Notes: generated from the letters alone by a model not told the origin. 64,000 bases of DNA from Clostridiales bacterium (GCA_015071005.1 SVIG01000007.1:14523-78522); one strand, 5' to 3'; positions 1-64,000 are shown, numbered from the stretch's first letter. Program-made: numbers and translations.

Positions 1-737
1 AGCATATAGTCGTTATATTCGCATTCGTAATACATGCCGTAAGCGGACATATCTTGTTTCATATACAAATGTCCTTCGCCTTTGCTCTTTATCTCTATGG
101 TCATACCGCCCATAGAAGTAGTACCCATTTCCAAAAGCGGCTCAAAGGTTTGGATCATTTGAGAAGAATAATTCAAAATTTGGGTCATTAAGTCGGATAA
201 TTGCGTGAATATGCTATTATGGAAAACCGTTTCGCTTTCTTCTAACGTTTCAGCAAGGACGGTGTAGTGGCTATTTGAATCTATTTTTGTTTCTAAGACG
301 CCCGTATCTTCGTTTTTCATTGTGGAATTTTCAAACTCGGACGTGGCGTCGATAGCTCTACCGTTTTCATCGATATAGAAATAGTTCGTTAAAACGCTTT
401 GGTGAATTGTTCCTATATATTCCTTATAAGGTTCTTCATATCCATAATATATATCGCTGTTTTCAAGGAGCATGTTATCGTAAATATAGTTATCTTCCTT
501 TGAGAATTTATGAGTCGAAGTCATAATCTCGTCGTCCATTTTGATTTTTAACGTATAGGTTAGTTTCGTAAGATCTTGCGCGGACAAGGTTTCGTTTTTT
601 GCCTTTACCCCCGCCATCAAGGCTTGTGCTTCTTGCGAAGAAATAGTGCTGCCGTGGTTGGCTTTATTCTTGTCGCCGCAGGCAACCAAAGAAAATGCGC
701 ATACAGCCGATAAGGCTAAAGTGAAGAGTTTTTTCAT
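1..737 (-). CDS. putative lipoprotein (C-terminal part lies outside the window)
   Basis: Minus-strand ATG at 737-735 is preceded by GGAGG. The N-terminus MKKLFTLALSAVCAFSLVACGDK has a signal peptide and a lipobox (LVAC). The hand-translated frame stays open toward the window edge. Confidence 0.7.
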   Translation of the reverse strand, partial: MKKLFTLALSAVCAFSLVACGDKNKANHGSTISSQEAQALMAGVKAKNETLSAQDLTKLTYTLKIKMDDEIMTSTHKFSKEDNYIYDNMLLENSDIYYGYEEPYKEYIGTIHQSVLTNYFYIDENGRAIDATSEFENSTMKNEDTGVLETKIDSNSHYTVLAETLEESETVFHNSIFTQLSDLMTQILNYSSQMIQTFEPLLEMGTTSMGGMTIEIKSKGEGHLYMKQDMSAYGMYYECEYNDYM

Positions 738-909
738 ATTAAATACCTCCTGAAAATGGATTATAACATTACTATAACACAAAAAATCGTATTATGCAAT
801 ACTTTCAAGAAAAAAAGGAGGGAAAATATATTTGTAGCAGCCGTACACGAAGATTTTGGGAGGGGTGAAAGGGGAGAACAAATTTTCCAAAAAAATCATC
901 AAAATATCA

Positions 910-938
910 TTGACAAAATTTGTAAAACATATTATAAT
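910..938 (+). promoter_or_regulatory. sigma-70-type promoter for the ATPase leader
   Basis: TTGACA (910-915), 17-nt spacer, TATAAT (933-938). Confidence 0.6.
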
Positions 939-949
939 AATCGTATAAT

Positions 950-1112
950 CCTTGAGGGAGTAGCGAACGCTTAAAAGCGCGACAAGTCAACATCACGGAC
1001 CGATCAACGGTTTGGCTTGTCTTAAATCGCGAGACTCATTGTACATATTTCCGTACAAAGAGTTGAAAAGGAATTTTTTTACCGAGTACGGAAAACGTAC
1101 TCGGTATTTTTT
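950..1112 (+). promoter_or_regulatory. candidate Mn2+-sensing (yybP-ykoY-type) riboswitch leader with terminator/antiterminator platform
   Basis: GAGGGAGUAGCG near the 5' end and AUCGCGAGACUCA near the 3' end match the conserved GGGGAGUAG...GAGAC signature. P1 would be UGAG (953-956) with CUCA (1035-1038). An internal helix pairs GACAAGUC with GGCUUGUC. Mutually exclusive helices follow: 1035-1044 with 1053-1062, 1048-1056 with 1086-1094, and the terminator at 1081-1105. The downstream gene is a P-type ATPase. Confidence 0.55.
1081..1112 (+). terminator. intrinsic terminator inside the 5' leader (attenuator)
   Basis: Perfect 10-bp stem ACCGAGTACG/CGTACTCGGT, loop GAAAA, then ATTTTTT. It lies about 58 nt upstream of the ATPase start codon. 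Confidence 0.8.
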
Positions 1113-1169
1113 ATATCGAGGTATATTGAGCGATAAAAGTGGAATAAAATAATAGGAGTAAAGAGGTTT

Positions 1170-3827
1170 ATGAAGTATTATTGTCAAGATAAGGCGACCG
1201 TTCTTGGCGCGTTAAACTCGACGGACAGCGGCTTAAAAGCTGAAGAAGCAAGCCGCCGTTTAGAGCAAAACGGCAAGAACAAACTCGTCGAAGGCAAAAA
1301 GAAATCTATCGTGCGTAGATTCTTAGAACAGCTCGCCGATCCAATGATCATCATTTTGATCGTAGCGGCTGTAATCAGCGGTGTACTTGCCGTGATGGAA
1401 GACGAAGGGCTTACCGACGCAATCATCATTATGTCGGTCGTATTGCTCAACGCGATTCTCGGCGTACTCCAAGAAAGCAAAGCGGAAAAGGCGATAGAAG
1501 CGCTGCAAAAGATGTCCGCGGCGACGTCAAAAGTTATTCGCGACGGCAAACTGCTTTTAATTCCGAGTGAAGAACTCGTCGTTGGCGACGTAGTCGTATT
1601 GGAAGCAGGGGACGCCGTACCGGCGGACGGCCGTATTTTGGAAAGCGCGAGCTTGAAGATCGAAGAAGCGGCACTCACGGGCGAATCCGTGCCCGTCACC
1701 AAAGACACGGAAGCAATTTCGATCGGAAGCGGCGCGAAAGACGTACCCTTAGGCGATAGAAAGAATATGGTCTATATGGGCAGTACGGTCGTATACGGGC
1801 GTGGCGTGGCTGTCATCACCGCGACGGGTATGGATACGGAAATGGGGAAAATTGCAGGCGCGCTCGCGCAAGCGGAAGAAGGAAAAACGCCTTTGCAAAA
1901 GAAACTTTCCCAGCTCTCTAAAACGCTTACTTGGCTCGTTTTGGGTATCTGCGTCATAGTATTCGGCGTACAAATCGTTCGCGAATTGACAAAAGGCGCG
2001 TTGGATTTCGACTTTGCGCTCGATTCCTTCATGATTGCGGTATCCCTTGCGGTAGCTGCGATCCCTGAAGGGCTTGCGGCGGTTGTTACCGTCGTGCTTT
2101 CGATCGGCGTGACGAATATGTCCAAGCGCAACGCAATTATCCGTAAACTTACGGCGGTAGAAGCGCTCGGTTGCGCGCAAATCATTTGCTCCGATAAGAC
2201 GGGTACGCTCACGCAAAACAAGATGACGGTAGTCGAAAGCTTTGGCGGCGACGAAAAATATCTTGCGCAAGCGATGGCGCTTTGCTCGGATGCGAAAATC
2301 GACGAAGAAGGCTCGCTTACGGGCGAACCTACGGAAACGGCGCTCGTGGTTTGGGCGGATAAACTCGGCTATGCAAACCCTGCTTTAAGAAGCGCAAACG
2401 CGCGTGTAGGGGAAGCTCCGTTCGATTCCAACCGTAAGATGATGTCTACCGTACACGATACGGAAAGCGGCATCGTACAGTATACGAAGGGTGCGCCCGA
2501 CGTGGTTATCGACCGTTGCGCTTACTATTTGAAAGACGGTAAAGTTCTTCCCATGACGGAAGAATATAAAGCGGAAATCCTTGCTGCGAATAAAAATATG
2601 GCGGATAAAGCGCTCCGTGTGCTCGCTTGTGCGAGAAGGACGTGGGATAGTGCACCGACTTCCTGTGAGCCGGAAAGCTTGGAAAACGAACTTTGCTTTA
2701 TTGGGCTTTGCGGTATGATCGACCCCGTCCGTCCCGAAGTAAAATTGGCAATCGAGCAATGCCGTGAGGCAGGCGTTCGTCCGATTATGATCACGGGCGA
2801 CCACGTCGATACGGCAATCGCGATTGCAAAAGAGCTCGGCATTTTGGGTGAAGGGCAACGCGCTATGACGGGCGCGCAGCTCAATGAAATGGACGATGAA
2901 ACCTTCGAAAAAGAATTCCAATATATTAGCGTGTACGCGCGTGTACAGCCCGAGCATAAGACGCGTATTGTCACCGCTTGGAAGAAAGCGGGCTGCGTGA
3001 CGGCGATGACGGGCGACGGCGTAAACGACGCGCCTTCCATTAAAGCGGCGGATATCGGCGTTGGTATGGGTATTACGGGTACGGACGTAACGAAAAACGT
3101 TGCGGACATGGTACTCGCGGACGACAATTTCGCGACGATCGTAGGCGCGGTAGGCGAAGGTAGAAGAATCTACGCGAATATCCGTAAAGCGATCCAATTC
3201 TTGCTCGCTTCGAATATGAGTGAAGTTATCGCAATCTTCTTTGCAACCCTCGTCGGATTCACGATTTTAGAGCCCGTACACTTGCTTTGGATCAACCTTG
3301 TTACGGACACCTTCCCCGCGCTTGCTTTGGGCGTAGAGAAAGGGGAAAGCGACATTATGAAAAAGAAGCCCCGAGATTCAAAATCAGGTATCTTTGCCGA
3401 GGGTATGGGCGTAGACATTCTCTATCAAGGTTTCTTGATTGCGGTGCTTACGATTGCTTCCTATTACCTTGGTTATTACGTGCTTTCGCCCGTTGATGTA
3501 GAAGCGGTTGCGCATGCCCACGGTATGACGATGGCGTTCTTGACGTTGTCTTTGTCCGAAGTCTTCCATTGCTTGAATATGCGCTCGCAAAGAAAGAGCT
3601 TGTTCTCGGTGAAGACGTTTAACTTGGCGCTTGTTTTGGCGGCGGTAGGGTCCTTCCTTGCGACCGTACTTGTCTGCGAAGTACCTTTCTTTGCGGAAGC
3701 GTTCAGCTTGGTAAGCATCGGTTGGGAAGAATATCTTGTAGCAATCGGGCTTGCATTTGCGGTCATCCCCATAGTGGAAACGGTGAAGTTGATTCAGGCA
3801 GGTTTTTCGAAAAAACGTCAAAAATAA
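1170..3827 (+). CDS. P-type cation-transporting ATPase (P2-type, Ca2+/Mn2+-ATPase-like)
   Basis: 885-aa ORF with TGES, the phosphorylation motif DKTGTLT, the hinge motif TGDGVNDAPS and multiple TM segments at both ends. Confidence 0.95.
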   Translation: MKYYCQDKATVLGALNSTDSGLKAEEASRRLEQNGKNKLVEGKKKSIVRRFLEQLADPMIIILIVAAVISGVLAVMEDEGLTDAIIIMSVVLLNAILGVLQESKAEKAIEALQKMSAATSKVIRDGKLLLIPSEELVVGDVVVLEAGDAVPADGRILESASLKIEEAALTGESVPVTKDTEAISIGSGAKDVPLGDRKNMVYMGSTVVYGRGVAVITATGMDTEMGKIAGALAQAEEGKTPLQKKLSQLSKTLTWLVLGICVIVFGVQIVRELTKGALDFDFALDSFMIAVSLAVAAIPEGLAAVVTVVLSIGVTNMSKRNAIIRKLTAVEALGCAQIICSDKTGTLTQNKMTVVESFGGDEKYLAQAMALCSDAKIDEEGSLTGEPTETALVVWADKLGYANPALRSANARVGEAPFDSNRKMMSTVHDTESGIVQYTKGAPDVVIDRCAYYLKDGKVLPMTEEYKAEILAANKNMADKALRVLACARRTWDSAPTSCEPESLENELCFIGLCGMIDPVRPEVKLAIEQCREAGVRPIMITGDHVDTAIAIAKELGILGEGQRAMTGAQLNEMDDETFEKEFQYISVYARVQPEHKTRIVTAWKKAGCVTAMTGDGVNDAPSIKAADIGVGMGITGTDVTKNVADMVLADDNFATIVGAVGEGRRIYANIRKAIQFLLASNMSEVIAIFFATLVGFTILEPVHLLWINLVTDTFPALALGVEKGESDIMKKKPRDSKSGIFAEGMGVDILYQGFLIAVLTIASYYLGYYVLSPVDVEAVAHAHGMTMAFLTLSLSEVFHCLNMRSQRKSLFSVKTFNLALVLAAVGSFLATVLVCEVPFFAEAFSLVSIGWEEYLVAIGLAFAVIPIVETVKLIQAGFSKKRQK

Positions 3828-3881
3828 AATGCTTATAGACCGTACCCATGTACGAGTTTGACAAAATTTTGAGTGAAAAAG

Positions 3882-3920
3882 AGGCGGGCAAGGTCGCGTT
3901 GAACGCGAAATTGCCCGCCT
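3882..3920 (+). terminator. hairpin downstream of the ATPase gene (weak U-tract)
   Basis: AGGCGGGCAA (3882-3891) pairs with TTGCCCGCCT (3911-3920). Only TT follows. Confidence 0.4.
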
Positions 3921-3986
3921 TTGACGCAAAATACTCCTTTTTTATAAAAAAAATTGTAAAAAAGCAAAGATTTTTTTTTCAAACCC

Positions 3987-4015
3987 TTGACCGATTGGTT
4001 TGAATATGTTATAAT
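3987..4015 (+). promoter_or_regulatory. near-consensus sigma-70 promoter
   Basis: TTGACC (3987-3992), 17-nt spacer, TATAAT (4010-4015). This predicts a leader of about 160 nt before the ATG at 4184. Confidence 0.6.
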
Positions 4016-4183
4016 AATGCTTGTATAGGTTTAATAGGGAGATTTTTTATTAAATCCGTACCTGTCAAGGCGCATTTAGCGTTTTGGCCAAACAAGTGAA
4101 CAATATTTTTCGAATCGAAAAACAAGTCGGTTCGAAAAAATGATTGATAAAGTAAAAAAATATTATGTGTCCGAGGTGAAATA

Positions 4184-5884
4184 ATGGCGGAAAGAAGAAG
4201 AAACGGCGGTTCCCAAATCGACGCGTTGTATCAGTGGATCTCTTACGACTTGCAAAAGATGAGAGCAGATCTCCTTAAAGAAATGCAAATGTCTTCCACG
4301 CAAGTAGGTTCTTTGTACAACGAAATCAAAGAAGATAACAAGCAATCTTCCGATGCGATCGCAAGGGAAATTCGCTACGGCTACAAGCAAAATCAAAACG
4401 TATACGATGGTTTGTCTTCGATTATCAAAGACGAAGTATCTTCCAAGCTTGACAACGTGTCCGGCGAAAAAATCGAAGAGCTTTTGAACGAAGTTAGCGA
4501 ACTTAAGTATAGCTATCAGCAATTGCAAGCTGCATACGAAGGCATTGAGCCCAAGATGGACAGCTTGGCTGAGAAAGTTGAAAAGCTTGACGAGCTTTCC
4601 GCACGTTTGCAAGAAGTATGTGATAAGTTCGACCTTACGGCGGTTGAAAATCAGCTCGCGGATATCAACGCTAAACTCGCTGACGGTTGCGGTATCACAG
4701 AGGAAGACCTCGTTAAAGTTGCAGAAAAGACGGAAGAAAGCGTAAGCGTACATAGCCAAAAGGTTCTTGACGCGGTTGCGGCAATTCCCGTCGCTGAAAA
4801 CGTTGACTACGTTCGTATCGTTGACGAAGTTGGCGATAGAGTGCTCGAGCTTTTGAACGAATCGCGCGAAGCGACGGTTGAGGGTACGTCGGAAAAGGTT
4901 GTAGAATCTATGCCTTATCCCGAAAAGCTCGATTACGACCGTTTGGCGGATATGGTAGCTGAAAAGCTTGCTGCGAAGATGCAACAAAACTATGACGTTG
5001 TTCTCGACGAGGCTGGTCTTGACGCGATTGCAGACAAAGTGGTTGCGAAGATGGGCGCGGCTGCAATCGATTACGATAGAGTTTGCCTTGCAGCACAAGC
5101 GGCGCAAGTTGTTACCGATCCCGTTGACTATGATAGAATCGGCGAAATCGTGGAAGATAAGCTCGCTGGTATGACTTGCAACGTCGTTCTTGAAACGCCC
5201 GTTGAAGAAGTTGTAGCGGAAGAGCCCGTTGTTGAAGAACCCGTAGTGGAAGAAGTTGCGGTTGTTGAAGAACCCGTAGTAGAAGCACCTGCAACGGAAG
5301 AAATCGCAGTTGCGGTTGCTCCCGTAGTAGAAGAGCTTCCTATCTTCGACGGCGACCAAATGGTTGATGCGGAAACGGGTCTTGTAATCCGTTTGAAGAA
5401 GAGCTTCACCGCAAAGATGAAGCAAAGCGAAGACGGTGTTAAATCGTACTATTCGGATATCAAGAACGAATTGACGTCCTATAAGAGAATCAATTCCAAC
5501 GTAAGCTGGCACGGCGACAGATTCAACTTCGGTCGTGACACGGTTGCAAAGATGACCATCGTAGGTAAGACGTTGAATCTCTATCTTGCACTTGATCCCA
5601 ACGATCCCGAATTCAAGACGACCGTTTACCACCAAAAAGACGTTGGTTCGCAAAAGGCATACGAAAGCACGCCTTTCATGGTTAAGGTTAAGAGCGACGC
5701 AGCTGCTAAGAAAGCGCTTCGTTTGGTAGCGGCTCTTGCTGAAAAGCTTGCAACGGAAAAGGAAGAAAGTTTTGTTGCTGTTGATTACACGGCGGAATAC
5801 GCTTACGAATCGACGAAAGCTTTGTTCGAAGCAGGCTTTATTAAAGCGACGAAAGAAAAGAAAGTTGACCTTGACACCATCTAA
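4184..5884 (+). CDS. hypothetical acidic coiled-coil/repeat protein
   Basis: 566-aa ORF with SD GAGGTG 6 nt upstream. No signal peptide or TM segment. It has 4-5 copies of a (V/L/I)DY(D/V)R(I/L)..V..KL motif and an EEPVVEEPVVEE acidic tract. The C-terminal ~170-aa domain matches no family I recognise. Confidence 0.8.
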   Translation: MAERRRNGGSQIDALYQWISYDLQKMRADLLKEMQMSSTQVGSLYNEIKEDNKQSSDAIAREIRYGYKQNQNVYDGLSSIIKDEVSSKLDNVSGEKIEELLNEVSELKYSYQQLQAAYEGIEPKMDSLAEKVEKLDELSARLQEVCDKFDLTAVENQLADINAKLADGCGITEEDLVKVAEKTEESVSVHSQKVLDAVAAIPVAENVDYVRIVDEVGDRVLELLNESREATVEGTSEKVVESMPYPEKLDYDRLADMVAEKLAAKMQQNYDVVLDEAGLDAIADKVVAKMGAAAIDYDRVCLAAQAAQVVTDPVDYDRIGEIVEDKLAGMTCNVVLETPVEEVVAEEPVVEEPVVEEVAVVEEPVVEAPATEEIAVAVAPVVEELPIFDGDQMVDAETGLVIRLKKSFTAKMKQSEDGVKSYYSDIKNELTSYKRINSNVSWHGDRFNFGRDTVAKMTIVGKTLNLYLALDPNDPEFKTTVYHQKDVGSQKAYESTPFMVKVKSDAAAKKALRLVAALAEKLATEKEESFVAVDYTAEYAYESTKALFEAGFIKATKEKKVDLDTI

Positions 5885-5921
5885 TTTTTTCGACACAAAA
5901 GACACATACGAATAAAAAGAA

Positions 5922-5960
5922 AGAGAGCTGATAATTCCCATATTTTCGGCTCTCTATTTT
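5922..5960 (+). terminator. intrinsic terminator
   Basis: 9-bp stem AGAGAGCTG/CGGCTCTCT (one G-U pair) followed by ATTTT. Confidence 0.6.
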
Positions 5961-6002
5961 ATGGGCGGAGTTTGTCTCCGTCAAGGAGTATAACGAAAAA
6001 AA

Positions 6003-8027
6003 GTGAAAGAAAAAACAACGAAAACAACAAACAAGGGATTGTCCCAAGAAACGCCCAAAAGAAAAACTTTAACAAAAAGCAAGCGCAATCCTATGGGTAC
6101 GGCATTTTTTGGGAACATGGATACTTTTTCAACGCAAGAGCAAAAGTCCATGAAAAGTAGGGCAGTAAAGCCGAAGCGGGACGCCAAGACTTCGCCTCGC
6201 AAAACGGAAAATAAAGCCGATTCCAAACCCATAAAGAAAACGGCGGTAATAGAAAATCCCAAAAAGCGTATTTCCGCGCCTCGTAATTCCAAGAAGGAAA
6301 TCAAGACGCAGGTAGTCAAGCCTGTTGAAATGAATAAACCCGTAAAGACGAAGAAAGTACCAAAAAAACGCGCGCAAAAGCCCGTTAAAATTATTTTTCT
6401 TGGCGGCGTAGGCGAGATTGGCAAGAATATGACGGCGTTCGAATACGGAAACGATATTATCATTCTCGACGCGGGTCTTACTTTCCCTAATAGCGAGGAT
6501 ATGCCGGGTGTAGATTCCGTTGTGCCGGACGTTACGTATTTGGCGCAAAACAAGGATAAAATTCGCGGCGTATTGCTCACGCACGGTCATGAAGATCATA
6601 TCGGCGGCGTGCCGTATTTGATGAAAGAACTCAACTCCGATACGCCTATTTTCGGCACGAGGCTTACCTTAATGCTCACGGATAATAAGCTCCAAGAGCA
6701 TCGAATTCAAGACACGGTGCAACGCGTTGTAAAAGCAGGCGACAAGGTAAAGTTAGGCGCGTTTGAAGTGGAATTTATCAATGTAAACCACTCGATTTCG
6801 GGCGCTTGTGCGCTTGCGATTCGCACACCGAACGGTTTGATTTACCATAGTGGCGATTTTAAGATTGACTTGACCCCCGTAGCGGGCGAACCGATTGATT
6901 TCAAGCGTATTTCCGAGCTTGGCAAGGAAGGGGTGTTGCTCTATATGAGCGAATCTACGAATATTGAACGCCCCGGCTATACGATGAGTGAAACGGTTGT
7001 CGGCACGACGCTCGATCATCTTTTTTCAGAAAATATGCACCGTAGACTGATCATCGCTACGTTTGCATCCAACGTGCACCGCTTGCAACAAATCATTGAT
7101 TTGGCGGTCAAATATAGAAGAAAAGTCGCGCTTTCGGGACGCAGTATGTTCAAGGTGGTGGACGCTGCGGTCAAAATTGGCGAATTAAAAATTCCCGAAG
7201 GAATACTCATAGACATTGAAAAGACGAAAAATCTTTTTGATGGAGAACTTTTGATTGTTTCCACCGGTTCGCAGGGCGAGCCTATGAGCGCACTTACGCG
7301 TATGTCGATGGGCGAGTTTAATAAAGTGACCATCGGCGAGAATGATACTGTCATTATTTCGGCGAATCCGATCCCCGGCAACGAAAAAATGATTTATCGC
7401 GTTATCAATAATCTTTATAAGCGCGGCGCACGCGTCGTTTACGAGAGCTTGGAAAAAATCCACGTTTCGGGACATGCTTGTCAGGAAGAACACAAGATTT
7501 TGTTGAGCTTATTAAAGCCTAAATTCTTTATTCCCGTACATGGGGAATATCGTCACTTAAAGCGCCACGCACAGCTAGCGGAAGCACTCGGCGTACCCGA
7601 AAAAAATATCTTGATTACGGACATTGGTAATTGTGTTGAACTTACTGAGAGCGAGATGAAATTTGGCGAAAACGTGCAGGCAGGTACGCTTCTAATCGAC
7701 GGCGTGGGGGTAGAAGACTACGGCGATAGTGAAGTTATGAAGGATCGCTTGAAGATGTCGGCGGACGGCGTTTTCACCGTCGCGATTGCGGTGACGGGAA
7801 ATTACGTGATTAACGATCCTGCAATCGAAGCGCACGGCTGCACCTTCACGGACGACACGTCCGAAGCGGATATGCGCGCGGTCGTTTGCCGCGCGGTGGA
7901 TAGCTATGATTATTCGTACGGAAATAAGACGGAATTAGCACTCGCGATCAAGAAGTCACTCAAAAACTATTTTTACAGAAAGACAAAGAAAGCGCCTCTT
8001 ATCGTCGTTTCCATACTCGACGTGTAA
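6003..8027 (+). CDS. rnj: ribonuclease J with a ~128-aa lysine-rich N-terminal extension
   Basis: Metallo-beta-lactamase motif HGHEDHIGG, and the typical RNase J start KIIFLGGVGEIGKNM only at about aa 129. GTG start at 6003, with AAGGAG 14 nt upstream. The start codon is uncertain. Confidence 0.9.
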   Translation: MKEKTTKTTNKGLSQETPKRKTLTKSKRNPMGTAFFGNMDTFSTQEQKSMKSRAVKPKRDAKTSPRKTENKADSKPIKKTAVIENPKKRISAPRNSKKEIKTQVVKPVEMNKPVKTKKVPKKRAQKPVKIIFLGGVGEIGKNMTAFEYGNDIIILDAGLTFPNSEDMPGVDSVVPDVTYLAQNKDKIRGVLLTHGHEDHIGGVPYLMKELNSDTPIFGTRLTLMLTDNKLQEHRIQDTVQRVVKAGDKVKLGAFEVEFINVNHSISGACALAIRTPNGLIYHSGDFKIDLTPVAGEPIDFKRISELGKEGVLLYMSESTNIERPGYTMSETVVGTTLDHLFSENMHRRLIIATFASNVHRLQQIIDLAVKYRRKVALSGRSMFKVVDAAVKIGELKIPEGILIDIEKTKNLFDGELLIVSTGSQGEPMSALTRMSMGEFNKVTIGENDTVIISANPIPGNEKMIYRVINNLYKRGARVVYESLEKIHVSGHACQEEHKILLSLLKPKFFIPVHGEYRHLKRHAQLAEALGVPEKNILITDIGNCVELTESEMKFGENVQAGTLLIDGVGVEDYGDSEVMKDRLKMSADGVFTVAIAVTGNYVINDPAIEAHGCTFTDDTSEADMRAVVCRAVDSYDYSYGNKTELALAIKKSLKNYFYRKTKKAPLIVVSILDV

Positions 8028-8045
8028 GGCAGAAAGTAGGCAGGA

Positions 8046-8678
8046 ATGAAATATACCGCATCCCTTGTAAAACTAAATATAGATCCTAAGATCGTTGAAA
8101 AAAGGGTGGATGCGCTTTCGCGCGGAATCCCCGTTGCGGACGATGAAACGTTGAATTTTTTACTCGTCACGCTTGCTGCGACGCAGCCAACGCGCATTTT
8201 GGAGATTGGTACGGCGGTTGGGCTTTCGTCTATTGCGATGTTAAAAGCTTGTCCGAATGCGCGTTTGACGACGATGGAATTGGAAGAAGAGCGGTATTTG
8301 GAAGCCAAACAAAATTTCCTTGATTTTGGCGTTTCTGAGCGCGTGAACGCGTACATGGGTGATGCGGGCGAGATTTTGGCGATGATGGACGGGGAATACG
8401 ATTTCGTATTTTTGGACGGGCCAAAGGCGCAATACGAGAAATATTTATTCGATTTGAAGCGGTTGATGAAGAAGGGCGCGATTCTCTTTGCCGACGACGT
8501 ACTTTTGTACGGTTGGGTAAGCGGCGAAGAACCCACGCCCCAAAAACGCCATTCGATTGTTGATAAAATCCGTTCGTATTTGCATACGATCACCGCGGAT
8601 AAGGATTTCGTGACGTCCGTACTCGATATCGGCGACGGTGTGGCGTTGTCCGTTTATACCAAAGAAGAAGAGAGATAG
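8046..8678 (+). CDS. trmR: class I SAM-dependent O-methyltransferase (YrrM/TrmR-like)
   Basis: 210 aa with an LEIGTAVGLSS SAM-binding motif. It sits immediately upstream of a U32 peptidase-family gene, as in the B. subtilis yrrMNO arrangement. Confidence 0.7.
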   Translation: MKYTASLVKLNIDPKIVEKRVDALSRGIPVADDETLNFLLVTLAATQPTRILEIGTAVGLSSIAMLKACPNARLTTMELEEERYLEAKQNFLDFGVSERVNAYMGDAGEILAMMDGEYDFVFLDGPKAQYEKYLFDLKRLMKKGAILFADDVLLYGWVSGEEPTPQKRHSIVDKIRSYLHTITADKDFVTSVLDIGDGVALSVYTKEEER

Positions 8679-8681
8679 TTT

Positions 8682-9884
8682 ATGAAAGCGGAACTTTTAG
8701 CTCCTGCGGGGAGTTATGCAAAATTTCTTACGGCGCTTCATTTTGGCGCAGACGCAGTGTACGTAGGTGGGAAGAACTTTTCCTTGCGTATCTTTGCGGA
8801 TAATTTTACGACGGACGAGCTTCGTTCCGCCGCGCTTCTTGCGCACCAAAACGACAAGAAATTATACGTCACGGCGAACGTCTTTGCGCGTAACGCCGAT
8901 TTTTCCTTGTTAAAGGACTATTTCGTGAGTTTGCAAGAGCTTGGGGCGGACGCTGCGATTATCAGCGATCCCGGTGCGATTTACGTGGCAAAGCAGGTTG
9001 CACCCAAGCTTGAAATTCACCTTTCCACGCAAGCGAATACAACGAATAAATACGCCGTTCGTTTTTGGAAACAACAGGGCGTTTCACGCGTAGTACTTGC
9101 AAGGGAACTGAGCTTAAAGGAAATCGCGGAAATCCATGAGTTTACTCCCGAAATGGAGTTAGAGGCATTCGTCCACGGTGCGATGTGCATATCGTACAGC
9201 GGAAGATGTCTTTTGTCCGATTATTTGGACGGTAGATCGTCCAATCGCGGTGCTTGCGTGCAGTCTTGTAGATGGCGTTATGAAGTGCGTGCGTTGAACG
9301 CGACGAACGGAAAATCGGAGTGGCTGCCGATTGAAGAAGACGAAAAAGGCGCGTACATTTTGAATAGCAAGGACTTGAATATGCTCGACTATTTGCAAGA
9401 AATGGAAGGGGCAGGTATCAGTTCATTCAAGATTGAAGGGAGAATGAAGAGTGGATATTACCTCGCGACGGTCATCAATGCTTACCGTAGATTGATGGAC
9501 GGTGGCGACATTGAAATTTCGAGGAAAGAACTTTCTAACGTTGCGCACCGTGAGTATACGCAAGCCTATGCACTCGGTAAGAATTCACAAACGGTCAATT
9601 ATGACGATAGCCAATCCAAGGGCGACTACGTGTATATTGCCGACGTTGTAAAAAGCGAAAACGGTTATGTTTTTGCAGAAATGCGCAACCGTTTCAAAAA
9701 GGGGGAGGTATTGGAAATCCTTTCCCCGACGGAAACGTGCGGAAAGAGCTTTGTCGCGAATGAAATTTATACGTCGGAAGGAGTAGAAACGGACGATGCG
9801 AAGCTCGTGCAAGAAATTTATCGTATTGCTTGTCCGTATGAATTAAAGCAGGGCGATTATATTCGCCGCAAAAACGTGAAATAA
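8682..9884 (+). CDS. peptidase U32 family protein (tRNA hydroxylation TrhP-like)
   Basis: 400 aa. N-terminal ELLAPAGS and a Cys-rich CxxSCRW region typical of the U32 family. Synteny with the TrmR-like methyltransferase. Confidence 0.75.
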   Translation: MKAELLAPAGSYAKFLTALHFGADAVYVGGKNFSLRIFADNFTTDELRSAALLAHQNDKKLYVTANVFARNADFSLLKDYFVSLQELGADAAIISDPGAIYVAKQVAPKLEIHLSTQANTTNKYAVRFWKQQGVSRVVLARELSLKEIAEIHEFTPEMELEAFVHGAMCISYSGRCLLSDYLDGRSSNRGACVQSCRWRYEVRALNATNGKSEWLPIEEDEKGAYILNSKDLNMLDYLQEMEGAGISSFKIEGRMKSGYYLATVINAYRRLMDGGDIEISRKELSNVAHREYTQAYALGKNSQTVNYDDSQSKGDYVYIADVVKSENGYVFAEMRNRFKKGEVLEILSPTETCGKSFVANEIYTSEGVETDDAKLVQEIYRIACPYELKQGDYIRRKNVK

Positions 9885-9897
9885 AGGAAGAATAAAG

Positions 9898-10890
9898 ATG
9901 AAAAAGATTTTGATGATTGCAACGGGCGGCACAATCGCGTCTCACGCAGGCGCGGACGGTTTAATCCCCGAATTGCAGGCGAGCGAGCTTTTGAAAAACG
10001 TTCCTGAGGTTTTTGAGTTTTGCGAGCCTTCGGCAATCCAAATTTACAATATCGACAGTACGAACGTCACGCCGCAACATTGGATCAAACTCGCGACGGC
10101 AATTCGCGAGCATTATGAAGAATACGACGGCTTTGTGGTGTGTCACGGCACGGATACAATGTCCTATACGGCGGCAATGATCTCGTACATGGTACAGCAT
10201 TCGCCCAAGCCTATCGTCTTTACGGGTGCACAAAAGCCGATCGACAAGGAAGACACGGACGCAAGAATCAATCTGCGTGATAGCTTCCTTTACGCGACCT
10301 CGGATATGGCTTCGGACGTAGTAATTGTATTCCAAGGCAAAGTCATTGCGGGCACGAAAGCGAAGAAAGTCCGCACGAAGAGCTATAACGCCTTTACAAG
10401 CGTAGATTTTCCGAATCTTGCCGTGATTCGCGACGGAAAAATTATACAGTATATTACCACGCCTAAGCAGGACAAGCCCGAATTTTTCTTGGATTTGAAC
10501 GAAAAAGTGGCGCTTTTGACCTTAACCCCTGGTGTAAAAGCGGAAATTTTGGACGTATATTTCCGTTATCATGATGCAGTTGTGGTATCGGGCTACGGCA
10601 CGGGCGGGATTCCCGAAGGGGAATACTACGGCTTTTACGAAGTAATTGAAAGCTGGGAAAGAAAGGGTAAGACGCTCGTTGTTACCACGCAAGTACAGCA
10701 AGAAGGCAGCGATATGAACGTATACCGCGTTGGCAGAGGATTGAAAAATCGCTTTGATTTGCTTGAAAGTTATTCGATGACTTACGAGAGCATCATCACG
10801 AAATTGATGTGGATACTTGCTATCACGAAGAATGATGATGAAGTGCGTGAGCTTTTCTATAAGACGGTAAATTATGACTTGATTGGCTAA
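9898..10890 (+). CDS. ansA: L-asparaginase, type I
   Basis: 330 aa. N-terminal MIATGGTIAS active-site motif and an HGTDTM motif. Confidence 0.9.
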   Translation: MKKILMIATGGTIASHAGADGLIPELQASELLKNVPEVFEFCEPSAIQIYNIDSTNVTPQHWIKLATAIREHYEEYDGFVVCHGTDTMSYTAAMISYMVQHSPKPIVFTGAQKPIDKEDTDARINLRDSFLYATSDMASDVVIVFQGKVIAGTKAKKVRTKSYNAFTSVDFPNLAVIRDGKIIQYITTPKQDKPEFFLDLNEKVALLTLTPGVKAEILDVYFRYHDAVVVSGYGTGGIPEGEYYGFYEVIESWERKGKTLVVTTQVQQEGSDMNVYRVGRGLKNRFDLLESYSMTYESIITKLMWILAITKNDDEVRELFYKTVNYDLIG

Positions 10891-10910
10891 ATGGGCAGGG
10901 CAGGTACGAG

Positions 10911-12617
10911 ATGAAACAATTAACGACTTTTACTGAAATTGAATATACTCGTCCGAATTTTGACGAATTAAAGGCTTTTTATAGCGCGTTAAACGAACGG
11001 CTTACAGCGGCGAAAAGCTATGAAGAGGTAAGGGCGTGTATTATGGCGGAAGAAGAGTATTCTTCCCATTTCAATACGATGGCAACGGTTGTGCAAATTC
11101 GGCACACGGTAGACACGTCGGACGCATTTTACGAGGCGGAGGAAGAGTACATTAGCCAAAATTATCCCGAGGCGATGCCCTATATGCAAGGCTTTAATTT
11201 GGCGCTACTCGCTTCACCCTATAAAAAGGAAATCGACGAGGAGTTTGGTGCACAATTTTTGAAAGCGGTAAAGCTTGGCGCGGATAGTTTTTCCGAGAAA
11301 AACGTTTCCCTTATGCAAGAGGAAAACGATTTGACGAACCGCTATCAAAAACTGACGGCGGCTTGCAAAATCCCGTTTGACGGCGGCGAGCATAACTTGT
11401 ATGGAATTTTGAAATATTTTTCCGACCCCGATCGCGAAGTCCGCAAAAAAGCGGCGCAAGCGTATGCGGATTTCTTTGAAAAGAACGATCAAGAGCTTGG
11501 CGAAATCTTCGATAGACTCGTGAAAATTCGCCATAAAATGGGCGAAAATATGGGTTTTAAGAACTTCATTCCGCTTGGTTATATGCAACAAGGTAGAATG
11601 GATTACGACGAAAACGACGTTGCGGCATTCCGCACGCAGGTTTTAGAAGAGCTCGTGCCTTTTTGTGAAAAGCTTTATAAAGCGCAAGCCAAGCGCATCG
11701 GTGTTGATAAAATTCGGTTTTACGACGAACAGCTCATTTTCTTGGGCGGTAATGCCGTGCCGATTGGGGATAGCGCGTATTTGGTGTCTCAAGCGCAAAA
11801 AATGTACCGCGATATGAGCAAGGAAACGGGCGAGTTTATCGATTTTATGATCGAGCACGAGCTTATGGACCTTGACAATAAGCCGAACAAGGCTGCGACG
11901 GGGTATATGACTGCATTGAACGATTATCAAGCCCCGTTTGTCTATTCATGTTTTAACGGAACGACGGGGGATGTGGACGTGTTGACGCATGAAATGGGGC
12001 ATGCGTTTGCAGGGTATATGGCGATGAAAACGCAACCCTTACAAGCTCTTTGGAGTGAGCCGACGGATATCGCGGAAATTCATTCTATGGCGATGGAGCA
12101 GTTTGCGTACCCGTACGCGGAGTTGTTCTTTGGTGAAAAAGCAGAGCAATACCGCTTCCAGCATTTGCAAGAAGCATTAACATTCGTGCCATTTGGGGTT
12201 GCAGTGGATGAATTTCAGCATATCGTCTATGAAAAACCTGAGTTGACGGCGGAAGAACGGAAGTCTGTTTGGCGGGATTTAGAGAAAAAATATATGCCTT
12301 GGCGTGACTACGGCGACGAAAACGAGTTTTTTAATGCAGGCGGTTGGTGGTATCATAAATTGCACATATATCACTATCCATTCTACTATATCAATTACAC
12401 GTTGACGACGATGGGCGCGATGGAGTTCAAGAAAAAAATGTCGGAAGACAAGTCGGCTTGTTGGCAAGATTATATGACCCTTTGCAAAATCGGCGGTTCG
12501 CTTGGTTATCGCGACGCATTAAAGGCGGCAAACCTTGCTGTACCTTTTGAAAAAGGGGGAGTAAAACGCGCGATTTCATATGCGGTAGCATTGCTGAATG
12601 AGAAGATAGGAGAATAA
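10911..12617 (+). CDS. M3-family oligoendopeptidase (PepF-like)
   Basis: 568 aa with the zinc motif HEMGH (LTHEMGHAF). Confidence 0.85.
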   Translation: MKQLTTFTEIEYTRPNFDELKAFYSALNERLTAAKSYEEVRACIMAEEEYSSHFNTMATVVQIRHTVDTSDAFYEAEEEYISQNYPEAMPYMQGFNLALLASPYKKEIDEEFGAQFLKAVKLGADSFSEKNVSLMQEENDLTNRYQKLTAACKIPFDGGEHNLYGILKYFSDPDREVRKKAAQAYADFFEKNDQELGEIFDRLVKIRHKMGENMGFKNFIPLGYMQQGRMDYDENDVAAFRTQVLEELVPFCEKLYKAQAKRIGVDKIRFYDEQLIFLGGNAVPIGDSAYLVSQAQKMYRDMSKETGEFIDFMIEHELMDLDNKPNKAATGYMTALNDYQAPFVYSCFNGTTGDVDVLTHEMGHAFAGYMAMKTQPLQALWSEPTDIAEIHSMAMEQFAYPYAELFFGEKAEQYRFQHLQEALTFVPFGVAVDEFQHIVYEKPELTAEERKSVWRDLEKKYMPWRDYGDENEFFNAGGWWYHKLHIYHYPFYYINYTLTTMGAMEFKKKMSEDKSACWQDYMTLCKIGGSLGYRDALKAANLAVPFEKGGVKRAISYAVALLNEKIGE

Positions 12618-12621
12618 GAAT

Positions 12622-13848
12622 ATGAGAAAAACACAGTTGCAAAAATACGCAAAATTGCTCGCTCGCGTGGGCTTGAACGTGAAAAAAGGTCAAACGGTCT
12701 TTATTGCGGCGGCGCTCGATCAGCCCGACTTTGTAACGATGGTCGTGGAAGAATGCTATAAAGCGGGTGCAAGTGAAGTTTACGTAGAATGGAGTCATCA
12801 GCCGTGCGAGAAGATCGGCTCAAAGTATAGAACGCTCGAATCTCTTTCGAAAATGTCTCCTTGGGTAAAAGCGAAGTGGGAATTTAAGGCGAAAAACTAT
12901 TCCAGCCGACTTTGGATTGAATCGGAAGATCCCGACGGCATGAACGGTGTGGACCAAGAAAAAATGAGCAAGGTACGTCAAGCGATATATCCGCAAATTA
13001 AGCCGTTTAGACAGGCTTTGGAGAATCGTCATCAATGGTGTATTGCAGCTGCCCCCGGTAAGGCATGGGCAAAAAAGGTGTTCCCCGAGCTTTCGGAAAG
13101 CAAAGCGGTGGAAGCGATGTGGAAGGCGATTTTGCACGCGTCGAGAGCGGACTGCAAGAATCCCGTAAAAGCTTGGAAAGAGCATAACGCGGACTTGCTT
13201 GCGCGCTCGGAATACTTGAATAGCTTGAATTTGAAATACTTGGAATACAAGAGTGCAAATGGTACGGATTTGCGCGTAGAACTCTTGGAAGACGGTATCT
13301 TTACGGGCGGTAGAGAAAAGACGTTAAAAGGCAAGATTTTTAATCCGAATATCCCGACGGAAGAAGTGTTTACAACGCCCAAAGCTGGCGCAGTGGAAGG
13401 AATTGTCTATTCAACGAAACCTCTTTCGTATATGGGGGAATTGATTGACAATTTCTCGTTGCGTTTTGAAAACGGCAAGGTTGTAGAAGCGAAGGCGGAG
13501 CAAGGCGAAGCGCTTTTGCAAAAAATGGTTTCGATGGACGAGGGTGCGGGCAAGCTTGGTGAAGTTGCGCTTATTCCTTACGATTCGCCGATTAACGAAT
13601 CGGGGATTTTGTTCTATAATACTCTGTTTGACGAAAATGCGAGCTGTCACTTTGCGGTTGGGCATGGCTTTAACGAATGCTTAAAAGGGTTTGAAAAACT
13701 CAGCGATGAAGAATGCAAGGCGCGTGGCGTCAACGATAGCATGATTCACGTGGATTTCATGATCGGATCGCGCGATATGTCGATTGTCGGCGTGACGAAA
13801 GATGACAAGCGCGTGCAAATTTTTGAAAACGGCACGTGGGCGTTTTAA
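12622..13848 (+). CDS. aminopeptidase, M29 (AmpS/PepS) family
   Basis: 408 aa. The N-terminal LQKYAKLLARVGLNVKKGQ pattern and overall length are typical of M29 aminopeptidases. Confidence 0.8.
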   Translation: MRKTQLQKYAKLLARVGLNVKKGQTVFIAAALDQPDFVTMVVEECYKAGASEVYVEWSHQPCEKIGSKYRTLESLSKMSPWVKAKWEFKAKNYSSRLWIESEDPDGMNGVDQEKMSKVRQAIYPQIKPFRQALENRHQWCIAAAPGKAWAKKVFPELSESKAVEAMWKAILHASRADCKNPVKAWKEHNADLLARSEYLNSLNLKYLEYKSANGTDLRVELLEDGIFTGGREKTLKGKIFNPNIPTEEVFTTPKAGAVEGIVYSTKPLSYMGELIDNFSLRFENGKVVEAKAEQGEALLQKMVSMDEGAGKLGEVALIPYDSPINESGILFYNTLFDENASCHFAVGHGFNECLKGFEKLSDEECKARGVNDSMIHVDFMIGSRDMSIVGVTKDDKRVQIFENGTWAF

Positions 13849-13883
13849 TAAGAATTGTAAAAAACCGTTTCAAAAGAAAAAAA

Positions 13884-13903
13884 TTGCTTTATAAATAAAG
13901 CAA
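13884..13903. promoter_or_regulatory. 9-2-9 perfect inverted repeat, candidate operator upstream of the COG0523 operon
   Basis: TTGCTTTAT-AA-ATAAAGCAA, 24 nt upstream of the ATG at 13928. It is too AT-rich and too short-looped to be a terminator. Confidence 0.4.
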
Positions 13904-13927
13904 CAACGAATAAAAAGGAGTAGTCTT

Positions 13928-15103
13928 ATGACGAAGATAGATATTTTTTCGGGTTTTTTAGGCGCAGGAAAAACGACGCTTATCAAGAAACTAATCCAAG
14001 AAGCCTACGCAGGCGAGAAAGTAGTTTTGATTGAAAACGAATTCGGCGAAATCGGTATTGACGGCGGTTTCTTGCAGGAGGCAGGCGTAAATATTACGGA
14101 AATGAATTCGGGCTGTATTTGCTGTTCGCTTGTTGGCGATTTTTCTAAGGCGCTCAAACAAGTCGCGGCGGAATATAATCCAGACCGTATCATCATCGAG
14201 CCGTCGGGCGTCGGTAAATTAAGCGACGTTATCAAAGCCGTTGAAAATGCGGGATTGAAAGAAGGAAAACTTAATGCGTTTTGTACGGTTGTCGACGCGT
14301 CAAAATGCAAAATGTATATGAAAAATTTTGGTGAGTTCTTCAACGATCAAGTGGAAAACGCGAGCTGTATTATTCTTTCCCATACCGACAAATGCTCGGA
14401 AGAAAAGCTCGCCATGGCGGTGGAATTGCTCAAAGGCAAAAACACACATGCAACCATTGTTACGGCGGTTTGGTCAGAGCTCGACGGCAAAGCGATTTTA
14501 TCGGCGATGGAGCGCAAGGATACTCTGCAAGCTGATTTGGATAAGCTTGCCCAAGAGGTGGCGCACGATCACGAACATCACCATCATCACGAGCATGAAC
14601 ACGGACATGGGGGCTGCGAACACGATCACGAGCATCACCCTCATCACCACCACGAGCACGAATGTGATGATCCTGATTGCTGCTGTCATGAACACGAACA
14701 TGAACACGAACATGAACACGGACATGGGTGTTGCGAACACGATCACGAACATCACCATCATCACCACGAACACGAATGCGACGATCCGAATTGCGGCTGT
14801 CATCACCACGGTCATGGACACCATCACGCGGATGAAGTGTTTACGAGTTGGGGGCAGGAAACAACGCGCGTGTATACGAAGCAGGAAATTCTCGGGGCAT
14901 TGGAAACTTTGCAAAAGGAAGACGAGTACGGCATGGTACTCCGCGCGAAGGGGATTGTTGCCGGCGAAGGCAAGTGGATTCATTTTGACTATGTACCCGG
15001 CGAGCCGGATGTTCGCGAGGGTAGCGCAGGCGTGACTGGTCGACTTTGCGTAATCGGCTGTAAATTGAACGAAGAAGCGTTGAAAACGTTATTTGGATTG
15101 TAA
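13928..15103 (+). CDS. COG0523/CobW-family G3E GTPase metallochaperone with His/Cys-rich insert
   Basis: Walker A GFLGAGKTT and the CxCC motif GCICCS. A ~90-aa His-rich tract lies between the GTPase and CobW_C-like domains. Confidence 0.9.
   Translation: MTKIDIFSGFLGAGKTTLIKKLIQEAYAGEKVVLIENEFGEIGIDGGFLQEAGVNITEMNSGCICCSLVGDFSKALKQVAAEYNPDRIIIEPSGVGKLSDVIKAVENAGLKEGKLNAFCTVVDASKCKMYMKNFGEFFNDQVENASCIILSHTDKCSEEKLAMAVELLKGKNTHATIVTAVWSELDGKAILSAMERKDTLQADLDKLAQEVAHDHEHHHHHEHEHGHGGCEHDHEHHPHHHHEHECDDPDCCCHEHEHEHEHEHGHGCCEHDHEHHHHHHEHECDDPNCGCHHHGHGHHHADEVFTSWGQETTRVYTKQEILGALETLQKEDEYGMVLRAKGIVAGEGKWIHFDYVPGEPDVREGSAGVTGRLCVIGCKLNEEALKTLFGL
14597..14803 (+). repeat. in-frame tandem duplication (93 nt + 90 nt, 24-nt spacer) inside the His-rich tract
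   Basis: 14597-14689 and 14714-14803 both start GAACACGGACATGGG and end TG(C)TGTCAT. Each encodes HGHGxCEHDHEHH..HHEHECDDPxCxCH. Confidence 0.85.
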
Positions 15104-15120
15104 GAGTTAGGAGTAAAAGA

Positions 15121-16080
15121 ATGAAAAGACTTCCCGTAGAAACGCCCGTTTATTTATTTTTGGGATTTTTAGAATCTGGAAAAACGAAATTTATTCAAGA
15201 AACGCTGGAAGACCCACGTTTTTCGTCGGGAGAAAAGACGCTTCTTCTCGTTATGGAAGAGGGTGTGGAAGAATACGAAACGATTAAGTTTGCGGACGCG
15301 GAAAACGTCGAGCTCGTTGTCATTGAAAACAAAGCGGATATGACGGAAGAAAAGCTCGCGGCGCTGCAAATGCAGTACGAAGCGGATCGAGTTGTTGTGG
15401 AATATAATGGCACTTGGCTTTTGGAAGACTTCTTCGCGGCGATGCCCGAAGGCTGGATGATTAACCAAGTGATGACCTTTTTCGATTCGACGACTTTTAT
15501 CAATTACAACGCGAATATGCGTCAGTTTGTTTTTGACAAAATCAACAATACGCAGCTTTGCGTGTTCAATCGCTTCGACGATAGAATGGATAAAATGGAG
15601 TTCCACAAAATTGTGCGCGGTATTTCGAGAAGATGTGATATTGTCTATGAAAAAGCGGACGGAAAAGCGGAGTTTGACGATATAGAAGACCCGTTGCCGT
15701 TCGATATCAACGCGCCCGTGATTGAGATTAAGGACAAGGATTATGCCTTTTTCTATCGCGATTTAACGGAAAATATGGAAGCGTATATCGGTAAAATTGT
15801 AAAATTCCGCGGTATTGTTGCGACGGACAAGCGTTTAGAGCCGCAGGATATCGTGGTCGGCAGACACGTAATGACCTGTTGCGCGGACGATATTCAATAT
15901 TGCGGACTCGCTTGCACCTTGCCTCAAGCTATGGATTTGCAAACGCGGGATTGGATTACGATTACGGCGAAAGTGGAATTCAAAAAGCACCGTATTTATA
16001 AAGGAAAGGGCCCCGTTTTGACAGCGGAAAAAGTTGTGGTAAGCGAAGCACCCGAGGAACAACTCGCGACCTTTTATTAA
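15121..16080 (+). CDS. COG0523-like P-loop protein lacking CxCC, fused to a Cys-rich C-terminal domain (DUF1980-like CCxxD motif)
   Basis: 319 aa. Walker A GFLESGKT and LLLVMEEGVEEYE parallel the VLIENEFGEIGID segment of the upstream paralog. The C-terminus has HVMTCCADDIQYCGLAC. The domain assignment is from memory only. Confidence 0.6.
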   Translation: MKRLPVETPVYLFLGFLESGKTKFIQETLEDPRFSSGEKTLLLVMEEGVEEYETIKFADAENVELVVIENKADMTEEKLAALQMQYEADRVVVEYNGTWLLEDFFAAMPEGWMINQVMTFFDSTTFINYNANMRQFVFDKINNTQLCVFNRFDDRMDKMEFHKIVRGISRRCDIVYEKADGKAEFDDIEDPLPFDINAPVIEIKDKDYAFFYRDLTENMEAYIGKIVKFRGIVATDKRLEPQDIVVGRHVMTCCADDIQYCGLACTLPQAMDLQTRDWITITAKVEFKKHRIYKGKGPVLTAEKVVVSEAPEEQLATFY

Positions 16081-16095
16081 AATTGGATGGATGGC

Positions 16096-16135
16096 AAAAC
16101 CCCGCCGAAAGCATTTTGCTTTCGGCGGGGTTTTT
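16096..16135. terminator. bidirectional intrinsic terminator
   Basis: 13-bp stem CCCCGCCGAAAGC/GCTTTCGGCGGGG, flanked by an A-run and a T-run. Confidence 0.85.
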
Positions 16136-16178
16136 GGTACTCCCTGCGGGAATCGAACCCACAATTAGCCCTTAGGAG
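16135..16178. repeat. direct repeat copy 1 (tRNA-Arg 3' half through the anticodon loop)
   Basis: TGGTACTCCCTGCGGGAATCGAACCCACAATTAGCCCTTAGGAG. It is 43/44 identical to 18160-18203. Confidence 0.9.
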
Positions 16179-16209
16179 GGCGCGGTTATATGCATTTAAC
16201 TACGGACAC
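16135..16209 (-). pseudogene. chimeric tRNA-Arg(CCU)-like junction (host 3' half joined to a foreign 5' half), probably non-functional
   Basis: The T arm, acceptor 3' strand and CCA are intact. The acceptor stem GTGTCCG/AGGGAGT has 2 mismatches and 3 wobbles. The anticodon stem GCGCC/GGGCT has 2 mismatches. Confidence 0.6.
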
Positions 16210-16557
16210 GTATTCAATTTTTCGTAGGATATAGCAATACCCACTTTGGTGAACTTTTTTCGCCCTGGTCACCAAATAGGTCACCAAATTTTATTTTAGC
16301 CGTCTACCGTATCGCCAAAACGCACGATTTTAAGCAGTTTTTGCATTGTTTTGCCCCATTCTACCCAAGTACAATAACCGTGACTTTTGGGGTAAAAAAG
16401 ATGACTACTATTTTAGCCCATTTATATCAAGACAAGCACACGTCCTACACTCACACAGGGAATTTAGGGGAACTTATGGGTAATAAGGGTGACTATATTA
16501 TTTGTGGATAAAAATAAAATTCCGTTCATTTTATTGCCCACCACATACCGTAAGGGA

Positions 16558-16586
16558 TTGAAAAAATTGCAAATATATGGTATAAT
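16558..16586 (+). promoter_or_regulatory. sigma-70-type promoter of the E1 gene
   Basis: TTGAAA (16558-16563), 17-nt spacer, TATAAT (16581-16586). Confidence 0.5.
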
Positions 16587-16620
16587 AAATATAATTTCAC
16601 TCGGTTAAGGAGTTTTTACA

Positions 16621-18000
16621 ATGGAAAAAGTGACTTACTTTGATGTAGAATATGCAAACAATAAAAATAAATCTATTTGTCAAATAGGTATAATGTGTGA
16701 AAATTTTTCTGATGGAGAGCCTTATTATCCTGAAAGAGATATTTATATTAATCCCGAAGACGGATTTGATGATTTTTGTATCAAAATTCACGGAATAACC
16801 AAAGATACAGTAAAAAATGAGCCTGCATTTCCTGCTGTGTGGAAAGAAATAGAAAAATATTTTACAAACGCAGTTATTATTGGGCATAATGTTGCTGGGG
16901 CAGACTTGGACGCATTGGTTAAAGCATTAAAACGTTACAATCTTGATATTCCCGAATTGTATTATATTTGTACTTTAGATTTGGCTCGTCAATATGTACC
17001 TTCCTATGCTGTTGCTGATTACAGTATGTCCACATTATGCGAGTATTTCGGTGTTGATATTGACTCGGAACACAATGCTTTTGATGATGCCTGTGCCTGT
17101 GCAGATTTATTCAAGGCTATAATAGAAGAATATGCTATTGACATTGAAGATATAAAAATTAAAAAATATAATCCTTGCGTGGAAAAGGAATTTTCTCAAT
17201 TTGTAGCAAGTCCCGTTATGAGAAAGGCGATTAGCGAATTTTATGGTGTAATTCGTGGTTTTTCTATTGATAATGAAATATCATCTGAAGAGTTTGACTT
17301 CATTAAAAATTGGAAAAAAGATTTTGCTATTTATGATAACCAAAAAGATATTGCAGATATTATTTCCGTATTAGATAAGATTATAGCAGACGGAACTATA
17401 ACCATTGAGGAGATTGTTGAATTACAAGGCGTAGTAAAAGCATATTTAGATGTTGTATCTACTTCGCCGATTACATTAGCAACTCAAATTTTGGACGGGA
17501 TTTTAAGAGGAATTACTGTTGATGGACAAATAACTGAAAGTGAATGTAAAAATTTGCGTCAATGGTTATATGATAATATTTATCTCTCAGACCATTTCCC
17601 TTTTAATAAAGCAATGGAAGTGTTGGATAAAGTTCTTGAAGATTCTATAATTACAAGAGAAGAGGCAGAATATATAACTAAAATGATAAACGAAATGTTA
17701 AACCCTGTTGATTGCTTAAAAGAAGAAATCAATTCGGTAGACGGAAAACACGTTTGTTTAAGTGGAAATTTTGCTTATGGACAAAAATCTGGCGTTGAGA
17801 AATATATTATTTCAAAAGGTGGTATTATAGATTCTTCTGTTAAAAAATCCACGGATATTTTAATGATTGGAAATTGCGAATGCCAAGCATATTCTAATGG
17901 AACATATGGAACAAAAGTGAAAAAAGCAATAGAGTTTAATGAAAAAGGCTGTCACATAAAAATTATAAAAGAGTCTGATTTCTTTTCTTCAATTAAATAG
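16621..18000 (+). CDS. DEDDh 3'-5' exonuclease fused to two TerB-like repeats and a C-terminal BRCT domain
   Basis: 459 aa. Exo motifs FDVEYA, GHNVAGADLDAL and HNAFDDACACADLF (aa 1-170). Two ~70-aa internal repeats (aa ~205-277 and ~288-360) each carry D-G-x-I-(T/S)-x-x-E type motifs. A BRCT-like tail begins GKHVCLSGNF at about aa 372. The gene is visibly AT-rich compared with its flanks. Confidence 0.8.
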   Translation: MEKVTYFDVEYANNKNKSICQIGIMCENFSDGEPYYPERDIYINPEDGFDDFCIKIHGITKDTVKNEPAFPAVWKEIEKYFTNAVIIGHNVAGADLDALVKALKRYNLDIPELYYICTLDLARQYVPSYAVADYSMSTLCEYFGVDIDSEHNAFDDACACADLFKAIIEEYAIDIEDIKIKKYNPCVEKEFSQFVASPVMRKAISEFYGVIRGFSIDNEISSEEFDFIKNWKKDFAIYDNQKDIADIISVLDKIIADGTITIEEIVELQGVVKAYLDVVSTSPITLATQILDGILRGITVDGQITESECKNLRQWLYDNIYLSDHFPFNKAMEVLDKVLEDSIITREEAEYITKMINEMLNPVDCLKEEINSVDGKHVCLSGNFAYGQKSGVEKYIISKGGIIDSSVKKSTDILMIGNCECQAYSNGTYGTKVKKAIEFNEKGCHIKIIKESDFFSSIK

Positions 18001-18116
18001 CAATTAAAGGCGAACTGTTAAAGTTCGACTTTTCCGTTGTATTACGGGCGGGAGTTATAAAGTTGAATAGAAAACCGTATAGGGTGGGGCTAAATGTCCT
18101 GCCCTTAATTTTTTTA

Positions 18117-18156
18117 CAAAGAAAAAAGAACGTAAATCTTGTTCGATTTACGTTCT
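18117..18156 (-). terminator. intrinsic terminator placed directly 3' of the second tRNA 3'-half copy
   Basis: 12-bp stem AGAACGTAAATC/GATTTACGTTCT. A T-run follows on the minus strand (plus-strand GAAAAAA, 18121-18127). Confidence 0.7.
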
Positions 18157-18159
18157 TAT

Positions 18160-18203
18160 TGGTACTCCCTGCGGGAATTGAACCCACAATTAGCCCTTAG
18201 GAG
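18160..18203. repeat. direct repeat copy 2 (tRNA-Arg 3' half through the anticodon loop)
   Basis: 43/44 identical to 16135-16178. The single difference is in the T loop (TTCAATT versus TTCGATT in the tRNA sense). Non-tRNA sequence (TCGAAGG) follows the core. Confidence 0.9.
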
Positions 18204-18560
18204 TCGAAGGCTTTTTGACGTATTTCGTTAAAAACGTGCAGTTTTGTGTGATTTTGTTAGTTCGGTGAGCTAAAAATTCTATTATTTCGTTAAAAATGTG
18301 CAATATCTTTAAAAACTTGGAATAACTTTTAAAATGAATTTATACCAAAATTATACCAATTTTCAAAAAATTGGGTCAAAAAAACAAGGAAAAATGTGAA
18401 AAAGAGAATAATAATATGGATACAGGATACCCCCCTATGTTTTATAAATAAGCGAATGTATCCACTTATATAATACATAAATTAGGAAATCAAGCCGATT
18501 GTTTCATAGGAAGCAGTCGGCTTTTTTTATTGCAAAAATTTCAAAAGGAGGAAAAGAAAA

Positions 18561-18938
18561 ATGCAGTTTAAGAACAGCACACACAAAAGACGGTTCATGA
18601 GCGCAATCAAGCCTATGGACCAAAAAGACAAAACGCAGATGGCGGTAGCATTCTTGCTTACGGCAACAAAAGCGCTGTGGGATCGGAGTCGGATTTGTAT
18701 GATAAACAATAAAATTCTCGTTCATCGAATACACCTCAATCATACCAGCGAAGAAGTCTACGTACTATACTGCGCGGCAAAAGATATCGCCTTTGGCACG
18801 ACGCTCATTTCTGTGAGTGACCTCGTGGATGAAGAGTTGTTATCGAGAGAGCTTTATCGACTTATCTTCACGGCACTGGAGATTAAGAGATTTGGCGTAG
18901 GAATTGTAATTCCGAGTCCGCAAGAAAAGAAAAAATAA
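18561..18938 (+). CDS. hypothetical protein (mobile-element cargo)
   Basis: 125-aa ORF with SD AAAGGAGG. First gene of a co-oriented, tightly packed block. Confidence 0.65.
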   Translation: MQFKNSTHKRRFMSAIKPMDQKDKTQMAVAFLLTATKALWDRSRICMINNKILVHRIHLNHTSEEVYVLYCAAKDIAFGTTLISVSDLVDEELLSRELYRLIFTALEIKRFGVGIVIPSPQEKKK

Positions 18939-18959
18939 TAGGGAGGTAGAACAACGCAT

Positions 18960-19544
18960 GTGGAAAGTATCTTAGAACAAAACAGTCAGGGAATTGAAAC
19001 ACTTTACGGCTCTTCAAACGTTCGCAATAAAAAATTGCGCGGCATAAAAGAGGTGGCGGAGTTCATTTGCAAGGACGGACAGTACGGCGACTTAACAATT
19101 AAACGTAAAGACGGACGCCTGTTTTTAAGAACGAATGGAATATACGTGAGGGAGATTTTCGATTTTGATTATGCAGAAAAACTATTTAAAATATTAGTTC
19201 CAATGCAAAGGGAAGTGGCAAAGGAAGGAGGTGAAGAAAAAATGAATGAATTTGAAAAGATGCGAAGAATGGCGGAAAGGTACAAAGCGGAATATCCGCC
19301 TGGGACGCGCGTAGTGCTTCATCACATGGCGGATCCGTATTCGCCCGTAGAAAGCGGAACGCGTGGAACGGTAAAGCATGTGGATGACGCAGGTCAATTG
19401 CATATGCAATGGGACAACGGCAGAACGCTGGCGTTAGTTCCTGGGGAGGACTCATTCCGTAAGCTCACCGCTGAAGAATTGGCGGAAGAGCAGGGGCCGG
19501 TATTAGACGAGGAGGTGGTAGACACGCCCGTACAGAGCATGTAG
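18960..19544 (+). CDS. hypothetical protein with a DUF4314-like C-terminal domain
   Basis: 194 aa with a GTG start. The C-terminal YPPGTRVVLHHMADPYSPVESGTRGTVKHVDDAGQLHMQWDNGRTLALVPGEDSF matches my recollection of a domain common in Firmicutes conjugative elements. Confidence 0.6.
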   Translation: MESILEQNSQGIETLYGSSNVRNKKLRGIKEVAEFICKDGQYGDLTIKRKDGRLFLRTNGIYVREIFDFDYAEKLFKILVPMQREVAKEGGEEKMNEFEKMRRMAERYKAEYPPGTRVVLHHMADPYSPVESGTRGTVKHVDDAGQLHMQWDNGRTLALVPGEDSFRKLTAEELAEEQGPVLDEEVVDTPVQSM

Positions 19545-19585
19545 GGCTGAAAGCAGAATAGAAAAATAAGGGAAGCGGATAGCGA

Positions 19586-20746
19586 ATGGCTATTCGTTTT
19601 TTTGATATGTTTTCAGGAATAGGCGGATTCCGCAGTGGTTTAGAAGCCATAGGCGGATTTGAGTGCGTGGGGCATTGCGAGATAGACAAGCAAGCCAACC
19701 AAGCGTACTGTGCAATGTATGACGTGAAGCAAGAGGAGGTGTATTTCAATGACGCAACAAAAATCGATCCAAAAGACGTACCAGATATCGACCTTATATG
19801 TGCAGGATTTCCTTGCCAAAGTTTTTCAATTGCTGGAAGACGACGAGGATTCGACGACGTCAGAGGTACGCTATTCTTTGAAATTGCCAGAATCGCTGCG
19901 CATAAGCGACCTGCATATTTGCTCCTTGAAAACGTACCCGGCTTGCTCTCGCATAACAGAGGGTGGACGTTTACAGTCATCCTCAATGCGTTATCAGAAT
20001 TGGGGTACGATGTCGTGTGGCAGGTGTGTAACAGCAAGGATTTTGGAGTTCCGCAATCCCGAAAAAGAGTGTACCTTATCTGCTATCTTAGAGAGAAATG
20101 CACCGCCAAAATATTTTCTTTCCACGGTACAAACGCAAAGACTCCTGTACAAGTCTTGCCAGGCAGATCAGGAAGCCGAGTGTACAGCCCCGTCGGAGTC
20201 GGAATAACGCTAGTTAGCAACGTAGGCGGATTTGGGGGTAAGACAGGTCTATACGACGTGAATAGTCCCGTGAAAATTAAAACGGAAGACGGCTATGCTC
20301 TGGGATATCATTTCATTGATATGAACTGTCCGCCAAACTTAACGGACGAGGCACGTTGCATCACAGCGCGCCAAAACGCGGGGATTAGTAACCGCAAGGG
20401 GGAACACTCAGGAATCTTCATTGAAGACGAACCAAGGGCGATTCTAACGCCAGAAAGAGAAACTGTAAGACAACAGGGCAGGCGGATAAAGGATATAAAC
20501 GAGCCTATGTTCACTTTAACGGTTTGTGATAGGCATGGGATATTGCGTTATGGGAAAGTACGACGGCTGATGCCGATAGAATGTTGGCGCTTGCAAGGCT
20601 TCACGGACGAGCAATTTTATAAAGCGGAAGCAACGGGACTGAAAGACGGCCCGTTGTATAAAATGGCGGGTAATGCAGTGAGCGTACCCGTTATTTCTGC
20701 GTTAGGAGAAATAATCAAGAAAAATTATGAAAAATACAACAAATAA
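19586..20746 (+). CDS. DNA (cytosine-5)-methyltransferase
   Basis: Motif I FSGIGGF, motif IV GFPCQSFS, motif VI LLENVPGL, motif VIII QSRKRVY and motif X GNAVSVPV. Confidence 0.95.
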   Translation: MAIRFFDMFSGIGGFRSGLEAIGGFECVGHCEIDKQANQAYCAMYDVKQEEVYFNDATKIDPKDVPDIDLICAGFPCQSFSIAGRRRGFDDVRGTLFFEIARIAAHKRPAYLLLENVPGLLSHNRGWTFTVILNALSELGYDVVWQVCNSKDFGVPQSRKRVYLICYLREKCTAKIFSFHGTNAKTPVQVLPGRSGSRVYSPVGVGITLVSNVGGFGGKTGLYDVNSPVKIKTEDGYALGYHFIDMNCPPNLTDEARCITARQNAGISNRKGEHSGIFIEDEPRAILTPERETVRQQGRRIKDINEPMFTLTVCDRHGILRYGKVRRLMPIECWRLQGFTDEQFYKAEATGLKDGPLYKMAGNAVSVPVISALGEIIKKNYEKYNK

Positions 20747-20758
20747 GGAGAGTGAATT

Positions 20759-21829
20759 ATGCCCAATTGGGTAACGAACTTTATAGAACTGGAAGGTGAT
20801 GAAAAGAGCATCGCCGAAATGAAGGAAAGCATAAAAAAAGATGATTTTGGCTTGGGGACGATAGATTTTAATAAACTCATCCCGATGCCGAAAGAATTGG
20901 ATATTGTAGCAGGCAGTTCCACGGATAAAGGCTTGAAAGCGTATTCGCTGTTTGCGGAAATTTATCAGCTGGGAACAAAACGCACGAAGGAAGAACTGTT
21001 GAATATCCCTGAAAAGAGTGAGCAGGCTTTTTTGAAATACAAGAAAGATATCAAGTCTGAAGACTGGGAACTTGGCAGACAAGCCTACCGCAACGTATTG
21101 CAATACGGATATCCGACGTGGTATGAGTGGTCGTGTAATAATTGGGGGACAAAGTGGAATTCCTGCGGGTATACGGAAGACGTAGATTATAACGCTGATC
21201 CAAACAAGTTATGGCTACAAACCGCGTGGTCGGCACCTCATCCCATTCTGCAAAAGCTGTCGGAGCAATATCCCGATATTAAATTCACGCATGAATGGGC
21301 GGACGAAGACCTTGGCTCGAATTGTGGCCGTAGGGTATATTTCGGCGGAGAATGCGTTGAAACATATCTACCTGAAACGAACAAGGAAGCGTTGGAAATG
21401 GCGGCGCGAATATGGGAGCTTGACTTGGAGGATTGTGGATTAAGACCGAATGCGTCAGGGACGGATTACGTGTATACTCACCGAGAGGAGTTTGGGTTGA
21501 TACAGGTGTTTGATAAATACGCTTTGTACACCAATGAGCGCCTGACGGAAGCGGATATTCCGAAGGGAACGCACCTGTATCATTTTAGATACACGGACGA
21601 CAACGACCGTATTGGTTCGATAGAAAAATCCGTTCAAGTCAATCATGCAGGCTCGGTGATTACGAAAGAGCCATTCGACCTTGGCGAAGAGGGGCAAGTC
21701 ACGTTTACGAGAGAAACGGATCCTTGTTTCCTTTGCCAAGAAATTACGATGGAAGATTATCTGCAAAACTATGACAATCTGGAAGAGCTTTACGACCAAG
21801 ACCAAGGCATGGGAGGTATGACGCAATGA
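20759..21829 (+). CDS. hypothetical protein with a DUF1281/Api92-like N-terminus (plasmid/ICE-associated)
   Basis: 356 aa. N-terminal MPNWVTNFIELEGDE and WGTKWN motifs are as recalled for DUF1281-type proteins. The C-terminal half resembles ICE polyvalent-protein-associated domains. Both assignments are from memory. Confidence 0.55.
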   Translation: MPNWVTNFIELEGDEKSIAEMKESIKKDDFGLGTIDFNKLIPMPKELDIVAGSSTDKGLKAYSLFAEIYQLGTKRTKEELLNIPEKSEQAFLKYKKDIKSEDWELGRQAYRNVLQYGYPTWYEWSCNNWGTKWNSCGYTEDVDYNADPNKLWLQTAWSAPHPILQKLSEQYPDIKFTHEWADEDLGSNCGRRVYFGGECVETYLPETNKEALEMAARIWELDLEDCGLRPNASGTDYVYTHREEFGLIQVFDKYALYTNERLTEADIPKGTHLYHFRYTDDNDRIGSIEKSVQVNHAGSVITKEPFDLGEEGQVTFTRETDPCFLCQEITMEDYLQNYDNLEELYDQDQGMGGMTQ

Positions 21830-22398
21830 TACAGAAAATCAACGCGGAAGACCTTCGCAAGATGGCGGGCAAGGAAGGACTGATTTTGCAAGGCTGCGGA
21901 GGTGATCCGCAAGAATGGCTGGACGGCATCAACGAGCTGTTGACGAAGGAAGGTATCTTGCAGAACGGTACGAAGTTTGAAAATGCATACGTTTTCCAAA
22001 ACGAAGGGGTAACGAATATCCTTTTCCCATTTGAAGAAAACGTGCAGGTGGACATCGGCAAGCTGGCAATGTGGCGGCTTATGACGCACTCGAACTTCAG
22101 CGGAAAATGGCTGTCCGATTACGTAGATAATAGGCTGGGCGGTTTTATCCGCGCAACGCAAAAACCTGACTGTCCGCTTATCGGCGAGGACGGCAATATT
22201 TTTAATCTTATGGGCATTGCTTCTCGAACTCTTCGCGAACATGGTATGGGCGAACAGGCAAAAGAGATGTCTGAACGTATCCGCGCAAGCGGTAGTTATG
22301 ACGAAGCGTTGAACATCATCGGCGAGTACGTAAATATCACTTCCGCAGAGGAAAGCGATATGGATATGGACGACGCTGATTTTGATTTCAAACAATAA
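21826..22398 (+). CDS. hypothetical protein (ICE-type cargo)
   Basis: 190 aa. The start overlaps the upstream stop (ATGA), suggesting translational coupling. Confidence 0.65.
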   Translation: MIQKINAEDLRKMAGKEGLILQGCGGDPQEWLDGINELLTKEGILQNGTKFENAYVFQNEGVTNILFPFEENVQVDIGKLAMWRLMTHSNFSGKWLSDYVDNRLGGFIRATQKPDCPLIGEDGNIFNLMGIASRTLREHGMGEQAKEMSERIRASGSYDEALNIIGEYVNITSAEESDMDMDDADFDFKQ

Positions 22399-22420
22399 AA
22401 ACGAAAAGGAGGTAAACGGT

Positions 22421-22537
22421 ATGGAAGTAGCATTGTGGTTCATTGTAGGCTTTCTTATCGGCGGATGCACGGCAGGCACGGTAATGTGTTGTTCCTTGCT
22501 TAAGCATACGGCGAGCAGAAAAAGTAAAAACGACTAA
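22421..22537 (+). CDS. small hydrophobic peptide (38 aa, one TM segment, Cys-rich)
   Basis: MEVALWFIVGFLIGGCTAGTVMCCSLLKHTASRKSKND, with SD AAAGGAGG 8 nt upstream. It falls below the ORF-track length cutoff. A hairpin with a T-run follows at about 22550-22600. Confidence 0.45.
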   Translation: MEVALWFIVGFLIGGCTAGTVMCCSLLKHTASRKSKND

Positions 22538-22641
22538 GTAAAGTAAAACCCAAAGCGGTATCAATCGTTCTTAAAAAGGAGATTGGTGCCGCTTTTTTCT
22601 TTTTAAGACGGTCGATGGCGCGGCGGAAAGAGAGGTAAAGA

Positions 22642-23628
22642 ATGAAAACACCCGTGTCAAGAGTAGGGAATAAATCTTCTATTCTACACATTTTGTACGC
22701 CGTGTTTCCCCAAAAATACGGCAGGTTCATTGACGTATTCGGCGGTTCGGGAAGTGTGCTTCTCGGTAAGCCCGAAGTGCATCCGTTCGAGGTGTACAAC
22801 GACTTTGACAGAAACCTTGTCAACCTATTCCGTTGCATGAAAGACCGTACGATGGCAACGATACGCGAAATCGGATTTTGCAACCTAAACTCGCGCGAAG
22901 ATTTTATCGCCATAAAGAAATTCTTTGAATGCGGGAAATTCACTGACGAGTATTTGTCGGAAGAGTTGCAAATGACGGAACTTACTTTACCACCGCTGGA
23001 AGCAGAGGAGATAAAAGAAACACGATTGCGGATCACGCAAGACTATGACGTAAGGCGTGCGGCAATGTTCTTAAAACTCCTTAGATACAGCTATTCCAGC
23101 AGTTGCAAATCATTCGCGTCGCAACCGTTCGATATTCGAAAGCTCTTTGGGCTTATCAAGGAGCTGGAAGACAGAATGGCAAACGTTGTGGTGGAGAATC
23201 AGGACTTTGAAACGCTTATTAAGCATTACGACAGACCTGACAGTTTCTTCTACGCAGATCCGCCATACTTTTCCACGGAAGATATGTACGAAGTAGGCTT
23301 TGGCTGGGACGACCACGTGCGCTTACGGGATACCCTGAAAAATATTCAAGGCAAATTCCTGTTATCATATAACGATTGTCCTGAAATCAGGGAGCTGTAC
23401 GAGGGCTTTTCCATGTTCGATTTCTCGCGAACGCATAGTATGGCGCAACGCTACGAAGCGGGCAAGGAATTCAAGGAACTGTTAATAGCCAATTATGATT
23501 TATACGAAAGAGCGAGGTCGAAACCTTTGCAGATGACGCTGTTTGAATACAAAGAAGAAGATTTAGACGTAGAAAAAATATTAAAGACCTGCATATTAAA
23601 GTCAAGCGATTTTAGGGTAAAAAAATAA
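22642..23628 (+). CDS. DNA N6-adenine methyltransferase (Dam/D12-class)
   Basis: 328 aa. SAM motif FGGSGSV, NDFDRNLVNLF, and the catalytic DPPY (FYADPPYF). Confidence 0.85.
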   Translation: MKTPVSRVGNKSSILHILYAVFPQKYGRFIDVFGGSGSVLLGKPEVHPFEVYNDFDRNLVNLFRCMKDRTMATIREIGFCNLNSREDFIAIKKFFECGKFTDEYLSEELQMTELTLPPLEAEEIKETRLRITQDYDVRRAAMFLKLLRYSYSSSCKSFASQPFDIRKLFGLIKELEDRMANVVVENQDFETLIKHYDRPDSFFYADPPYFSTEDMYEVGFGWDDHVRLRDTLKNIQGKFLLSYNDCPEIRELYEGFSMFDFSRTHSMAQRYEAGKEFKELLIANYDLYERARSKPLQMTLFEYKEEDLDVEKILKTCILKSSDFRVKK

Positions 23629-23715
23629 AAAAATTTTTGCGGTGTATTTGCGCAAGCAAAAACAGCGCCAACAGTCACTGCTGACGCAAAAATATTATGG
23701 AACGTTTAAAGTAAA

Positions 23716-23859
23716 TTATTGTCACAAAATGTACCTATTCAAACTGTAAGTAAATATATGGGGCATAGTGATTCAACGACGACGTTAAAGGTTTATAGTC
23801 ACTTTATCCCAGACACACAAGAACAAGCAATGGAAGCATTAAGCATGATATTGCAGTAG
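23716..23859 (+). pseudogene. tyrosine recombinase/integrase remnant (C-terminal 47 codons only)
   Basis: It translates to LLSQNVPIQTVSKYMGHSDSTTTLKVYSHFIPDTQEQAMEALSMILQ*, the (L/M)GHS...T...YxH catalytic-Tyr region. An in-frame stop lies immediately upstream, and the preceding gene ends at 23628. Confidence 0.7.
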
Positions 23860-23888
23860 TATTTTTAATTTATTTTCTTACTAAAATA

Positions 23889-23930
23889 AAAATCATAGCA
23901 ACCAAGATTTTATTGGCTGCTATGATTTTA
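23889..23930 (+). terminator. intrinsic terminator after the integrase remnant
   Basis: Stem AATCATAGCA/TGCTATGATT followed by TTTTA. Confidence 0.6.
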
Positions 23931-23931
23931 A

Positions 23932-24006
23932 TGGTGTTCCCGCAGGGAATCGAACCCCGAATTAAGCCTTAGGAGGGCTTCGTTATTTCCGTTTAACTAC
24001 GAGAAC
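23932..24006 (-). tRNA. tRNA-Arg(CCU), intact, island-borne
   Basis: 75 nt. Acceptor GTTCTCG/CGGGAAC (one G-U), D arm GTTA-AACGGAAA-TAAC, anticodon arm AAGCC-CTCCTAA-GGCTT, T arm CGGGG-TTCGATT-CCCTG, then discriminator A and CCA. Confidence 0.85.
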
Positions 24007-24132
24007 ATTTTTTAAGTTTTGGAATAAAATCTAGACCGATTTTTATACCGATTTTAAATAAATACTTAAAAATGAAGGTTTTTTGATGTTTTTTTGTTAA
24101 AATTCGCCCGTTTTTGATGGATAGACCTATCG

Positions 24133-24171
24133 CTTAGGAGGGGCTTGTTATATCCATTTAACTAAGGAAGC
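24133..24171 (-). pseudogene. orphaned 5' half of the host tRNA-Arg(CCU) (acceptor 5' strand through the anticodon loop)
   Basis: The minus strand reads GCTTCCT-TA-GTTA-AATGGATA-TAAC-A-AGCCC-CTCCTAAG. The AGCCC and GCTTCCT strands pair with GGGCT and AGGGAGT of the 3' halves at 16135 and 18160. Confidence 0.75.
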
Positions 24172-24187
24172 GAATTAAGTTGTTTTT

Positions 24188-24216
24188 ATTATACCCCCTT
24201 TACAGAAAAAAAGCAA
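24188..24216 (-). promoter_or_regulatory. promoter of the (now split) host tRNA-Arg gene
   Basis: The minus strand reads TTGCTT (24216-24211), 17-nt spacer, TATAAT (24193-24188). The -10 element ends 16 nt upstream of the tRNA 5' end. Confidence 0.55.
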
Positions 24217-24425
24217 TGATTTTTATCCCGTATCTCGGAATTATGGATTTCTTTTTTATCTGCGGAATAGAATAATGTAGAATGCGATAAATTATAAGTA
24301 AAACTTATAGATAATATAAAAAATAGTTATTTTGGATTCAAAAAAAGCGGGTAAAATTAAAAATATTTATACTTTTTATCAAAAAGCAAGGCAAAATCCT
24401 TGCATTGGTTGGTAAAAAGTGATAA

Positions 24426-25829
<1,404 letters not shown>

Positions 25830-25938
25830 TTTAAGAAAAAAAGGAAGGGAGTCCGAGTAAAACGGGCTCCTTTTTGTATACAATTTTTTCCATTTGGGCA
25901 TACTCTATTTTAGAAAACAAATAAAAGGAGTAAACCCA

Positions 25939-27216
25939 ATGAATCCGTTTAACGAAAAGCCGATGCCGATAGAAAAGGCGTTGCAAAATTGGAAAGAACT
26001 GTACCCTAAGCCCTACGATAAGCGCGAGGTGGATCCGTATACTAAAACCCGTATTATTCTTATGAACGGTACAGAGTTTGAGGCGAACTGGTTTTCTCAT
26101 CAGTTTGCGCGGCACGTGTATGATAATGATTTGCGGCGCGAGATTGCGTTGACGCGCGAAATCGAGAAGCAACAGCAGTTAAAGATTTCTCTGCTCAAAC
26201 CTATCAATGAAAACACGTTAGAGCATACGATTGGCTACGAGCAGTTAGCCGTAGATTTAACGGCGGAGCTCGCCAAACGCGAGCTTGACTGCAACGTAAA
26301 AACGGCGTTGGATTTTGCCCTTTTGGAAGACTTTGACCATTTATACCGCTATGCGGATTTATTGGAAATGGAGCAAGGCGTTGCGGCGGAATGGCTGGTA
26401 GGACGGTACACGGAAATAATGCCGGGCAGACCGACGATTGCCCATCATCGTTATCCTATGGATAACGTGCGGCGTAGCATTAACGCCAAAACCGCGGATA
26501 CACAAACGGTGCTTTCGACCATGATTATCACGGCAGCGGAGCAGCAAACGATGAATTACTATATGAACGTCACTAACTTTGCTTGCACGGATATGGGCAG
26601 AAAGCTGTATCAAGAAATCGCGCTTGTCGAAGAAGAACACGTCACCCACTACGAGTCGTTAATGGATCCGAATGCAACGTGGTTGGAAATGCTTTTATGG
26701 CACGAATATTGCGAGTGTTATTTATATTGGTCGTGCTACAAAACGGAAACAGATCCTTGCATTAAAAAGCTTTGGGAAACGTATTTGACCTTTGAAATTT
26801 CGCATCTTCATAAAGCGGCGGAATTATTGCAAAAATACGAAAAAAAGGAATGGCAGGAAGTCATTAAAGATCCCGAGTTTCCCGAGCCCTTGTCTTTGCA
26901 CGAAAATATTCAATACGTGCGCAAAATTTTGGGCGAAACGGTGCAATACACGACGGATAGGGAAGAATACCGCCGCGTGCGTGATTTGCCTGAAAACGCC
27001 GATTTTTTCCGTTTCCAAAAGACGATACAGCCCACGTCGCAAATGACTCCGTCTCATTGCGTTATCGAGAACTTTATTCGCCGTCGCGGAGCGGATTATC
27101 GCTTCCAAATTGCGCCTTCGCCTGTGGAAGAACTGCGCAATCGCCGCCAAGACAATACATCGGTGGGGAGAAAACCCGACGCGGCGGATTCTACAAATTT
27201 CTTTTGCAACGATTAA
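25939..27216 (+). CDS. hypothetical protein, possibly ferritin-like/di-iron
   Basis: The preferred start is the ATG at 25939 (SD AAAGGAG), not the track start at 25894. It contains EEEH and EISH (ExxH) motifs plus several conserved Glu helices. Function is uncertain. Confidence 0.6.
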   Translation: MNPFNEKPMPIEKALQNWKELYPKPYDKREVDPYTKTRIILMNGTEFEANWFSHQFARHVYDNDLRREIALTREIEKQQQLKISLLKPINENTLEHTIGYEQLAVDLTAELAKRELDCNVKTALDFALLEDFDHLYRYADLLEMEQGVAAEWLVGRYTEIMPGRPTIAHHRYPMDNVRRSINAKTADTQTVLSTMIITAAEQQTMNYYMNVTNFACTDMGRKLYQEIALVEEEHVTHYESLMDPNATWLEMLLWHEYCECYLYWSCYKTETDPCIKKLWETYLTFEISHLHKAAELLQKYEKKEWQEVIKDPEFPEPLSLHENIQYVRKILGETVQYTTDREEYRRVRDLPENADFFRFQKTIQPTSQMTPSHCVIENFIRRRGADYRFQIAPSPVEELRNRRQDNTSVGRKPDAADSTNFFCND

Positions 27217-27225
27217 GTTTGTAGT

Positions 27226-27259
27226 AACCAGCCCGATATTTACAAATATCGGGCTGGTT
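27226..27259. terminator. 15-bp perfect hairpin without a U-tract
   Basis: AACCAGCCCGATATT-TACA-AATATCGGGCTGGTT, 10 nt after the stop at 27216. Confidence 0.45.
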
Positions 27260-27374
27260 GTTGATGTATTATGTCAGATGTAATACCTATGTCACGCATA
27301 ATAAGTGTTGCAATCCCTTGAAAATAAAAGGTATTACGCCACACGTAATATCTATGTGTCGCATAGAAGATGAA

Positions 27375-27401
27375 AAGCCACGCCTTTTTAAGGCGTGGCT
27401 T
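27375..27401. terminator. bidirectional intrinsic terminator (ends the pot operon)
   Basis: Stem AAGCCACGCC/GGCGTGGCTT, flanked by an A-run and a T-run. The potD stop is at 27410. Confidence 0.75.
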
Positions 27402-27409
27402 TTCTTGAA

Positions 27410-28810
27410 TTATTTAATATTGTTCCACATACGATTTGCGCGTTCGTTCGTCTTTTTATCAAAGTAGTTCATAACGACGAGACGTTCTTTTGTGGTAGTG
27501 TCGGGGTACTGTGCGAAGAGTTGACGACGAGTTTGTTCTATCGAAGTGGTCAACATTGCACCTTGCCCAAAGAAATAGGATAAATCATACGTTGTAGTTT
27601 CGGGTGCGTTTTCTTCTTCGCCGTAGGTGAAGTCCACGTAGTCGTAAACGTCCGAGCCTGCCACGCAGCTTGTATAGCCGATATAATACATATTGCGAAT
27701 AACGTTTTGGGGCATGGAAAGGAAGTTGACAAAGGCTTGCGCAGGGTCTTTTTTAGCGCCTTCCATCATAACCCAACCGTCAAACCAAAGGTTGGATGCG
27801 GATTTTGGAATGCTGTATTCGAGTTCTAAATCCGATTCTGTTTCCGCTTCATCGAGAATGAATACGGCGTCACCGCTCCATTGATAGGAGGCGTCGAGTC
27901 TTCCCATAATCATATCCGTTTTGCCTTCGTCCGTTTCCAAACCGTATAGATTTTTACGTACTTTTATGAGTTCTTTCTTAACGCCGCGCATCGTGTCGAT
28001 AGAGGTGTCATTCATCCATTCGGAAAGAACGCGTTTATATTCGTCGGGATTGTTGGCTTGAAGCTTGAGTAATTCGTCTTCATAATAGATGCCAAGGCCC
28101 ATGAAATAGGAGTCGCGCACGTTATCTTTTGCGGTGATTTTTCGATCGCAAGCGGTGCTTTTTAAGCATTTCCAGCTACTCATAATCTCTCTTGCGTCTT
28201 CGGGCGAATCGCCGATTTTCTCGGGATTAAAGACAAAACCCGTTGTTCCCCACATATACCCTGCAATATAGCCGGTAAGTCCCGTTTGTGCAAAAATTTC
28301 CTTGGTGTAAACGGATTCGTTTTCTACGTAATAATTATAGTTTTCAGGTGTCTTTGCGGCATAGAACGCATCATCAAAGGGGATTAAGCGATCCTCCGCC
28401 TTTAATTTCATTGCCATATATTCCGACGGACAAAGCAAATCGTAGGAATCGCCCATTTTGATTTTATTGTACATCGTTTCATTGTCTTGCAAAGGTATAT
28501 ATTCGACCTTGATTTCCTTGCCAGTTTGGTTAAAGTACCAATCTTCAAACTCGTCATAAAGGGGACGGCTTTTGGTTAAATCAATGCCAAACTTTTCCGC
28601 ATAAAAATCTCTAAAAGCGACCAAGTCGGGATCGTTACCGTCGTAAACGTCGCCGCCCATATCAATGTACTCGCCCCAGCTTGCGACGCGCAATACTTTT
28701 TCGTTATTGTTGCCAAGCCCGAGCCTGGACGAACAACCCGTGAGAGAGGTGAGCGCAATAGAGGATGCGCAAAGACAAAAAGCAAGGGTTCTTAATAAGG
28801 ATTTTCTCAT
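27410..28810 (-). CDS. potD: spermidine/putrescine ABC transporter substrate-binding lipoprotein
   Basis: 466 aa with a signal peptide and lipobox (LTGC). Last gene of the potABCD-type operon. Confidence 0.85.
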   Translation of the reverse strand: MRKSLLRTLAFCLCASSIALTSLTGCSSRLGLGNNNEKVLRVASWGEYIDMGGDVYDGNDPDLVAFRDFYAEKFGIDLTKSRPLYDEFEDWYFNQTGKEIKVEYIPLQDNETMYNKIKMGDSYDLLCPSEYMAMKLKAEDRLIPFDDAFYAAKTPENYNYYVENESVYTKEIFAQTGLTGYIAGYMWGTTGFVFNPEKIGDSPEDAREIMSSWKCLKSTACDRKITAKDNVRDSYFMGLGIYYEDELLKLQANNPDEYKRVLSEWMNDTSIDTMRGVKKELIKVRKNLYGLETDEGKTDMIMGRLDASYQWSGDAVFILDEAETESDLELEYSIPKSASNLWFDGWVMMEGAKKDPAQAFVNFLSMPQNVIRNMYYIGYTSCVAGSDVYDYVDFTYGEEENAPETTTYDLSYFFGQGAMLTTSIEQTRRQLFAQYPDTTTKERLVVMNYFDKKTNERANRMWNNIK

Positions 28811-29625
28811 TTCTTTTTACTCCTTGCTTTGTGCGTTGCGTAAATATTCACCGCAATTACCGAAATGATGATAATCAAGAAAATAATAGCGGTAAATGCC
28901 CAGTAAGCAGCTTTGATTCGAGGCCCGAAATAGTTGCCCTTGCTGTCAAGCGAATAAATATGTGTACTGATTGTTTCAAAGGAATCTGGCTTTGTATACA
29001 CCGCGACAACGTAATCGTCAAGCGATAACGTCACGGAAAGCAAGAAACCTGCAATAATACCCGGCAAAATTTGCGGGATAATGACGGAAAAAAGCGCTTT
29101 TGTGGGGGATGCGCCAAGATCCAATGCCGCTTCGTAGAGGTTGTTGTCCATCTGTTTAAGCTTGGGGATAATGGAAAGTACCACAAAAGGAGTACAAATA
29201 ATCATTTGCCCAATAATTAGAGGCAGGAAAGTGTTTTTATCAAATCCGAAGAAGGACACAAAGAGCGCGAAGGAAATCGCGGTGACAACTTCGGCGTTGA
29301 TTACTGGAATTTGATTGATTGCCGAAAGGGTACGATTGATGCGTTTTTTCGAGTAAAAAAGTCCGATTGCGCCCACCGTTCCCAAAAGGGTGGACAAAGC
29401 CGCGACAACAAACGCAAGTGCGAGTGTTTGCAGTACTACGCGCAAGGGTTCATTATCAAAACTGAAGAAATACTTGTAGTGTTCAAGGCTAAATCCCTTC
29501 CAACCGCTTTGAATCATATTGCTTTCGTTAAAGCTGTTGATGGTCAGGAAAATGATCGGGAAATAGATAAAGAGAAGCACTAAAGCAATGAAAAACCATT
29601 TTAATATGCTTTTACATTTTACCAT
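28807..29625 (-). CDS. potC: spermidine/putrescine ABC transporter permease
   Basis: 272 aa with 6 TM segments and a binding-protein-dependent transport EAA-like motif (EAALDLGAS). Its start overlaps its neighbour. Confidence 0.85.
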   Translation of the reverse strand: MVKCKSILKWFFIALVLLFIYFPIIFLTINSFNESNMIQSGWKGFSLEHYKYFFSFDNEPLRVVLQTLALAFVVAALSTLLGTVGAIGLFYSKKRINRTLSAINQIPVINAEVVTAISFALFVSFFGFDKNTFLPLIIGQMIICTPFVVLSIIPKLKQMDNNLYEAALDLGASPTKALFSVIIPQILPGIIAGFLLSVTLSLDDYVVAVYTKPDSFETISTHIYSLDSKGNYFGPRIKAAYWAFTAIIFLIIIISVIAVNIYATHKARSKKK

Positions 29626-30473
29626 AACGAAGTACCTCTCGTGTCATTTTGATCGCTTGCCTTAAAACCGCCGGTTAACCACGTGACGAGGAACATGAAG
29701 GTCAGCAAAACAAGCGCGATAAACGAACCGTCGTGCCACAAATCGCCCGTGAAATAGTCGTCGATCAGTTTCCCGATGATTTTTACATTGCGGTAAGTGA
29801 GATAATTGGAAACGACGTAGTTTGTCATCGAGGGCAAGAATACCATCGAAACGCCGCTCATAATCCCTGCTTTAGAAAGGGGAAGGGTGACTTTGACAAA
29901 AGCTCTCGCGCCCGTAGCGCCAAGATCGCGCGCCGCTTCCAAATAGCTGTTGTCAATTTTAATAAGGGTTGTATAAATAGGTAAAATCATAAAGGGCAGG
30001 AAATCGTATACCATACCTAAAATGGTGTTAAAGATATTCCAACCGTTTGATTTATTGAAAATTCCAATCCAAACCAACAGCTCTTTCAAGGCGTTGATAC
30101 GGAGTACGAAATTTACCCACATCGGTACGATGAAAAGTAATAAGAGCGCCGATTTATTTTTCAGCTTGGATTTTGCGATTATGTATGCGACGGGGTATGC
30201 GATTAAGAGACATACGATTGTGCTCATAACGGAGATGAAAAGGCTTTGCATAATCGTCTTGAAGTTGTACGATTTAAAGAACGCCCAAAAGCCTTCGCCG
30301 TCTTCATTAAAGAACACCTTTACGTATTCCATCGTGAAACGTCCTTCATCGTTGGTAAACGCGTAATAAATGATAATCAGCAGGGGGATTACAACAAATA
30401 TCCCCAAGAATAACCCGTACGGTATCGCGAGCAATTTCCGCGAAAAACGAGGGGGAGCTTTTTTCTTTGTCAT
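29619..30473 (-). CDS. potB: spermidine/putrescine ABC transporter permease
   Basis: 284 aa with an EAA motif (EAARDLGAT). It overlaps potA and potC. Confidence 0.85.
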   Translation of the reverse strand: MTKKKAPPRFSRKLLAIPYGLFLGIFVVIPLLIIIYYAFTNDEGRFTMEYVKVFFNEDGEGFWAFFKSYNFKTIMQSLFISVMSTIVCLLIAYPVAYIIAKSKLKNKSALLLLFIVPMWVNFVLRINALKELLVWIGIFNKSNGWNIFNTILGMVYDFLPFMILPIYTTLIKIDNSYLEAARDLGATGARAFVKVTLPLSKAGIMSGVSMVFLPSMTNYVVSNYLTYRNVKIIGKLIDDYFTGDLWHDGSFIALVLLTFMFLVTWLTGGFKASDQNDTRGTSLW

Positions 30474-31996
30474 TTCTTTACGCCCTCCGCAACTTTTAAG
30501 GTGAGCTTAATCTTATCCCTGGGGATAATCAAGCTAACAAGGTCGTTTTCGTTCCACAAGTCTTCACACGCGAGTACGTAATCTTCTTCATTTTCGGTGC
30601 GGACGATGTAACGATAGTATTCGCTCTTATAAATAAGGGAAATAATATGCCCTTGTGCGCCACCTTCTTCCAAATTGTCACTCATTGTGATATCGTGTAA
30701 GCCGACTTCTACGTTGACTTCCGTATCCGTCAAATCGAGTTTTTCGCCTTTTGCCGTAATCAAATAGCCTTCTTCGTCCAAATGACTCCCCGGATAAAGC
30801 TGCGTGACGTCGCATTCAAATTCGCCGTCGCCAAACTCTACGGTATTGCGCTTGGTGATAATGCCCGTGAACTTATTCACTTTGAATTTCTTTTTCATAA
30901 CGTGAATACCGTCGGGCGCGACGTTCAAACCGACCGTTTCTCCAACGCAGGGGGTAGTGGTGCTTTGAATTTCAATTTCGTAGCGGCCGCATTGAACAAG
31001 GATTTGATAGTGCATGCCTTTGAAAATAACAGACGTCACCTTGCCTTTGAGTACGCCGTCCTCCACGGACGTGATTTGTACGTCTTCGGGACGAACGACA
31101 ACGTCTACGGGTTCATCCTTTTCAAAGCCGCCGTCAAGGCATTTGAACGCCTTTCCGCAGAATCGAACTTGCCCGTCTTTCGGCATTACGCCGCTGAAAA
31201 TATTGCTTTCGCCGATAAAGTCGGCAACAAACGTGTTTTGCGGTTCGTTATAAATGGATTCGGGTGTACCGATTTGTTGGATCGTACCATCGGACATAAC
31301 GACGATAGTATCGGACATGGTAAGCGCTTCTTCTTGGTCGTGCGTGACGTAAATAAAGGTAATGCCAAGGCGTTTGTGCATGGCTTTGAGTTCAAGCTGC
31401 ATTTCCTTGCGCATTTTCAAGTCCAAAGCGCCGAGCGGTTCGTCCAAGAGCAAAATTTCGGGTTCGTTAACGATTGCGCGCGCGATAGCGATACGTTGCT
31501 GTTGACCACCCGAAAGGGTAGAGATACTACGCTTTTCGAAGCCCGCGAGGTCAACGATTTCCAAGGCTTTTTTAACCTTTTCCGCGATGATAACCTTCGG
31601 GAGTTTTTTATATTTTACTTTTTCATTTCCGTTTTTATCCACGTACGTCGTTTCAATGCGTTTAAGCTTCAAGCCAAACGCAACGTTTTCAAAAACGTTC
31701 AAGTGAGGGAAAAGGGCGTATTTTTGGAACACCGTATTAACAGGGCGTTTATTCGGTGGTAAAGCGCTGATGTCTTCGCCGTTCAAAAGAATTTGACCGC
31801 TCGTGGGCATTTCAAAACCTGCGATCATACGAAGGGTAGTCGTTTTGCCGCAACCCGACGGGCCGAGGAAAGTGACAAACTCGCCCTTGCGAACGTAAAA
31901 GTTAATGTTTTCGACAACAGTCACGCCGTCGAATTCTTTGCTTACGTTTACGACTTCAATAATATGGTTCTTCTTCTTTTCCGTTTTCGTTTCCAT
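30470..31996 (-). CDS. potA: spermidine/putrescine ABC transporter ATPase with an extra C-terminal domain
   Basis: Walker A GPSGCGKTT, signature LSGGQQQR and Walker B LLLDEP. A TOBE-like domain is followed by about 130 additional residues that resemble a second TOBE-like domain. Confidence 0.9.
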   Translation of the reverse strand: METKTEKKKNHIIEVVNVSKEFDGVTVVENINFYVRKGEFVTFLGPSGCGKTTTLRMIAGFEMPTSGQILLNGEDISALPPNKRPVNTVFQKYALFPHLNVFENVAFGLKLKRIETTYVDKNGNEKVKYKKLPKVIIAEKVKKALEIVDLAGFEKRSISTLSGGQQQRIAIARAIVNEPEILLLDEPLGALDLKMRKEMQLELKAMHKRLGITFIYVTHDQEEALTMSDTIVVMSDGTIQQIGTPESIYNEPQNTFVADFIGESNIFSGVMPKDGQVRFCGKAFKCLDGGFEKDEPVDVVVRPEDVQITSVEDGVLKGKVTSVIFKGMHYQILVQCGRYEIEIQSTTTPCVGETVGLNVAPDGIHVMKKKFKVNKFTGIITKRNTVEFGDGEFECDVTQLYPGSHLDEEGYLITAKGEKLDLTDTEVNVEVGLHDITMSDNLEEGGAQGHIISLIYKSEYYRYIVRTENEEDYVLACEDLWNENDLVSLIIPRDKIKLTLKVAEGVKK

Positions 31997-32076
31997 AATC
32001 TATTCTCCCGAAAATCTTTTGTGTTCAATATAATAAATATGTAATATATGCGCACATACGCACGCGCGCGGGGGTA

Positions 32077-32610
32077 TTAAAAATTCGGCGGCGTGGAAAT
32101 CCACAAAAATCTTGCCTTTCCCTTGCCTTTATTGATAATAAGGTGGGGTTTGCTTGCCGCGTAATAAAAAGCTTCGCCTTTTTTGCAGGTATGATGGGCG
32201 TTTCCAAGCGCAATCACGATTTTTCCTTCCAATACGTAGCCAAACTCCTCGCCTTCGTGGGGGACGTCGGCTACGGTTTCCGCGCCTTCAGCAAGCTCTA
32301 CGAGTACGGGTTCCATCATATTTTTTTGCGCGTTTGGAATCAACCAATTCCAAAGTACGCCGTCCGAGTCCTTTTCGATAAACTCATTTTTAGAAAAGAC
32401 AACCTTTTCCGCAGTTTCTTCACGGAAAAATTCCGAAAGACTGCTCCCAAGCGCCGCCAAAATATCCGTGAGCGTCGCGATAGAAGGACTGTTTAAGTTG
32501 TTTTCTAATTGCGATATATAGCCCTTCGTCAATTCGCAGCGATCGGCTAACTCTTCTTGCGTAAGACCCTTTTGGTTTCGCATTTGCCTGATTTTTTTAC
32601 CCAGATTCAT
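32077..32610 (-). CDS. XRE-family HTH regulator with a C-terminal cupin domain (PuuR-like)
   Basis: The preferred start is the ATG at 32610 (MNLGKKIRQMRNQKGLTQEELA...). The track start at 32679 is a GTG with no SD and would run through the operator repeats. A cupin motif is present at the C-terminus. Confidence 0.8.
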   Translation of the reverse strand: MNLGKKIRQMRNQKGLTQEELADRCELTKGYISQLENNLNSPSIATLTDILAALGSSLSEFFREETAEKVVFSKNEFIEKDSDGVLWNWLIPNAQKNMMEPVLVELAEGAETVADVPHEGEEFGYVLEGKIVIALGNAHHTCKKGEAFYYAASKPHLIINKGKGKARFLWISTPPNF

Positions 32611-32640
32611 ACTTGCCACCCAAAATACGTTTTTTTTGGT

Positions 32641-32738
32641 AAAAAGTTTAGTAAAAGTAAACTTTTTACTTGGTTTCACCTATTTTAGAAAAAGTTTGTT
32701 AAAAATAAACGAAAAGTTTAGTTAAAATAAACTTTTTC
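32641..32738. promoter_or_regulatory. two palindromic operators plus one degenerate copy upstream of the XRE-cupin/pot genes
   Basis: 32641-32667 is AAAAAGTTTA-GTAAAAG-TAAACTTTTT. 32711-32738 is GAAAAGTTTA-GTTAAAA-TAAACTTTTTC. A degenerate copy AAAAAGTTT-GTTAAAAA-TAAAC lies at 32688-32710. Confidence 0.55.
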
Positions 32739-32880
32739 GTGGTATTATTATAGAATAATAATAAACGTATGTCAATCGTTTGACAAGGATATTATAAAAT
32801 ATTTTTTTCAAATTATAAAAAAAGAAACGCGCCTATTTCAAGTGGGGGATAGGCGCGTCGCTCGTGCGTGAAAACACAAC

Positions 32881-32911
32881 GAAAAAAGGGGTCTACCAAT
32901 TGGCAGACCCT
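32881..32911 (-). terminator. intrinsic terminator of rpsT
   Basis: Minus-strand stem GGGTCTGCC/GGTAGACCC (one mismatch) followed by a T-run. A second hairpin lies at about 32828-32860. Confidence 0.7.
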
Positions 32912-32946
32912 CATATTTATAATATAAACATGTATTATAAAAAGGA

Positions 32947-33210
32947 TTAGTTCAAAGCAGCAAGCTTTTTAGCGAGTTTTGCTTTTCTATTGTTTGCGTT
33001 ATTCTTATGGATAACGCCCTTCGTAACAGCAGCGTCAATCGCGGAAACGGTTTCAGGGAAAAGCTTCGTAGCAGCTTCCTTGTCGTTTGCTTCAACAGCA
33101 GCAAGGAATTTCTTTACCTGCGTTTTCAACGCGGATTTGATTGCTTTGTTTCTCATGGTTTTCTTATCAATAACCAAAACTCTTTTTTTAGCGGATTTAA
33201 TATTAGGCAT
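32947..33210 (-). CDS. rpsT: 30S ribosomal protein S20
   Basis: 87 aa starting MPNIKSAKKRV, basic and helical, typical of S20. Confidence 0.95.
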   Translation of the reverse strand: MPNIKSAKKRVLVIDKKTMRNKAIKSALKTQVKKFLAAVEANDKEAATKLFPETVSAIDAAVTKGVIHKNNANNRKAKLAKKLAALN

Positions 33211-33353
33211 AATGTTCTCCTTTTTTGTTCCAATGTTAATTTCAAATTGCGTAGTCTATTTTAACATAAATTTATAGGATTGTAAACTGTTTTTCACTGA
33301 AAAAACGCGAAAAACAAGAAAAATTTCAAAAAAACTATCTTTTCGAGGCGGAA

Positions 33354-34265
33354 ATGAAAATACCTACGGGCGGAATTCTATTTTTTGATAGCGGTATAGG
33401 GGGCTTGACTGTTTTGGCGGAGACGTTACCGCTTTTTCAAAAGCAGATATTTTTCTATTATGGCGATAACGACCGTGCACCGTACGGAAACTTATCTATG
33501 GAAGAAATACAAAAAAACGTTCGAGGGGTTTTTCAAGAACTTGATACCCTTAACCCACGAATGGCAGTGCTTGCCTGTAATACCGCAACGGCGGTATGTG
33601 CGGAAGACCTACGAATGACTTTACCATATCCGATTATCGGTGCGGAGCCTGCGATTATGCCTGCGGCAAAAAATGGGGGAGAGGTCCTTGTTTTGGCAAC
33701 GCGCGCTACGTGTGAAAGCGAGCGGTTTTGTCGGCTGTGCGATAGGGCGCATCGTTTATACCCCCAAGTTAAAATAAAGGCAGTTGCATGTGAAGGGCTT
33801 GCAGGTGGGATAGAAAAAAATGTTTTGCACGGCGATTTTGACCCTACGCCCTATCTACCACGCGAAAGACCGACGTCGGTCGTGCTCGGCTGTACCCATT
33901 ATATATACGTAAAGAAAAAGGTTGAGAAATTTTATGCCTGCCCCGTCTATGATGGGAACGAGGGTATTGCGATGCGCGTACATGAACTTTTTGATAAAAA
34001 TACTTCCAAAAACGGTATAGGTAGGGATGGGCGACCACTCAAAACCCCAACGTTTGGATTGAACGATGCAAAGCTTGTTTTTAACCCCAAGAAAGAGTGG
34101 AAAATTGCAAGGAGGGAGCAAATTTTTCATAAAAAAGCCTATTTAAGTGCCCATTTGGAAAGCTTTATAATAGATAGGAATGGTAATCAGATTTTCTTCC
34201 TTGGAACGCAAAAAAAGCACAATAAACACATTTTCGAACAAATGTTCGTGAAATGTAGGAAATAA
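33354..34265 (+). CDS. murI: glutamate racemase
   Basis: Motifs FDSGIGGLTV, ACNTAT and GCTHY. Confidence 0.9.
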   Translation: MKIPTGGILFFDSGIGGLTVLAETLPLFQKQIFFYYGDNDRAPYGNLSMEEIQKNVRGVFQELDTLNPRMAVLACNTATAVCAEDLRMTLPYPIIGAEPAIMPAAKNGGEVLVLATRATCESERFCRLCDRAHRLYPQVKIKAVACEGLAGGIEKNVLHGDFDPTPYLPRERPTSVVLGCTHYIYVKKKVEKFYACPVYDGNEGIAMRVHELFDKNTSKNGIGRDGRPLKTPTFGLNDAKLVFNPKKEWKIARREQIFHKKAYLSAHLESFIIDRNGNQIFFLGTQKKHNKHIFEQMFVKCRK

Positions 34266-34331
34266 AAGGGGTTCAGGTGGTTAAAAAAGTGAAATTTTTT
34301 CAATTTTTTTCAAAAAAATGTCAAAAAACTA

Positions 34332-34361
34332 TTGACAAGTGGTCACGAGTGGTTGTATAAT
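34332..34361 (+). promoter_or_regulatory. dcw-cluster promoter with MraZ-box-like direct repeats in the spacer
   Basis: TTGACA (34332-34337), then TGTATAAT (extended -10, 34354-34361). AAGTGGT (34337-34343) and GAGTGGT (34347-34353) are spaced 10 nt apart. Confidence 0.6.
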
Positions 34362-34417
34362 AATGTCAATGATACTTTACCCTGCGCGGGGTGGAATTTT
34401 TGCAAGGAGGAAACGTA

Positions 34418-34843
34418 ATGTTCAAAGGCATGTTCGAGCATCAACTTGACGACAAAAACCGCTTGCGTATTCCTTCGAAGTTCAAAAAAGAGCTCGTAGG
34501 GGAAAGCGGCGAAAAATCGTATAGCTTTTTCAGAGGTATGAATCGTTGTATTTGCGTTATGGCTGACGATCAGCTTGACGAGACGGTTGCGGCGATTTCC
34601 GACGATGCGATTTCCGAATCGAGCCAAGCTGCGACGATGTTCTTTAGCTCGATCTTTTCCGCGGAAGAAGACGCGCAAGGGAGAGTGGTCTTGCCTCCGA
34701 TTCTTAAACGGATTGCAGGAATCAAAAAGGACATTATAACGATTGGCCGCGGAAACCGCTTGGAAATTTGGGCGGCTGAAAGATATTACGAATACATTGA
34801 AGGGGTCGATTTCGACGCCGAACTCAAAAAATTGGGGATATAA
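34418..34843 (+). CDS. mraZ: transcriptional regulator MraZ
   Basis: MFKGMFEHQLDDKNRLRIPSKF with a second DxxGR repeat (DAQGRVVLP). SD AAGGAGG precedes the ATG at 34418. Confidence 0.9.
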   Translation: MFKGMFEHQLDDKNRLRIPSKFKKELVGESGEKSYSFFRGMNRCICVMADDQLDETVAAISDDAISESSQAATMFFSSIFSAEEDAQGRVVLPPILKRIAGIKKDIITIGRGNRLEIWAAERYYEYIEGVDFDAELKKLGI

Positions 34844-34846
34844 AAC

Positions 34847-35785
34847 ATGTTGGAATTTTCGCACAAACCCGTTATGCCAGAAGAATGTATGGAAGGCCTT
34901 GCGTTGAAGGACGGGGGGATTTATTTCGACGGCACGGTCGGCGGTGGCGGACATTCCTATGAAATTTTGAAAAGGACTGCGCCAAACGGTCGATTGATTG
35001 CAACCGATCTTGACGACGAGGCAATAGCGGCTGCGAGCGCGCGCTTGAGTCCCTTTGAAGGTAGATTTGAAATTTATAAATCCAACTATAAGGATTTTGC
35101 GGAAGTTTTTGCGCAAGCCGGCATTGATGAGATTGACGGCGCGCTTTTGGACTTTGGCGTATCTTCTCATCAAATTGACGATGAAGATAGAGGATTTACT
35201 TATAGAGCAAAGGACGCGCCTTTGGATATGCGAATGAATACGTCGGCGTATCTTACGGCGGAAATCGTATTAAATACGTATTCGGAAGCGGACATTGCTC
35301 GCATCTTAAAAACGTACGGCGAGGAAACGTTTGCAAAGCAAATTGCAAGAAACGTCGTAAAATTTAGAGAAAAACAACCGATTAAGACGTCGGGGGAATT
35401 TGCGGAAATCATTAAAAACAGCATTCCTGCAAAATTCAGATTCGGCGCACCTTGCGAAAGGAAGAGCTTTCAAGCTTTGAGGATCGAGGTTAACGGCGAG
35501 CTTGACGGTTTGTACGAATTGGTAATCAATCTTTCGAGAAGATTGAAAAAGGGCGGTCGTATTGCAATACTCACCTTCCATTCGTTAGAAGATAGGATTG
35601 TGAAAGAGGCGTTTAGGGAACTGGAAAATCCTTGCACTTGTCCTGGAAATTTTCCCGTATGCGTATGCGGGAAGAAACCCGAATTAAAGGTAATTACGCG
35701 CAAACCGATTACGGCGACGGAAGAGGAGCTTGCGTATAATTCAAGAAGTAAATGTGCAAAACTCAGAATTGCGGAAAGAATATGA
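34847..35785 (+). CDS. rsmH: 16S rRNA (cytosine1402-N4)-methyltransferase
   Basis: 312 aa containing HKPVM and DGTVGGGGHS. Confidence 0.95.
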   Translation: MLEFSHKPVMPEECMEGLALKDGGIYFDGTVGGGGHSYEILKRTAPNGRLIATDLDDEAIAAASARLSPFEGRFEIYKSNYKDFAEVFAQAGIDEIDGALLDFGVSSHQIDDEDRGFTYRAKDAPLDMRMNTSAYLTAEIVLNTYSEADIARILKTYGEETFAKQIARNVVKFREKQPIKTSGEFAEIIKNSIPAKFRFGAPCERKSFQALRIEVNGELDGLYELVINLSRRLKKGGRIAILTFHSLEDRIVKEAFRELENPCTCPGNFPVCVCGKKPELKVITRKPITATEEELAYNSRSKCAKLRIAERI

Positions 35786-35844
35786 GCCGCGCTTGATAAG
35801 ATAAAGGGAAAACTTGGGAAAAACGGGGATACGGAGGAGCGAAA

Positions 35845-36444
35845 ATGGAACAATTGCTTGAAAGAACGCTGCAAACGTCGGTTGACACGCAAGAAGCACA
35901 GCAACATAACGCACAAATCAATGAACGTTATCGTAAATTGTTGAGCGCGGAAAACGATCAGTTTTCCGAGCAAAATAACGTTGCACCTACGGTATCCAAC
36001 GTCGTAGCGCCCACGGTAAGCGAAACGCCTGTAATGGAACAATCGCCCCAAGTGACGGAGTTTGTGCACGAAAGAGTAAGCGCGCCCGTGTTTACGGCGG
36101 ATAAATTTGATTTAATCCGCGAGCAGGCGGTTAAAGTTGCGCCCATCGTTGCGCCCGTATTTGAAAGAAAGGAAGCGGTTGCAGTAGAAGCGCAATATTC
36201 GCTTACGCCGCTTGCAAAGGTCGTGATGGCAGTTTTCACGATGATTGTGATTGCGATGCTTACGATGATTTGTCTTAATACGAAATGGATTGAAAACAAG
36301 TCTACGCGCATTAAGAACTTGGAAAAGCAAAGAGAAGAACTCATGGAAAGAAACGAGGAAATTCAGCAAAGAATTGAAATTGCGCAGTCGGAAGAAACCA
36401 TTCGTCAGTACGCAGAATCGCACGGAATGGTGCAAGTCGGTTAA
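35845..36444 (+). CDS. ftsL: FtsL-like cell-division protein with a long N-terminal region
   Basis: 199 aa with a single TM segment (VVMAVFTMIVIAMLTMICL) followed by a coiled coil. It sits between rsmH and the PBP gene. Confidence 0.65.
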   Translation: MEQLLERTLQTSVDTQEAQQHNAQINERYRKLLSAENDQFSEQNNVAPTVSNVVAPTVSETPVMEQSPQVTEFVHERVSAPVFTADKFDLIREQAVKVAPIVAPVFERKEAVAVEAQYSLTPLAKVVMAVFTMIVIAMLTMICLNTKWIENKSTRIKNLEKQREELMERNEEIQQRIEIAQSEETIRQYAESHGMVQVG

Positions 36445-36530
36445 AAAAAGAATAGGAGTAAAGGCTTATCAAAAAATTAAATAACGAATATTCGGTAACG
36501 ATTTTACGAAAGAGGTTATTCGCCATTGTT

Positions 36531-38219
36531 TTGGCGGTAACCTTTCTTTTTTGCTTTTTATGCGTAAGATTTTTCTACGTGCAGGTTTTATGGAGCGAAG
36601 AGCTTGGCTATCGCGCTCTCGATCAATGGACGAGGGAAATCCCGATTGTGGCGGAGCGCGGGCAAATTACGGATAGAAACGGCGTGGTGTTAGCGGACAA
36701 TACGACGGCTTACACCGTTTTTGCGCGCTCAAACGCGCTCACGGACAAGGAAAAAACGGCAGCGGCTCTTGCGGAAATTTTAGAAGTGGACCGTTCGCAG
36801 CTTTATGAAAAGCTCACCAAGAAAAAGGCGTCCGAAATCACGATTGCCAAAAAAGTGGACAAAGAAAAAATTGAGAAATTATCGCAACTATCCTTGGATG
36901 GGATTTACTATTCACGCGACAATCTTCGTTATTACCCGAAAGAGGACGCGCTTTGTCAAGTGTTGGGCTTTACGTCCACGGACAATATCGGTACTACGGG
37001 GATTGAAAAGTATTACGACAAGTATTTACTGGGTGAAAACGGTGAGCTTTTGTATGAAACCGACTTGGTGGGAATCGAGCTAAAAAATAGCGTCGCCGCG
37101 TACCTGCCTGCCGAAAATGGCTATAACGTACAGCTTACCATCGATTACGGAATACAGGAAATTGCTGAGTCAGCGCTAGAAAAAACAGCGGCTCAATATA
37201 ACCCTGTAAGCGCGGAATGTATCGTCTTAGACGTCAATACGTTTGAAGTGTTGGCACTTGCAAATTATCCGTCCTACAACTTAAACGAAGTCCCGAGGAA
37301 TGATATGGAGCTTTTGAATAAGCTTACTCGAAACGGTTTGGTATGCGATATTTACGAGCCAGGCTCGACCTTCAAAATTATCACGTCTGCAATCAATATT
37401 GAAGAGAATTTGCAAGGGAATCCAAATGCCTTTTCAACTCGATACGTTTTCAATAGCTCGCGTACTCGTGCGGTGGATGGAACGAAAGTCAAGTGTTGGA
37501 GTAATCATGCGAACGGAAAGCACAGCAATCAAACGCTTGCGGAAGCTTTGAATAATAGCTGTAACCCCTGTTTTACGGACATTGCGTTATCACTTGGGAA
37601 AGAGACCTTTTACGAGTATTTGTCGGCGTTTGGTTTCGGCACGCGGACGGGGATTGATTACGGAGGCGAGGCATACGGACTATTGATGCCCAAAGAAGCG
37701 GTGCGGAATTGCGATTTGGCGCGTATTGGGTTTGGGCAAACGATTGCGGTTTCGGGAATACAGCTTGCTTGTGCAACGGCGGCAGCGGTCAACGGCGGAT
37801 ATTATTACACGCCGCATTTGGTAAAGCGAATTTATGCGGACGACGGCTATATTTTGCAGCAAAATAAAAAATCCTTGCAAAATCGCACAATTAGTGAAGA
37901 AGCGTCTAAAACGCTTGCAAAAATGCTCGAAGGGGTAGTCAAGGACGGAAGCGGTAAAAAGGCGTATATCGAAGGATATAAAATTGCGGGGAAAACGGGT
38001 ACGGCGCAAACCTTTGAAGACGGTAAAATAGCGGTGGGAAAATACGTTTCTTCGTTCGTGGGCTTTTTTCCTGCCGATAAACCGCAGTATTTGGCGTTAG
38101 TTATTGTCAAAGAACCGCAGGGCGCGTATTACGGTAGCGTAGTTGCCGCACCATGCGCTCGCGAAATTTTTGAGGGAATTATTTCGTTAAAAAACATACA
38201 ACCGCGGACAGGCGAATAA
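36531..38219 (+). CDS. class B penicillin-binding protein (FtsI/PBP2B-like transpeptidase)
   Basis: Motifs STFK, SCN and KTGTA. The TTG at 36531 is the only canonical start, but the frame is open from 36462 and the upstream residues look like a genuine N-terminus (see finding). Confidence 0.85.
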   Translation: MAVTFLFCFLCVRFFYVQVLWSEELGYRALDQWTREIPIVAERGQITDRNGVVLADNTTAYTVFARSNALTDKEKTAAALAEILEVDRSQLYEKLTKKKASEITIAKKVDKEKIEKLSQLSLDGIYYSRDNLRYYPKEDALCQVLGFTSTDNIGTTGIEKYYDKYLLGENGELLYETDLVGIELKNSVAAYLPAENGYNVQLTIDYGIQEIAESALEKTAAQYNPVSAECIVLDVNTFEVLALANYPSYNLNEVPRNDMELLNKLTRNGLVCDIYEPGSTFKIITSAINIEENLQGNPNAFSTRYVFNSSRTRAVDGTKVKCWSNHANGKHSNQTLAEALNNSCNPCFTDIALSLGKETFYEYLSAFGFGTRTGIDYGGEAYGLLMPKEAVRNCDLARIGFGQTIAVSGIQLACATAAAVNGGYYYTPHLVKRIYADDGYILQQNKKSLQNRTISEEASKTLAKMLEGVVKDGSGKKAYIEGYKIAGKTGTAQTFEDGKIAVGKYVSSFVGFFPADKPQYLALVIVKEPQGAYYGSVVAAPCAREIFEGIISLKNIQPRTGE

Positions 38220-38254
38220 GATAAACTATATTAAATAAAGGAAGGCGAAAGGGT

Positions 38255-39733
38255 ATGCGGTTGACGGAAATTATCAAAGAACTAAATGGGGAAATATGTT
38301 TTAGCGGCGAAGATGTGGAAAGGGAAATACATTCTATACAAGTGGATAGCCGAAAGCGGGTAGAAAATGGACTTTTCGTGTGCATCAAAGGGGAAAGAAC
38401 GGATTCTCATTTGAAAGCTACGGAAGCGATAAAAAGCGGTGCGGTGGCGTTAATTGCGGAAAAACGCTTGAACGTGTCCGTGCCGCAAATTCTCGTGTCC
38501 GATTCTCGTGTGGCTTTGGGCAAAGTAGCGGCGAAATTTTACGGTGAGCCTGCCAAAAGTATGAAGGTTATCGGTATTACGGGTACGAATGGAAAAACGA
38601 CGACTTCGTTTATGCTTTCGTCGATTTTAGAGCAGGAAGGGAAAAAAGTGGGTGTAATCGGTACGTTGGGGGTACGATACGGTGAAAAAAATTATCCGTC
38701 GGCATTGACTACGCCCGATCCGCTCGATTTGCATAAAACCTTTGCCGATATGCGTGCAAACGGCGTCGAATACGTGGTTATGGAAGTTTCCGCGCATGCT
38801 TTATATTACAAAAAAACGGCGGGGATAGAATTTTCCGCTTGTATTTTTACCAATCTCACGCAAGACCATTTAGACTTCTTCAAAAATATGCAATCGTATA
38901 AAGAAGCAAAGGAGCGGTTGTTTCAAGAGTACGGGGAGTGCGTGGCGATTCTAAACGGCGATGACGAGTGTGGTCGAGAAATCGGGAAATTCCGTGAAAA
39001 ACAAGGGAAAGGGAAAACGCTTTTTTATGGCTTAAATACTCCTGCCGATTCCTTTGCAATTATTACTGCGGACGGACTGGACGGTACGGAGTGTATGCTG
39101 AATATCAGCGATAAGCTTTGCCGAATTTCTCTATCGATTCTCGGTCGGCATAACGTCTATAATGCGCTTGCGGCAGCGACTTGCGCGACGGAGTTGGGTG
39201 TTTCTATGACGTCGATTGCGCGCGGCTTGATGGGGCTTGAAAACGTTTCGGGACGGTTAGAATACGTAGGGTCGCATCGGGATGTAAAAGTATACGTGGA
39301 TTTCGCGCATACGCCCGACGCGCTTCGAAATTCATTAGAAACGTTAAAAAGATATTGTAAGGGTAGACTCTTATGCTTGTTTGGATGCGGTGGAAACCGC
39401 GATAAGGGCAAGCGAGCGATTATGGGGGAGATTGCGGCAAAATACGCAGATTTTACTATTTTAACGTCGGATAATCCGCGCTATGAAGATCCGCTTGATA
39501 TCATTGCGGATATTGAAAGGGGGCATAGGCGTTTTTCCTCGCGATACGTTGTCGTGCCTGATCGGGAAACGGCAATCGATTATGCGTTGGATTTTTCCAA
39601 AGGGGAAGATATACTTCTTATTGCAGGCAAGGGTGCGGAAGATTATCAAGAAATTATGGGTATAAAATACCCCTTCAAGGATAATGATATTACTATCAAT
39701 TTATTAAAAAAGAAAGAAAAAGAGCTTCGTTGA
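38255..39733 (+). CDS. murE: UDP-N-acetylmuramoyl-L-alanyl-D-glutamate--2,6-diaminopimelate ligase
   Basis: 492 aa with GITGTNGKTTT and a DNPR motif (SDNPRYEDP). Confidence 0.9.
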   Translation: MRLTEIIKELNGEICFSGEDVEREIHSIQVDSRKRVENGLFVCIKGERTDSHLKATEAIKSGAVALIAEKRLNVSVPQILVSDSRVALGKVAAKFYGEPAKSMKVIGITGTNGKTTTSFMLSSILEQEGKKVGVIGTLGVRYGEKNYPSALTTPDPLDLHKTFADMRANGVEYVVMEVSAHALYYKKTAGIEFSACIFTNLTQDHLDFFKNMQSYKEAKERLFQEYGECVAILNGDDECGREIGKFREKQGKGKTLFYGLNTPADSFAIITADGLDGTECMLNISDKLCRISLSILGRHNVYNALAAATCATELGVSMTSIARGLMGLENVSGRLEYVGSHRDVKVYVDFAHTPDALRNSLETLKRYCKGRLLCLFGCGGNRDKGKRAIMGEIAAKYADFTILTSDNPRYEDPLDIIADIERGHRRFSSRYVVVPDRETAIDYALDFSKGEDILLIAGKGAEDYQEIMGIKYPFKDNDITINLLKKKEKELR

Positions 39734-39749
39734 GCTCTTAAGGCGGAGT

Positions 39750-40700
39750 ATGAAGCAAAATCTCTTTTGCGCCTTAACGGCGTTTGCGTTATCCTTTGTG
39801 TTTTTACTTATTTTAATTCCCATTTTGCGGAAAATGAAAGCAGGACAAAATATACTCGTTTATGTGGAAGAACATAAATTGAAAGGCGGCACACCTACTA
39901 TGGGTGGGCTCGCCTTTATTTTCGCTGCCGTTATTGCATCCGCGCTCTTTATTCGAAAACTGGATAGAACGCTCGTTATTACCAATTTAATTGGAATTTC
40001 CTATATGATTGTAGGTTTATTGGACGATTTTCTCAAGAAAAAACGCCGAGAAAACTTGGGGCTCCGAGCTTGGCAAAAATTCCTTTTTCAAGTTTTGATT
40101 GCGATTTTTTCGGGAATTTATTGTTATCGAAGCGGCTTAACGAAGTGGCGGGTACCGTTTGTGGATAAAAGCTGGGAAATCGGTTGGTTTGTCGTACCCA
40201 TGTCCGCGTTTATTTTTGTTGCGATCGTGAATGCGGTAAATTTGACGGACGGTTTAGACGGTTTGGCAGCAGGGGTTTCCGTGCCTTTCTTTTTGTGTTT
40301 TGGGGTCTTGGCAATTTTACGCGATAGTGGGGCTTTGGGAACGACGTCGTTTGCGTTGGTCGGTTCGTTGATGGCATACTTGCTTTTTAATGCGCCGCCT
40401 GCGAGTGTTTTTATGGGGGATACTGGTTCGTTGGCGCTTGGCGGTTTTGCGGCGGCGATTGCGATTTTTAGTGAAAATGCCTTGTATTTGCCAATTATAG
40501 GAGCTTGTTTTGTCTTTTCAGTAATATCTGTTATGATTCAAGTAATATACTATAAAGCAACGGGTGGGAAACGAGTGTTTTTAATGGCACCAGCTCATCA
40601 TCATTTTCAAAAAAAAGGGTACTCGGAAAGCCGTATTTCATACGCCTATTTTACGATTACCGGATTGTTAGGTGCGATTTGCATTGCATTCGCGCTGTAA
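39750..40700 (+). CDS. mraY: phospho-N-acetylmuramoyl-pentapeptide transferase
   Basis: 316 aa, polytopic, with NLTDGLDGLA and HHHF motifs. Confidence 0.95.
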   Translation: MKQNLFCALTAFALSFVFLLILIPILRKMKAGQNILVYVEEHKLKGGTPTMGGLAFIFAAVIASALFIRKLDRTLVITNLIGISYMIVGLLDDFLKKKRRENLGLRAWQKFLFQVLIAIFSGIYCYRSGLTKWRVPFVDKSWEIGWFVVPMSAFIFVAIVNAVNLTDGLDGLAAGVSVPFFLCFGVLAILRDSGALGTTSFALVGSLMAYLLFNAPPASVFMGDTGSLALGGFAAAIAIFSENALYLPIIGACFVFSVISVMIQVIYYKATGGKRVFLMAPAHHHFQKKGYSESRISYAYFTITGLLGAICIAFAL

Positions 40701-40711
40701 GGGAGTAAGAT

Positions 40712-42121
40712 ATGTATTTGAAAAATCAGACGTTTTTGGTGTTGGGTTTGTCCAAATCAGGGTGCGCGGCGACGGAGTTTTTGCTCTCAAAAAAGGCGCT
40801 TGTTTATGTTTATGACGATATTTCCAATCCACGTATTGAGCAGGCTTTATCTGCTTTGACGGAGAAGGGCGCGAAAAAGCTTGAAAGGGAGGAATTGAGC
40901 AGCGCAGTAACTCGTTGCGACGGACTTGTTTTAAGCCCTGGGATTCCCATTGATCATCCGATTGCGGTTGAGTTTCGGCGAAATGGAAAAGCGGTGCTTG
41001 GAGAAACGGAGCTTGCTGCGCGGTATATGCGCGCGACGAGTATTGCCGTTACGGGTACGAACGGAAAAACAACGACGGTTTCTCTTTTGACGGAAATCTT
41101 GAAGCATGGTGGTATGAGCGCGAAATCTTGCGGAAATATCGGCGCACCGATGGTGGAATTTTGCGATATGTACGAAGACGAGGTTGCCGTTGCGGAAATT
41201 TCGAGCTTTCAGTTAGAAACACTTAATTCTTTTCGGCCGCATATTGCGATTGTGTTGAATGTGACTGAAGATCATCTTAACCGCCACTACAATATGGAAA
41301 ATTACGTTTTTCTCAAACGTAAACTTTTGAAAAATTTAACGGAAACGGAATATTGTATACTTAATTACGATGATTCGATTGTGCGCGAGTTTTCCACGAA
41401 AACGAAATCGAAAATTTTGTACTTTTCTGTGCGTGAACGCGTACACGGTGCCTATTATTCGGACGGTGCGCTCTATTTCGGCGATGAAAAAATTCTTGCG
41501 GCTTCCGAGCTTTTTGACGATAGTTTACATAATATTCAAAACGCGCTTGCATGTATTATCGCGGCGAAGCTGATGGGGGTAAAAACGGCGGATATCGCTG
41601 CCGCACTTGCTTCGTTTAAGGGGGTAAGGCATCGCTTGGAGTTTGTGGATGAAATCGACGGCGTTTACTATGTAAACGATTCGAAGGCTACAAACGTAGA
41701 CGCGACGGTGAAAGCAATATCCGCAATCGATACGGAAGTCGTGCTTCTTTTGGGAGGAAAAAACAAAGGTTATAATTATGCGAAGCTTTTTAAGGCAGTA
41801 GGGATGTCACGGGTGAAATACGCCGTATTGTACGGCGAAAACCGCTATGAACTACTTGAAAGTGCGCGCGGCTTGGGTTTTCATGCCTTTACGCTGTGCG
41901 AGTCGTTCGATTTTGCCGTCCGTATTGCGATTATGAAAGCGGAAAAGGGGCAAACGGTGCTTTTAAGTCCTGCGAGCGCAAGCTTTGACGAGTTTGCTGG
42001 ATACGAAGAAAGGGGTGATAGATTTGTGGAAATCGTCCGTTCTATCGCAAAAGAAGAAAACGAAGCAATCGAGCCCAGCGACGCGCTCGATGAATGTGTT
42101 TCCAAAGAAGAAAAAGAATAA
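40712..42121 (+). CDS. murD: UDP-N-acetylmuramoylalanine--D-glutamate ligase
   Basis: 469 aa with GTNGKTTT, in the usual dcw position. Confidence 0.9.
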   Translation: MYLKNQTFLVLGLSKSGCAATEFLLSKKALVYVYDDISNPRIEQALSALTEKGAKKLEREELSSAVTRCDGLVLSPGIPIDHPIAVEFRRNGKAVLGETELAARYMRATSIAVTGTNGKTTTVSLLTEILKHGGMSAKSCGNIGAPMVEFCDMYEDEVAVAEISSFQLETLNSFRPHIAIVLNVTEDHLNRHYNMENYVFLKRKLLKNLTETEYCILNYDDSIVREFSTKTKSKILYFSVRERVHGAYYSDGALYFGDEKILAASELFDDSLHNIQNALACIIAAKLMGVKTADIAAALASFKGVRHRLEFVDEIDGVYYVNDSKATNVDATVKAISAIDTEVVLLLGGKNKGYNYAKLFKAVGMSRVKYAVLYGENRYELLESARGLGFHAFTLCESFDFAVRIAIMKAEKGQTVLLSPASASFDEFAGYEERGDRFVEIVRSIAKEENEAIEPSDALDECVSKEEKE

Positions 42122-43229
42122 AAAACACGGGAACATACTCATTCTTATCTTGACGGTGGGGTTGGCGTTTTTTAGTTTGATTGCGATCTATTCCGCGAGT
42201 GGTTACGTTGCGAAAACACAGTACGGCGACGCGTGGTATTTCGTGAGAAAACAGGGAGTCGGTTTTGCTGTCGGGTTGGTCGTGATGCTTTTTTGCTGTC
42301 GGTTTGATTATCATAAGCTGCAAGGAAAAAAGGCGAGATGGGTTTGCTACGTGATACCCGTAATTTTGTTGGGGCTTGTGTTTGTGCCTGGGCTGGGTAA
42401 GACGAATTACGGCGCGACGCGTTGGATTGGTATAGGCGGTTTTACCTTACAGCCGTCGGAGCTTGCAAAGTACGGCTTTGTGATTTTTGCTTCGGCGTAT
42501 ATGGCGGATAATATGGGTCGCATACGCACTTTTAAGGGCGTTTTACCCGTGCTTTTAACGGGCGGAGTAGTGTGCGTTTTGATTATTATCGAGCCGAATA
42601 TGTCGGTGACAATGTGCGTGGCGCTTGTAATGCTTTCGATGCTCTTTGTCGGCGGTATGAAAATGAAGCATTTTTTGATTATTTTCATACCTGCTATGCT
42701 CGCTGTACCTATTATGATTATCGCCGAGCCGTATAGAATGTCCCGTTTAAGCGCCTTTATCGATCCTTGGGAATCCCCGAAAGGCGAGGGGTATCAGTTG
42801 ATACAGTCTTTATATGCGTTAGGAAATGGCGGTTGGTTTGGAACGGGACTTTTCAATTCAAGACAAAAATACCGTTTCCTGCCGTTTGCGGAGAGTGATT
42901 TTATTCTGTCAATTATCGGCGAAGAACTTGGTTTTGTTGGCGTTTTTGTGTTGTTTGGAGTTTGTATTACGTTGGTGCTGCAAGGGATAAAAACGGCAAG
43001 AGAAGCTCCTGATTTTTTCTCGTTTTTGCTTGCGTCGGGGATTACGCTCGTTTACGGCGTGCAAACTTTGATAAATGCACTCGTGGTGAGCGGTAGTATA
43101 CCGCCAACGGGCTTGCCGTTGCCGTTGATTAGCTCGGGGAACACCTCGCTCATTATTACGATGGCGTCGATGGGGGTGCTTTACTCCATTTCTACAAGCA
43201 CAAAAGAAAAAAGCAAAGTCATACAATAA
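42090..43229 (+). CDS. ftsW: FtsW/SpoVE-family peptidoglycan polymerase/lipid II flippase
   Basis: SEDS-family polytopic protein. The ATG at 42090 (MNVFPKKKKNKKHG...) is preferred over the track start at 41985, which would overlap murD by 137 nt. Confidence 0.85.
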   Translation: MNVFPKKKKNKKHGNILILILTVGLAFFSLIAIYSASGYVAKTQYGDAWYFVRKQGVGFAVGLVVMLFCCRFDYHKLQGKKARWVCYVIPVILLGLVFVPGLGKTNYGATRWIGIGGFTLQPSELAKYGFVIFASAYMADNMGRIRTFKGVLPVLLTGGVVCVLIIIEPNMSVTMCVALVMLSMLFVGGMKMKHFLIIFIPAMLAVPIMIIAEPYRMSRLSAFIDPWESPKGEGYQLIQSLYALGNGGWFGTGLFNSRQKYRFLPFAESDFILSIIGEELGFVGVFVLFGVCITLVLQGIKTAREAPDFFSFLLASGITLVYGVQTLINALVVSGSIPPTGLPLPLISSGNTSLIITMASMGVLYSISTSTKEKSKVIQ

Positions 43230-43248
43230 AGCAAAGGAGCTTTGTCGT

Positions 43249-44505
43249 ATGGATAAATTCATCATTGATGGCGGTGAAAAATTATATGGAAAGATCGCGT
43301 TGCAAAGCGCGAAAAACACGGTATTGCCCTTGCTTGCGGCATCCGTACTAACGGACGAACAAGTGCGCATACGAAACGTGCCCACGATCAACGACGTGGA
43401 AAATATGCTACATATTTTAAGTGAGGTCGGTTGCGTGATTCGGCGCAATAAGGAATACGTTGTTATCGACAGTTCAAACGCAGTTTCCCACGAAATTCCT
43501 GCAAGGTTGACAAGGGAACTGCGTTCTTCCGTTTTTATGCTTGGATCGGTATTGACCCGTTTTCAGCGCGCCAAAATTTCCTACCCTGGCGGGTGCGATA
43601 TTGGACTTCGTCCAATCGATTTGCATTTATCGAGTTTGAAACGGCTTGGGGTTAAGATTATCGAAAAGGACGGATATATCGAATGTCAAGCGGAGAAGCT
43701 GCAAGGCGCGGAGATTTTATTGGATTTCCCGAGCGTCGGTGCAACGGAAAATATAATTCTCGCAGCGGTGAAGGCGGAAGGGTGTACGATTATTCGGAAC
43801 GCCGCTAAGGAACCTGAAATTATTGATTTGCAAAATTTCCTTAACGCGATGGGCGCACGTATACGAGGCGCGGGCGGTGGGACAATTGTTATCGAGGGAG
43901 TAAAGCGTTTGCGCGGTATTGATTATACGCCGATCGGGGATCGAATTGAAGCGGGTACTTACTTGATTGCGGCGGCGACTTGCGGCGGTGAAATTCAAAC
44001 GATAGGCGTTCCGCCTGAAAATATTGCGGCGCTTTTGCATAAATTGCGTGAAAACGGTTGCAAAATACATACAAAAAATGATAAAATAGAATTGTCGAGC
44101 GACGGGCGCTTGAAATCGGTGAATATTGTGGAAACAATGCCGTTTCCTGGATTTCCAACGGATATGCAAGCGCAGTACGGCGCTTTGTGCGCTACGGCAA
44201 GGGGTACGACCTTGATTGTCGAAAACCTCTTTGAAACGAGGTATCGCTATGCGGCGGAGTTGAAACGTATGGGTGCGGACGTGATTGTGCGCGATCGTAC
44301 GGCAATCATTCGCGGTGTGGAGCGGTTGCACGGTGCTTGCGTGACGGCGAGTGATTTACGCGGCGGTGCCGCGCTTGTAATAGCGGCACTCAAAGCGGAA
44401 GGACAAAGCGCGGTGATGGATCTTTCTCACGTGGATCGCGGTTATGCGGATTTCGAGGGAAAATTGAAAAAGCTCGGCGCAAAAATTAAGCGTGTGCGTA
44501 TTTGA
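43249..44505 (+). CDS. murA: UDP-N-acetylglucosamine 1-carboxyvinyltransferase
   Basis: 418 aa. N-terminus MDKFIIDGGEKLYGKIALQSAKN and the active-site Cys in GGCDIGLRPIDLH. Confidence 0.9.
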   Translation: MDKFIIDGGEKLYGKIALQSAKNTVLPLLAASVLTDEQVRIRNVPTINDVENMLHILSEVGCVIRRNKEYVVIDSSNAVSHEIPARLTRELRSSVFMLGSVLTRFQRAKISYPGGCDIGLRPIDLHLSSLKRLGVKIIEKDGYIECQAEKLQGAEILLDFPSVGATENIILAAVKAEGCTIIRNAAKEPEIIDLQNFLNAMGARIRGAGGGTIVIEGVKRLRGIDYTPIGDRIEAGTYLIAAATCGGEIQTIGVPPENIAALLHKLRENGCKIHTKNDKIELSSDGRLKSVNIVETMPFPGFPTDMQAQYGALCATARGTTLIVENLFETRYRYAAELKRMGADVIVRDRTAIIRGVERLHGACVTASDLRGGAALVIAALKAEGQSAVMDLSHVDRGYADFEGKLKKLGAKIKRVRI

Positions 44506-44544
44506 ACGCGCAAAGGGCAAAAGAAGTACGAATGGGGATATAAA

Positions 44545-45327
44545 ATGCGACGTAAAATTCTCGTAATATGCTTAACGGTTGTACTGTTTTTATCGGCTGC
44601 GGTATTGGGCGTATCGGCGGTTTTCCGCGTGAAATCGGTTGTGATTGAAAAGAGCACCGTTTCAGAGGCGGCATCCAAGGAAGCGGTTGCGTTCCAAAAA
44701 CGTTTGGAAGACGCGTATTTGAAAGACAGTATGCTTTTCGTGGACTCGTCTGAAGTGGAGGAGATTATCAAAGATTTTCCCTATTTTCGTTTGACGGGAT
44801 TTAGAAAAGAACAACCGAATAAAATTGTGATATCTATCGCGGAAGATGCGGAAGTGTACTCGGTGGCAAAAGCGGACGGAACGGGCTATTATCAGCTTGG
44901 CGCGGACGGTTCGGTGTTGGGAGTGAGTGAAACGCCGAAAAATCGCTTAGACGGAAAGAATAACGTTGTGTTTAGCGGCTTTAACGTGTCGGTAGACGGC
45001 GCACAGCTTATTGGAGATGCGTGCTATTTGCCGATTATGGGATTTTGTCGAGAATTGGACGTTTTATTCGGCGGTATTCGCCGCAACGTGCAATCGGTGA
45101 GCGTCTATAATAGAACGCCGTCGATGGTGTTTGTTTTGGAAATGTTTGAAAGCGTAAAAATGTACGTTGTCGAGCCTTCGACGTTGACGAAGGAAAAAGC
45201 GGAGATGGCGGTGGACAAATACCTGTCCCTATCGGACGAGCAAAAATTGCAGGGTTGCATCGTCGTTTCGGGTTCGGGGAACGAGCCGATTGTGGTCTAT
45301 AATCCCGTAGATGATTTTTCCTCGTAA
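44545..45327 (+). CDS. ftsQ: FtsQ/DivIB-like cell-division protein
   Basis: 260 aa with an N-terminal TM segment followed by a POTRA-like region, positioned before ftsA. Confidence 0.7.
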   Translation: MRRKILVICLTVVLFLSAAVLGVSAVFRVKSVVIEKSTVSEAASKEAVAFQKRLEDAYLKDSMLFVDSSEVEEIIKDFPYFRLTGFRKEQPNKIVISIAEDAEVYSVAKADGTGYYQLGADGSVLGVSETPKNRLDGKNNVVFSGFNVSVDGAQLIGDACYLPIMGFCRELDVLFGGIRRNVQSVSVYNRTPSMVFVLEMFESVKMYVVEPSTLTKEKAEMAVDKYLSLSDEQKLQGCIVVSGSGNEPIVVYNPVDDFSS

Positions 45328-45346
45328 AAACATACGAAAAACATGA

Positions 45347-45376
45347 AAAAAACACGCGTTTTCGCGTGTTTTTTTT
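45347..45376 (+). terminator. intrinsic terminator between ftsQ and ftsA
   Basis: Stem AAAACACGCG/CGCGTGTTTT, loop TTTT, then a long T-run. Confidence 0.75.
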
Positions 45377-45386
45377 GTTACGGTTA

Positions 45387-45415
45387 TTGACATTTCTCTA
45401 TAAATAGTGTATAAT
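45387..45415 (+). promoter_or_regulatory. consensus promoter for ftsA-ftsZ
   Basis: TTGACA (45387-45392), 17-nt spacer, TATAAT (45410-45415), with TG at -15/-14. Confidence 0.65.
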
Positions 45416-45467
45416 AAAAACATAATTTGTCAATTTTACGCATATTCCCACGATTGGAGAAAATTTT

Positions 45468-46646
45468 ATGAAAAACAAAAGCGTCGCAATTTTGGATATT
45501 CGTTCGAAAGAGGTCACCTTTTTGCTTGGGTCAAAAGGGGTGAACGATACTTTTGTTTTTAGCGGTAGCCATACGGAAACGTACGAAGGTTATTCGGTAG
45601 AAGGTTTTATCGATGAGGATTCTTTCCGCCGTGCCGTGCTTGCGGTAATCACGTCCGTGCGTCAAACGTACGAAGGTGTGATCGACGAATTGTACGTAGG
45701 TTTGCCGTCCTGTTTTATATCCGTGCAAACGAAAGGGCATACGATTTCCTTCCCGTCGAAACGGAAGATTTCTTCCCAAGACGTGGACGCTCTTTTTGAA
45801 AGCGGCTTGAACGATCTAATGAAAGCAGGGCATTGTATTCGCAAATCGGGTATGTATTTTACCCTTGGCGATAATCGTAGATATTTCCAAGCCAAGGATT
45901 TATACGGCGTACCGACGACGATGCTAAAAGGCGCGCTGTGCTATTATTTCGTTTCGGAAACGTTCTATGACGGAATGAAAAAGCTCTTTGCGAGCTTTGG
46001 CTTTGAAAACGTGCAATTTATTCCTTCAACGCTTGCACAGGCGACCTATCTCTTGTCGCAAAAGCGGCGCGAGGGGTATGCGTTTTTGTTAGACGTTGGA
46101 TTTTTGACAACTTCTATTTCCGTTATTTACGGCAATGGGATTGTCCACGAGGAATCCTTTAATTGTGGCGTAGGTACGATATTGGTTTCGCTGATGGAAG
46201 AATTTGGGGTGGACTATGCGCAAGCGGAAGAAATTTTAGCCGCGGCGAATATTTCCGGGGGTTCTTTCCCCAAAGATATGCAGTTTGCGTTGGAATCGGG
46301 AGAAAGACAGTTTTCCGTGCAGGAAATCAACGACGTAATCAAAGTAGGATTAGACGTGACGTGCGAACGAGTGGATAACTTCTTCGCTCGCTACTATAAA
46401 GATAAAAAAGCAGCGGGGTTGCTTGTGAATCCCATAAGCGTGACCGGTGAAGGAGTGAACGAAATCAAAGGGCTTGCGGAGCACGTGTCCAAGCGCTTGA
46501 ATCGCTTGACGGAAATCGTTTATCCCGAGCTACCGTTCTACGGTAAACCTTCTTTTTCTTCGAGAATCGGGTTGCTTAACGCGGCTTTGACGAGCAAAGA
46601 AAAAATGGGTTGGTTTTCAAGATTATTCGGAGGAAAAAGAAAATGA
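45468..46646 (+). CDS. ftsA: cell-division protein FtsA-like (actin-fold)
   Basis: 392 aa with a C-terminal amphipathic helix GWFSRLFGGKRK. Its stop overlaps the ftsZ start (ATGA). Confidence 0.8.
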   Translation: MKNKSVAILDIRSKEVTFLLGSKGVNDTFVFSGSHTETYEGYSVEGFIDEDSFRRAVLAVITSVRQTYEGVIDELYVGLPSCFISVQTKGHTISFPSKRKISSQDVDALFESGLNDLMKAGHCIRKSGMYFTLGDNRRYFQAKDLYGVPTTMLKGALCYYFVSETFYDGMKKLFASFGFENVQFIPSTLAQATYLLSQKRREGYAFLLDVGFLTTSISVIYGNGIVHEESFNCGVGTILVSLMEEFGVDYAQAEEILAAANISGGSFPKDMQFALESGERQFSVQEINDVIKVGLDVTCERVDNFFARYYKDKKAAGLLVNPISVTGEGVNEIKGLAEHVSKRLNRLTEIVYPELPFYGKPSFSSRIGLLNAALTSKEKMGWFSRLFGGKRK

Positions 46647-48022
46647 TAGACAATTACGATAACAGCGGCTACGGCTACCTTGGAAATAATAGTGCTTCCA
46701 CGGAAGCAAGTGCAAACAATCTTTCCGGCGTTGCGAAAATTAAAGTCATTGGCGTTGGCGGCGCAGGGAATAATGCAGTCGATAGATTGATTGAATCGGG
46801 CTTAAAGAGTGCGGAGTATATCGTTGTAAATACGGATAATCAAGCGCTTGCAAGATCAAAGGCAAGCAAACGCATTCAAATCGGCGTGCAGCTTACCAAG
46901 GGGCTTGGCGCAGGCGCAGATCCTTCGGTTGGTCGCGCTGCAGCGGAAGAAAATAAAGAACAAATCCAAGACGTTCTTCGGGATACCGACTTATTGTTCA
47001 TCACCGCTGGTATGGGCGGTGGTACGGGTACGGGAGCGGCACCTGTCATTGCAAAGATTGCGAAAGAAATGAAGATTTTGACGGTCGCAGTCGTCACGTT
47101 GCCGTTCACCTTTGAGGCAAAGCGTAGAATGGATAACGCCATTGCTGGTATTGAAGAATTGAGAAAATCCGTCGATTCGATTATCACGATCCCCAACGAT
47201 AAGATTCGCCAAGTGGTGAAGAAAAACACTTCTTTCCCCGAAGCGCTTAAAGTTGCGGACGAGGTTCTTCGTCAAGGTATTCGCGGTATCGCGGAATTGA
47301 TCGTCAAGCCGTCTTTGATTAACTTGGACTTTGCGGACGTAAAAACGACCTTAAAAGGCCGTGGACTCGCGCACATGGGTATCGGTGTAGCGAAGGGCGA
47401 AAAACGTATTTTCGACGCGGTACGCTGCGCGGTGGGCAGTCCGTTGCTGAATACGACGATCGAGGGTGCAAGCTCGGTAATTTTGAACGTAATCGGCGGC
47501 ACGGATCTTTCCTTGGACGAAGTTGTCACGGCGGCTGATTTGGTGAAAGGGGTTATCGATTATTCCGCAAACGTAATCTTCGGCGCGTGTATCGATGAAA
47601 ATATGTCCGATGAAGTAGAAGTCGTTATTATCGCGACGGGCTTTACGAATAATCAAAACGGTTTCGGGTTCGATACGAATAACGCGGCGTTTAGACAAGC
47701 TAACGAGCTTTCGGAGAGAATCAACAACGTTTATGATAATCAAGCGGCGATGGGGAATTCTTATGGTTATCCCGCGCAACAGCCGACGTATGGGCAAGGG
47801 CTTCCTACGTTTGGTCAACAGCCGCCTGCGCCGACTTATGCGCAGCCTATAGAAACTGTTCCTCCCGTACAGCCTTTGACGCCGACAGAATCGTTTGAAC
47901 CGGACGATTTGATTCCAAATACGGAATCGCCGACGGACGAAAAAGAGAAAAAACGCCGTCCTAGATTTGTGGATTTCTTCATGAGAAGGAATAAAGACAA
48001 GGACGAAACCGAAGAAAAATAA
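46643..48022 (+). CDS. ftsZ: cell-division GTPase FtsZ
   Basis: Contains GVGGAGNNAV and the tubulin signature GGGTGTG. SD GGAGG precedes the ATG at 46643. A long Q/P-rich linker ends in the basic tail RPRFVDFF. Confidence 0.95.
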   Translation: MIDNYDNSGYGYLGNNSASTEASANNLSGVAKIKVIGVGGAGNNAVDRLIESGLKSAEYIVVNTDNQALARSKASKRIQIGVQLTKGLGAGADPSVGRAAAEENKEQIQDVLRDTDLLFITAGMGGGTGTGAAPVIAKIAKEMKILTVAVVTLPFTFEAKRRMDNAIAGIEELRKSVDSIITIPNDKIRQVVKKNTSFPEALKVADEVLRQGIRGIAELIVKPSLINLDFADVKTTLKGRGLAHMGIGVAKGEKRIFDAVRCAVGSPLLNTTIEGASSVILNVIGGTDLSLDEVVTAADLVKGVIDYSANVIFGACIDENMSDEVEVVIIATGFTNNQNGFGFDTNNAAFRQANELSERINNVYDNQAAMGNSYGYPAQQPTYGQGLPTFGQQPPAPTYAQPIETVPPVQPLTPTESFEPDDLIPNTESPTDEKEKKRRPRFVDFFMRRNKDKDETEEK

Positions 48023-48028
48023 TGATAG

Positions 48029-48065
48029 AATCGCCACCGCAAAATATTCGGTGGCGATTTTTTAT
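48029..48065 (+). terminator. intrinsic terminator after ftsZ
   Basis: Stem AATCGCCACCG/CGGTGGCGATT followed by a T-run. Confidence 0.85.
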
Positions 48066-48318
48066 AATCTTTTCTAAAAGTTGAAAGAGCACCCGTTTTA
48101 CGGATGCTCTTTCGAGGAAGAATAAATCAGATATGAGGATAAGCTAAAAATTGCAATCAAAAAAATAAATTAAAACAGTTGTCTTAATCAATATTTTTAA
48201 TTATTATAACACGGTTTATTCTATAAATCAAGTAAAATCAATTAAAAAAACAAGGTGTAGCTATAAAAAATACTTATATTAAACATAATTCTTTTTTTAT
48301 GAAGCATAGATATATTCT

Positions 48319-49668
48319 ATGCGTTTGAAAGAGTTAGATAAAAATACGAAGATATATTTTATTGGGATTGGCGGGATCAGTATGAGCGCCTTGGCAAAAT
48401 ATCTTTTTCATAAAGGATATGACGTTAGTGGAAGTGACTTTAATAGAAGTTCGCAAACGGAAAATTTATTGCAAATGGGCGTTAGAGTTTTTATTGGAGA
48501 AGACGGGGAAAGGGAATCGCTTTTTGAAGCGGATTTGATCGTCTATACCGACGCGATTCCAAAGGAAAATCGAGAATTGGCGCGCGCTTATGCTTTGAAA
48601 AAGCGGGTTTGCTCGCGTGCGGAATTATTGGAAATGATTTGCAAGGAATTTCCAAAGGTAATTTCCGTTGCAGGTAGTCACGGAAAAACCACTTGCACGT
48701 CGATGTGCGCCCACGTGTTTCATTCCGTAAACGCGCCTTTTACGGCGCATATCGGAGGTGAGGATCGCGCCTTTGGAAATTACTTTTCTAGCGGAGAAGA
48801 GTATTTCTTGACGGAGGCGTGTGAATATAAGAAAAATTTATTAAAAGTCCCCTCAGACGTCGCAATTTTATTAAATATCGACAAGGATCATATGGAATGC
48901 TATAAAAACGAGCAGGATTTGGTTGATTCTTTTCGTGCTTATTGCGAAAAAGCGAAGGCTGCATTTGTATGTGCGGACGATGAAAAATGCCTTTCGCTTG
49001 GCGATTTTTCCACTTTTGGAATAAAAAATCCGTTGTCGGATTATCGCGCGGTACAATTGCGCGCAAATGGGGAAAGATATTCCTTTATCATTGAGGAATA
49101 TGGAAAGCAGCTTTGCCAAGTGCGCTTAAATGCGATTGGGCGTTGCAACGTATATAACGCCTTGGCGGCGTTCGCGGCAATGCGCTCGCTTGGGTTTGAT
49201 GAAAAAGAGATTGTTAAGGGCTTGGAAGATTTTCAGTCCGTTCGCCGTAGATTTGAGCGAATCGGCGGATATAAAGGGTCGAGCTTTATTTGCGATTACG
49301 CTCATCATCCGAGAGAGATTCTGTCTACTGTAAAAACGGCAAAAGGGGTTTGTCGGGGGAAACTATACGTGGTTTTTCAACCGCATACTTATTCAAGAAC
49401 AAAATTTTTGATGAAAGAGTTTGTAAACGTCTTGCGTGGAATTGAAAACTTGGTGGTTTACAAGACCTTCCCGGCCCGCGAAAAATTCGATGCCGAAGGG
49501 AGCGCAAAACGCTTATCGCAAAACGTGGGTACGTGCTTATATGCCGAGAACGTGTACGTATTAAAAACGTGGTTGAAAGCCACGATTCGGGAAAAGGATA
49601 TCGTGCTTTTTCTTGGCGCTGGGGATATTTATTTTGCCGCACAATATTTGTTAAACGAATTAAAATAG
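48319..49668 (+). CDS. murC: UDP-N-acetylmuramate--L-alanine ligase
   Basis: 449 aa with GIGGISMSALA and GSHGKTT. Confidence 0.9.
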   Translation: MRLKELDKNTKIYFIGIGGISMSALAKYLFHKGYDVSGSDFNRSSQTENLLQMGVRVFIGEDGERESLFEADLIVYTDAIPKENRELARAYALKKRVCSRAELLEMICKEFPKVISVAGSHGKTTCTSMCAHVFHSVNAPFTAHIGGEDRAFGNYFSSGEEYFLTEACEYKKNLLKVPSDVAILLNIDKDHMECYKNEQDLVDSFRAYCEKAKAAFVCADDEKCLSLGDFSTFGIKNPLSDYRAVQLRANGERYSFIIEEYGKQLCQVRLNAIGRCNVYNALAAFAAMRSLGFDEKEIVKGLEDFQSVRRRFERIGGYKGSSFICDYAHHPREILSTVKTAKGVCRGKLYVVFQPHTYSRTKFLMKEFVNVLRGIENLVVYKTFPAREKFDAEGSAKRLSQNVGTCLYAENVYVLKTWLKATIREKDIVLFLGAGDIYFAAQYLLNELK

Positions 49669-49740
49669 CATAAAAAAGGTCAAGAACGGATAAAAGACGA
49701 AAAAACTATGTTTTTTATTCGTTTTTTTCTTGTCAAACTA

Positions 49741-49769
49741 TTGATAATTCTGAAAAAAAATGTTATAAT
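49741..49769 (+). promoter_or_regulatory. sigma-70 promoter of ftsK
   Basis: TTGATA, 17-nt spacer, TATAAT, with an upstream TG. Confidence 0.55.
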
Positions 49770-49801
49770 AAATAGGAATTGATGTGAGGAGGTGATTCCT
49801 T

Positions 49802-52800
49802 TTGAAAAAGCACGATGAGGGAAAAAAAGAGTTGGAGAATAAAAAGGAATCTGGGATTGTAACGAAAGAAAGTTTTTGCGCGTCGGGCGCGTTATTTTCT
49901 ATTCTTGCCCTTTTGATTTTATGTACGAGAGATAAGATGTTTGGTGCGTTAGGTCTTGCAGTACATAATTTTTTGATGGGATTTTTCGGCTATTTCGCAT
50001 ACCCGATTATTCTTATTTTTGCATATTTGTCGATCATGGGGTTGTTTGGCAAACGCTTAGTACGCAATCGTAAGCTTGGATTATTCGTAACGCTTACGAT
50101 TTTTGCAATCGGCTTTATCGCGCATACTGCGCATACGTATAAATGGGACGCAAGCGGCTATGTAAAAGTTTGCTTTAAGGCAGGCGAAGCATTCCCCAAA
50201 GCAACGATTATGGGCGTATGCGGTGGAATTATCGTTTTCGCCATCACTCGTTTAATGACGAATATCGGCGCGCTCGTTCTTTTCAGCGTGCTTACGGTAC
50301 TCTTTATTTATCTTGCCGTTATCGCGGCAAAGAAGGGGGAAAAGGTCGCAAAGAAGGAAAAAACGCCGGAACAATCCGTAACGCAGTCGGAGGCGGTAAA
50401 TATTCCCGTTTCCGTGACCTCTACGCCGATTGCGCAAACCAAGCCGATGGAAGAAACGCAAAACGTTTACGTAGGACAAGCTCCCACACAAGAGCCTGCG
50501 CAGCAATTTGGCTATGCGCAACCGACCGTGACGCAACGCCCTGGCGTAAGCCTTTCCGAAGAAGGGAAAGAAGGGCAGGCATTTTCGCCGTTTGGCGCGC
50601 AAAATACCGACGGTCAAGGGGTGGATTTGCGAAATGCGTATGAATTCCAAAATAGTCGCGAATTCCTTTTCGGCGGTACGCCTGCTGAAAATTATAGTAG
50701 AAACTTGTTGTTCGATCCTACGGCAAAAGTCAATCAAAGACCGCCCGTAGACCCTACGCAACCCGTATCGTCTGGGTATGAATCCTATTCGAATGCGTAT
50801 GAAAATTCCGTAAACAATGCGGAAAATATCGCACCGGCGAGAGTATTCAAGGACGAAACGCAAAATTATCAAAACTACGGTTCGAATACTGCGTATCAGT
50901 CCGAACCGCCAGCACAACCCATTGAACCTATGCAAACGTGGCAAGAGCCTACGCCTCAGCCGCAAGAACCTGTTTCCTATCCGATTTTTGACGAACCCAA
51001 GCGCGAAGAAAGAGCGAGTGTTGAGTCGTTAGACGATTCGCGTAGAGAAGTGGTTGAGGACTTGGAAGAAGACGCGCAAGAATCGACGCGTGGTGGCGAG
51101 TATAAACGCCATGAATATATGGAATTGTTCTCTACCGAGAACCCGAGAGTTTTTGGGGACACGGAAGAACCCGATCTTTTATCGAGAAGATTGGGCGAAA
51201 CGCGTGAAGAAAGCGTAGACGTGAGCCGTCCGTATACGGAATCTTACGAAAACGAAGATTCGCGTGGGACGGAGCGAGGGGATAGAGACGGCTTGAATTT
51301 GCTTGACGACGATCCTTATGAATTGTCTTCCGATTTTGCAGAACGCGGTAGCGATCGTGGCATGGCAGAAACTCGTGATAATTCTGAAAATTTGAGTGGC
51401 ACGCGTATGAGTTTTGGCCGTGAAATTCCTGTGGAAGAAACGCGTGAAGCACCAGTTGTGCCGACGGCACCGCCAGTTGCACCGAAAGCGGAAAAAACGC
51501 CGGATATTCCTAAATCCGAGCCGAAGAAACCGCGGGTTATCCGTCCTTACGTTCGCGTAAGGCTTGACGATTTAGATTGCCGTGATGTTGAGCCGATGGC
51601 AAACCAAGAAGAAGTGGAAGAAACGAAAGCGACGATTATCGCTACGTTGGAAGATTTCAAGGTAACGGGAGCGTCGATTGGTTCGGTAACGTTCGGGCCT
51701 ACGGTCACGCGCTATAATCTTGTCATTCCCCGTAATATTTCTCCCAAAAAAGTTGTTGCATTGGATCAATCGATTGCCATCGGATTGCATTCGAGCGGTG
51801 TAAACGTATATCCAAACTACGATGAGGGGGTTGTCAGCATTGAAGTACCGAATAAAGAAAGACAGTTCGTTCAGCTTGGTTCTATGTTGGCAGGGGATAC
51901 CTTTGTCAATGCAAAGCCGTCGTCCTTGATGTTTGCGATGGGTAAAGACGTTGCAAACCGCAAGATTTACGGCGATATTTCCAAAATGATTCATATGCTC
52001 GTTGCCGGTGCGTCCGGCTCTGGTAAGAGTGTGTTCTTGGGTGCGTTGATTATCAGCTTGATTTACAAGTATTCGCCCGAAGAATTGCGTTTGATTTTAA
52101 TCGACCCGAAAAAGACGGAATTCGTGCTTTATAACGATTTGCCGCACTTGATGATCAATGAAATTATTACGGACGTACACAAGACGGTGCAAAGTTTGAA
52201 TTGGGCGATTGGTGAAATGAACCGCCGCTACGAGCTTTTTGAAAAAATGAGCCGTTCGGGTAAGTACGTGGTCAATCTTGATCAGTATAACGAGCAGCTT
52301 GATAAGAACGAGCGTTTGCCGAAGATTGTTATCATCATCGACGAGCTTGCCGACTTGATGCTCGCGGCAAAGAAAGAAATTGAAGATAGAATCCAAAACC
52401 TTACGCAAAAAGCGCGTGCCGCAGGCATTCACTTGATCGTTGCTACGCAAAGACCGTCTACGGACGTTATTACGGGCGTTATCAAGAGTAACTTGCCTAC
52501 GCGTATCGCATTCGGCGTTGCAACCGACGTAGACTCACGTGTTATTCTCGATCAATCGGGCGCACAAAAGCTTTTGGGGAAAGGTGACTTCTTGTATACG
52601 GCGCAAGGGATCAATACTCCCGTCCGCGTGCAAAGCGCATTTATTTCTCCCGAAGAATCGCAACGCGTCGTAAACTTCATCAAGCAAAATAACGAAGCGT
52701 ACTATGACGAAGAAGCTACGAATTATATCAATAATTCGCGTAGCGGTGGCGGTGATGACGGCGTGGGCGGTGGCTCGGATAAGACGATGGTTGATCCGAT

Positions 52801-53011
52801 GGCAATCGAGGCGTTGAAGCACGTAATTATTAGCGGTAGCGCGTCCATTTCCATGATTCAACGTAAATGTGCGACGGGCTATAATCGCGCAGGGAAAATT
52901 ATCGAATGGATGGAAGAAATGGGTTATATTTCCGCATTCGACGGCGCGAAGGCTAGAAAGGTGCTTATCACCAAAGACGAATACGAGAGTATTTACGGAC
53001 CGATACAATAA
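49802..53011 (+). CDS. ftsK: DNA translocase FtsK/SpoIIIE
   Basis: 1069 aa with a TTG start after AGGAGG. N-terminal TM segments are followed by a low-complexity linker of about 400 aa. The motor domain carries Walker A GASGSGKS, and a gamma-like winged helix lies at the C-terminus. Confidence 0.9.
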   Translation: MKKHDEGKKELENKKESGIVTKESFCASGALFSILALLILCTRDKMFGALGLAVHNFLMGFFGYFAYPIILIFAYLSIMGLFGKRLVRNRKLGLFVTLTIFAIGFIAHTAHTYKWDASGYVKVCFKAGEAFPKATIMGVCGGIIVFAITRLMTNIGALVLFSVLTVLFIYLAVIAAKKGEKVAKKEKTPEQSVTQSEAVNIPVSVTSTPIAQTKPMEETQNVYVGQAPTQEPAQQFGYAQPTVTQRPGVSLSEEGKEGQAFSPFGAQNTDGQGVDLRNAYEFQNSREFLFGGTPAENYSRNLLFDPTAKVNQRPPVDPTQPVSSGYESYSNAYENSVNNAENIAPARVFKDETQNYQNYGSNTAYQSEPPAQPIEPMQTWQEPTPQPQEPVSYPIFDEPKREERASVESLDDSRREVVEDLEEDAQESTRGGEYKRHEYMELFSTENPRVFGDTEEPDLLSRRLGETREESVDVSRPYTESYENEDSRGTERGDRDGLNLLDDDPYELSSDFAERGSDRGMAETRDNSENLSGTRMSFGREIPVEETREAPVVPTAPPVAPKAEKTPDIPKSEPKKPRVIRPYVRVRLDDLDCRDVEPMANQEEVEETKATIIATLEDFKVTGASIGSVTFGPTVTRYNLVIPRNISPKKVVALDQSIAIGLHSSGVNVYPNYDEGVVSIEVPNKERQFVQLGSMLAGDTFVNAKPSSLMFAMGKDVANRKIYGDISKMIHMLVAGASGSGKSVFLGALIISLIYKYSPEELRLILIDPKKTEFVLYNDLPHLMINEIITDVHKTVQSLNWAIGEMNRRYELFEKMSRSGKYVVNLDQYNEQLDKNERLPKIVIIIDELADLMLAAKKEIEDRIQNLTQKARAAGIHLIVATQRPSTDVITGVIKSNLPTRIAFGVATDVDSRVILDQSGAQKLLGKGDFLYTAQGINTPVRVQSAFISPEESQRVVNFIKQNNEAYYDEEATNYINNSRSGGGDDGVGGGSDKTMVDPMAIEALKHVIISGSASISMIQRKCATGYNRAGKIIEWMEEMGYISAFDGAKARKVLITKDEYESIYGPIQ

Positions 53012-53066
53012 CAAAACTACACAAAAGGCGCGTTCAGTTTTTTGTTCGCGCCTAAAAGGCTGATTT

Positions 53067-54398
53067 ATGCTAACGAATAAACTTTTTGGAGTGATCTCAC
53101 TCGGTTGCGATAAAAACCGCGTGGATACGGAAAAACTGTTAGGGCTATTAAAAAGCAAGGATTGTCGCACGACGGACGAACTTTCTAAGGCGCAAATCGT
53201 GATTATCAATACCTGTGCGTTTTTGCAATCGGCAAGGGAAGAAGCGATTGAGACGATTCTCGAATGCGCCGATTATAAAAGCGGTTGCTTGGAAAAAATT
53301 GTTGTGACGGGTTGTTTACCGCAAAAATTCATTGATGAATTGTACGGTGCTTTATCCGAAGCGGACGTTTTCTTGGGAATTTTGGATTACGAGAAGATTT
53401 TCGAGGCTTTGGAAAAATCGTATGCTGAAGATTCCCGCCAAAACTACGTAAAAAAAGGAAACGATGGGTATTTGTCCGAGCGTGTTTTGACTACGGACGA
53501 GCATTATGCGTATTTGAAAATTGCGGACGGATGTTATAACCATTGTACCTATTGTTTAATCCCGAAAATTCGCGGTAAATACCGTTCCTATCCTATGGAA
53601 AAGCTGGTTGCCGAAGCCAAAGATTTAGGGGATACGGCGGAGCTTATTCTTGTCGCGCAGGATAGCACGAGATACGGCGAAGACTTGTACGGCGAAAATA
53701 AATTTGTCAAGCTTTTGCAGGAACTTTCCAAGCTCGATAATATTCAAAGAATCCGTTTGTTATATTGCTATCCCGACGTGATCACCGACGAGTTGATTGA
53801 CGAAATTGCGGCAAACGATAAGATCTTGAAATATATGGATATTCCTTTGCAGCATTCGGAAAATCGTGTATTGAAATTGATGAATCGCAAGGGGGCTCGA
53901 GAAGGCTATCTTGCTTTGTTTGAAAAGCTGCGCGCAAAAATTCCGAATATCGCGATTCGTTCCACCTTTATTTCCGGTTTTCCTACGGAAACGGAATTGG
54001 AATTTGAAGGAATGCAGGACTTTATTCGTCAGGCAAGACTGATAAATTGCGGTTTCTTTGCCTACTCGCGCGAGCCCGATACGGGGGCGTATCGCTTAAA
54101 GCCGCAAATCCATCACGCAACGAAGAAACGCCGTGTACGTGCGCTGTATGAGTTGCAAGCGGAGATTTCCGCAGATATTTTGAACGATTTTGTCGGCAAA
54201 AAGGTGGAAGTGCTTTGCGACGGAATTGATTATGAAAGAAATTGTTTTGTGGGACGCGCGTATTTTAGCGCTCCCGATATAGATGGCAAGGTGTATTTTA
54301 ACGCCGCCGAAGCAATGCAGGGGGAACGTTACGAAATTATCGTCGACTCTGCCGATTCTTACGATTTATATGGTCATACGGAGGACTATGAAATATGA
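53067..54398 (+). CDS. rimO: ribosomal protein S12 methylthiotransferase
   Basis: N-terminal SLGCDKNRVDTE, a radical-SAM CYNHCTYC motif, and a TRAM-like C-terminus. Confidence 0.85.
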   Translation: MLTNKLFGVISLGCDKNRVDTEKLLGLLKSKDCRTTDELSKAQIVIINTCAFLQSAREEAIETILECADYKSGCLEKIVVTGCLPQKFIDELYGALSEADVFLGILDYEKIFEALEKSYAEDSRQNYVKKGNDGYLSERVLTTDEHYAYLKIADGCYNHCTYCLIPKIRGKYRSYPMEKLVAEAKDLGDTAELILVAQDSTRYGEDLYGENKFVKLLQELSKLDNIQRIRLLYCYPDVITDELIDEIAANDKILKYMDIPLQHSENRVLKLMNRKGAREGYLALFEKLRAKIPNIAIRSTFISGFPTETELEFEGMQDFIRQARLINCGFFAYSREPDTGAYRLKPQIHHATKKRRVRALYELQAEISADILNDFVGKKVEVLCDGIDYERNCFVGRAYFSAPDIDGKVYFNAAEAMQGERYEIIVDSADSYDLYGHTEDYEI

Positions 54399-54988
54399 AC
54401 TTACCCAATAAAATTACCTTAACGAGAATTTTTATGATTCCTGTGTTCGTGGCAATCTTCTTTTTAGACGGCATTTTGCCTTATAATTATGCGATTGCAG
54501 CGGTTGTGTTCGCGCTTGCTGCGTTTACCGACTTTATCGACGGTTATATCGCACGTAAGCATAAACTTGTCACGAATCTTGGGAAATTCCTTGATCCGAT
54601 TGCGGACAAAGTGCTTGTTTCTACGGCAATGATGTTGCTTTTGACGATGCCTTGGATGTTTTGGCATAAAAATATGAACGATGCGCTTTATATTACGTAT
54701 GCGGTATGCGTTTGTGTGATTATGGCAAGAGAACTTATCATCAGCGCGTTTAGACAAATTGCCGCAACGAACGGACTCGTTCTCGCAGCCGAAAAACTCG
54801 GTAAGTATAAGACGGCTTGCCAAGACGTTAGTATCGTTGTTTTTTTAGTCGCGGCTGATTTGACTGGTACGGCGTTCAACGTTATTTTCGGTGTGGCTTG
54901 CGTATTATTCGCGCTTGCGACCATTCTCACCGTTTGGTCGGGGATTTCTTACGTTGTAAAGAATAAGCAGGTATTGAAGGACGCATAA
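54395..54988 (+). CDS. pgsA: CDP-diacylglycerol--glycerol-3-phosphate 3-phosphatidyltransferase
   Basis: CDP-alcohol phosphatidyltransferase motif DFIDGYIARK...GKFLDPIADK. Confidence 0.9.
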   Translation: MNLPNKITLTRIFMIPVFVAIFFLDGILPYNYAIAAVVFALAAFTDFIDGYIARKHKLVTNLGKFLDPIADKVLVSTAMMLLLTMPWMFWHKNMNDALYITYAVCVCVIMARELIISAFRQIAATNGLVLAAEKLGKYKTACQDVSIVVFLVAADLTGTAFNVIFGVACVLFALATILTVWSGISYVVKNKQVLKDA

Positions 54989-55010
54989 TTTTAGTAGCGT
55001 AATTGGAGCA

Positions 55011-56120
55011 ATGCAAATGAAAAACGCGTGTGTTGTATTACGAAAAAGAATGATTGCAGGCAATGTGGGTGAAAACGCCGTCCTGCAAGCTTTTTCCGCG
55101 CGCGGCTACACCTTTTCGGAGATGTACGTATTTGACTATTTGAACGAAAGCAAAATCCGAGAAACGTTATCGTGTTTGCAAAAATCCATGGAAAACGTAC
55201 TGCTTTTAGCGGATAAGAGAGTGTTGTCTATCGCAAGAAACTATATATCCGAAGTCTATCCCAACGTATTTCCGCAAGGGGAAATGGTAACTGCGGGGAT
55301 TTTTGGCGATCAAAAACATAATTTGTTCTTGCTTTCTGCCGATGATACAGAGACGGGGACGATGTATGCAAAACAGGCGTGTTTGCCCGTTTTGGATAAG
55401 AAATACGGAGTTTCTTCCGAGCGGCTTGTTATTCGAGCTATGGGCGCGAACGAGGCGCGTGTAGAAGCATTGATTCGTGAAACTGAAAATCTTGCAAAAA
55501 ATGCAATTTCATGTACCCATGTCCGCGATTACGACGATTCAAGGATTGAAATTGCCTATAATAATACACTCTCAAAAGGTGTGGTTGACGGCATATTAAG
55601 ACTGTTCGTAGACGGGTTAGGCGATAGCGTGTATGCGCTTGACGATACGCCAATCAATGAGCAACTTATCCACTTGCTTAAATTGCGAAAGCTAAGAATT
55701 AGCGTTGCAGAATCTTTTACGGGCGGTGGAGTAGCGAGAAAACTTACCGCTGTTTCTGGGGCAAGCGAGGTGTACTTTGAGGGATTAAATACCTATAACG
55801 AGCGTTCAAAATTAAAGCGTTTAGGGGTTTCCGAATATACGTTGCGCACCTTTGGTGCGGTATCCGATCAATGTGCCTATGAAATGTGCGCTGGATTGTT
55901 AAAAACGGGAGATTGCGAGCTTGCGATTTCTACAACGGGGCTAGCAGGTCCAAATACGGATAAATCTATGCTCCCAGTAGGCTTGTGTTACGTAGCGGTA
56001 GGGACGAAAGAACGAATTTTTGTGTATCGTTATAAGTTCGACGGTTCACGAGCGGATATTTCGGAAAAAGCAATCAATTACGCTTTGTTTTTGGCGTATA
56101 AGCACGCAAAAAATTTGTAA
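55011..56120 (+). CDS. cinA: CinA-like protein (PncC-type C-terminal domain, divergent N-terminal domain)
   Basis: The C-terminal half has AESFTGG and GLAGP motifs. It sits between pgsA and recA. The ATG at 55017 is an alternative start. Confidence 0.75.
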   Translation: MQMKNACVVLRKRMIAGNVGENAVLQAFSARGYTFSEMYVFDYLNESKIRETLSCLQKSMENVLLLADKRVLSIARNYISEVYPNVFPQGEMVTAGIFGDQKHNLFLLSADDTETGTMYAKQACLPVLDKKYGVSSERLVIRAMGANEARVEALIRETENLAKNAISCTHVRDYDDSRIEIAYNNTLSKGVVDGILRLFVDGLGDSVYALDDTPINEQLIHLLKLRKLRISVAESFTGGGVARKLTAVSGASEVYFEGLNTYNERSKLKRLGVSEYTLRTFGAVSDQCAYEMCAGLLKTGDCELAISTTGLAGPNTDKSMLPVGLCYVAVGTKERIFVYRYKFDGSRADISEKAINYALFLAYKHAKNL

Positions 56121-56146
56121 AGAAAAAATAATTAGGAGATAAATCA

Positions 56147-57169
56147 ATGGCAAACGAAAAGAACACGGAAAAAATGAAGGCGCTTGACGCCGTATTGTTG
56201 CAAATTGAAAAACAGTACGGTAAAGGCTCAATTATGCGCCTTGGCGAAGCGGCAGGACAAACGGAAATCGAAGTTATCCCTTCGGGTTGTCTTACACTTG
56301 ACTTGGCGTTAGGGATCGGCGGTTTTCCTCGCGGTAGAATTATCGAAATCTACGGTCCTGAGTCTTCTGGTAAAACGACGGTTGCGTTGCACGCGATTGC
56401 AGAAGCGCAAAAAATGGGCGGCGTTGCGGCGTTTATCGACGCGGAACACGCGCTTGACCCCGTTTATGCGAAGAAACTTGGCGTAAACTTGGAAGAGCTT
56501 TATATTTCTCAGCCCGATACTGGCGAACAAGCGTTGGATATCACAGACGCGCTCGTTAGAAGCTCGGCTGTGGATATTATCGTTATCGACTCGGTGGCAG
56601 CGCTCACCCCGAAAGCGGAAATTGAAGGAGATATGGGGGATACACACGTTGGTTTACAGGCGAGATTGATGTCGCAAGCGCTCCGCAAGTTGACGGCGAT
56701 TGTCAATAAGTCCAAGACCTGCGTTATCTTTATTAACCAGCTTCGTGAAAAAGTGGGAATTATGTTTGGTAATCCCGAAACGACGCCTGGTGGTAAAGCC
56801 TTGAAATTCTATGCAAGTATGCGTTTGGATATCCGTAAAACGGATACGTTGAAAGACGCGGACGGCGCTATGGGTAATAGAACGAAAGCGAAAATCGTTA
56901 AGAATAAGCTTGCGCCCCCTTTCCGTCAGGCGGAATTTGATATTGTTTTCGGCGAAGGTATTTCGCAGGAAGGCTGTATTATGGATATGGGCGTGCAATA
57001 CGACATCATCGGCAAGAGCGGTGCGTTCTATAATTATGAAGGTAATAAAATAGCGCAAGGCAAAGAAAAGATGAGACAATTCTTAAAGGACAACCCTGAA
57101 ATTCGTGCTGAAATCGAGCAAAAAATTCGTGACGTTGCGAAAGGTAAGACGGAAATCGTAGAAGAATAA
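56147..57169 (+). CDS. recA: recombinase RecA
   Basis: 340 aa with GPESSGKTT and the canonical RecA sequence throughout. Confidence 0.98.
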
Positions 57170-57174
57170 TAAAA

Positions 57175-57209
57175 AGCGGAAATAGCTGCGTGCTGTTTCC
57201 GCTTTTTAT
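57175..57209 (+). terminator. intrinsic terminator after recA
   Basis: Stem GCGGAAA/TTTCCGC followed by TTTTT. Confidence 0.7.
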
Positions 57210-57253
57210 TGCTAATTTTTTTATGAAATAAAAAACTATTTTTTCTCAAACCA

Positions 57254-57282
57254 TTGACTTTTTTTCAATAATATTGTACAAT
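57254..57282 (+). promoter_or_regulatory. sigma-70 promoter of rny
   Basis: TTGACT, 17-nt spacer, TACAAT. Confidence 0.5.
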
Positions 57283-57377
57283 AGATTCGATAGAAAAAAT
57301 TATAAGTCGGATTTTAGGCGAAATCCGTTGAAATAATGGTTTTATCAAATCAATTTTAATCAGGAGGCACAAATACT

Positions 57378-58994
57378 ATGCAAAACGTTAATTTGAGCGT
57401 CCTGTTTCTCGCGTCTGCGGTGAACGTAGGCGTTGCAATCGGTATCGCAGTTGCTGCACTTTTGGTGGGTTGTATTGTAAGTGTTCTCATTTACAAAGCA
57501 ATCACGAAGAAGAAAGTTGGTTCCGCAAAAGAGCAAGTAGGGAAAATACTTTCCGATGCGAAAGCGGAAGCGGACCAAATCAAAGCGCAAAGCAGGGAAG
57601 AAAGCAAGCGTGCATTAAAAGAAGCATTGCTTGAAGCAAAGGAACAGGACTTAAAATTAAGAAATGAATTCGAACGCGACACGAAAGAAAAGAAAGCGGA
57701 AATCCAAAGAATGGAGCAACGCTTGACGCAAAAAGAGGATGCGCTCGAAAAGAAAACGGAAGCTCTTGAACAGCAAAAGGCAAATCTTCATAAAAAAGAA
57801 GAAGAAATCGAAGTATTGCAGCAAAAATTAAGTTCGCAACACGAACTTATGATTCAAGAACTTGAAAAGGTAGCACAATTAAGCAAAGAAGAGGCGAAGA
57901 AGCTTTTGACGGAAGAAATTTTAGATGAAACCCGTCACGACGTTGCGATTCAAGTCCGCAATCTTGAACAACAGGCAAAAGATGAAGCGGATATGAATGC
58001 AAAGAAGATTATTTCGCTTGCTATTCAAAAATGCGCGGCAGATCAAGCTTCGGAGATCACCGTTTCTGTCGTGCCCCTTCCCAACGATGATATGAAAGCA
58101 CGTATCATTGGCCGTGAAGGTAGAAATATCCGCGCCCTTGAAAATGCAACGGGTATCGAGCTTATTATCGATGATACGCCTGAAGTGGTTATTCTTTCGG
58201 GTTTTGATCCCGTAAGACGTGAAATTGCAAGATTATCGCTTGAAAAATTGATCAACGACGGTCGAATCCATCCCGCTCGTATTGAAGAAACGGTAGAAAA
58301 AGTTTCTCGCGAAATGGATATGCAAATCAAAGAAGCAGGCGAAGCGGCAGTCTTTGAAGCAGGCATTTTCGGGCTTCACCCTGAGCTTATTAAGCTCATT
58401 GGCCGCTTGAAGTTTAGAACGAGCTACGGTCAAAACGTTTATAAACACTCGGTCGAAGTTTCTATGCTTGCCGGTATGATGGCAGCAGAGCTTGGGTTGG
58501 ACGTAAACTTTGCAAAACGCGCAGGCTTGTTGCACGATATCGGTAAAGCGGTGGATCAGGAACAAGAAGGTACGCACATTCAAATCGGTGCGGATCTCGC
58601 GAAGAAATACAAAGAAAATGCGAATATTGTGAACGCGATTATGGCGCACCACGGTGACGTCGAACCGAAAACGATTGAAGCGGTGCTTATCCAAGCGGCT
58701 GACGCAATTTCCGGCGCGCGCCCTGGCGCAAGACGTGAAATGGGCTCGAACTACGTGAAACGTTTGGAAAGATTGGAAGAAATCGCTTCCAGCTTCCACG
58801 GCGTAGAAAAGAGCTATGCAATTCAAGCAGGCCGTGAAGTCCGCGTCATTGTAAAACCCGAACAGGTTGACGACGCGCAAGCAATGTTCTTGGCGAAAGA
58901 TATTGCAAAGAAGATTGAAACGGAGCTTGAATATCCCGGTCAAATCAAAGTCAACGTTATCCGCGAATTCCGCGGCGTTGAATACGCGAAATAA
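57378..58994 (+). CDS. rny: ribonuclease Y
   Basis: 538 aa with an N-terminal TM segment, a coiled coil, a KH domain ([10 protein letters not shown]) and an HD domain (LLHDIGK). Confidence 0.95.
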
Positions 58995-58995
58995 A

Positions 58996-59036
58996 AAAAG
59001 CAACACTCCCTTCCGTGGAAGGGAGTGTTTTTATTT
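58996..59036. terminator. bidirectional terminator between rny and the convergent operon
   Basis: Stem AACACTCCCTTCC/GGAAGGGAGTGTT, flanked by an A-run and a T-run. Confidence 0.8.
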
Positions 59037-59038
59037 TA

Positions 59039-60121
59039 TCAGTTGGATAGATTGGCAATGATGTATTGTAAATCATCGTTAGCATACTTGGATTTTTTAT
59101 TTGGAATTGTCAATAATTCGCGTGCTATGTAGAGCAAATATTCGTTGTTAATTGGCTTTGGAGCGCCCAGCAAAGCAATGAAATTTTCGCGATAAATTTT
59201 GTCGCGGATTTTTTCATTTAAGTCAATGCCGTAGAAGGCTTCGTCTAAATATTGATGCCGTTTGTCAGTTTCCAAGAACCGCCGCAAAAAATCAGGGCGA
59301 CGGCGGAAAGCTATTTCCCAGTTTTTATCTTTGGGGAAAGCGTAAAAATCCGTGCCGTAAAGAATACGATTTTGATATTTTTCCCAGAATGGAAGCCAAG
59401 TCTTCCATTCTTTTTGCATATTGATTAGTTGTTCGCCACCAGGGGTGATATCAAAAAGGGTGTTCGGGAAAGAGAGGAAGCGTTCCGCTTCGGAAAGGTC
59501 ATAGCTCATAAATCCAAAATGCGCAAGAATAAGCTTTAATTTAGGAAATTTCTCTAAAATTCGGAAGAGTTGCGCGGTAATTTCTCTTTTTGTAGGGAAG
59601 GAAGCATTGTATACGCGCCCTGCTTGTATTGCGTCAACACTTGCCGTTTCGATATCCCAATTTTCTTTGGGGTTTGCTAAGTGCATAAGAATTGGATAGC
59701 CGTTTTCTTCCATAAAGCCATAAAAAGAATCGTACACGGGGCTGTCTAACGGCAGTTGCCATGCTTTTAATAGGGAAGGGTATCCTTCTAACATTTTGAT
59801 ACCGTCGTAGCCGTTTGCCAAATATTCTTTTGCTTGCTGTAAAAAGTTTTGCGCAATAGCCTTAACGTTGGTGTGTTCGTTTGGATGCACTAAACCTGCA
59901 AATGCATAGGCATTTGGAGAAAAGACTTGTTTTAAGTATAAGCCTTTTATATTTTGTAATTCATCATATACAACCAAATCGTCTTCAACTTCATGAGGTA
60001 AGCTTAAAAAACAGTATTTTTCCGTTCCCGTTTGAGCAAATTCTTCCTTGAAGATGGCAATTGTTTCTTCAAGCGGAAGTTCAAAAGTATAATGTATATG
60101 GAGATCAAAAACTTTTCCCAT
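59039..60121 (-). CDS. amidohydrolase-family metal-dependent hydrolase
   Basis: 360 aa. An N-terminal DLHIH motif and a TIM-barrel hydrolase-like pattern. Confidence 0.65.
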   Translation of the reverse strand: MGKVFDLHIHYTFELPLEETIAIFKEEFAQTGTEKYCFLSLPHEVEDDLVVYDELQNIKGLYLKQVFSPNAYAFAGLVHPNEHTNVKAIAQNFLQQAKEYLANGYDGIKMLEGYPSLLKAWQLPLDSPVYDSFYGFMEENGYPILMHLANPKENWDIETASVDAIQAGRVYNASFPTKREITAQLFRILEKFPKLKLILAHFGFMSYDLSEAERFLSFPNTLFDITPGGEQLINMQKEWKTWLPFWEKYQNRILYGTDFYAFPKDKNWEIAFRRRPDFLRRFLETDKRHQYLDEAFYGIDLNEKIRDKIYRENFIALLGAPKPINNEYLLYIARELLTIPNKKSKYANDDLQYIIANLSN

Positions 60122-60150
60122 AGCGTTCCTCGAATTATAAATTTAATTCA

Positions 60151-60570
60151 TTAAAATGAAAGGTGCTTTCCGCGACGTAAATCGTTTATTTTTTTTGCGA
60201 CTGTTTCACAATCAGCAACAAAGCCGTATTTATATTTTTTTGTTTTTGTTTGAATCGTGACAGAGCCCCAAGTATAGCTTATACGAATGTTCCACGCTTC
60301 AAAATAGAAGACTTCGGTTATATCTTTTAGTGCTATAATAACATTTTTTGGTAAAAGGAGATTTCTATTTTCGTCAAGAGAAATAATGATTGACGGAATA
60401 GAAAAATACCAAACGACAAATCCTATGCACCCAATAGCAAAGGCTGCGCCCATAAAGAGTAAAATTTTCACCTCAAAAGCGATACCAAGTACAAGCATAG
60501 CAACACCGAGCAGGAACAAGAGTATAAACATAACACCTGCGGCGTGTTTTTTCTTAGCGATTACTTTCAT
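60151..60570 (-). CDS. small membrane protein (2-3 TM segments plus a soluble C-terminal domain)
   Basis: 139-aa ORF immediately upstream of, and co-oriented with, the amidohydrolase gene. Confidence 0.6.
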   Translation of the reverse strand: MKVIAKKKHAAGVMFILLFLLGVAMLVLGIAFEVKILLFMGAAFAIGCIGFVVWYFSIPSIIISLDENRNLLLPKNVIIALKDITEVFYFEAWNIRISYTWGSVTIQTKTKKYKYGFVADCETVAKKINDLRRGKHLSF

Positions 60571-60702
60571 TATTGTCTTCTCCTAAGATGGTTCTTTTGA
60601 TGTTATTATAACACAATGTTTATTATTTTTCAATATTTTTTTATGAATTATTTGTTAGGAGTTCGGCGAAAAGAAAAGAACTTTCCGTGTGGGAAGTTCT
60701 TT

Positions 60703-60786
60703 TGGAGCTACTAGGCGGATTTGTAAGGAGCGAAGCGACGGAATAGCGTAGCGTCCTCATGCCGACCTCGTCCAAAAAAGGACGTG
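60703..60786 (-). pseudogene. degenerate partial copy of tRNA-Thr (3' portion only, with a 37-nt insertion in the T arm)
   Basis: It shares TGGAGCTACTAGGCGGATTTG and GCCGACCTCGTCC...GGACG with the intact gene. The anticodon loop is replaced by TTTTTT, there is no D arm or 5' acceptor strand, and its own terminator hairpin lies at about 60672-60702. Confidence 0.6.
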
Positions 60787-60818
60787 TAAAGAAAAAAGAA
60801 CGCTTTGATTAGCGTTCT

Positions 60819-60894
<76 letters not shown>

Positions 60895-60913
60895 ATTTAT
60901 TGATTACTATGAC

Positions 60914-60942
60914 ATTATAGTTAAAAAGAGAAAAAAAGTCAA
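60914..60942 (-). promoter_or_regulatory. consensus promoter of tRNA-Thr
   Basis: The minus strand reads TTGACT, 17-nt spacer, TATAAT. The tRNA 5' end lies 19 nt downstream. Confidence 0.65.
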
Positions 60943-61023
60943 GCCGAAAAGGTGTGTTTTTCAAAAAAAATTCAACAATTCAAAAAATGTTGTCTTTTTA
61001 TCCGTATATCCTTAAAATGGGTA

Positions 61024-61059
61024 TTGCAATTTTGAAAGGACTATGCTATAATATAGCAT
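61024..61059 (+). promoter_or_regulatory. promoter of the ABC exporter gene, overlapped by an 8-1-8 palindrome
   Basis: TTGCAA (61024-61029), 17-nt spacer, TATAAT (61047-61052). The palindrome ATGCTATA-A-TATAGCAT spans 61043-61059. Confidence 0.5.
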
Positions 61060-61093
61060 ATATTTAACGAAAGTAAAGTGAGTAGCGCTGAAA

Positions 61094-62821
61094 ATGAAAA
61101 TGTTAAAGCGATTTTTCAAATATTATAAGCCGCACAAGAAAATGTTTTTCTTTGATTTAACGTGCGCATTTTTGATTTCTATTTGTAATATTTTCTATCC
61201 GATGATCGCGCGAACTATTATGGATGAATACGTGCCGAATGAAAACGTGCGCTTGCTACTTACGTGGGCTGCTGTTATGGCGGCGATTTATATTGTAAAG
61301 GGTATTTTGACCTATATTGTCGCGTATTGGGGGCACGTACTCGGTGTGAAAATACAGGGGGATATGCGTAGGGATTTGTTCCAACATATTGAAACCTTGC
61401 CATATTCTTATTTTGATGAAAATCAAACGGGCAGTATTATGTCGAGATTGGTAAACGATCTGTTTGAGGTGTCCGAGCTTGCCCATCATGCGCCCGAAGA
61501 CATTTTTAATTCGTTTATTTCCGTGATTGGTGCAATCATTATGTTATCGACGATCAACGGTTGGCTTGCATTGATTGTTCTTTGTTACATTCCTTTAATG
61601 ATTATCTTTGCTGCCAAAGCGCGAAGAAGAATGCATAGCGCGTTTAGCGATTCGAGAAAAAAAGTCGCAATGCTGAACGCTGAAATTGAATCTTCAATCT
61701 CGGGTGTGCGTGTGACGAAAGCGTATAACGCAACGGATAGCGAGTGTGAAAAATTCGATCGAGTTAACGGGGAATTTAAGAAAGCAAGAGCCAACGCATA
61801 TAAGGCAATGGGGATATTTCACACGGGCATGTCCGTGTTTAACGATTTCTTATATTGGATTGCGCTCATATCCGGCGGCTTGCTTTGCTTGTTTCAAAAA
61901 ATCAATATTGCGGATTTTACAGCATACATATTATATATAACGATGCTCTTGACTCCCATCCGCACACTCATCAATCTTTTTGAACAAATTCAAGACGGTA
62001 TGACTGGTTTTAGTCGTTTTTGTGAAATTATGGATACATCGCCCGAATACGAGCCCGAAAACCCTGTGGATTCTGAGCTTGAGGGCGATATTGTATTTAC
62101 AAACGTCAACTTTGGCTATAAGTCTGCGGACGGAAAGGACGCGGAAGTCCTTAAGAACGTCTCTTTTACGGTTAGACAAGGGGAAACGTTGGCGTTAGTT
62201 GGTGCGTCTGGGGGCGGTAAAACGACGATTTGTAATCTTTTACCGAGATTTTATTTGTGTGAAGACGGGGAAATCCGTATTGGAGAAACAAATATTAACG
62301 ACGTGGCAACGCAGGTCCTTCGTAAGAAAATTGCCGTCGTTTCGCAGGACGTTTTCTTGTTTGCAGGTACGGTGCGGGATAATATTCTCTACGGCACAAC
62401 GGATAAAACGGATGAAGATATGATTCTTGCGGCGAAACGTGCGAATATTCACGAATACGTTATGACTTTGCCAAACGGCTATGATACTGAAGTGGGTGAG
62501 CGCGGCGTAAAGCTTTCTGGAGGGCAAAAACAACGCATCTCGATAGCGCGTGCCTTTTTGAAAAAATCGCCGATTTTGATTTTAGATGAAGCGACAAGCG
62601 CGCTTGATAATATGACGGAAATGCAAATTCAAAGCGCGTTGTCGGAATTGGCAATCGGCAGAACGACGATTGTTGTTGCGCATCGTCTTTCTACTGTTAA
62701 AAACGCGGATACGATCCTTGTTTTAACGGATGGCGTTATCACCGAGTGCGGTTCGCATGAGGAATTGGTGGCAAATGGCGGTACGTATGCCGAGCTTTAC
62801 CGTTATCAATTTAAGGAATAA
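61094..62821 (+). CDS. ABC transporter, fused permease/ATPase (MsbA/multidrug-exporter type)
   Basis: 575 aa with 6 TM segments. Walker A GASGGGKTT, signature LSGGQKQR and Walker B ILILDEATS. Confidence 0.9.
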   Translation: MKMLKRFFKYYKPHKKMFFFDLTCAFLISICNIFYPMIARTIMDEYVPNENVRLLLTWAAVMAAIYIVKGILTYIVAYWGHVLGVKIQGDMRRDLFQHIETLPYSYFDENQTGSIMSRLVNDLFEVSELAHHAPEDIFNSFISVIGAIIMLSTINGWLALIVLCYIPLMIIFAAKARRRMHSAFSDSRKKVAMLNAEIESSISGVRVTKAYNATDSECEKFDRVNGEFKKARANAYKAMGIFHTGMSVFNDFLYWIALISGGLLCLFQKINIADFTAYILYITMLLTPIRTLINLFEQIQDGMTGFSRFCEIMDTSPEYEPENPVDSELEGDIVFTNVNFGYKSADGKDAEVLKNVSFTVRQGETLALVGASGGGKTTICNLLPRFYLCEDGEIRIGETNINDVATQVLRKKIAVVSQDVFLFAGTVRDNILYGTTDKTDEDMILAAKRANIHEYVMTLPNGYDTEVGERGVKLSGGQKQRISIARAFLKKSPILILDEATSALDNMTEMQIQSALSELAIGRTTIVVAHRLSTVKNADTILVLTDGVITECGSHEELVANGGTYAELYRYQFKE

Positions 62822-62932
62822 ATTGATAAGAAGTTTCATCAATAGAAGTGCGCTTAATTTTTCAAAAGATAGGGGCATGTATGCGTTGAAATTAAAAACA
62901 AGGTGATATAGAGTTAACTTTTGGGGTGAAAA

Positions 62933-63580
62933 ATGAAAGAATTATTGTTTGAAAGTAGAATTTTATTGGATATTTTACTTGCCGTTGCATTGGGCTTTAC
63001 TATCGGTTTAGAAAGAAGACTTCGTAGTAAAGAAGCTGGGATTAGAACGCATACGATTGTTTGCGTTGGGTCAGCGCTCTTGATGGTTGTTTCGAAATAT
63101 GCGTTTGGGGACGCGGCGGATTCCGCGCGCGTTGCAGCGCAAATTGTTTCTGGCGTGGGCTTCCTTGGCGCAGGGATGATCGTTTATAAAAGGAACGAAG
63201 TATACGGTTTAACGACGGCGGCTGGCGTGTGGGCAACGGCGGGCGTTGGTATGGCTTGCGGCGGTAGACTTTATTACGTGGCAATCGGCGCAACGATCAT
63301 TTTGATTGGTTTTCAATTTTTATTCCACGCGCCCATATTCCGCAATAAAAAAACTTATTCGGTAAATATTGAGTTTATTCAAACGGAAAGTGAAAACAAA
63401 ATTATTAAAGGAATATTCGGCACGGATCGTTTTAATCATCTCATCATTAAAAGGCGTGATAGTGACGTGATTTATAGCGCAACGCTGAATACCGACAAGG
63501 AATTCTCGTCCACTCGTTTGAATGAAATTATGGCGGAGAATCCGTTCATTTTGTCGATTGTCCGTTGTGAAAACGATTAA
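62933..63580 (+). CDS. mgtC: MgtC/SapB-family membrane protein
   Basis: 215 aa. The N-terminal hydrophobic MgtC domain (GLERRLRSKEAGIRTH) is followed by a soluble ACT-like C-terminus. Confidence 0.8.
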   Translation: MKELLFESRILLDILLAVALGFTIGLERRLRSKEAGIRTHTIVCVGSALLMVVSKYAFGDAADSARVAAQIVSGVGFLGAGMIVYKRNEVYGLTTAAGVWATAGVGMACGGRLYYVAIGATIILIGFQFLFHAPIFRNKKTYSVNIEFIQTESENKIIKGIFGTDRFNHLIIKRRDSDVIYSATLNTDKEFSSTRLNEIMAENPFILSIVRCEND

Positions 63581-63877
63581 ATTTTCCAAGGTTGCGATTT
63601 TTGCGTAAAAAAATACACCCTACCGCATATTGCAGTAAGATGTATTTTGGCAGGGGCTATAAGAATTACTCGAAGGGAGAGTATTTCCACATATTTTTGA
63701 TTATTTGCGTATAAAACGCCTTAAATCTCGTTAAAAATCATGTATTTTTTGCGGGATTTTTTTATTTTTTTCAAAATTTTTCTTGGAACTTTAAAATAAT
63801 TTTTATTTCGAGATAAAATACTAAAAATTGATAAAAAATGAATTTAAGAAATCTGTCGTTATATTCACATAATACGG

Positions 63878-63906
63878 TTGAAAAAGGATGAAATTCATGG
63901 TATAAT
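63878..63906 (+). promoter_or_regulatory. sigma-70 promoter for the gene starting at 63974
   Basis: TTGAAA, 17-nt spacer, TATAAT. Confidence 0.5.
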
Positions 63907-63973
63907 AAGGTGTCAAATTTCAGAAAGGGAATTATGCTTTTCTACATGCATAAATTGCAAGAGAGGCTTATCA

Positions 63974-64000
63974 ATGAAAATTCAGGTTGGAACAGTTTTA
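63974..64000 (+). CDS. start of an unidentified CDS (only 9 codons inside the window)
   Basis: ATG preceded by AGAGAGG. It translates to MKIQVGTVL. Confidence 0.35.

Follow-up and report, generated by a model that had tools for sequence, protein, structure and literature searches.

We analysed a window of 64,000 nt from a Clostridiales bacterium (GCA_015071005.1 SVIG01000007.1:14523-78522), in which some 8 kb separate a left flank with CobW/COG0523 and DUF1980 genes and a terminator from a right flank with gdhA. The two halves of a tRNA-Arg(CCU) gene stand at the outer ends of this interval, which consists of two segments that differ in composition and have core copies at their bounds, E1 (16179-18195, 31% GC) and E2 (18204-24132, ~45% GC). 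The features of the locus, with comparisons to a contig of the same species (L002) and to related loci, are as follows.

16096..16134: perfect 18-bp hairpin, a bidirectional terminator common to the host tRNA and the DUF1980/COG0523 operon
16135..16170, minus: displaced host tRNA-Arg(CCU) 3' half (3'D), encoded CCA included; identical in L002 and in the intact genes of L101-L104
16171..16178: core copy 4, outermost junction (core search)
16179..16209, minus: foreign decayed tRNA 5' half (5'D), fused to the host 3' half at the core (sequence and stem count)
16621..18000, plus: E1 cargo, encoding a DEDDh (DnaQ-like) exonuclease whose C-terminal region is BRCT-like (Pfam RNase_T, 2e-26)
18126..18195, minus: 3' half copy C (3'C, 18160-18195), T-loop TTCAATT, with its own predicted terminator (18126-18157)
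18196..18203: core copy 3, junction of the E2 arm and 3' half C
18204..18384, minus: conserved island arm at the second junction, sharing 92% identity across 181 nt with the int-proximal arm of the conspecific island (match in L016; also aligned with L002)
18561..23628, plus: E2 cargo (Pfam, NCBIfam, PHROGs, PADLOC)
23710..23859, plus: tyrosine integrase remnant, last 49 codons and stop codon (tblastn, translation and DNA matches)
23889..23929, minus: predicted intrinsic terminator behind the island tRNA
23932..24006, minus: intact island-borne tRNA-Arg(CCU), the putative replacement gene (ARAGORN; Rfam RF00005, 60.7 bits)
24007..24132, minus: island end spacer Y, 126 nt from the junction to the island tRNA, with TATCC at 24119-24123, 11 nt past the loop
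24133..24140: core copy 1 (CTCCTAAG on the minus strand), junction of the host 5' half and the island
24141..24171, minus: orphan host tRNA-Arg(CCU) 5' half (5'A), comprising acceptor 5' strand, D arm and anticodon-stem 5' strand
24188..24216, minus: promoter-like TTGCTT-17-TATAAT, its end lying 16 nt ahead of the orphan 5' half; identical in L002

Read on the minus strand, the 5' half (24171..24141) is GCTTCCT-TA-GTTA-AATGGATA-TAAC-A-AGCCC, followed by the loop CTCCTAA(G) at 24140..24133. Core, 3' half and ACCA together occupy 16178..16135; a second copy, with one mismatch in 44 nt, is found at 18203..18160, and no such copies are expected by chance. ARAGORN recognised the joined halves as a 75-nt tRNA-Arg(cct). 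Because it also accepts mismatched chimeras, the stems were counted directly: 5'A with either 3'D or 3'C pairs at 5/5 positions of the anticodon stem and 7/7 of the acceptor stem, and with the 3' half of the neighbouring intact tRNA at only 4/5 and 5/7. The core CTTAGGAG was found at 16171, 18196, 23968 and 24133, and a fifth copy, unrelated to these, is at 60580 on the minus strand; the expectation is 0.67 per window, and five copies were reached in 0 of 100 shuffles. The halves, their cloverleaf, the four core sites and the flanks had all been described in an initial annotation of this DNA, and each was recovered here. The strongest support comes from four metagenome contigs of related species (L101-L104; gdhA at 74-84% amino acid identity), which carry 5'A, core and 3'D verbatim as an intact gene beside gdhA in the same orientation, the orphan 5' half being identical to it at 39/39 positions. 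The halves were thus once a single tRNA-Arg(CCU) gene, which site-specific insertion evidently divided precisely within the anticodon loop. The promoter-like site upstream of 5'A, whose TTGCTT hexamer matches at only 3/6 positions and was thus not listed by the promoter scan, is presumably the host tRNA promoter.

In Nanoarchaeum equitans, the 5' and 3' halves of split tRNA genes lie kilobases apart, with the split after the anticodon region. The present halves, likewise encoded kilobases apart, could in the same way give separate transcripts that are then joined, or anneal, in trans, and promoter-like sequences do occur near both: the presumed host promoter precedes the 5' half, and the E2 arm contains, ahead of 3' half C, a TTGACC-18-TATAAT site (18350-18379, promoter scan) directed at the core. 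However, complementary joining sequences are absent here, and duplex energies between the 5'-half trailer and the 3'-half leaders do not stand out from those of shuffles (fraction 0.13-0.25). The locus has an intact cognate tRNA, and the orphan 5' half of L002 has acquired two substitutions that break one anticodon-stem pair. To our knowledge, bacteria also do not have the archaeal splicing endonuclease pathway. We therefore give a functional split tRNA practically no credence and regard the halves, unlike those of N. equitans, as decaying relics of a gene, not as working genes.

The core copy at 23968 proved to be the anticodon loop of the intact tRNA-Arg(CCU) 126 nt inside the insertion, which the initial annotation had overlooked. 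This island tRNA pairs within its own stems at 5/5 and 7/7 positions and differs in sequence from the host gene, although it has the isotype and anticodon of the disrupted gene; it varies with the island, not with the host. Downstream of the host 5' half at the E2 junction lies non-tRNA DNA, and the host gene remains broken. The E2 cargo begins with a 125-aa ORF and a DUF4314 protein, followed by a Dcm-type C5 methyltransferase, a DUF1281_C/LPD28 protein, a 190-aa ORF and, last, a Dam-like N6 methyltransferase. The two methyltransferases are termed orphan. The E2 arm contains the direct repeats TGCAC[A/G]TTTTTAACGAAATA at 18221-18240 and 18283-18302. Besides the integrase remnant, searches of 16179-24132 with Pfam, NCBIfam and tblastn found no integrase or recombinase in E1 or E2. 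The remnant is 70% identical to residues 421-467 of the L002 integrase (tblastn), includes a stretch that aligns with the near-invariant LKVYSHF segment of the family, and is preceded by an in-frame stop; its DNA matches the 3' ends of int genes in ~70 loci.

These results bear on the proposal of the initial annotation that the locus bears the classic signature of tyrosine-integrase insertion into a tRNA gene. The site-specific split at the anticodon loop was borne out; the interval, however, holds a 49-codon remnant in place of an integrase gene, an absence that the initial annotation had missed, and the designation as classic did not survive, given that the host gene is not rebuilt and a separate tRNA of different sequence lies further in. 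One or two classic islands would have an attP with the tRNA 3' part, so that the gene is regenerated at one junction. In favour of this is 3' half C, whose likeness to the host 3' half stops exactly at the tRNA 3' end and which forms a perfect tRNA with the 5' half. The junction as it now stands argues against it, as do the sole intact gene being that of the island, the missing integrase and the non-restoring layout of related loci (see below). We consider this explanation unlikely, and a restoring mode for E2 was rejected because it is contradicted by the non-tRNA DNA at the junction. Before the arrival of E2, E1 alone could possibly have been a classic insertion, with the gene regenerated via 3' half C.

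In conspecific contigs whose flanks are nearly identical, the same site is occupied by a different island of 5.2 kb, which has the same layout, a different island tRNA, and genes for an intact tyrosine-type integrase of 469 aa, an HTH protein, HipA and an AbiO/Nhi-like helicase. The stems of the window island tRNA and of that in L002 differ by compensatory changes. This comparison shows that the presumed replacement tRNA is part of the variable island and that occupancy of the site varies among strains. No empty site in the same species and no excised circle were seen.

The layout extends to the family of this integrase, which was surveyed in 80 GTDB loci. An intact tRNA-Arg(CCU) lies downstream of int (minus strand) in 44 of these, and in 42 of the 44 one or more orphan 5' halves with CTCCTAA at their end lie 165-320 nt past the island tRNA (1.2% of random positions are positive in this test); nine have two or three. 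An intact PF00589 integrase accompanies the split tRNA in the conspecific island and in the 44 related loci. TATCC at +11 is found in 31/53 orphan junctions of relatives, and the distal orphan halves pair at 5/5 and 7/7 positions in L016, L030 and L032. One island tRNA with its spacer recurs in five species representatives (L029, L030, L032, L033, L034) next to four different orphan 5' halves. In the family tRNA alignment, compensatory changes occur at 17/17 stem pairs and the loop is invariant, which indicates that the island tRNAs are under selection. In 25 of the 80 loci there is no tRNA-Arg(CCU) within 6 kb, and at least one relative (L057, tRNA-Glu) has no orphan half. Structural or lysis genes were found in none of the window island, L002, L030 and L032, and close integrase relatives were absent from IMG/VR.

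The presence of four tRNA-like pieces within 8 kb, in metagenome-type data, might also suggest local tRNA duplication and decay with non-site-specific insertion, or an assembly or binning artefact. Yet every junction falls at the same 7-8 nt, and in dozens of species this type of junction goes with a single integrase family. At least 14 independent metagenome assemblies reproduce the arrangement, so that it is not an assembly artefact, and we judge this explanation as a whole to be very improbable.

We are fairly confident that the locus is an occupied hot spot of small islands, whose integrase of ~470 aa acts by split-and-replace of tRNA-Arg(CCU). The family tyrosine integrase would recombine inside the 7-nt anticodon loop CTCCTAA, and because the attachment site of the island has only 7-8 bp in common with the target (the short common core CTCCTAA(G)), the host gene would be left split, with a functional host tRNA rebuilt at neither junction. 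Of the two halves, the 5' one would remain next to gdhA and the 3' one next to the COG0523 operon. To compensate, the island would supply a complete tRNA-Arg(CCU) of its own, which lies within it at 130-300 nt from the junction and points the same way as the orphan 5' half. Given this shared orientation, a promoter-like sequence that is conserved and no terminator predicted within spacer Y (24007-24132), the island tRNA can probably be transcribed from the retained host tRNA promoter. With all but 49 integrase codons lost, E2 would be fixed in place; it keeps its tRNA, both arm regions, the methyltransferases, the DUF4314 and DUF1281_C/LPD28 proteins and two uncharacterised ORFs.

The weakest part of this explanation is E1 as a product of the same mechanism. 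E1 is ~2 kb long, with 31% GC against about 45% in the flanks, and departs from the family layout in having no arm, spacer or intact tRNA. Its exonuclease resembles the candidate defence gene PDC-S48 (PADLOC, 1e-30), and homologues of this cargo were found neither in the 80 related loci nor in IMG/VR. A near-identical tRNA 3'-half copy lies at one edge and the decayed 5' half of another tRNA-Arg at the other, where 16138-16209 forms a full-length pseudo-tRNA of 23.4 bits (Rfam threshold 29) that had also been overlooked. The stems of this left-junction chimera of 5'D and the host 3' half pair at only 3/5 and 5/7 positions, and the D-loop of 5'D has GC where other tRNAs at this locus have GG. 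In L002, 5'D is absent and the island arm occupies that position. The chimera suggests that core copies recombined on further occasions, and E1 most likely arrived, or stayed behind, via additional integrase-mediated exchanges between such copies. The two tandem integrations envisaged initially are a plausible route to the present arrangement, among others.

Split-and-replace has so far been described only for some phages and is found here in small non-phage islands, which appear to be widespread in gut Clostridia; the window holds an immobilised, integrase-less relic with E1 as a second, 2-kb segment. More tentatively, and with slightly less than even confidence, we propose a large undescribed family of non-phage islands with mainly defence cargo that spreads in gut Christensenellales by tRNA gene replacement. 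If so, an island would capture a promoter by destroying tRNA-Arg(CCU), or UCU in one relative, and installing its own copy behind the host promoter. Later islands would enter the tRNA of the previous island, leaving a readable stack of orphan 5' halves, and host need for the island tRNA would lock the island in despite integrase decay, as in the window.

Compared with classic tRNA/tmRNA islands, the locus has in common the anticodon-loop crossover, the displaced 3' fragment at the far end, a strain-variable hot spot and tandem occupancy. Anticodon loops are reportedly one sublocation class of tRNA-targeting islands (Williams, in 2002). In the Islander definition, an island-borne tRNA fragment regenerates the target at one junction and the integrase lies within the island (PMC4383910); here, in contrast, a whole separate tRNA gene would take this role, and E2 did not regenerate the gene.

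A closer parallel is tRNA-dependent lysogeny of actinobacteriophages, e.g. Fionnbharth (K4), Cluster L and Gaia, in which split-and-replace has experimental precedent (Guerrero-Bustamante & Hatfull, mBio 2024, PMC10865867); that study also names the Lj965 prophage of Lactobacillus johnsonii as a likely example. In such lysogeny, viability of the integrant requires the tRNA of the element. The islands resemble these phages in a tyrosine integrase with a host tRNA gene as target, a likeness at the sequence level only, in carrying a tRNA of the same anticodon, and in a short core with the tRNA rebuilt at neither junction, as also in the 42 relatives. Close integrase-family relatives may use the restoring mode in both settings (here possibly L057). 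Because the islands have no phage genes, however, the label of lysogeny is inapplicable; they are 2-10 kb long, have no IMG/VR relatives and carry mostly defence-type cargo. The Fionnbharth tRNA is located away from the attachment core and has its own promoter (PMC10865867), whereas the island tRNA lies directly beside the core and is co-oriented with the orphan 5' half. Orphan 5' halves are, moreover, stacked serially, up to three, and the window copy has no integrase. The hosts differ as well, here belonging to Christensenellales (Clostridia), and the islands target tRNA-Arg(CCU), or tRNA-Arg(UCU) in L065. A tRNA-Arg(UCU), if the genome of the window encodes one elsewhere, could read AGG by wobble, so that the host may not depend on the island tRNA.

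The locus is a relic of a tRNA integration system that splits its target gene and replaces it with a tRNA of its own, and such split-and-replace integration probably occurs widely among gut Clostridia. To judge from its sequence, the copy in the window is an inert and decayed relic, and the pattern across the family outranks it in interest. The split gene and the interval between its halves contain the following features:

24171..24141, minus strand: host tRNA-Arg(CCU) 5' half, followed by the loop CTCCTAA plus G at 24140..24133 and then by non-tRNA sequence
23932-24006, minus strand: intact tRNA-Arg(CCU), found by ARAGORN and Rfam (60.7 bits)
23710-23859: integrase remnant, only the 49 C-terminal codons of a tyrosine integrase, converging on the intact tRNA
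22642-23628: Dam-like methylase
21826-22398: 190-aa ORF
20759-21829: DUF1281_C/LPD28 protein
19586-20746: Dcm-type methylase
18960-19544: DUF4314 protein
18561-18938: 125-aa ORF
18195..18160, minus strand: second copy of the 3' half
16621-18000: DEDDh exonuclease with a BRCT-like tail, resembling PDC-S48
16179-16209: foreign 5' half with a damaged D-loop, joined through the core to the host 3' half to give a full-length tRNA-like chimera at the left junction
16170..16135, minus strand: matching host 3' half with ACCA

The initial annotation had described a tRNA-Arg(CCU) gene whose 5' half at 24171..24141 runs into CTCCTAA and whose 3' half lies at 16170..16135 and is repeated at 18195..18160. 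This anatomy was borne out, the two 3' halves differing by one mismatch over 44 nt of core and 3' half. The 8-nt core, reported at four positions of the interval, is indeed present there four times, and the window holds five copies against 0.67 expected; nothing tRNA-like surrounds the fifth, at 60580. Joining the 5' half in silico with either 3' half gave a 75-nt tRNA-Arg(cct) in ARAGORN. In all-against-all joins, ARAGORN also passed mismatched chimeras, such as the host 5' half with the 3' half of the island tRNA, and stem pairs were therefore counted explicitly instead. By direct count the host 5' half paired with either 3' half at 5/5 anticodon-stem and 7/7 acceptor-stem positions, confirming the full stems claimed earlier, and with the 3' half of the neighbouring intact tRNA at 4/5 and 5/7.

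The decisive check on the former unity of the halves was a metagenome scan with the joined sequence. Four contigs of related species (L101-L104) carry an intact tRNA-Arg(CCU) identical to the host 5' half, core and host 3' half combined, adjoining gdhA (74-84% amino acid identity) in the same orientation as in the window. This shows that both window halves were formerly a single gene. The scan found the intact gene in related species only, and the sequence that follows it on their short contigs is not the COG0523 operon. No empty site was found in the same species, where searches for exact matches to the DUF1980, gdhA and exonuclease proteins gave two configurations only, both occupied.

The reading of the locus as an insertion stands in that one gene was split at the anticodon loop; the classic restoring island does not, since the gene is not rebuilt, a separate intact tRNA is present and the 8 kb contain no recombinase gene. 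The intact tRNA, the chimeric left junction and this missing recombinase gene had all escaped the initial annotation. The intact tRNA lies 126 nt downstream of the orphan 5' half, co-oriented with it and followed by its own terminator; its sequence is unlike the host halves and pairs perfectly with itself. The left-junction chimera scored 23.4 bits, under the Rfam threshold, and its stems pair at only 3/5 and 5/7 positions. At a relaxed threshold, Rfam returned two tRNA-like matches only between 15.5 and 24.8 kb, plus sub-threshold terminator-like ones (caiA, rli38 and others), which were treated as chance.

For the two flanking proteins, DUF1980 and gdhA, the searches for exact matches covered independent metagenome assemblies. 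Many samples show the arrangement of the window. In the second configuration the site is occupied by another island, of 5.2 kb, encoding a 469-aa integrase (PF00589), an HTH protein, HipA and an AbiO/Nhi-like helicase. Its anatomy matches that of the window, in this order:

orphan host 5' half, ending in CTCCTAAG
spacer of ~200 nt
the island's own intact tRNA-Arg(CCU)
cargo, then the integrase gene (int)
arm with repeated TGCACGTTTTTAA... motifs
CTCCTAAG, host 3' half and host terminator

The flanks of the two configurations are 97-99% identical, whereas their island tRNAs show compensatory differences in the anticodon and T stems; the intact tRNA is therefore the island's and not the host's. 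Furthermore, the arm beside the core at 18196-18203 matches the int-proximal arm of the conspecific island with 92% identity across 181 nt, which places the segment 18204-24132 (E2) in the same family, its integrase having been lost. E2 appears to have been frozen in place by this loss, with its tRNA kept.

In the conspecific contig L002, the orphan 5' half (16228-16260, compared with window 24133-24171) carries two substitutions, a D-loop change and a second that disrupts a pair of the anticodon stem, behind an upstream promoter identical to that of the window. This is consistent with a decaying relic behind a conserved promoter. A split tRNA whose halves are joined in trans was excluded on the grounds that the flanks lack complementarity, the orphans are decaying and an intact copy is present.

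The integrase has at least 380 relatives at E<1e-20, the named ones being from Clostridia MAGs, and a profile scan of GTDB species representatives yielded 80 loci, mostly in Christensenellales-type gut MAGs, the closest (96% identity) in a Candidatus Scatosoma sp. An intact minus-strand tRNA-Arg(cct) lies no more than 6 kb downstream of int in 44 loci, often just 45-170 nt past the stop codon. Nearly all of these (42/44) have at least one orphan 5' half ending in CTCCTAA, 165-320 nt past the loop of the intact tRNA, by a test that fires at 1.2% of random positions; eight loci have two orphan halves and one (L050) has three. A single island tRNA with its spacer is common to five species representatives (L029, L030, L032, L033 and L034), with four different orphan halves in front. 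Where contigs reach the far end (L016, L030 and L032), orphan 5' half and distal 3' half pair 5/5 and 7/7. Two family integrases, L030 and L078, lie ~16 kb apart on the same contig, JAZSOI010000012.1. The L030 island sits within the tRNA of the older L078 island; this split tRNA was recovered in both its halves, which pair 5/5 and 7/7, showing that serial insertion into an earlier island's tRNA does occur. An alignment of 28 island tRNAs revealed compensatory changes at 17/17 predicted stem pairs and an invariant loop; these genes are under selection and probably working.

It is shown that island ends and target share only the 7-8 nt loop, that the host tRNA gene stays unrestored and that a cognate island tRNA accompanies it in every case; the remaining steps are inferred. 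The integrase would exchange strands within the loop. Upstream of the host 5' half is a promoter-like TTGCTT-17-TATAAT, conserved in the window and L002. Behind this site, the orphan half and the island tRNA run in one direction with no predicted terminator between them, and on these grounds the island tRNA would probably be read from the captured host promoter. A strong promoter-like site in the arm (18350-18379, minus strand; TTGACC-18-TATAAT with an upstream TG) points to the attachment core, and L002 has a counterpart at about 11220-11250 (TTGAAA-17-TATAAT). In the chromosome this site faces the orphan 3' half; on a circle formed by excision it could serve the island tRNA by reading through the spacer into it. 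The island spacer also carries TATCC exactly 11 nt past the CTCCTAA loop, at 24119-24123 (minus strand) in the window and at 31/53 orphan junctions in loci L016-L095. It mirrors the tRNA D-loop GGATA, 11-15 nt ahead of the loop, so that the junction of host 5' half and island forms a dyad around the 7-nt loop. TATCC and GGATA may be inverted core-type integrase binding sites.

Cargo among relatives includes GmrSD, HNH, a Dcm/NgoBV restriction-modification pair and AAA_13 ATPases. Defence-type regions lie at L002 12916-15829 (HipA with an HTH protein and the AbiO/Nhi-like helicase, E=5e-146), L030 1989-8190, L032 5083-8806 and window 16621-18000 (the PDC-S48-like exonuclease), and the tRNA-Arg(CCU) site behaves as a defence-island hot spot. 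A phage origin was rejected: an integrase profile scan of IMG/VR found no close relatives, only unrelated integrases of ~25% identity. Rather than phages, the family members are small islands whose cargo is mainly of the defence type.

The segment 16179-18195 (E1) has a GC content of ~31%, compared with about 45% in E2 and the core-genome flanks, which suggests a different source. It is bounded by core copies and carries one gene only, which resembles a candidate defence gene and whose exonuclease product has no homologues in the 80 related loci or in IMG/VR. One edge is the second 3' half, which comes with a terminator of its own and whose similarity to the host breaks off precisely where the tRNA ends; the opposite edge is the foreign, decayed 5' half. 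Reciprocal exchange between a chromosomal core copy and a circle whose tRNA-like site joined the decayed 5' half, core and second 3' half fits, as it would yield these edges and bounding cores. Deletions between core copies within a serial array fit too and could yield the same picture.

Classic islands as a rule restore their target tRNA gene (PMC4383910), unlike this locus. Non-restoring integration with a compensating element tRNA was demonstrated in 2024 in actinobacteriophages only, with experimental proof of tRNA-dependent lysogeny in mycobacteriophages and Gordonia phages; these phages use an 8-17 bp core, leave the tRNA unrestored and integrate viably only with a phage tRNA of matching isotype, and the authors asked how widespread such integration is (PMC10865867). 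The mechanism proposed for the window locus matches theirs. However, its elements are non-phage islands, host clade and tRNA target differ, the island tRNA immediately adjoins the attachment core and follows the host promoter, orphan halves occur in stacks, and the window copy is without its integrase. In the literature searched, no such system is described for Christensenellales or non-phage islands.

The window locus and its relatives suggest that non-phage islands of a major gut clade, bearing restriction, Abi, toxin-antitoxin and methylase genes, use the same logic. Split-and-replace would offer islands a simple addiction mechanism, and in stacked orphan halves one invasion after another is naturally recorded. 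Island finders built around a regenerated tRNA with a displaced fragment will mis-map these islands, and tRNA counts in such MAGs will take in island-borne genes. The compact int-attP-tRNA cassette could become an integration tool for hard-to-manipulate gut Clostridia.

Split-and-replace at tRNA-Arg(UCU) is seen in L065 (12380-12740, minus strand), where the order of features is host tRNA-Gly, orphan tRNA-Arg 5' half with CTTCTAA at its end, CTATCC-containing spacer and intact island tRNA-Arg(TCT). L057, with a tRNA-Glu CTC beside int and no orphan half, may be a restoring-mode relative. Five loci (L048, L050, L051, L059 and L092) combine a Clostridia-type integrase and tRNA with MAG labels of Akkermansia, Bacteroidaceae, Parasutterella, Bacteroidales or Cyanobacteria; since three of the five are on short 3-4 kb contigs, mis-binning of mobile DNA is likelier than a true host range.
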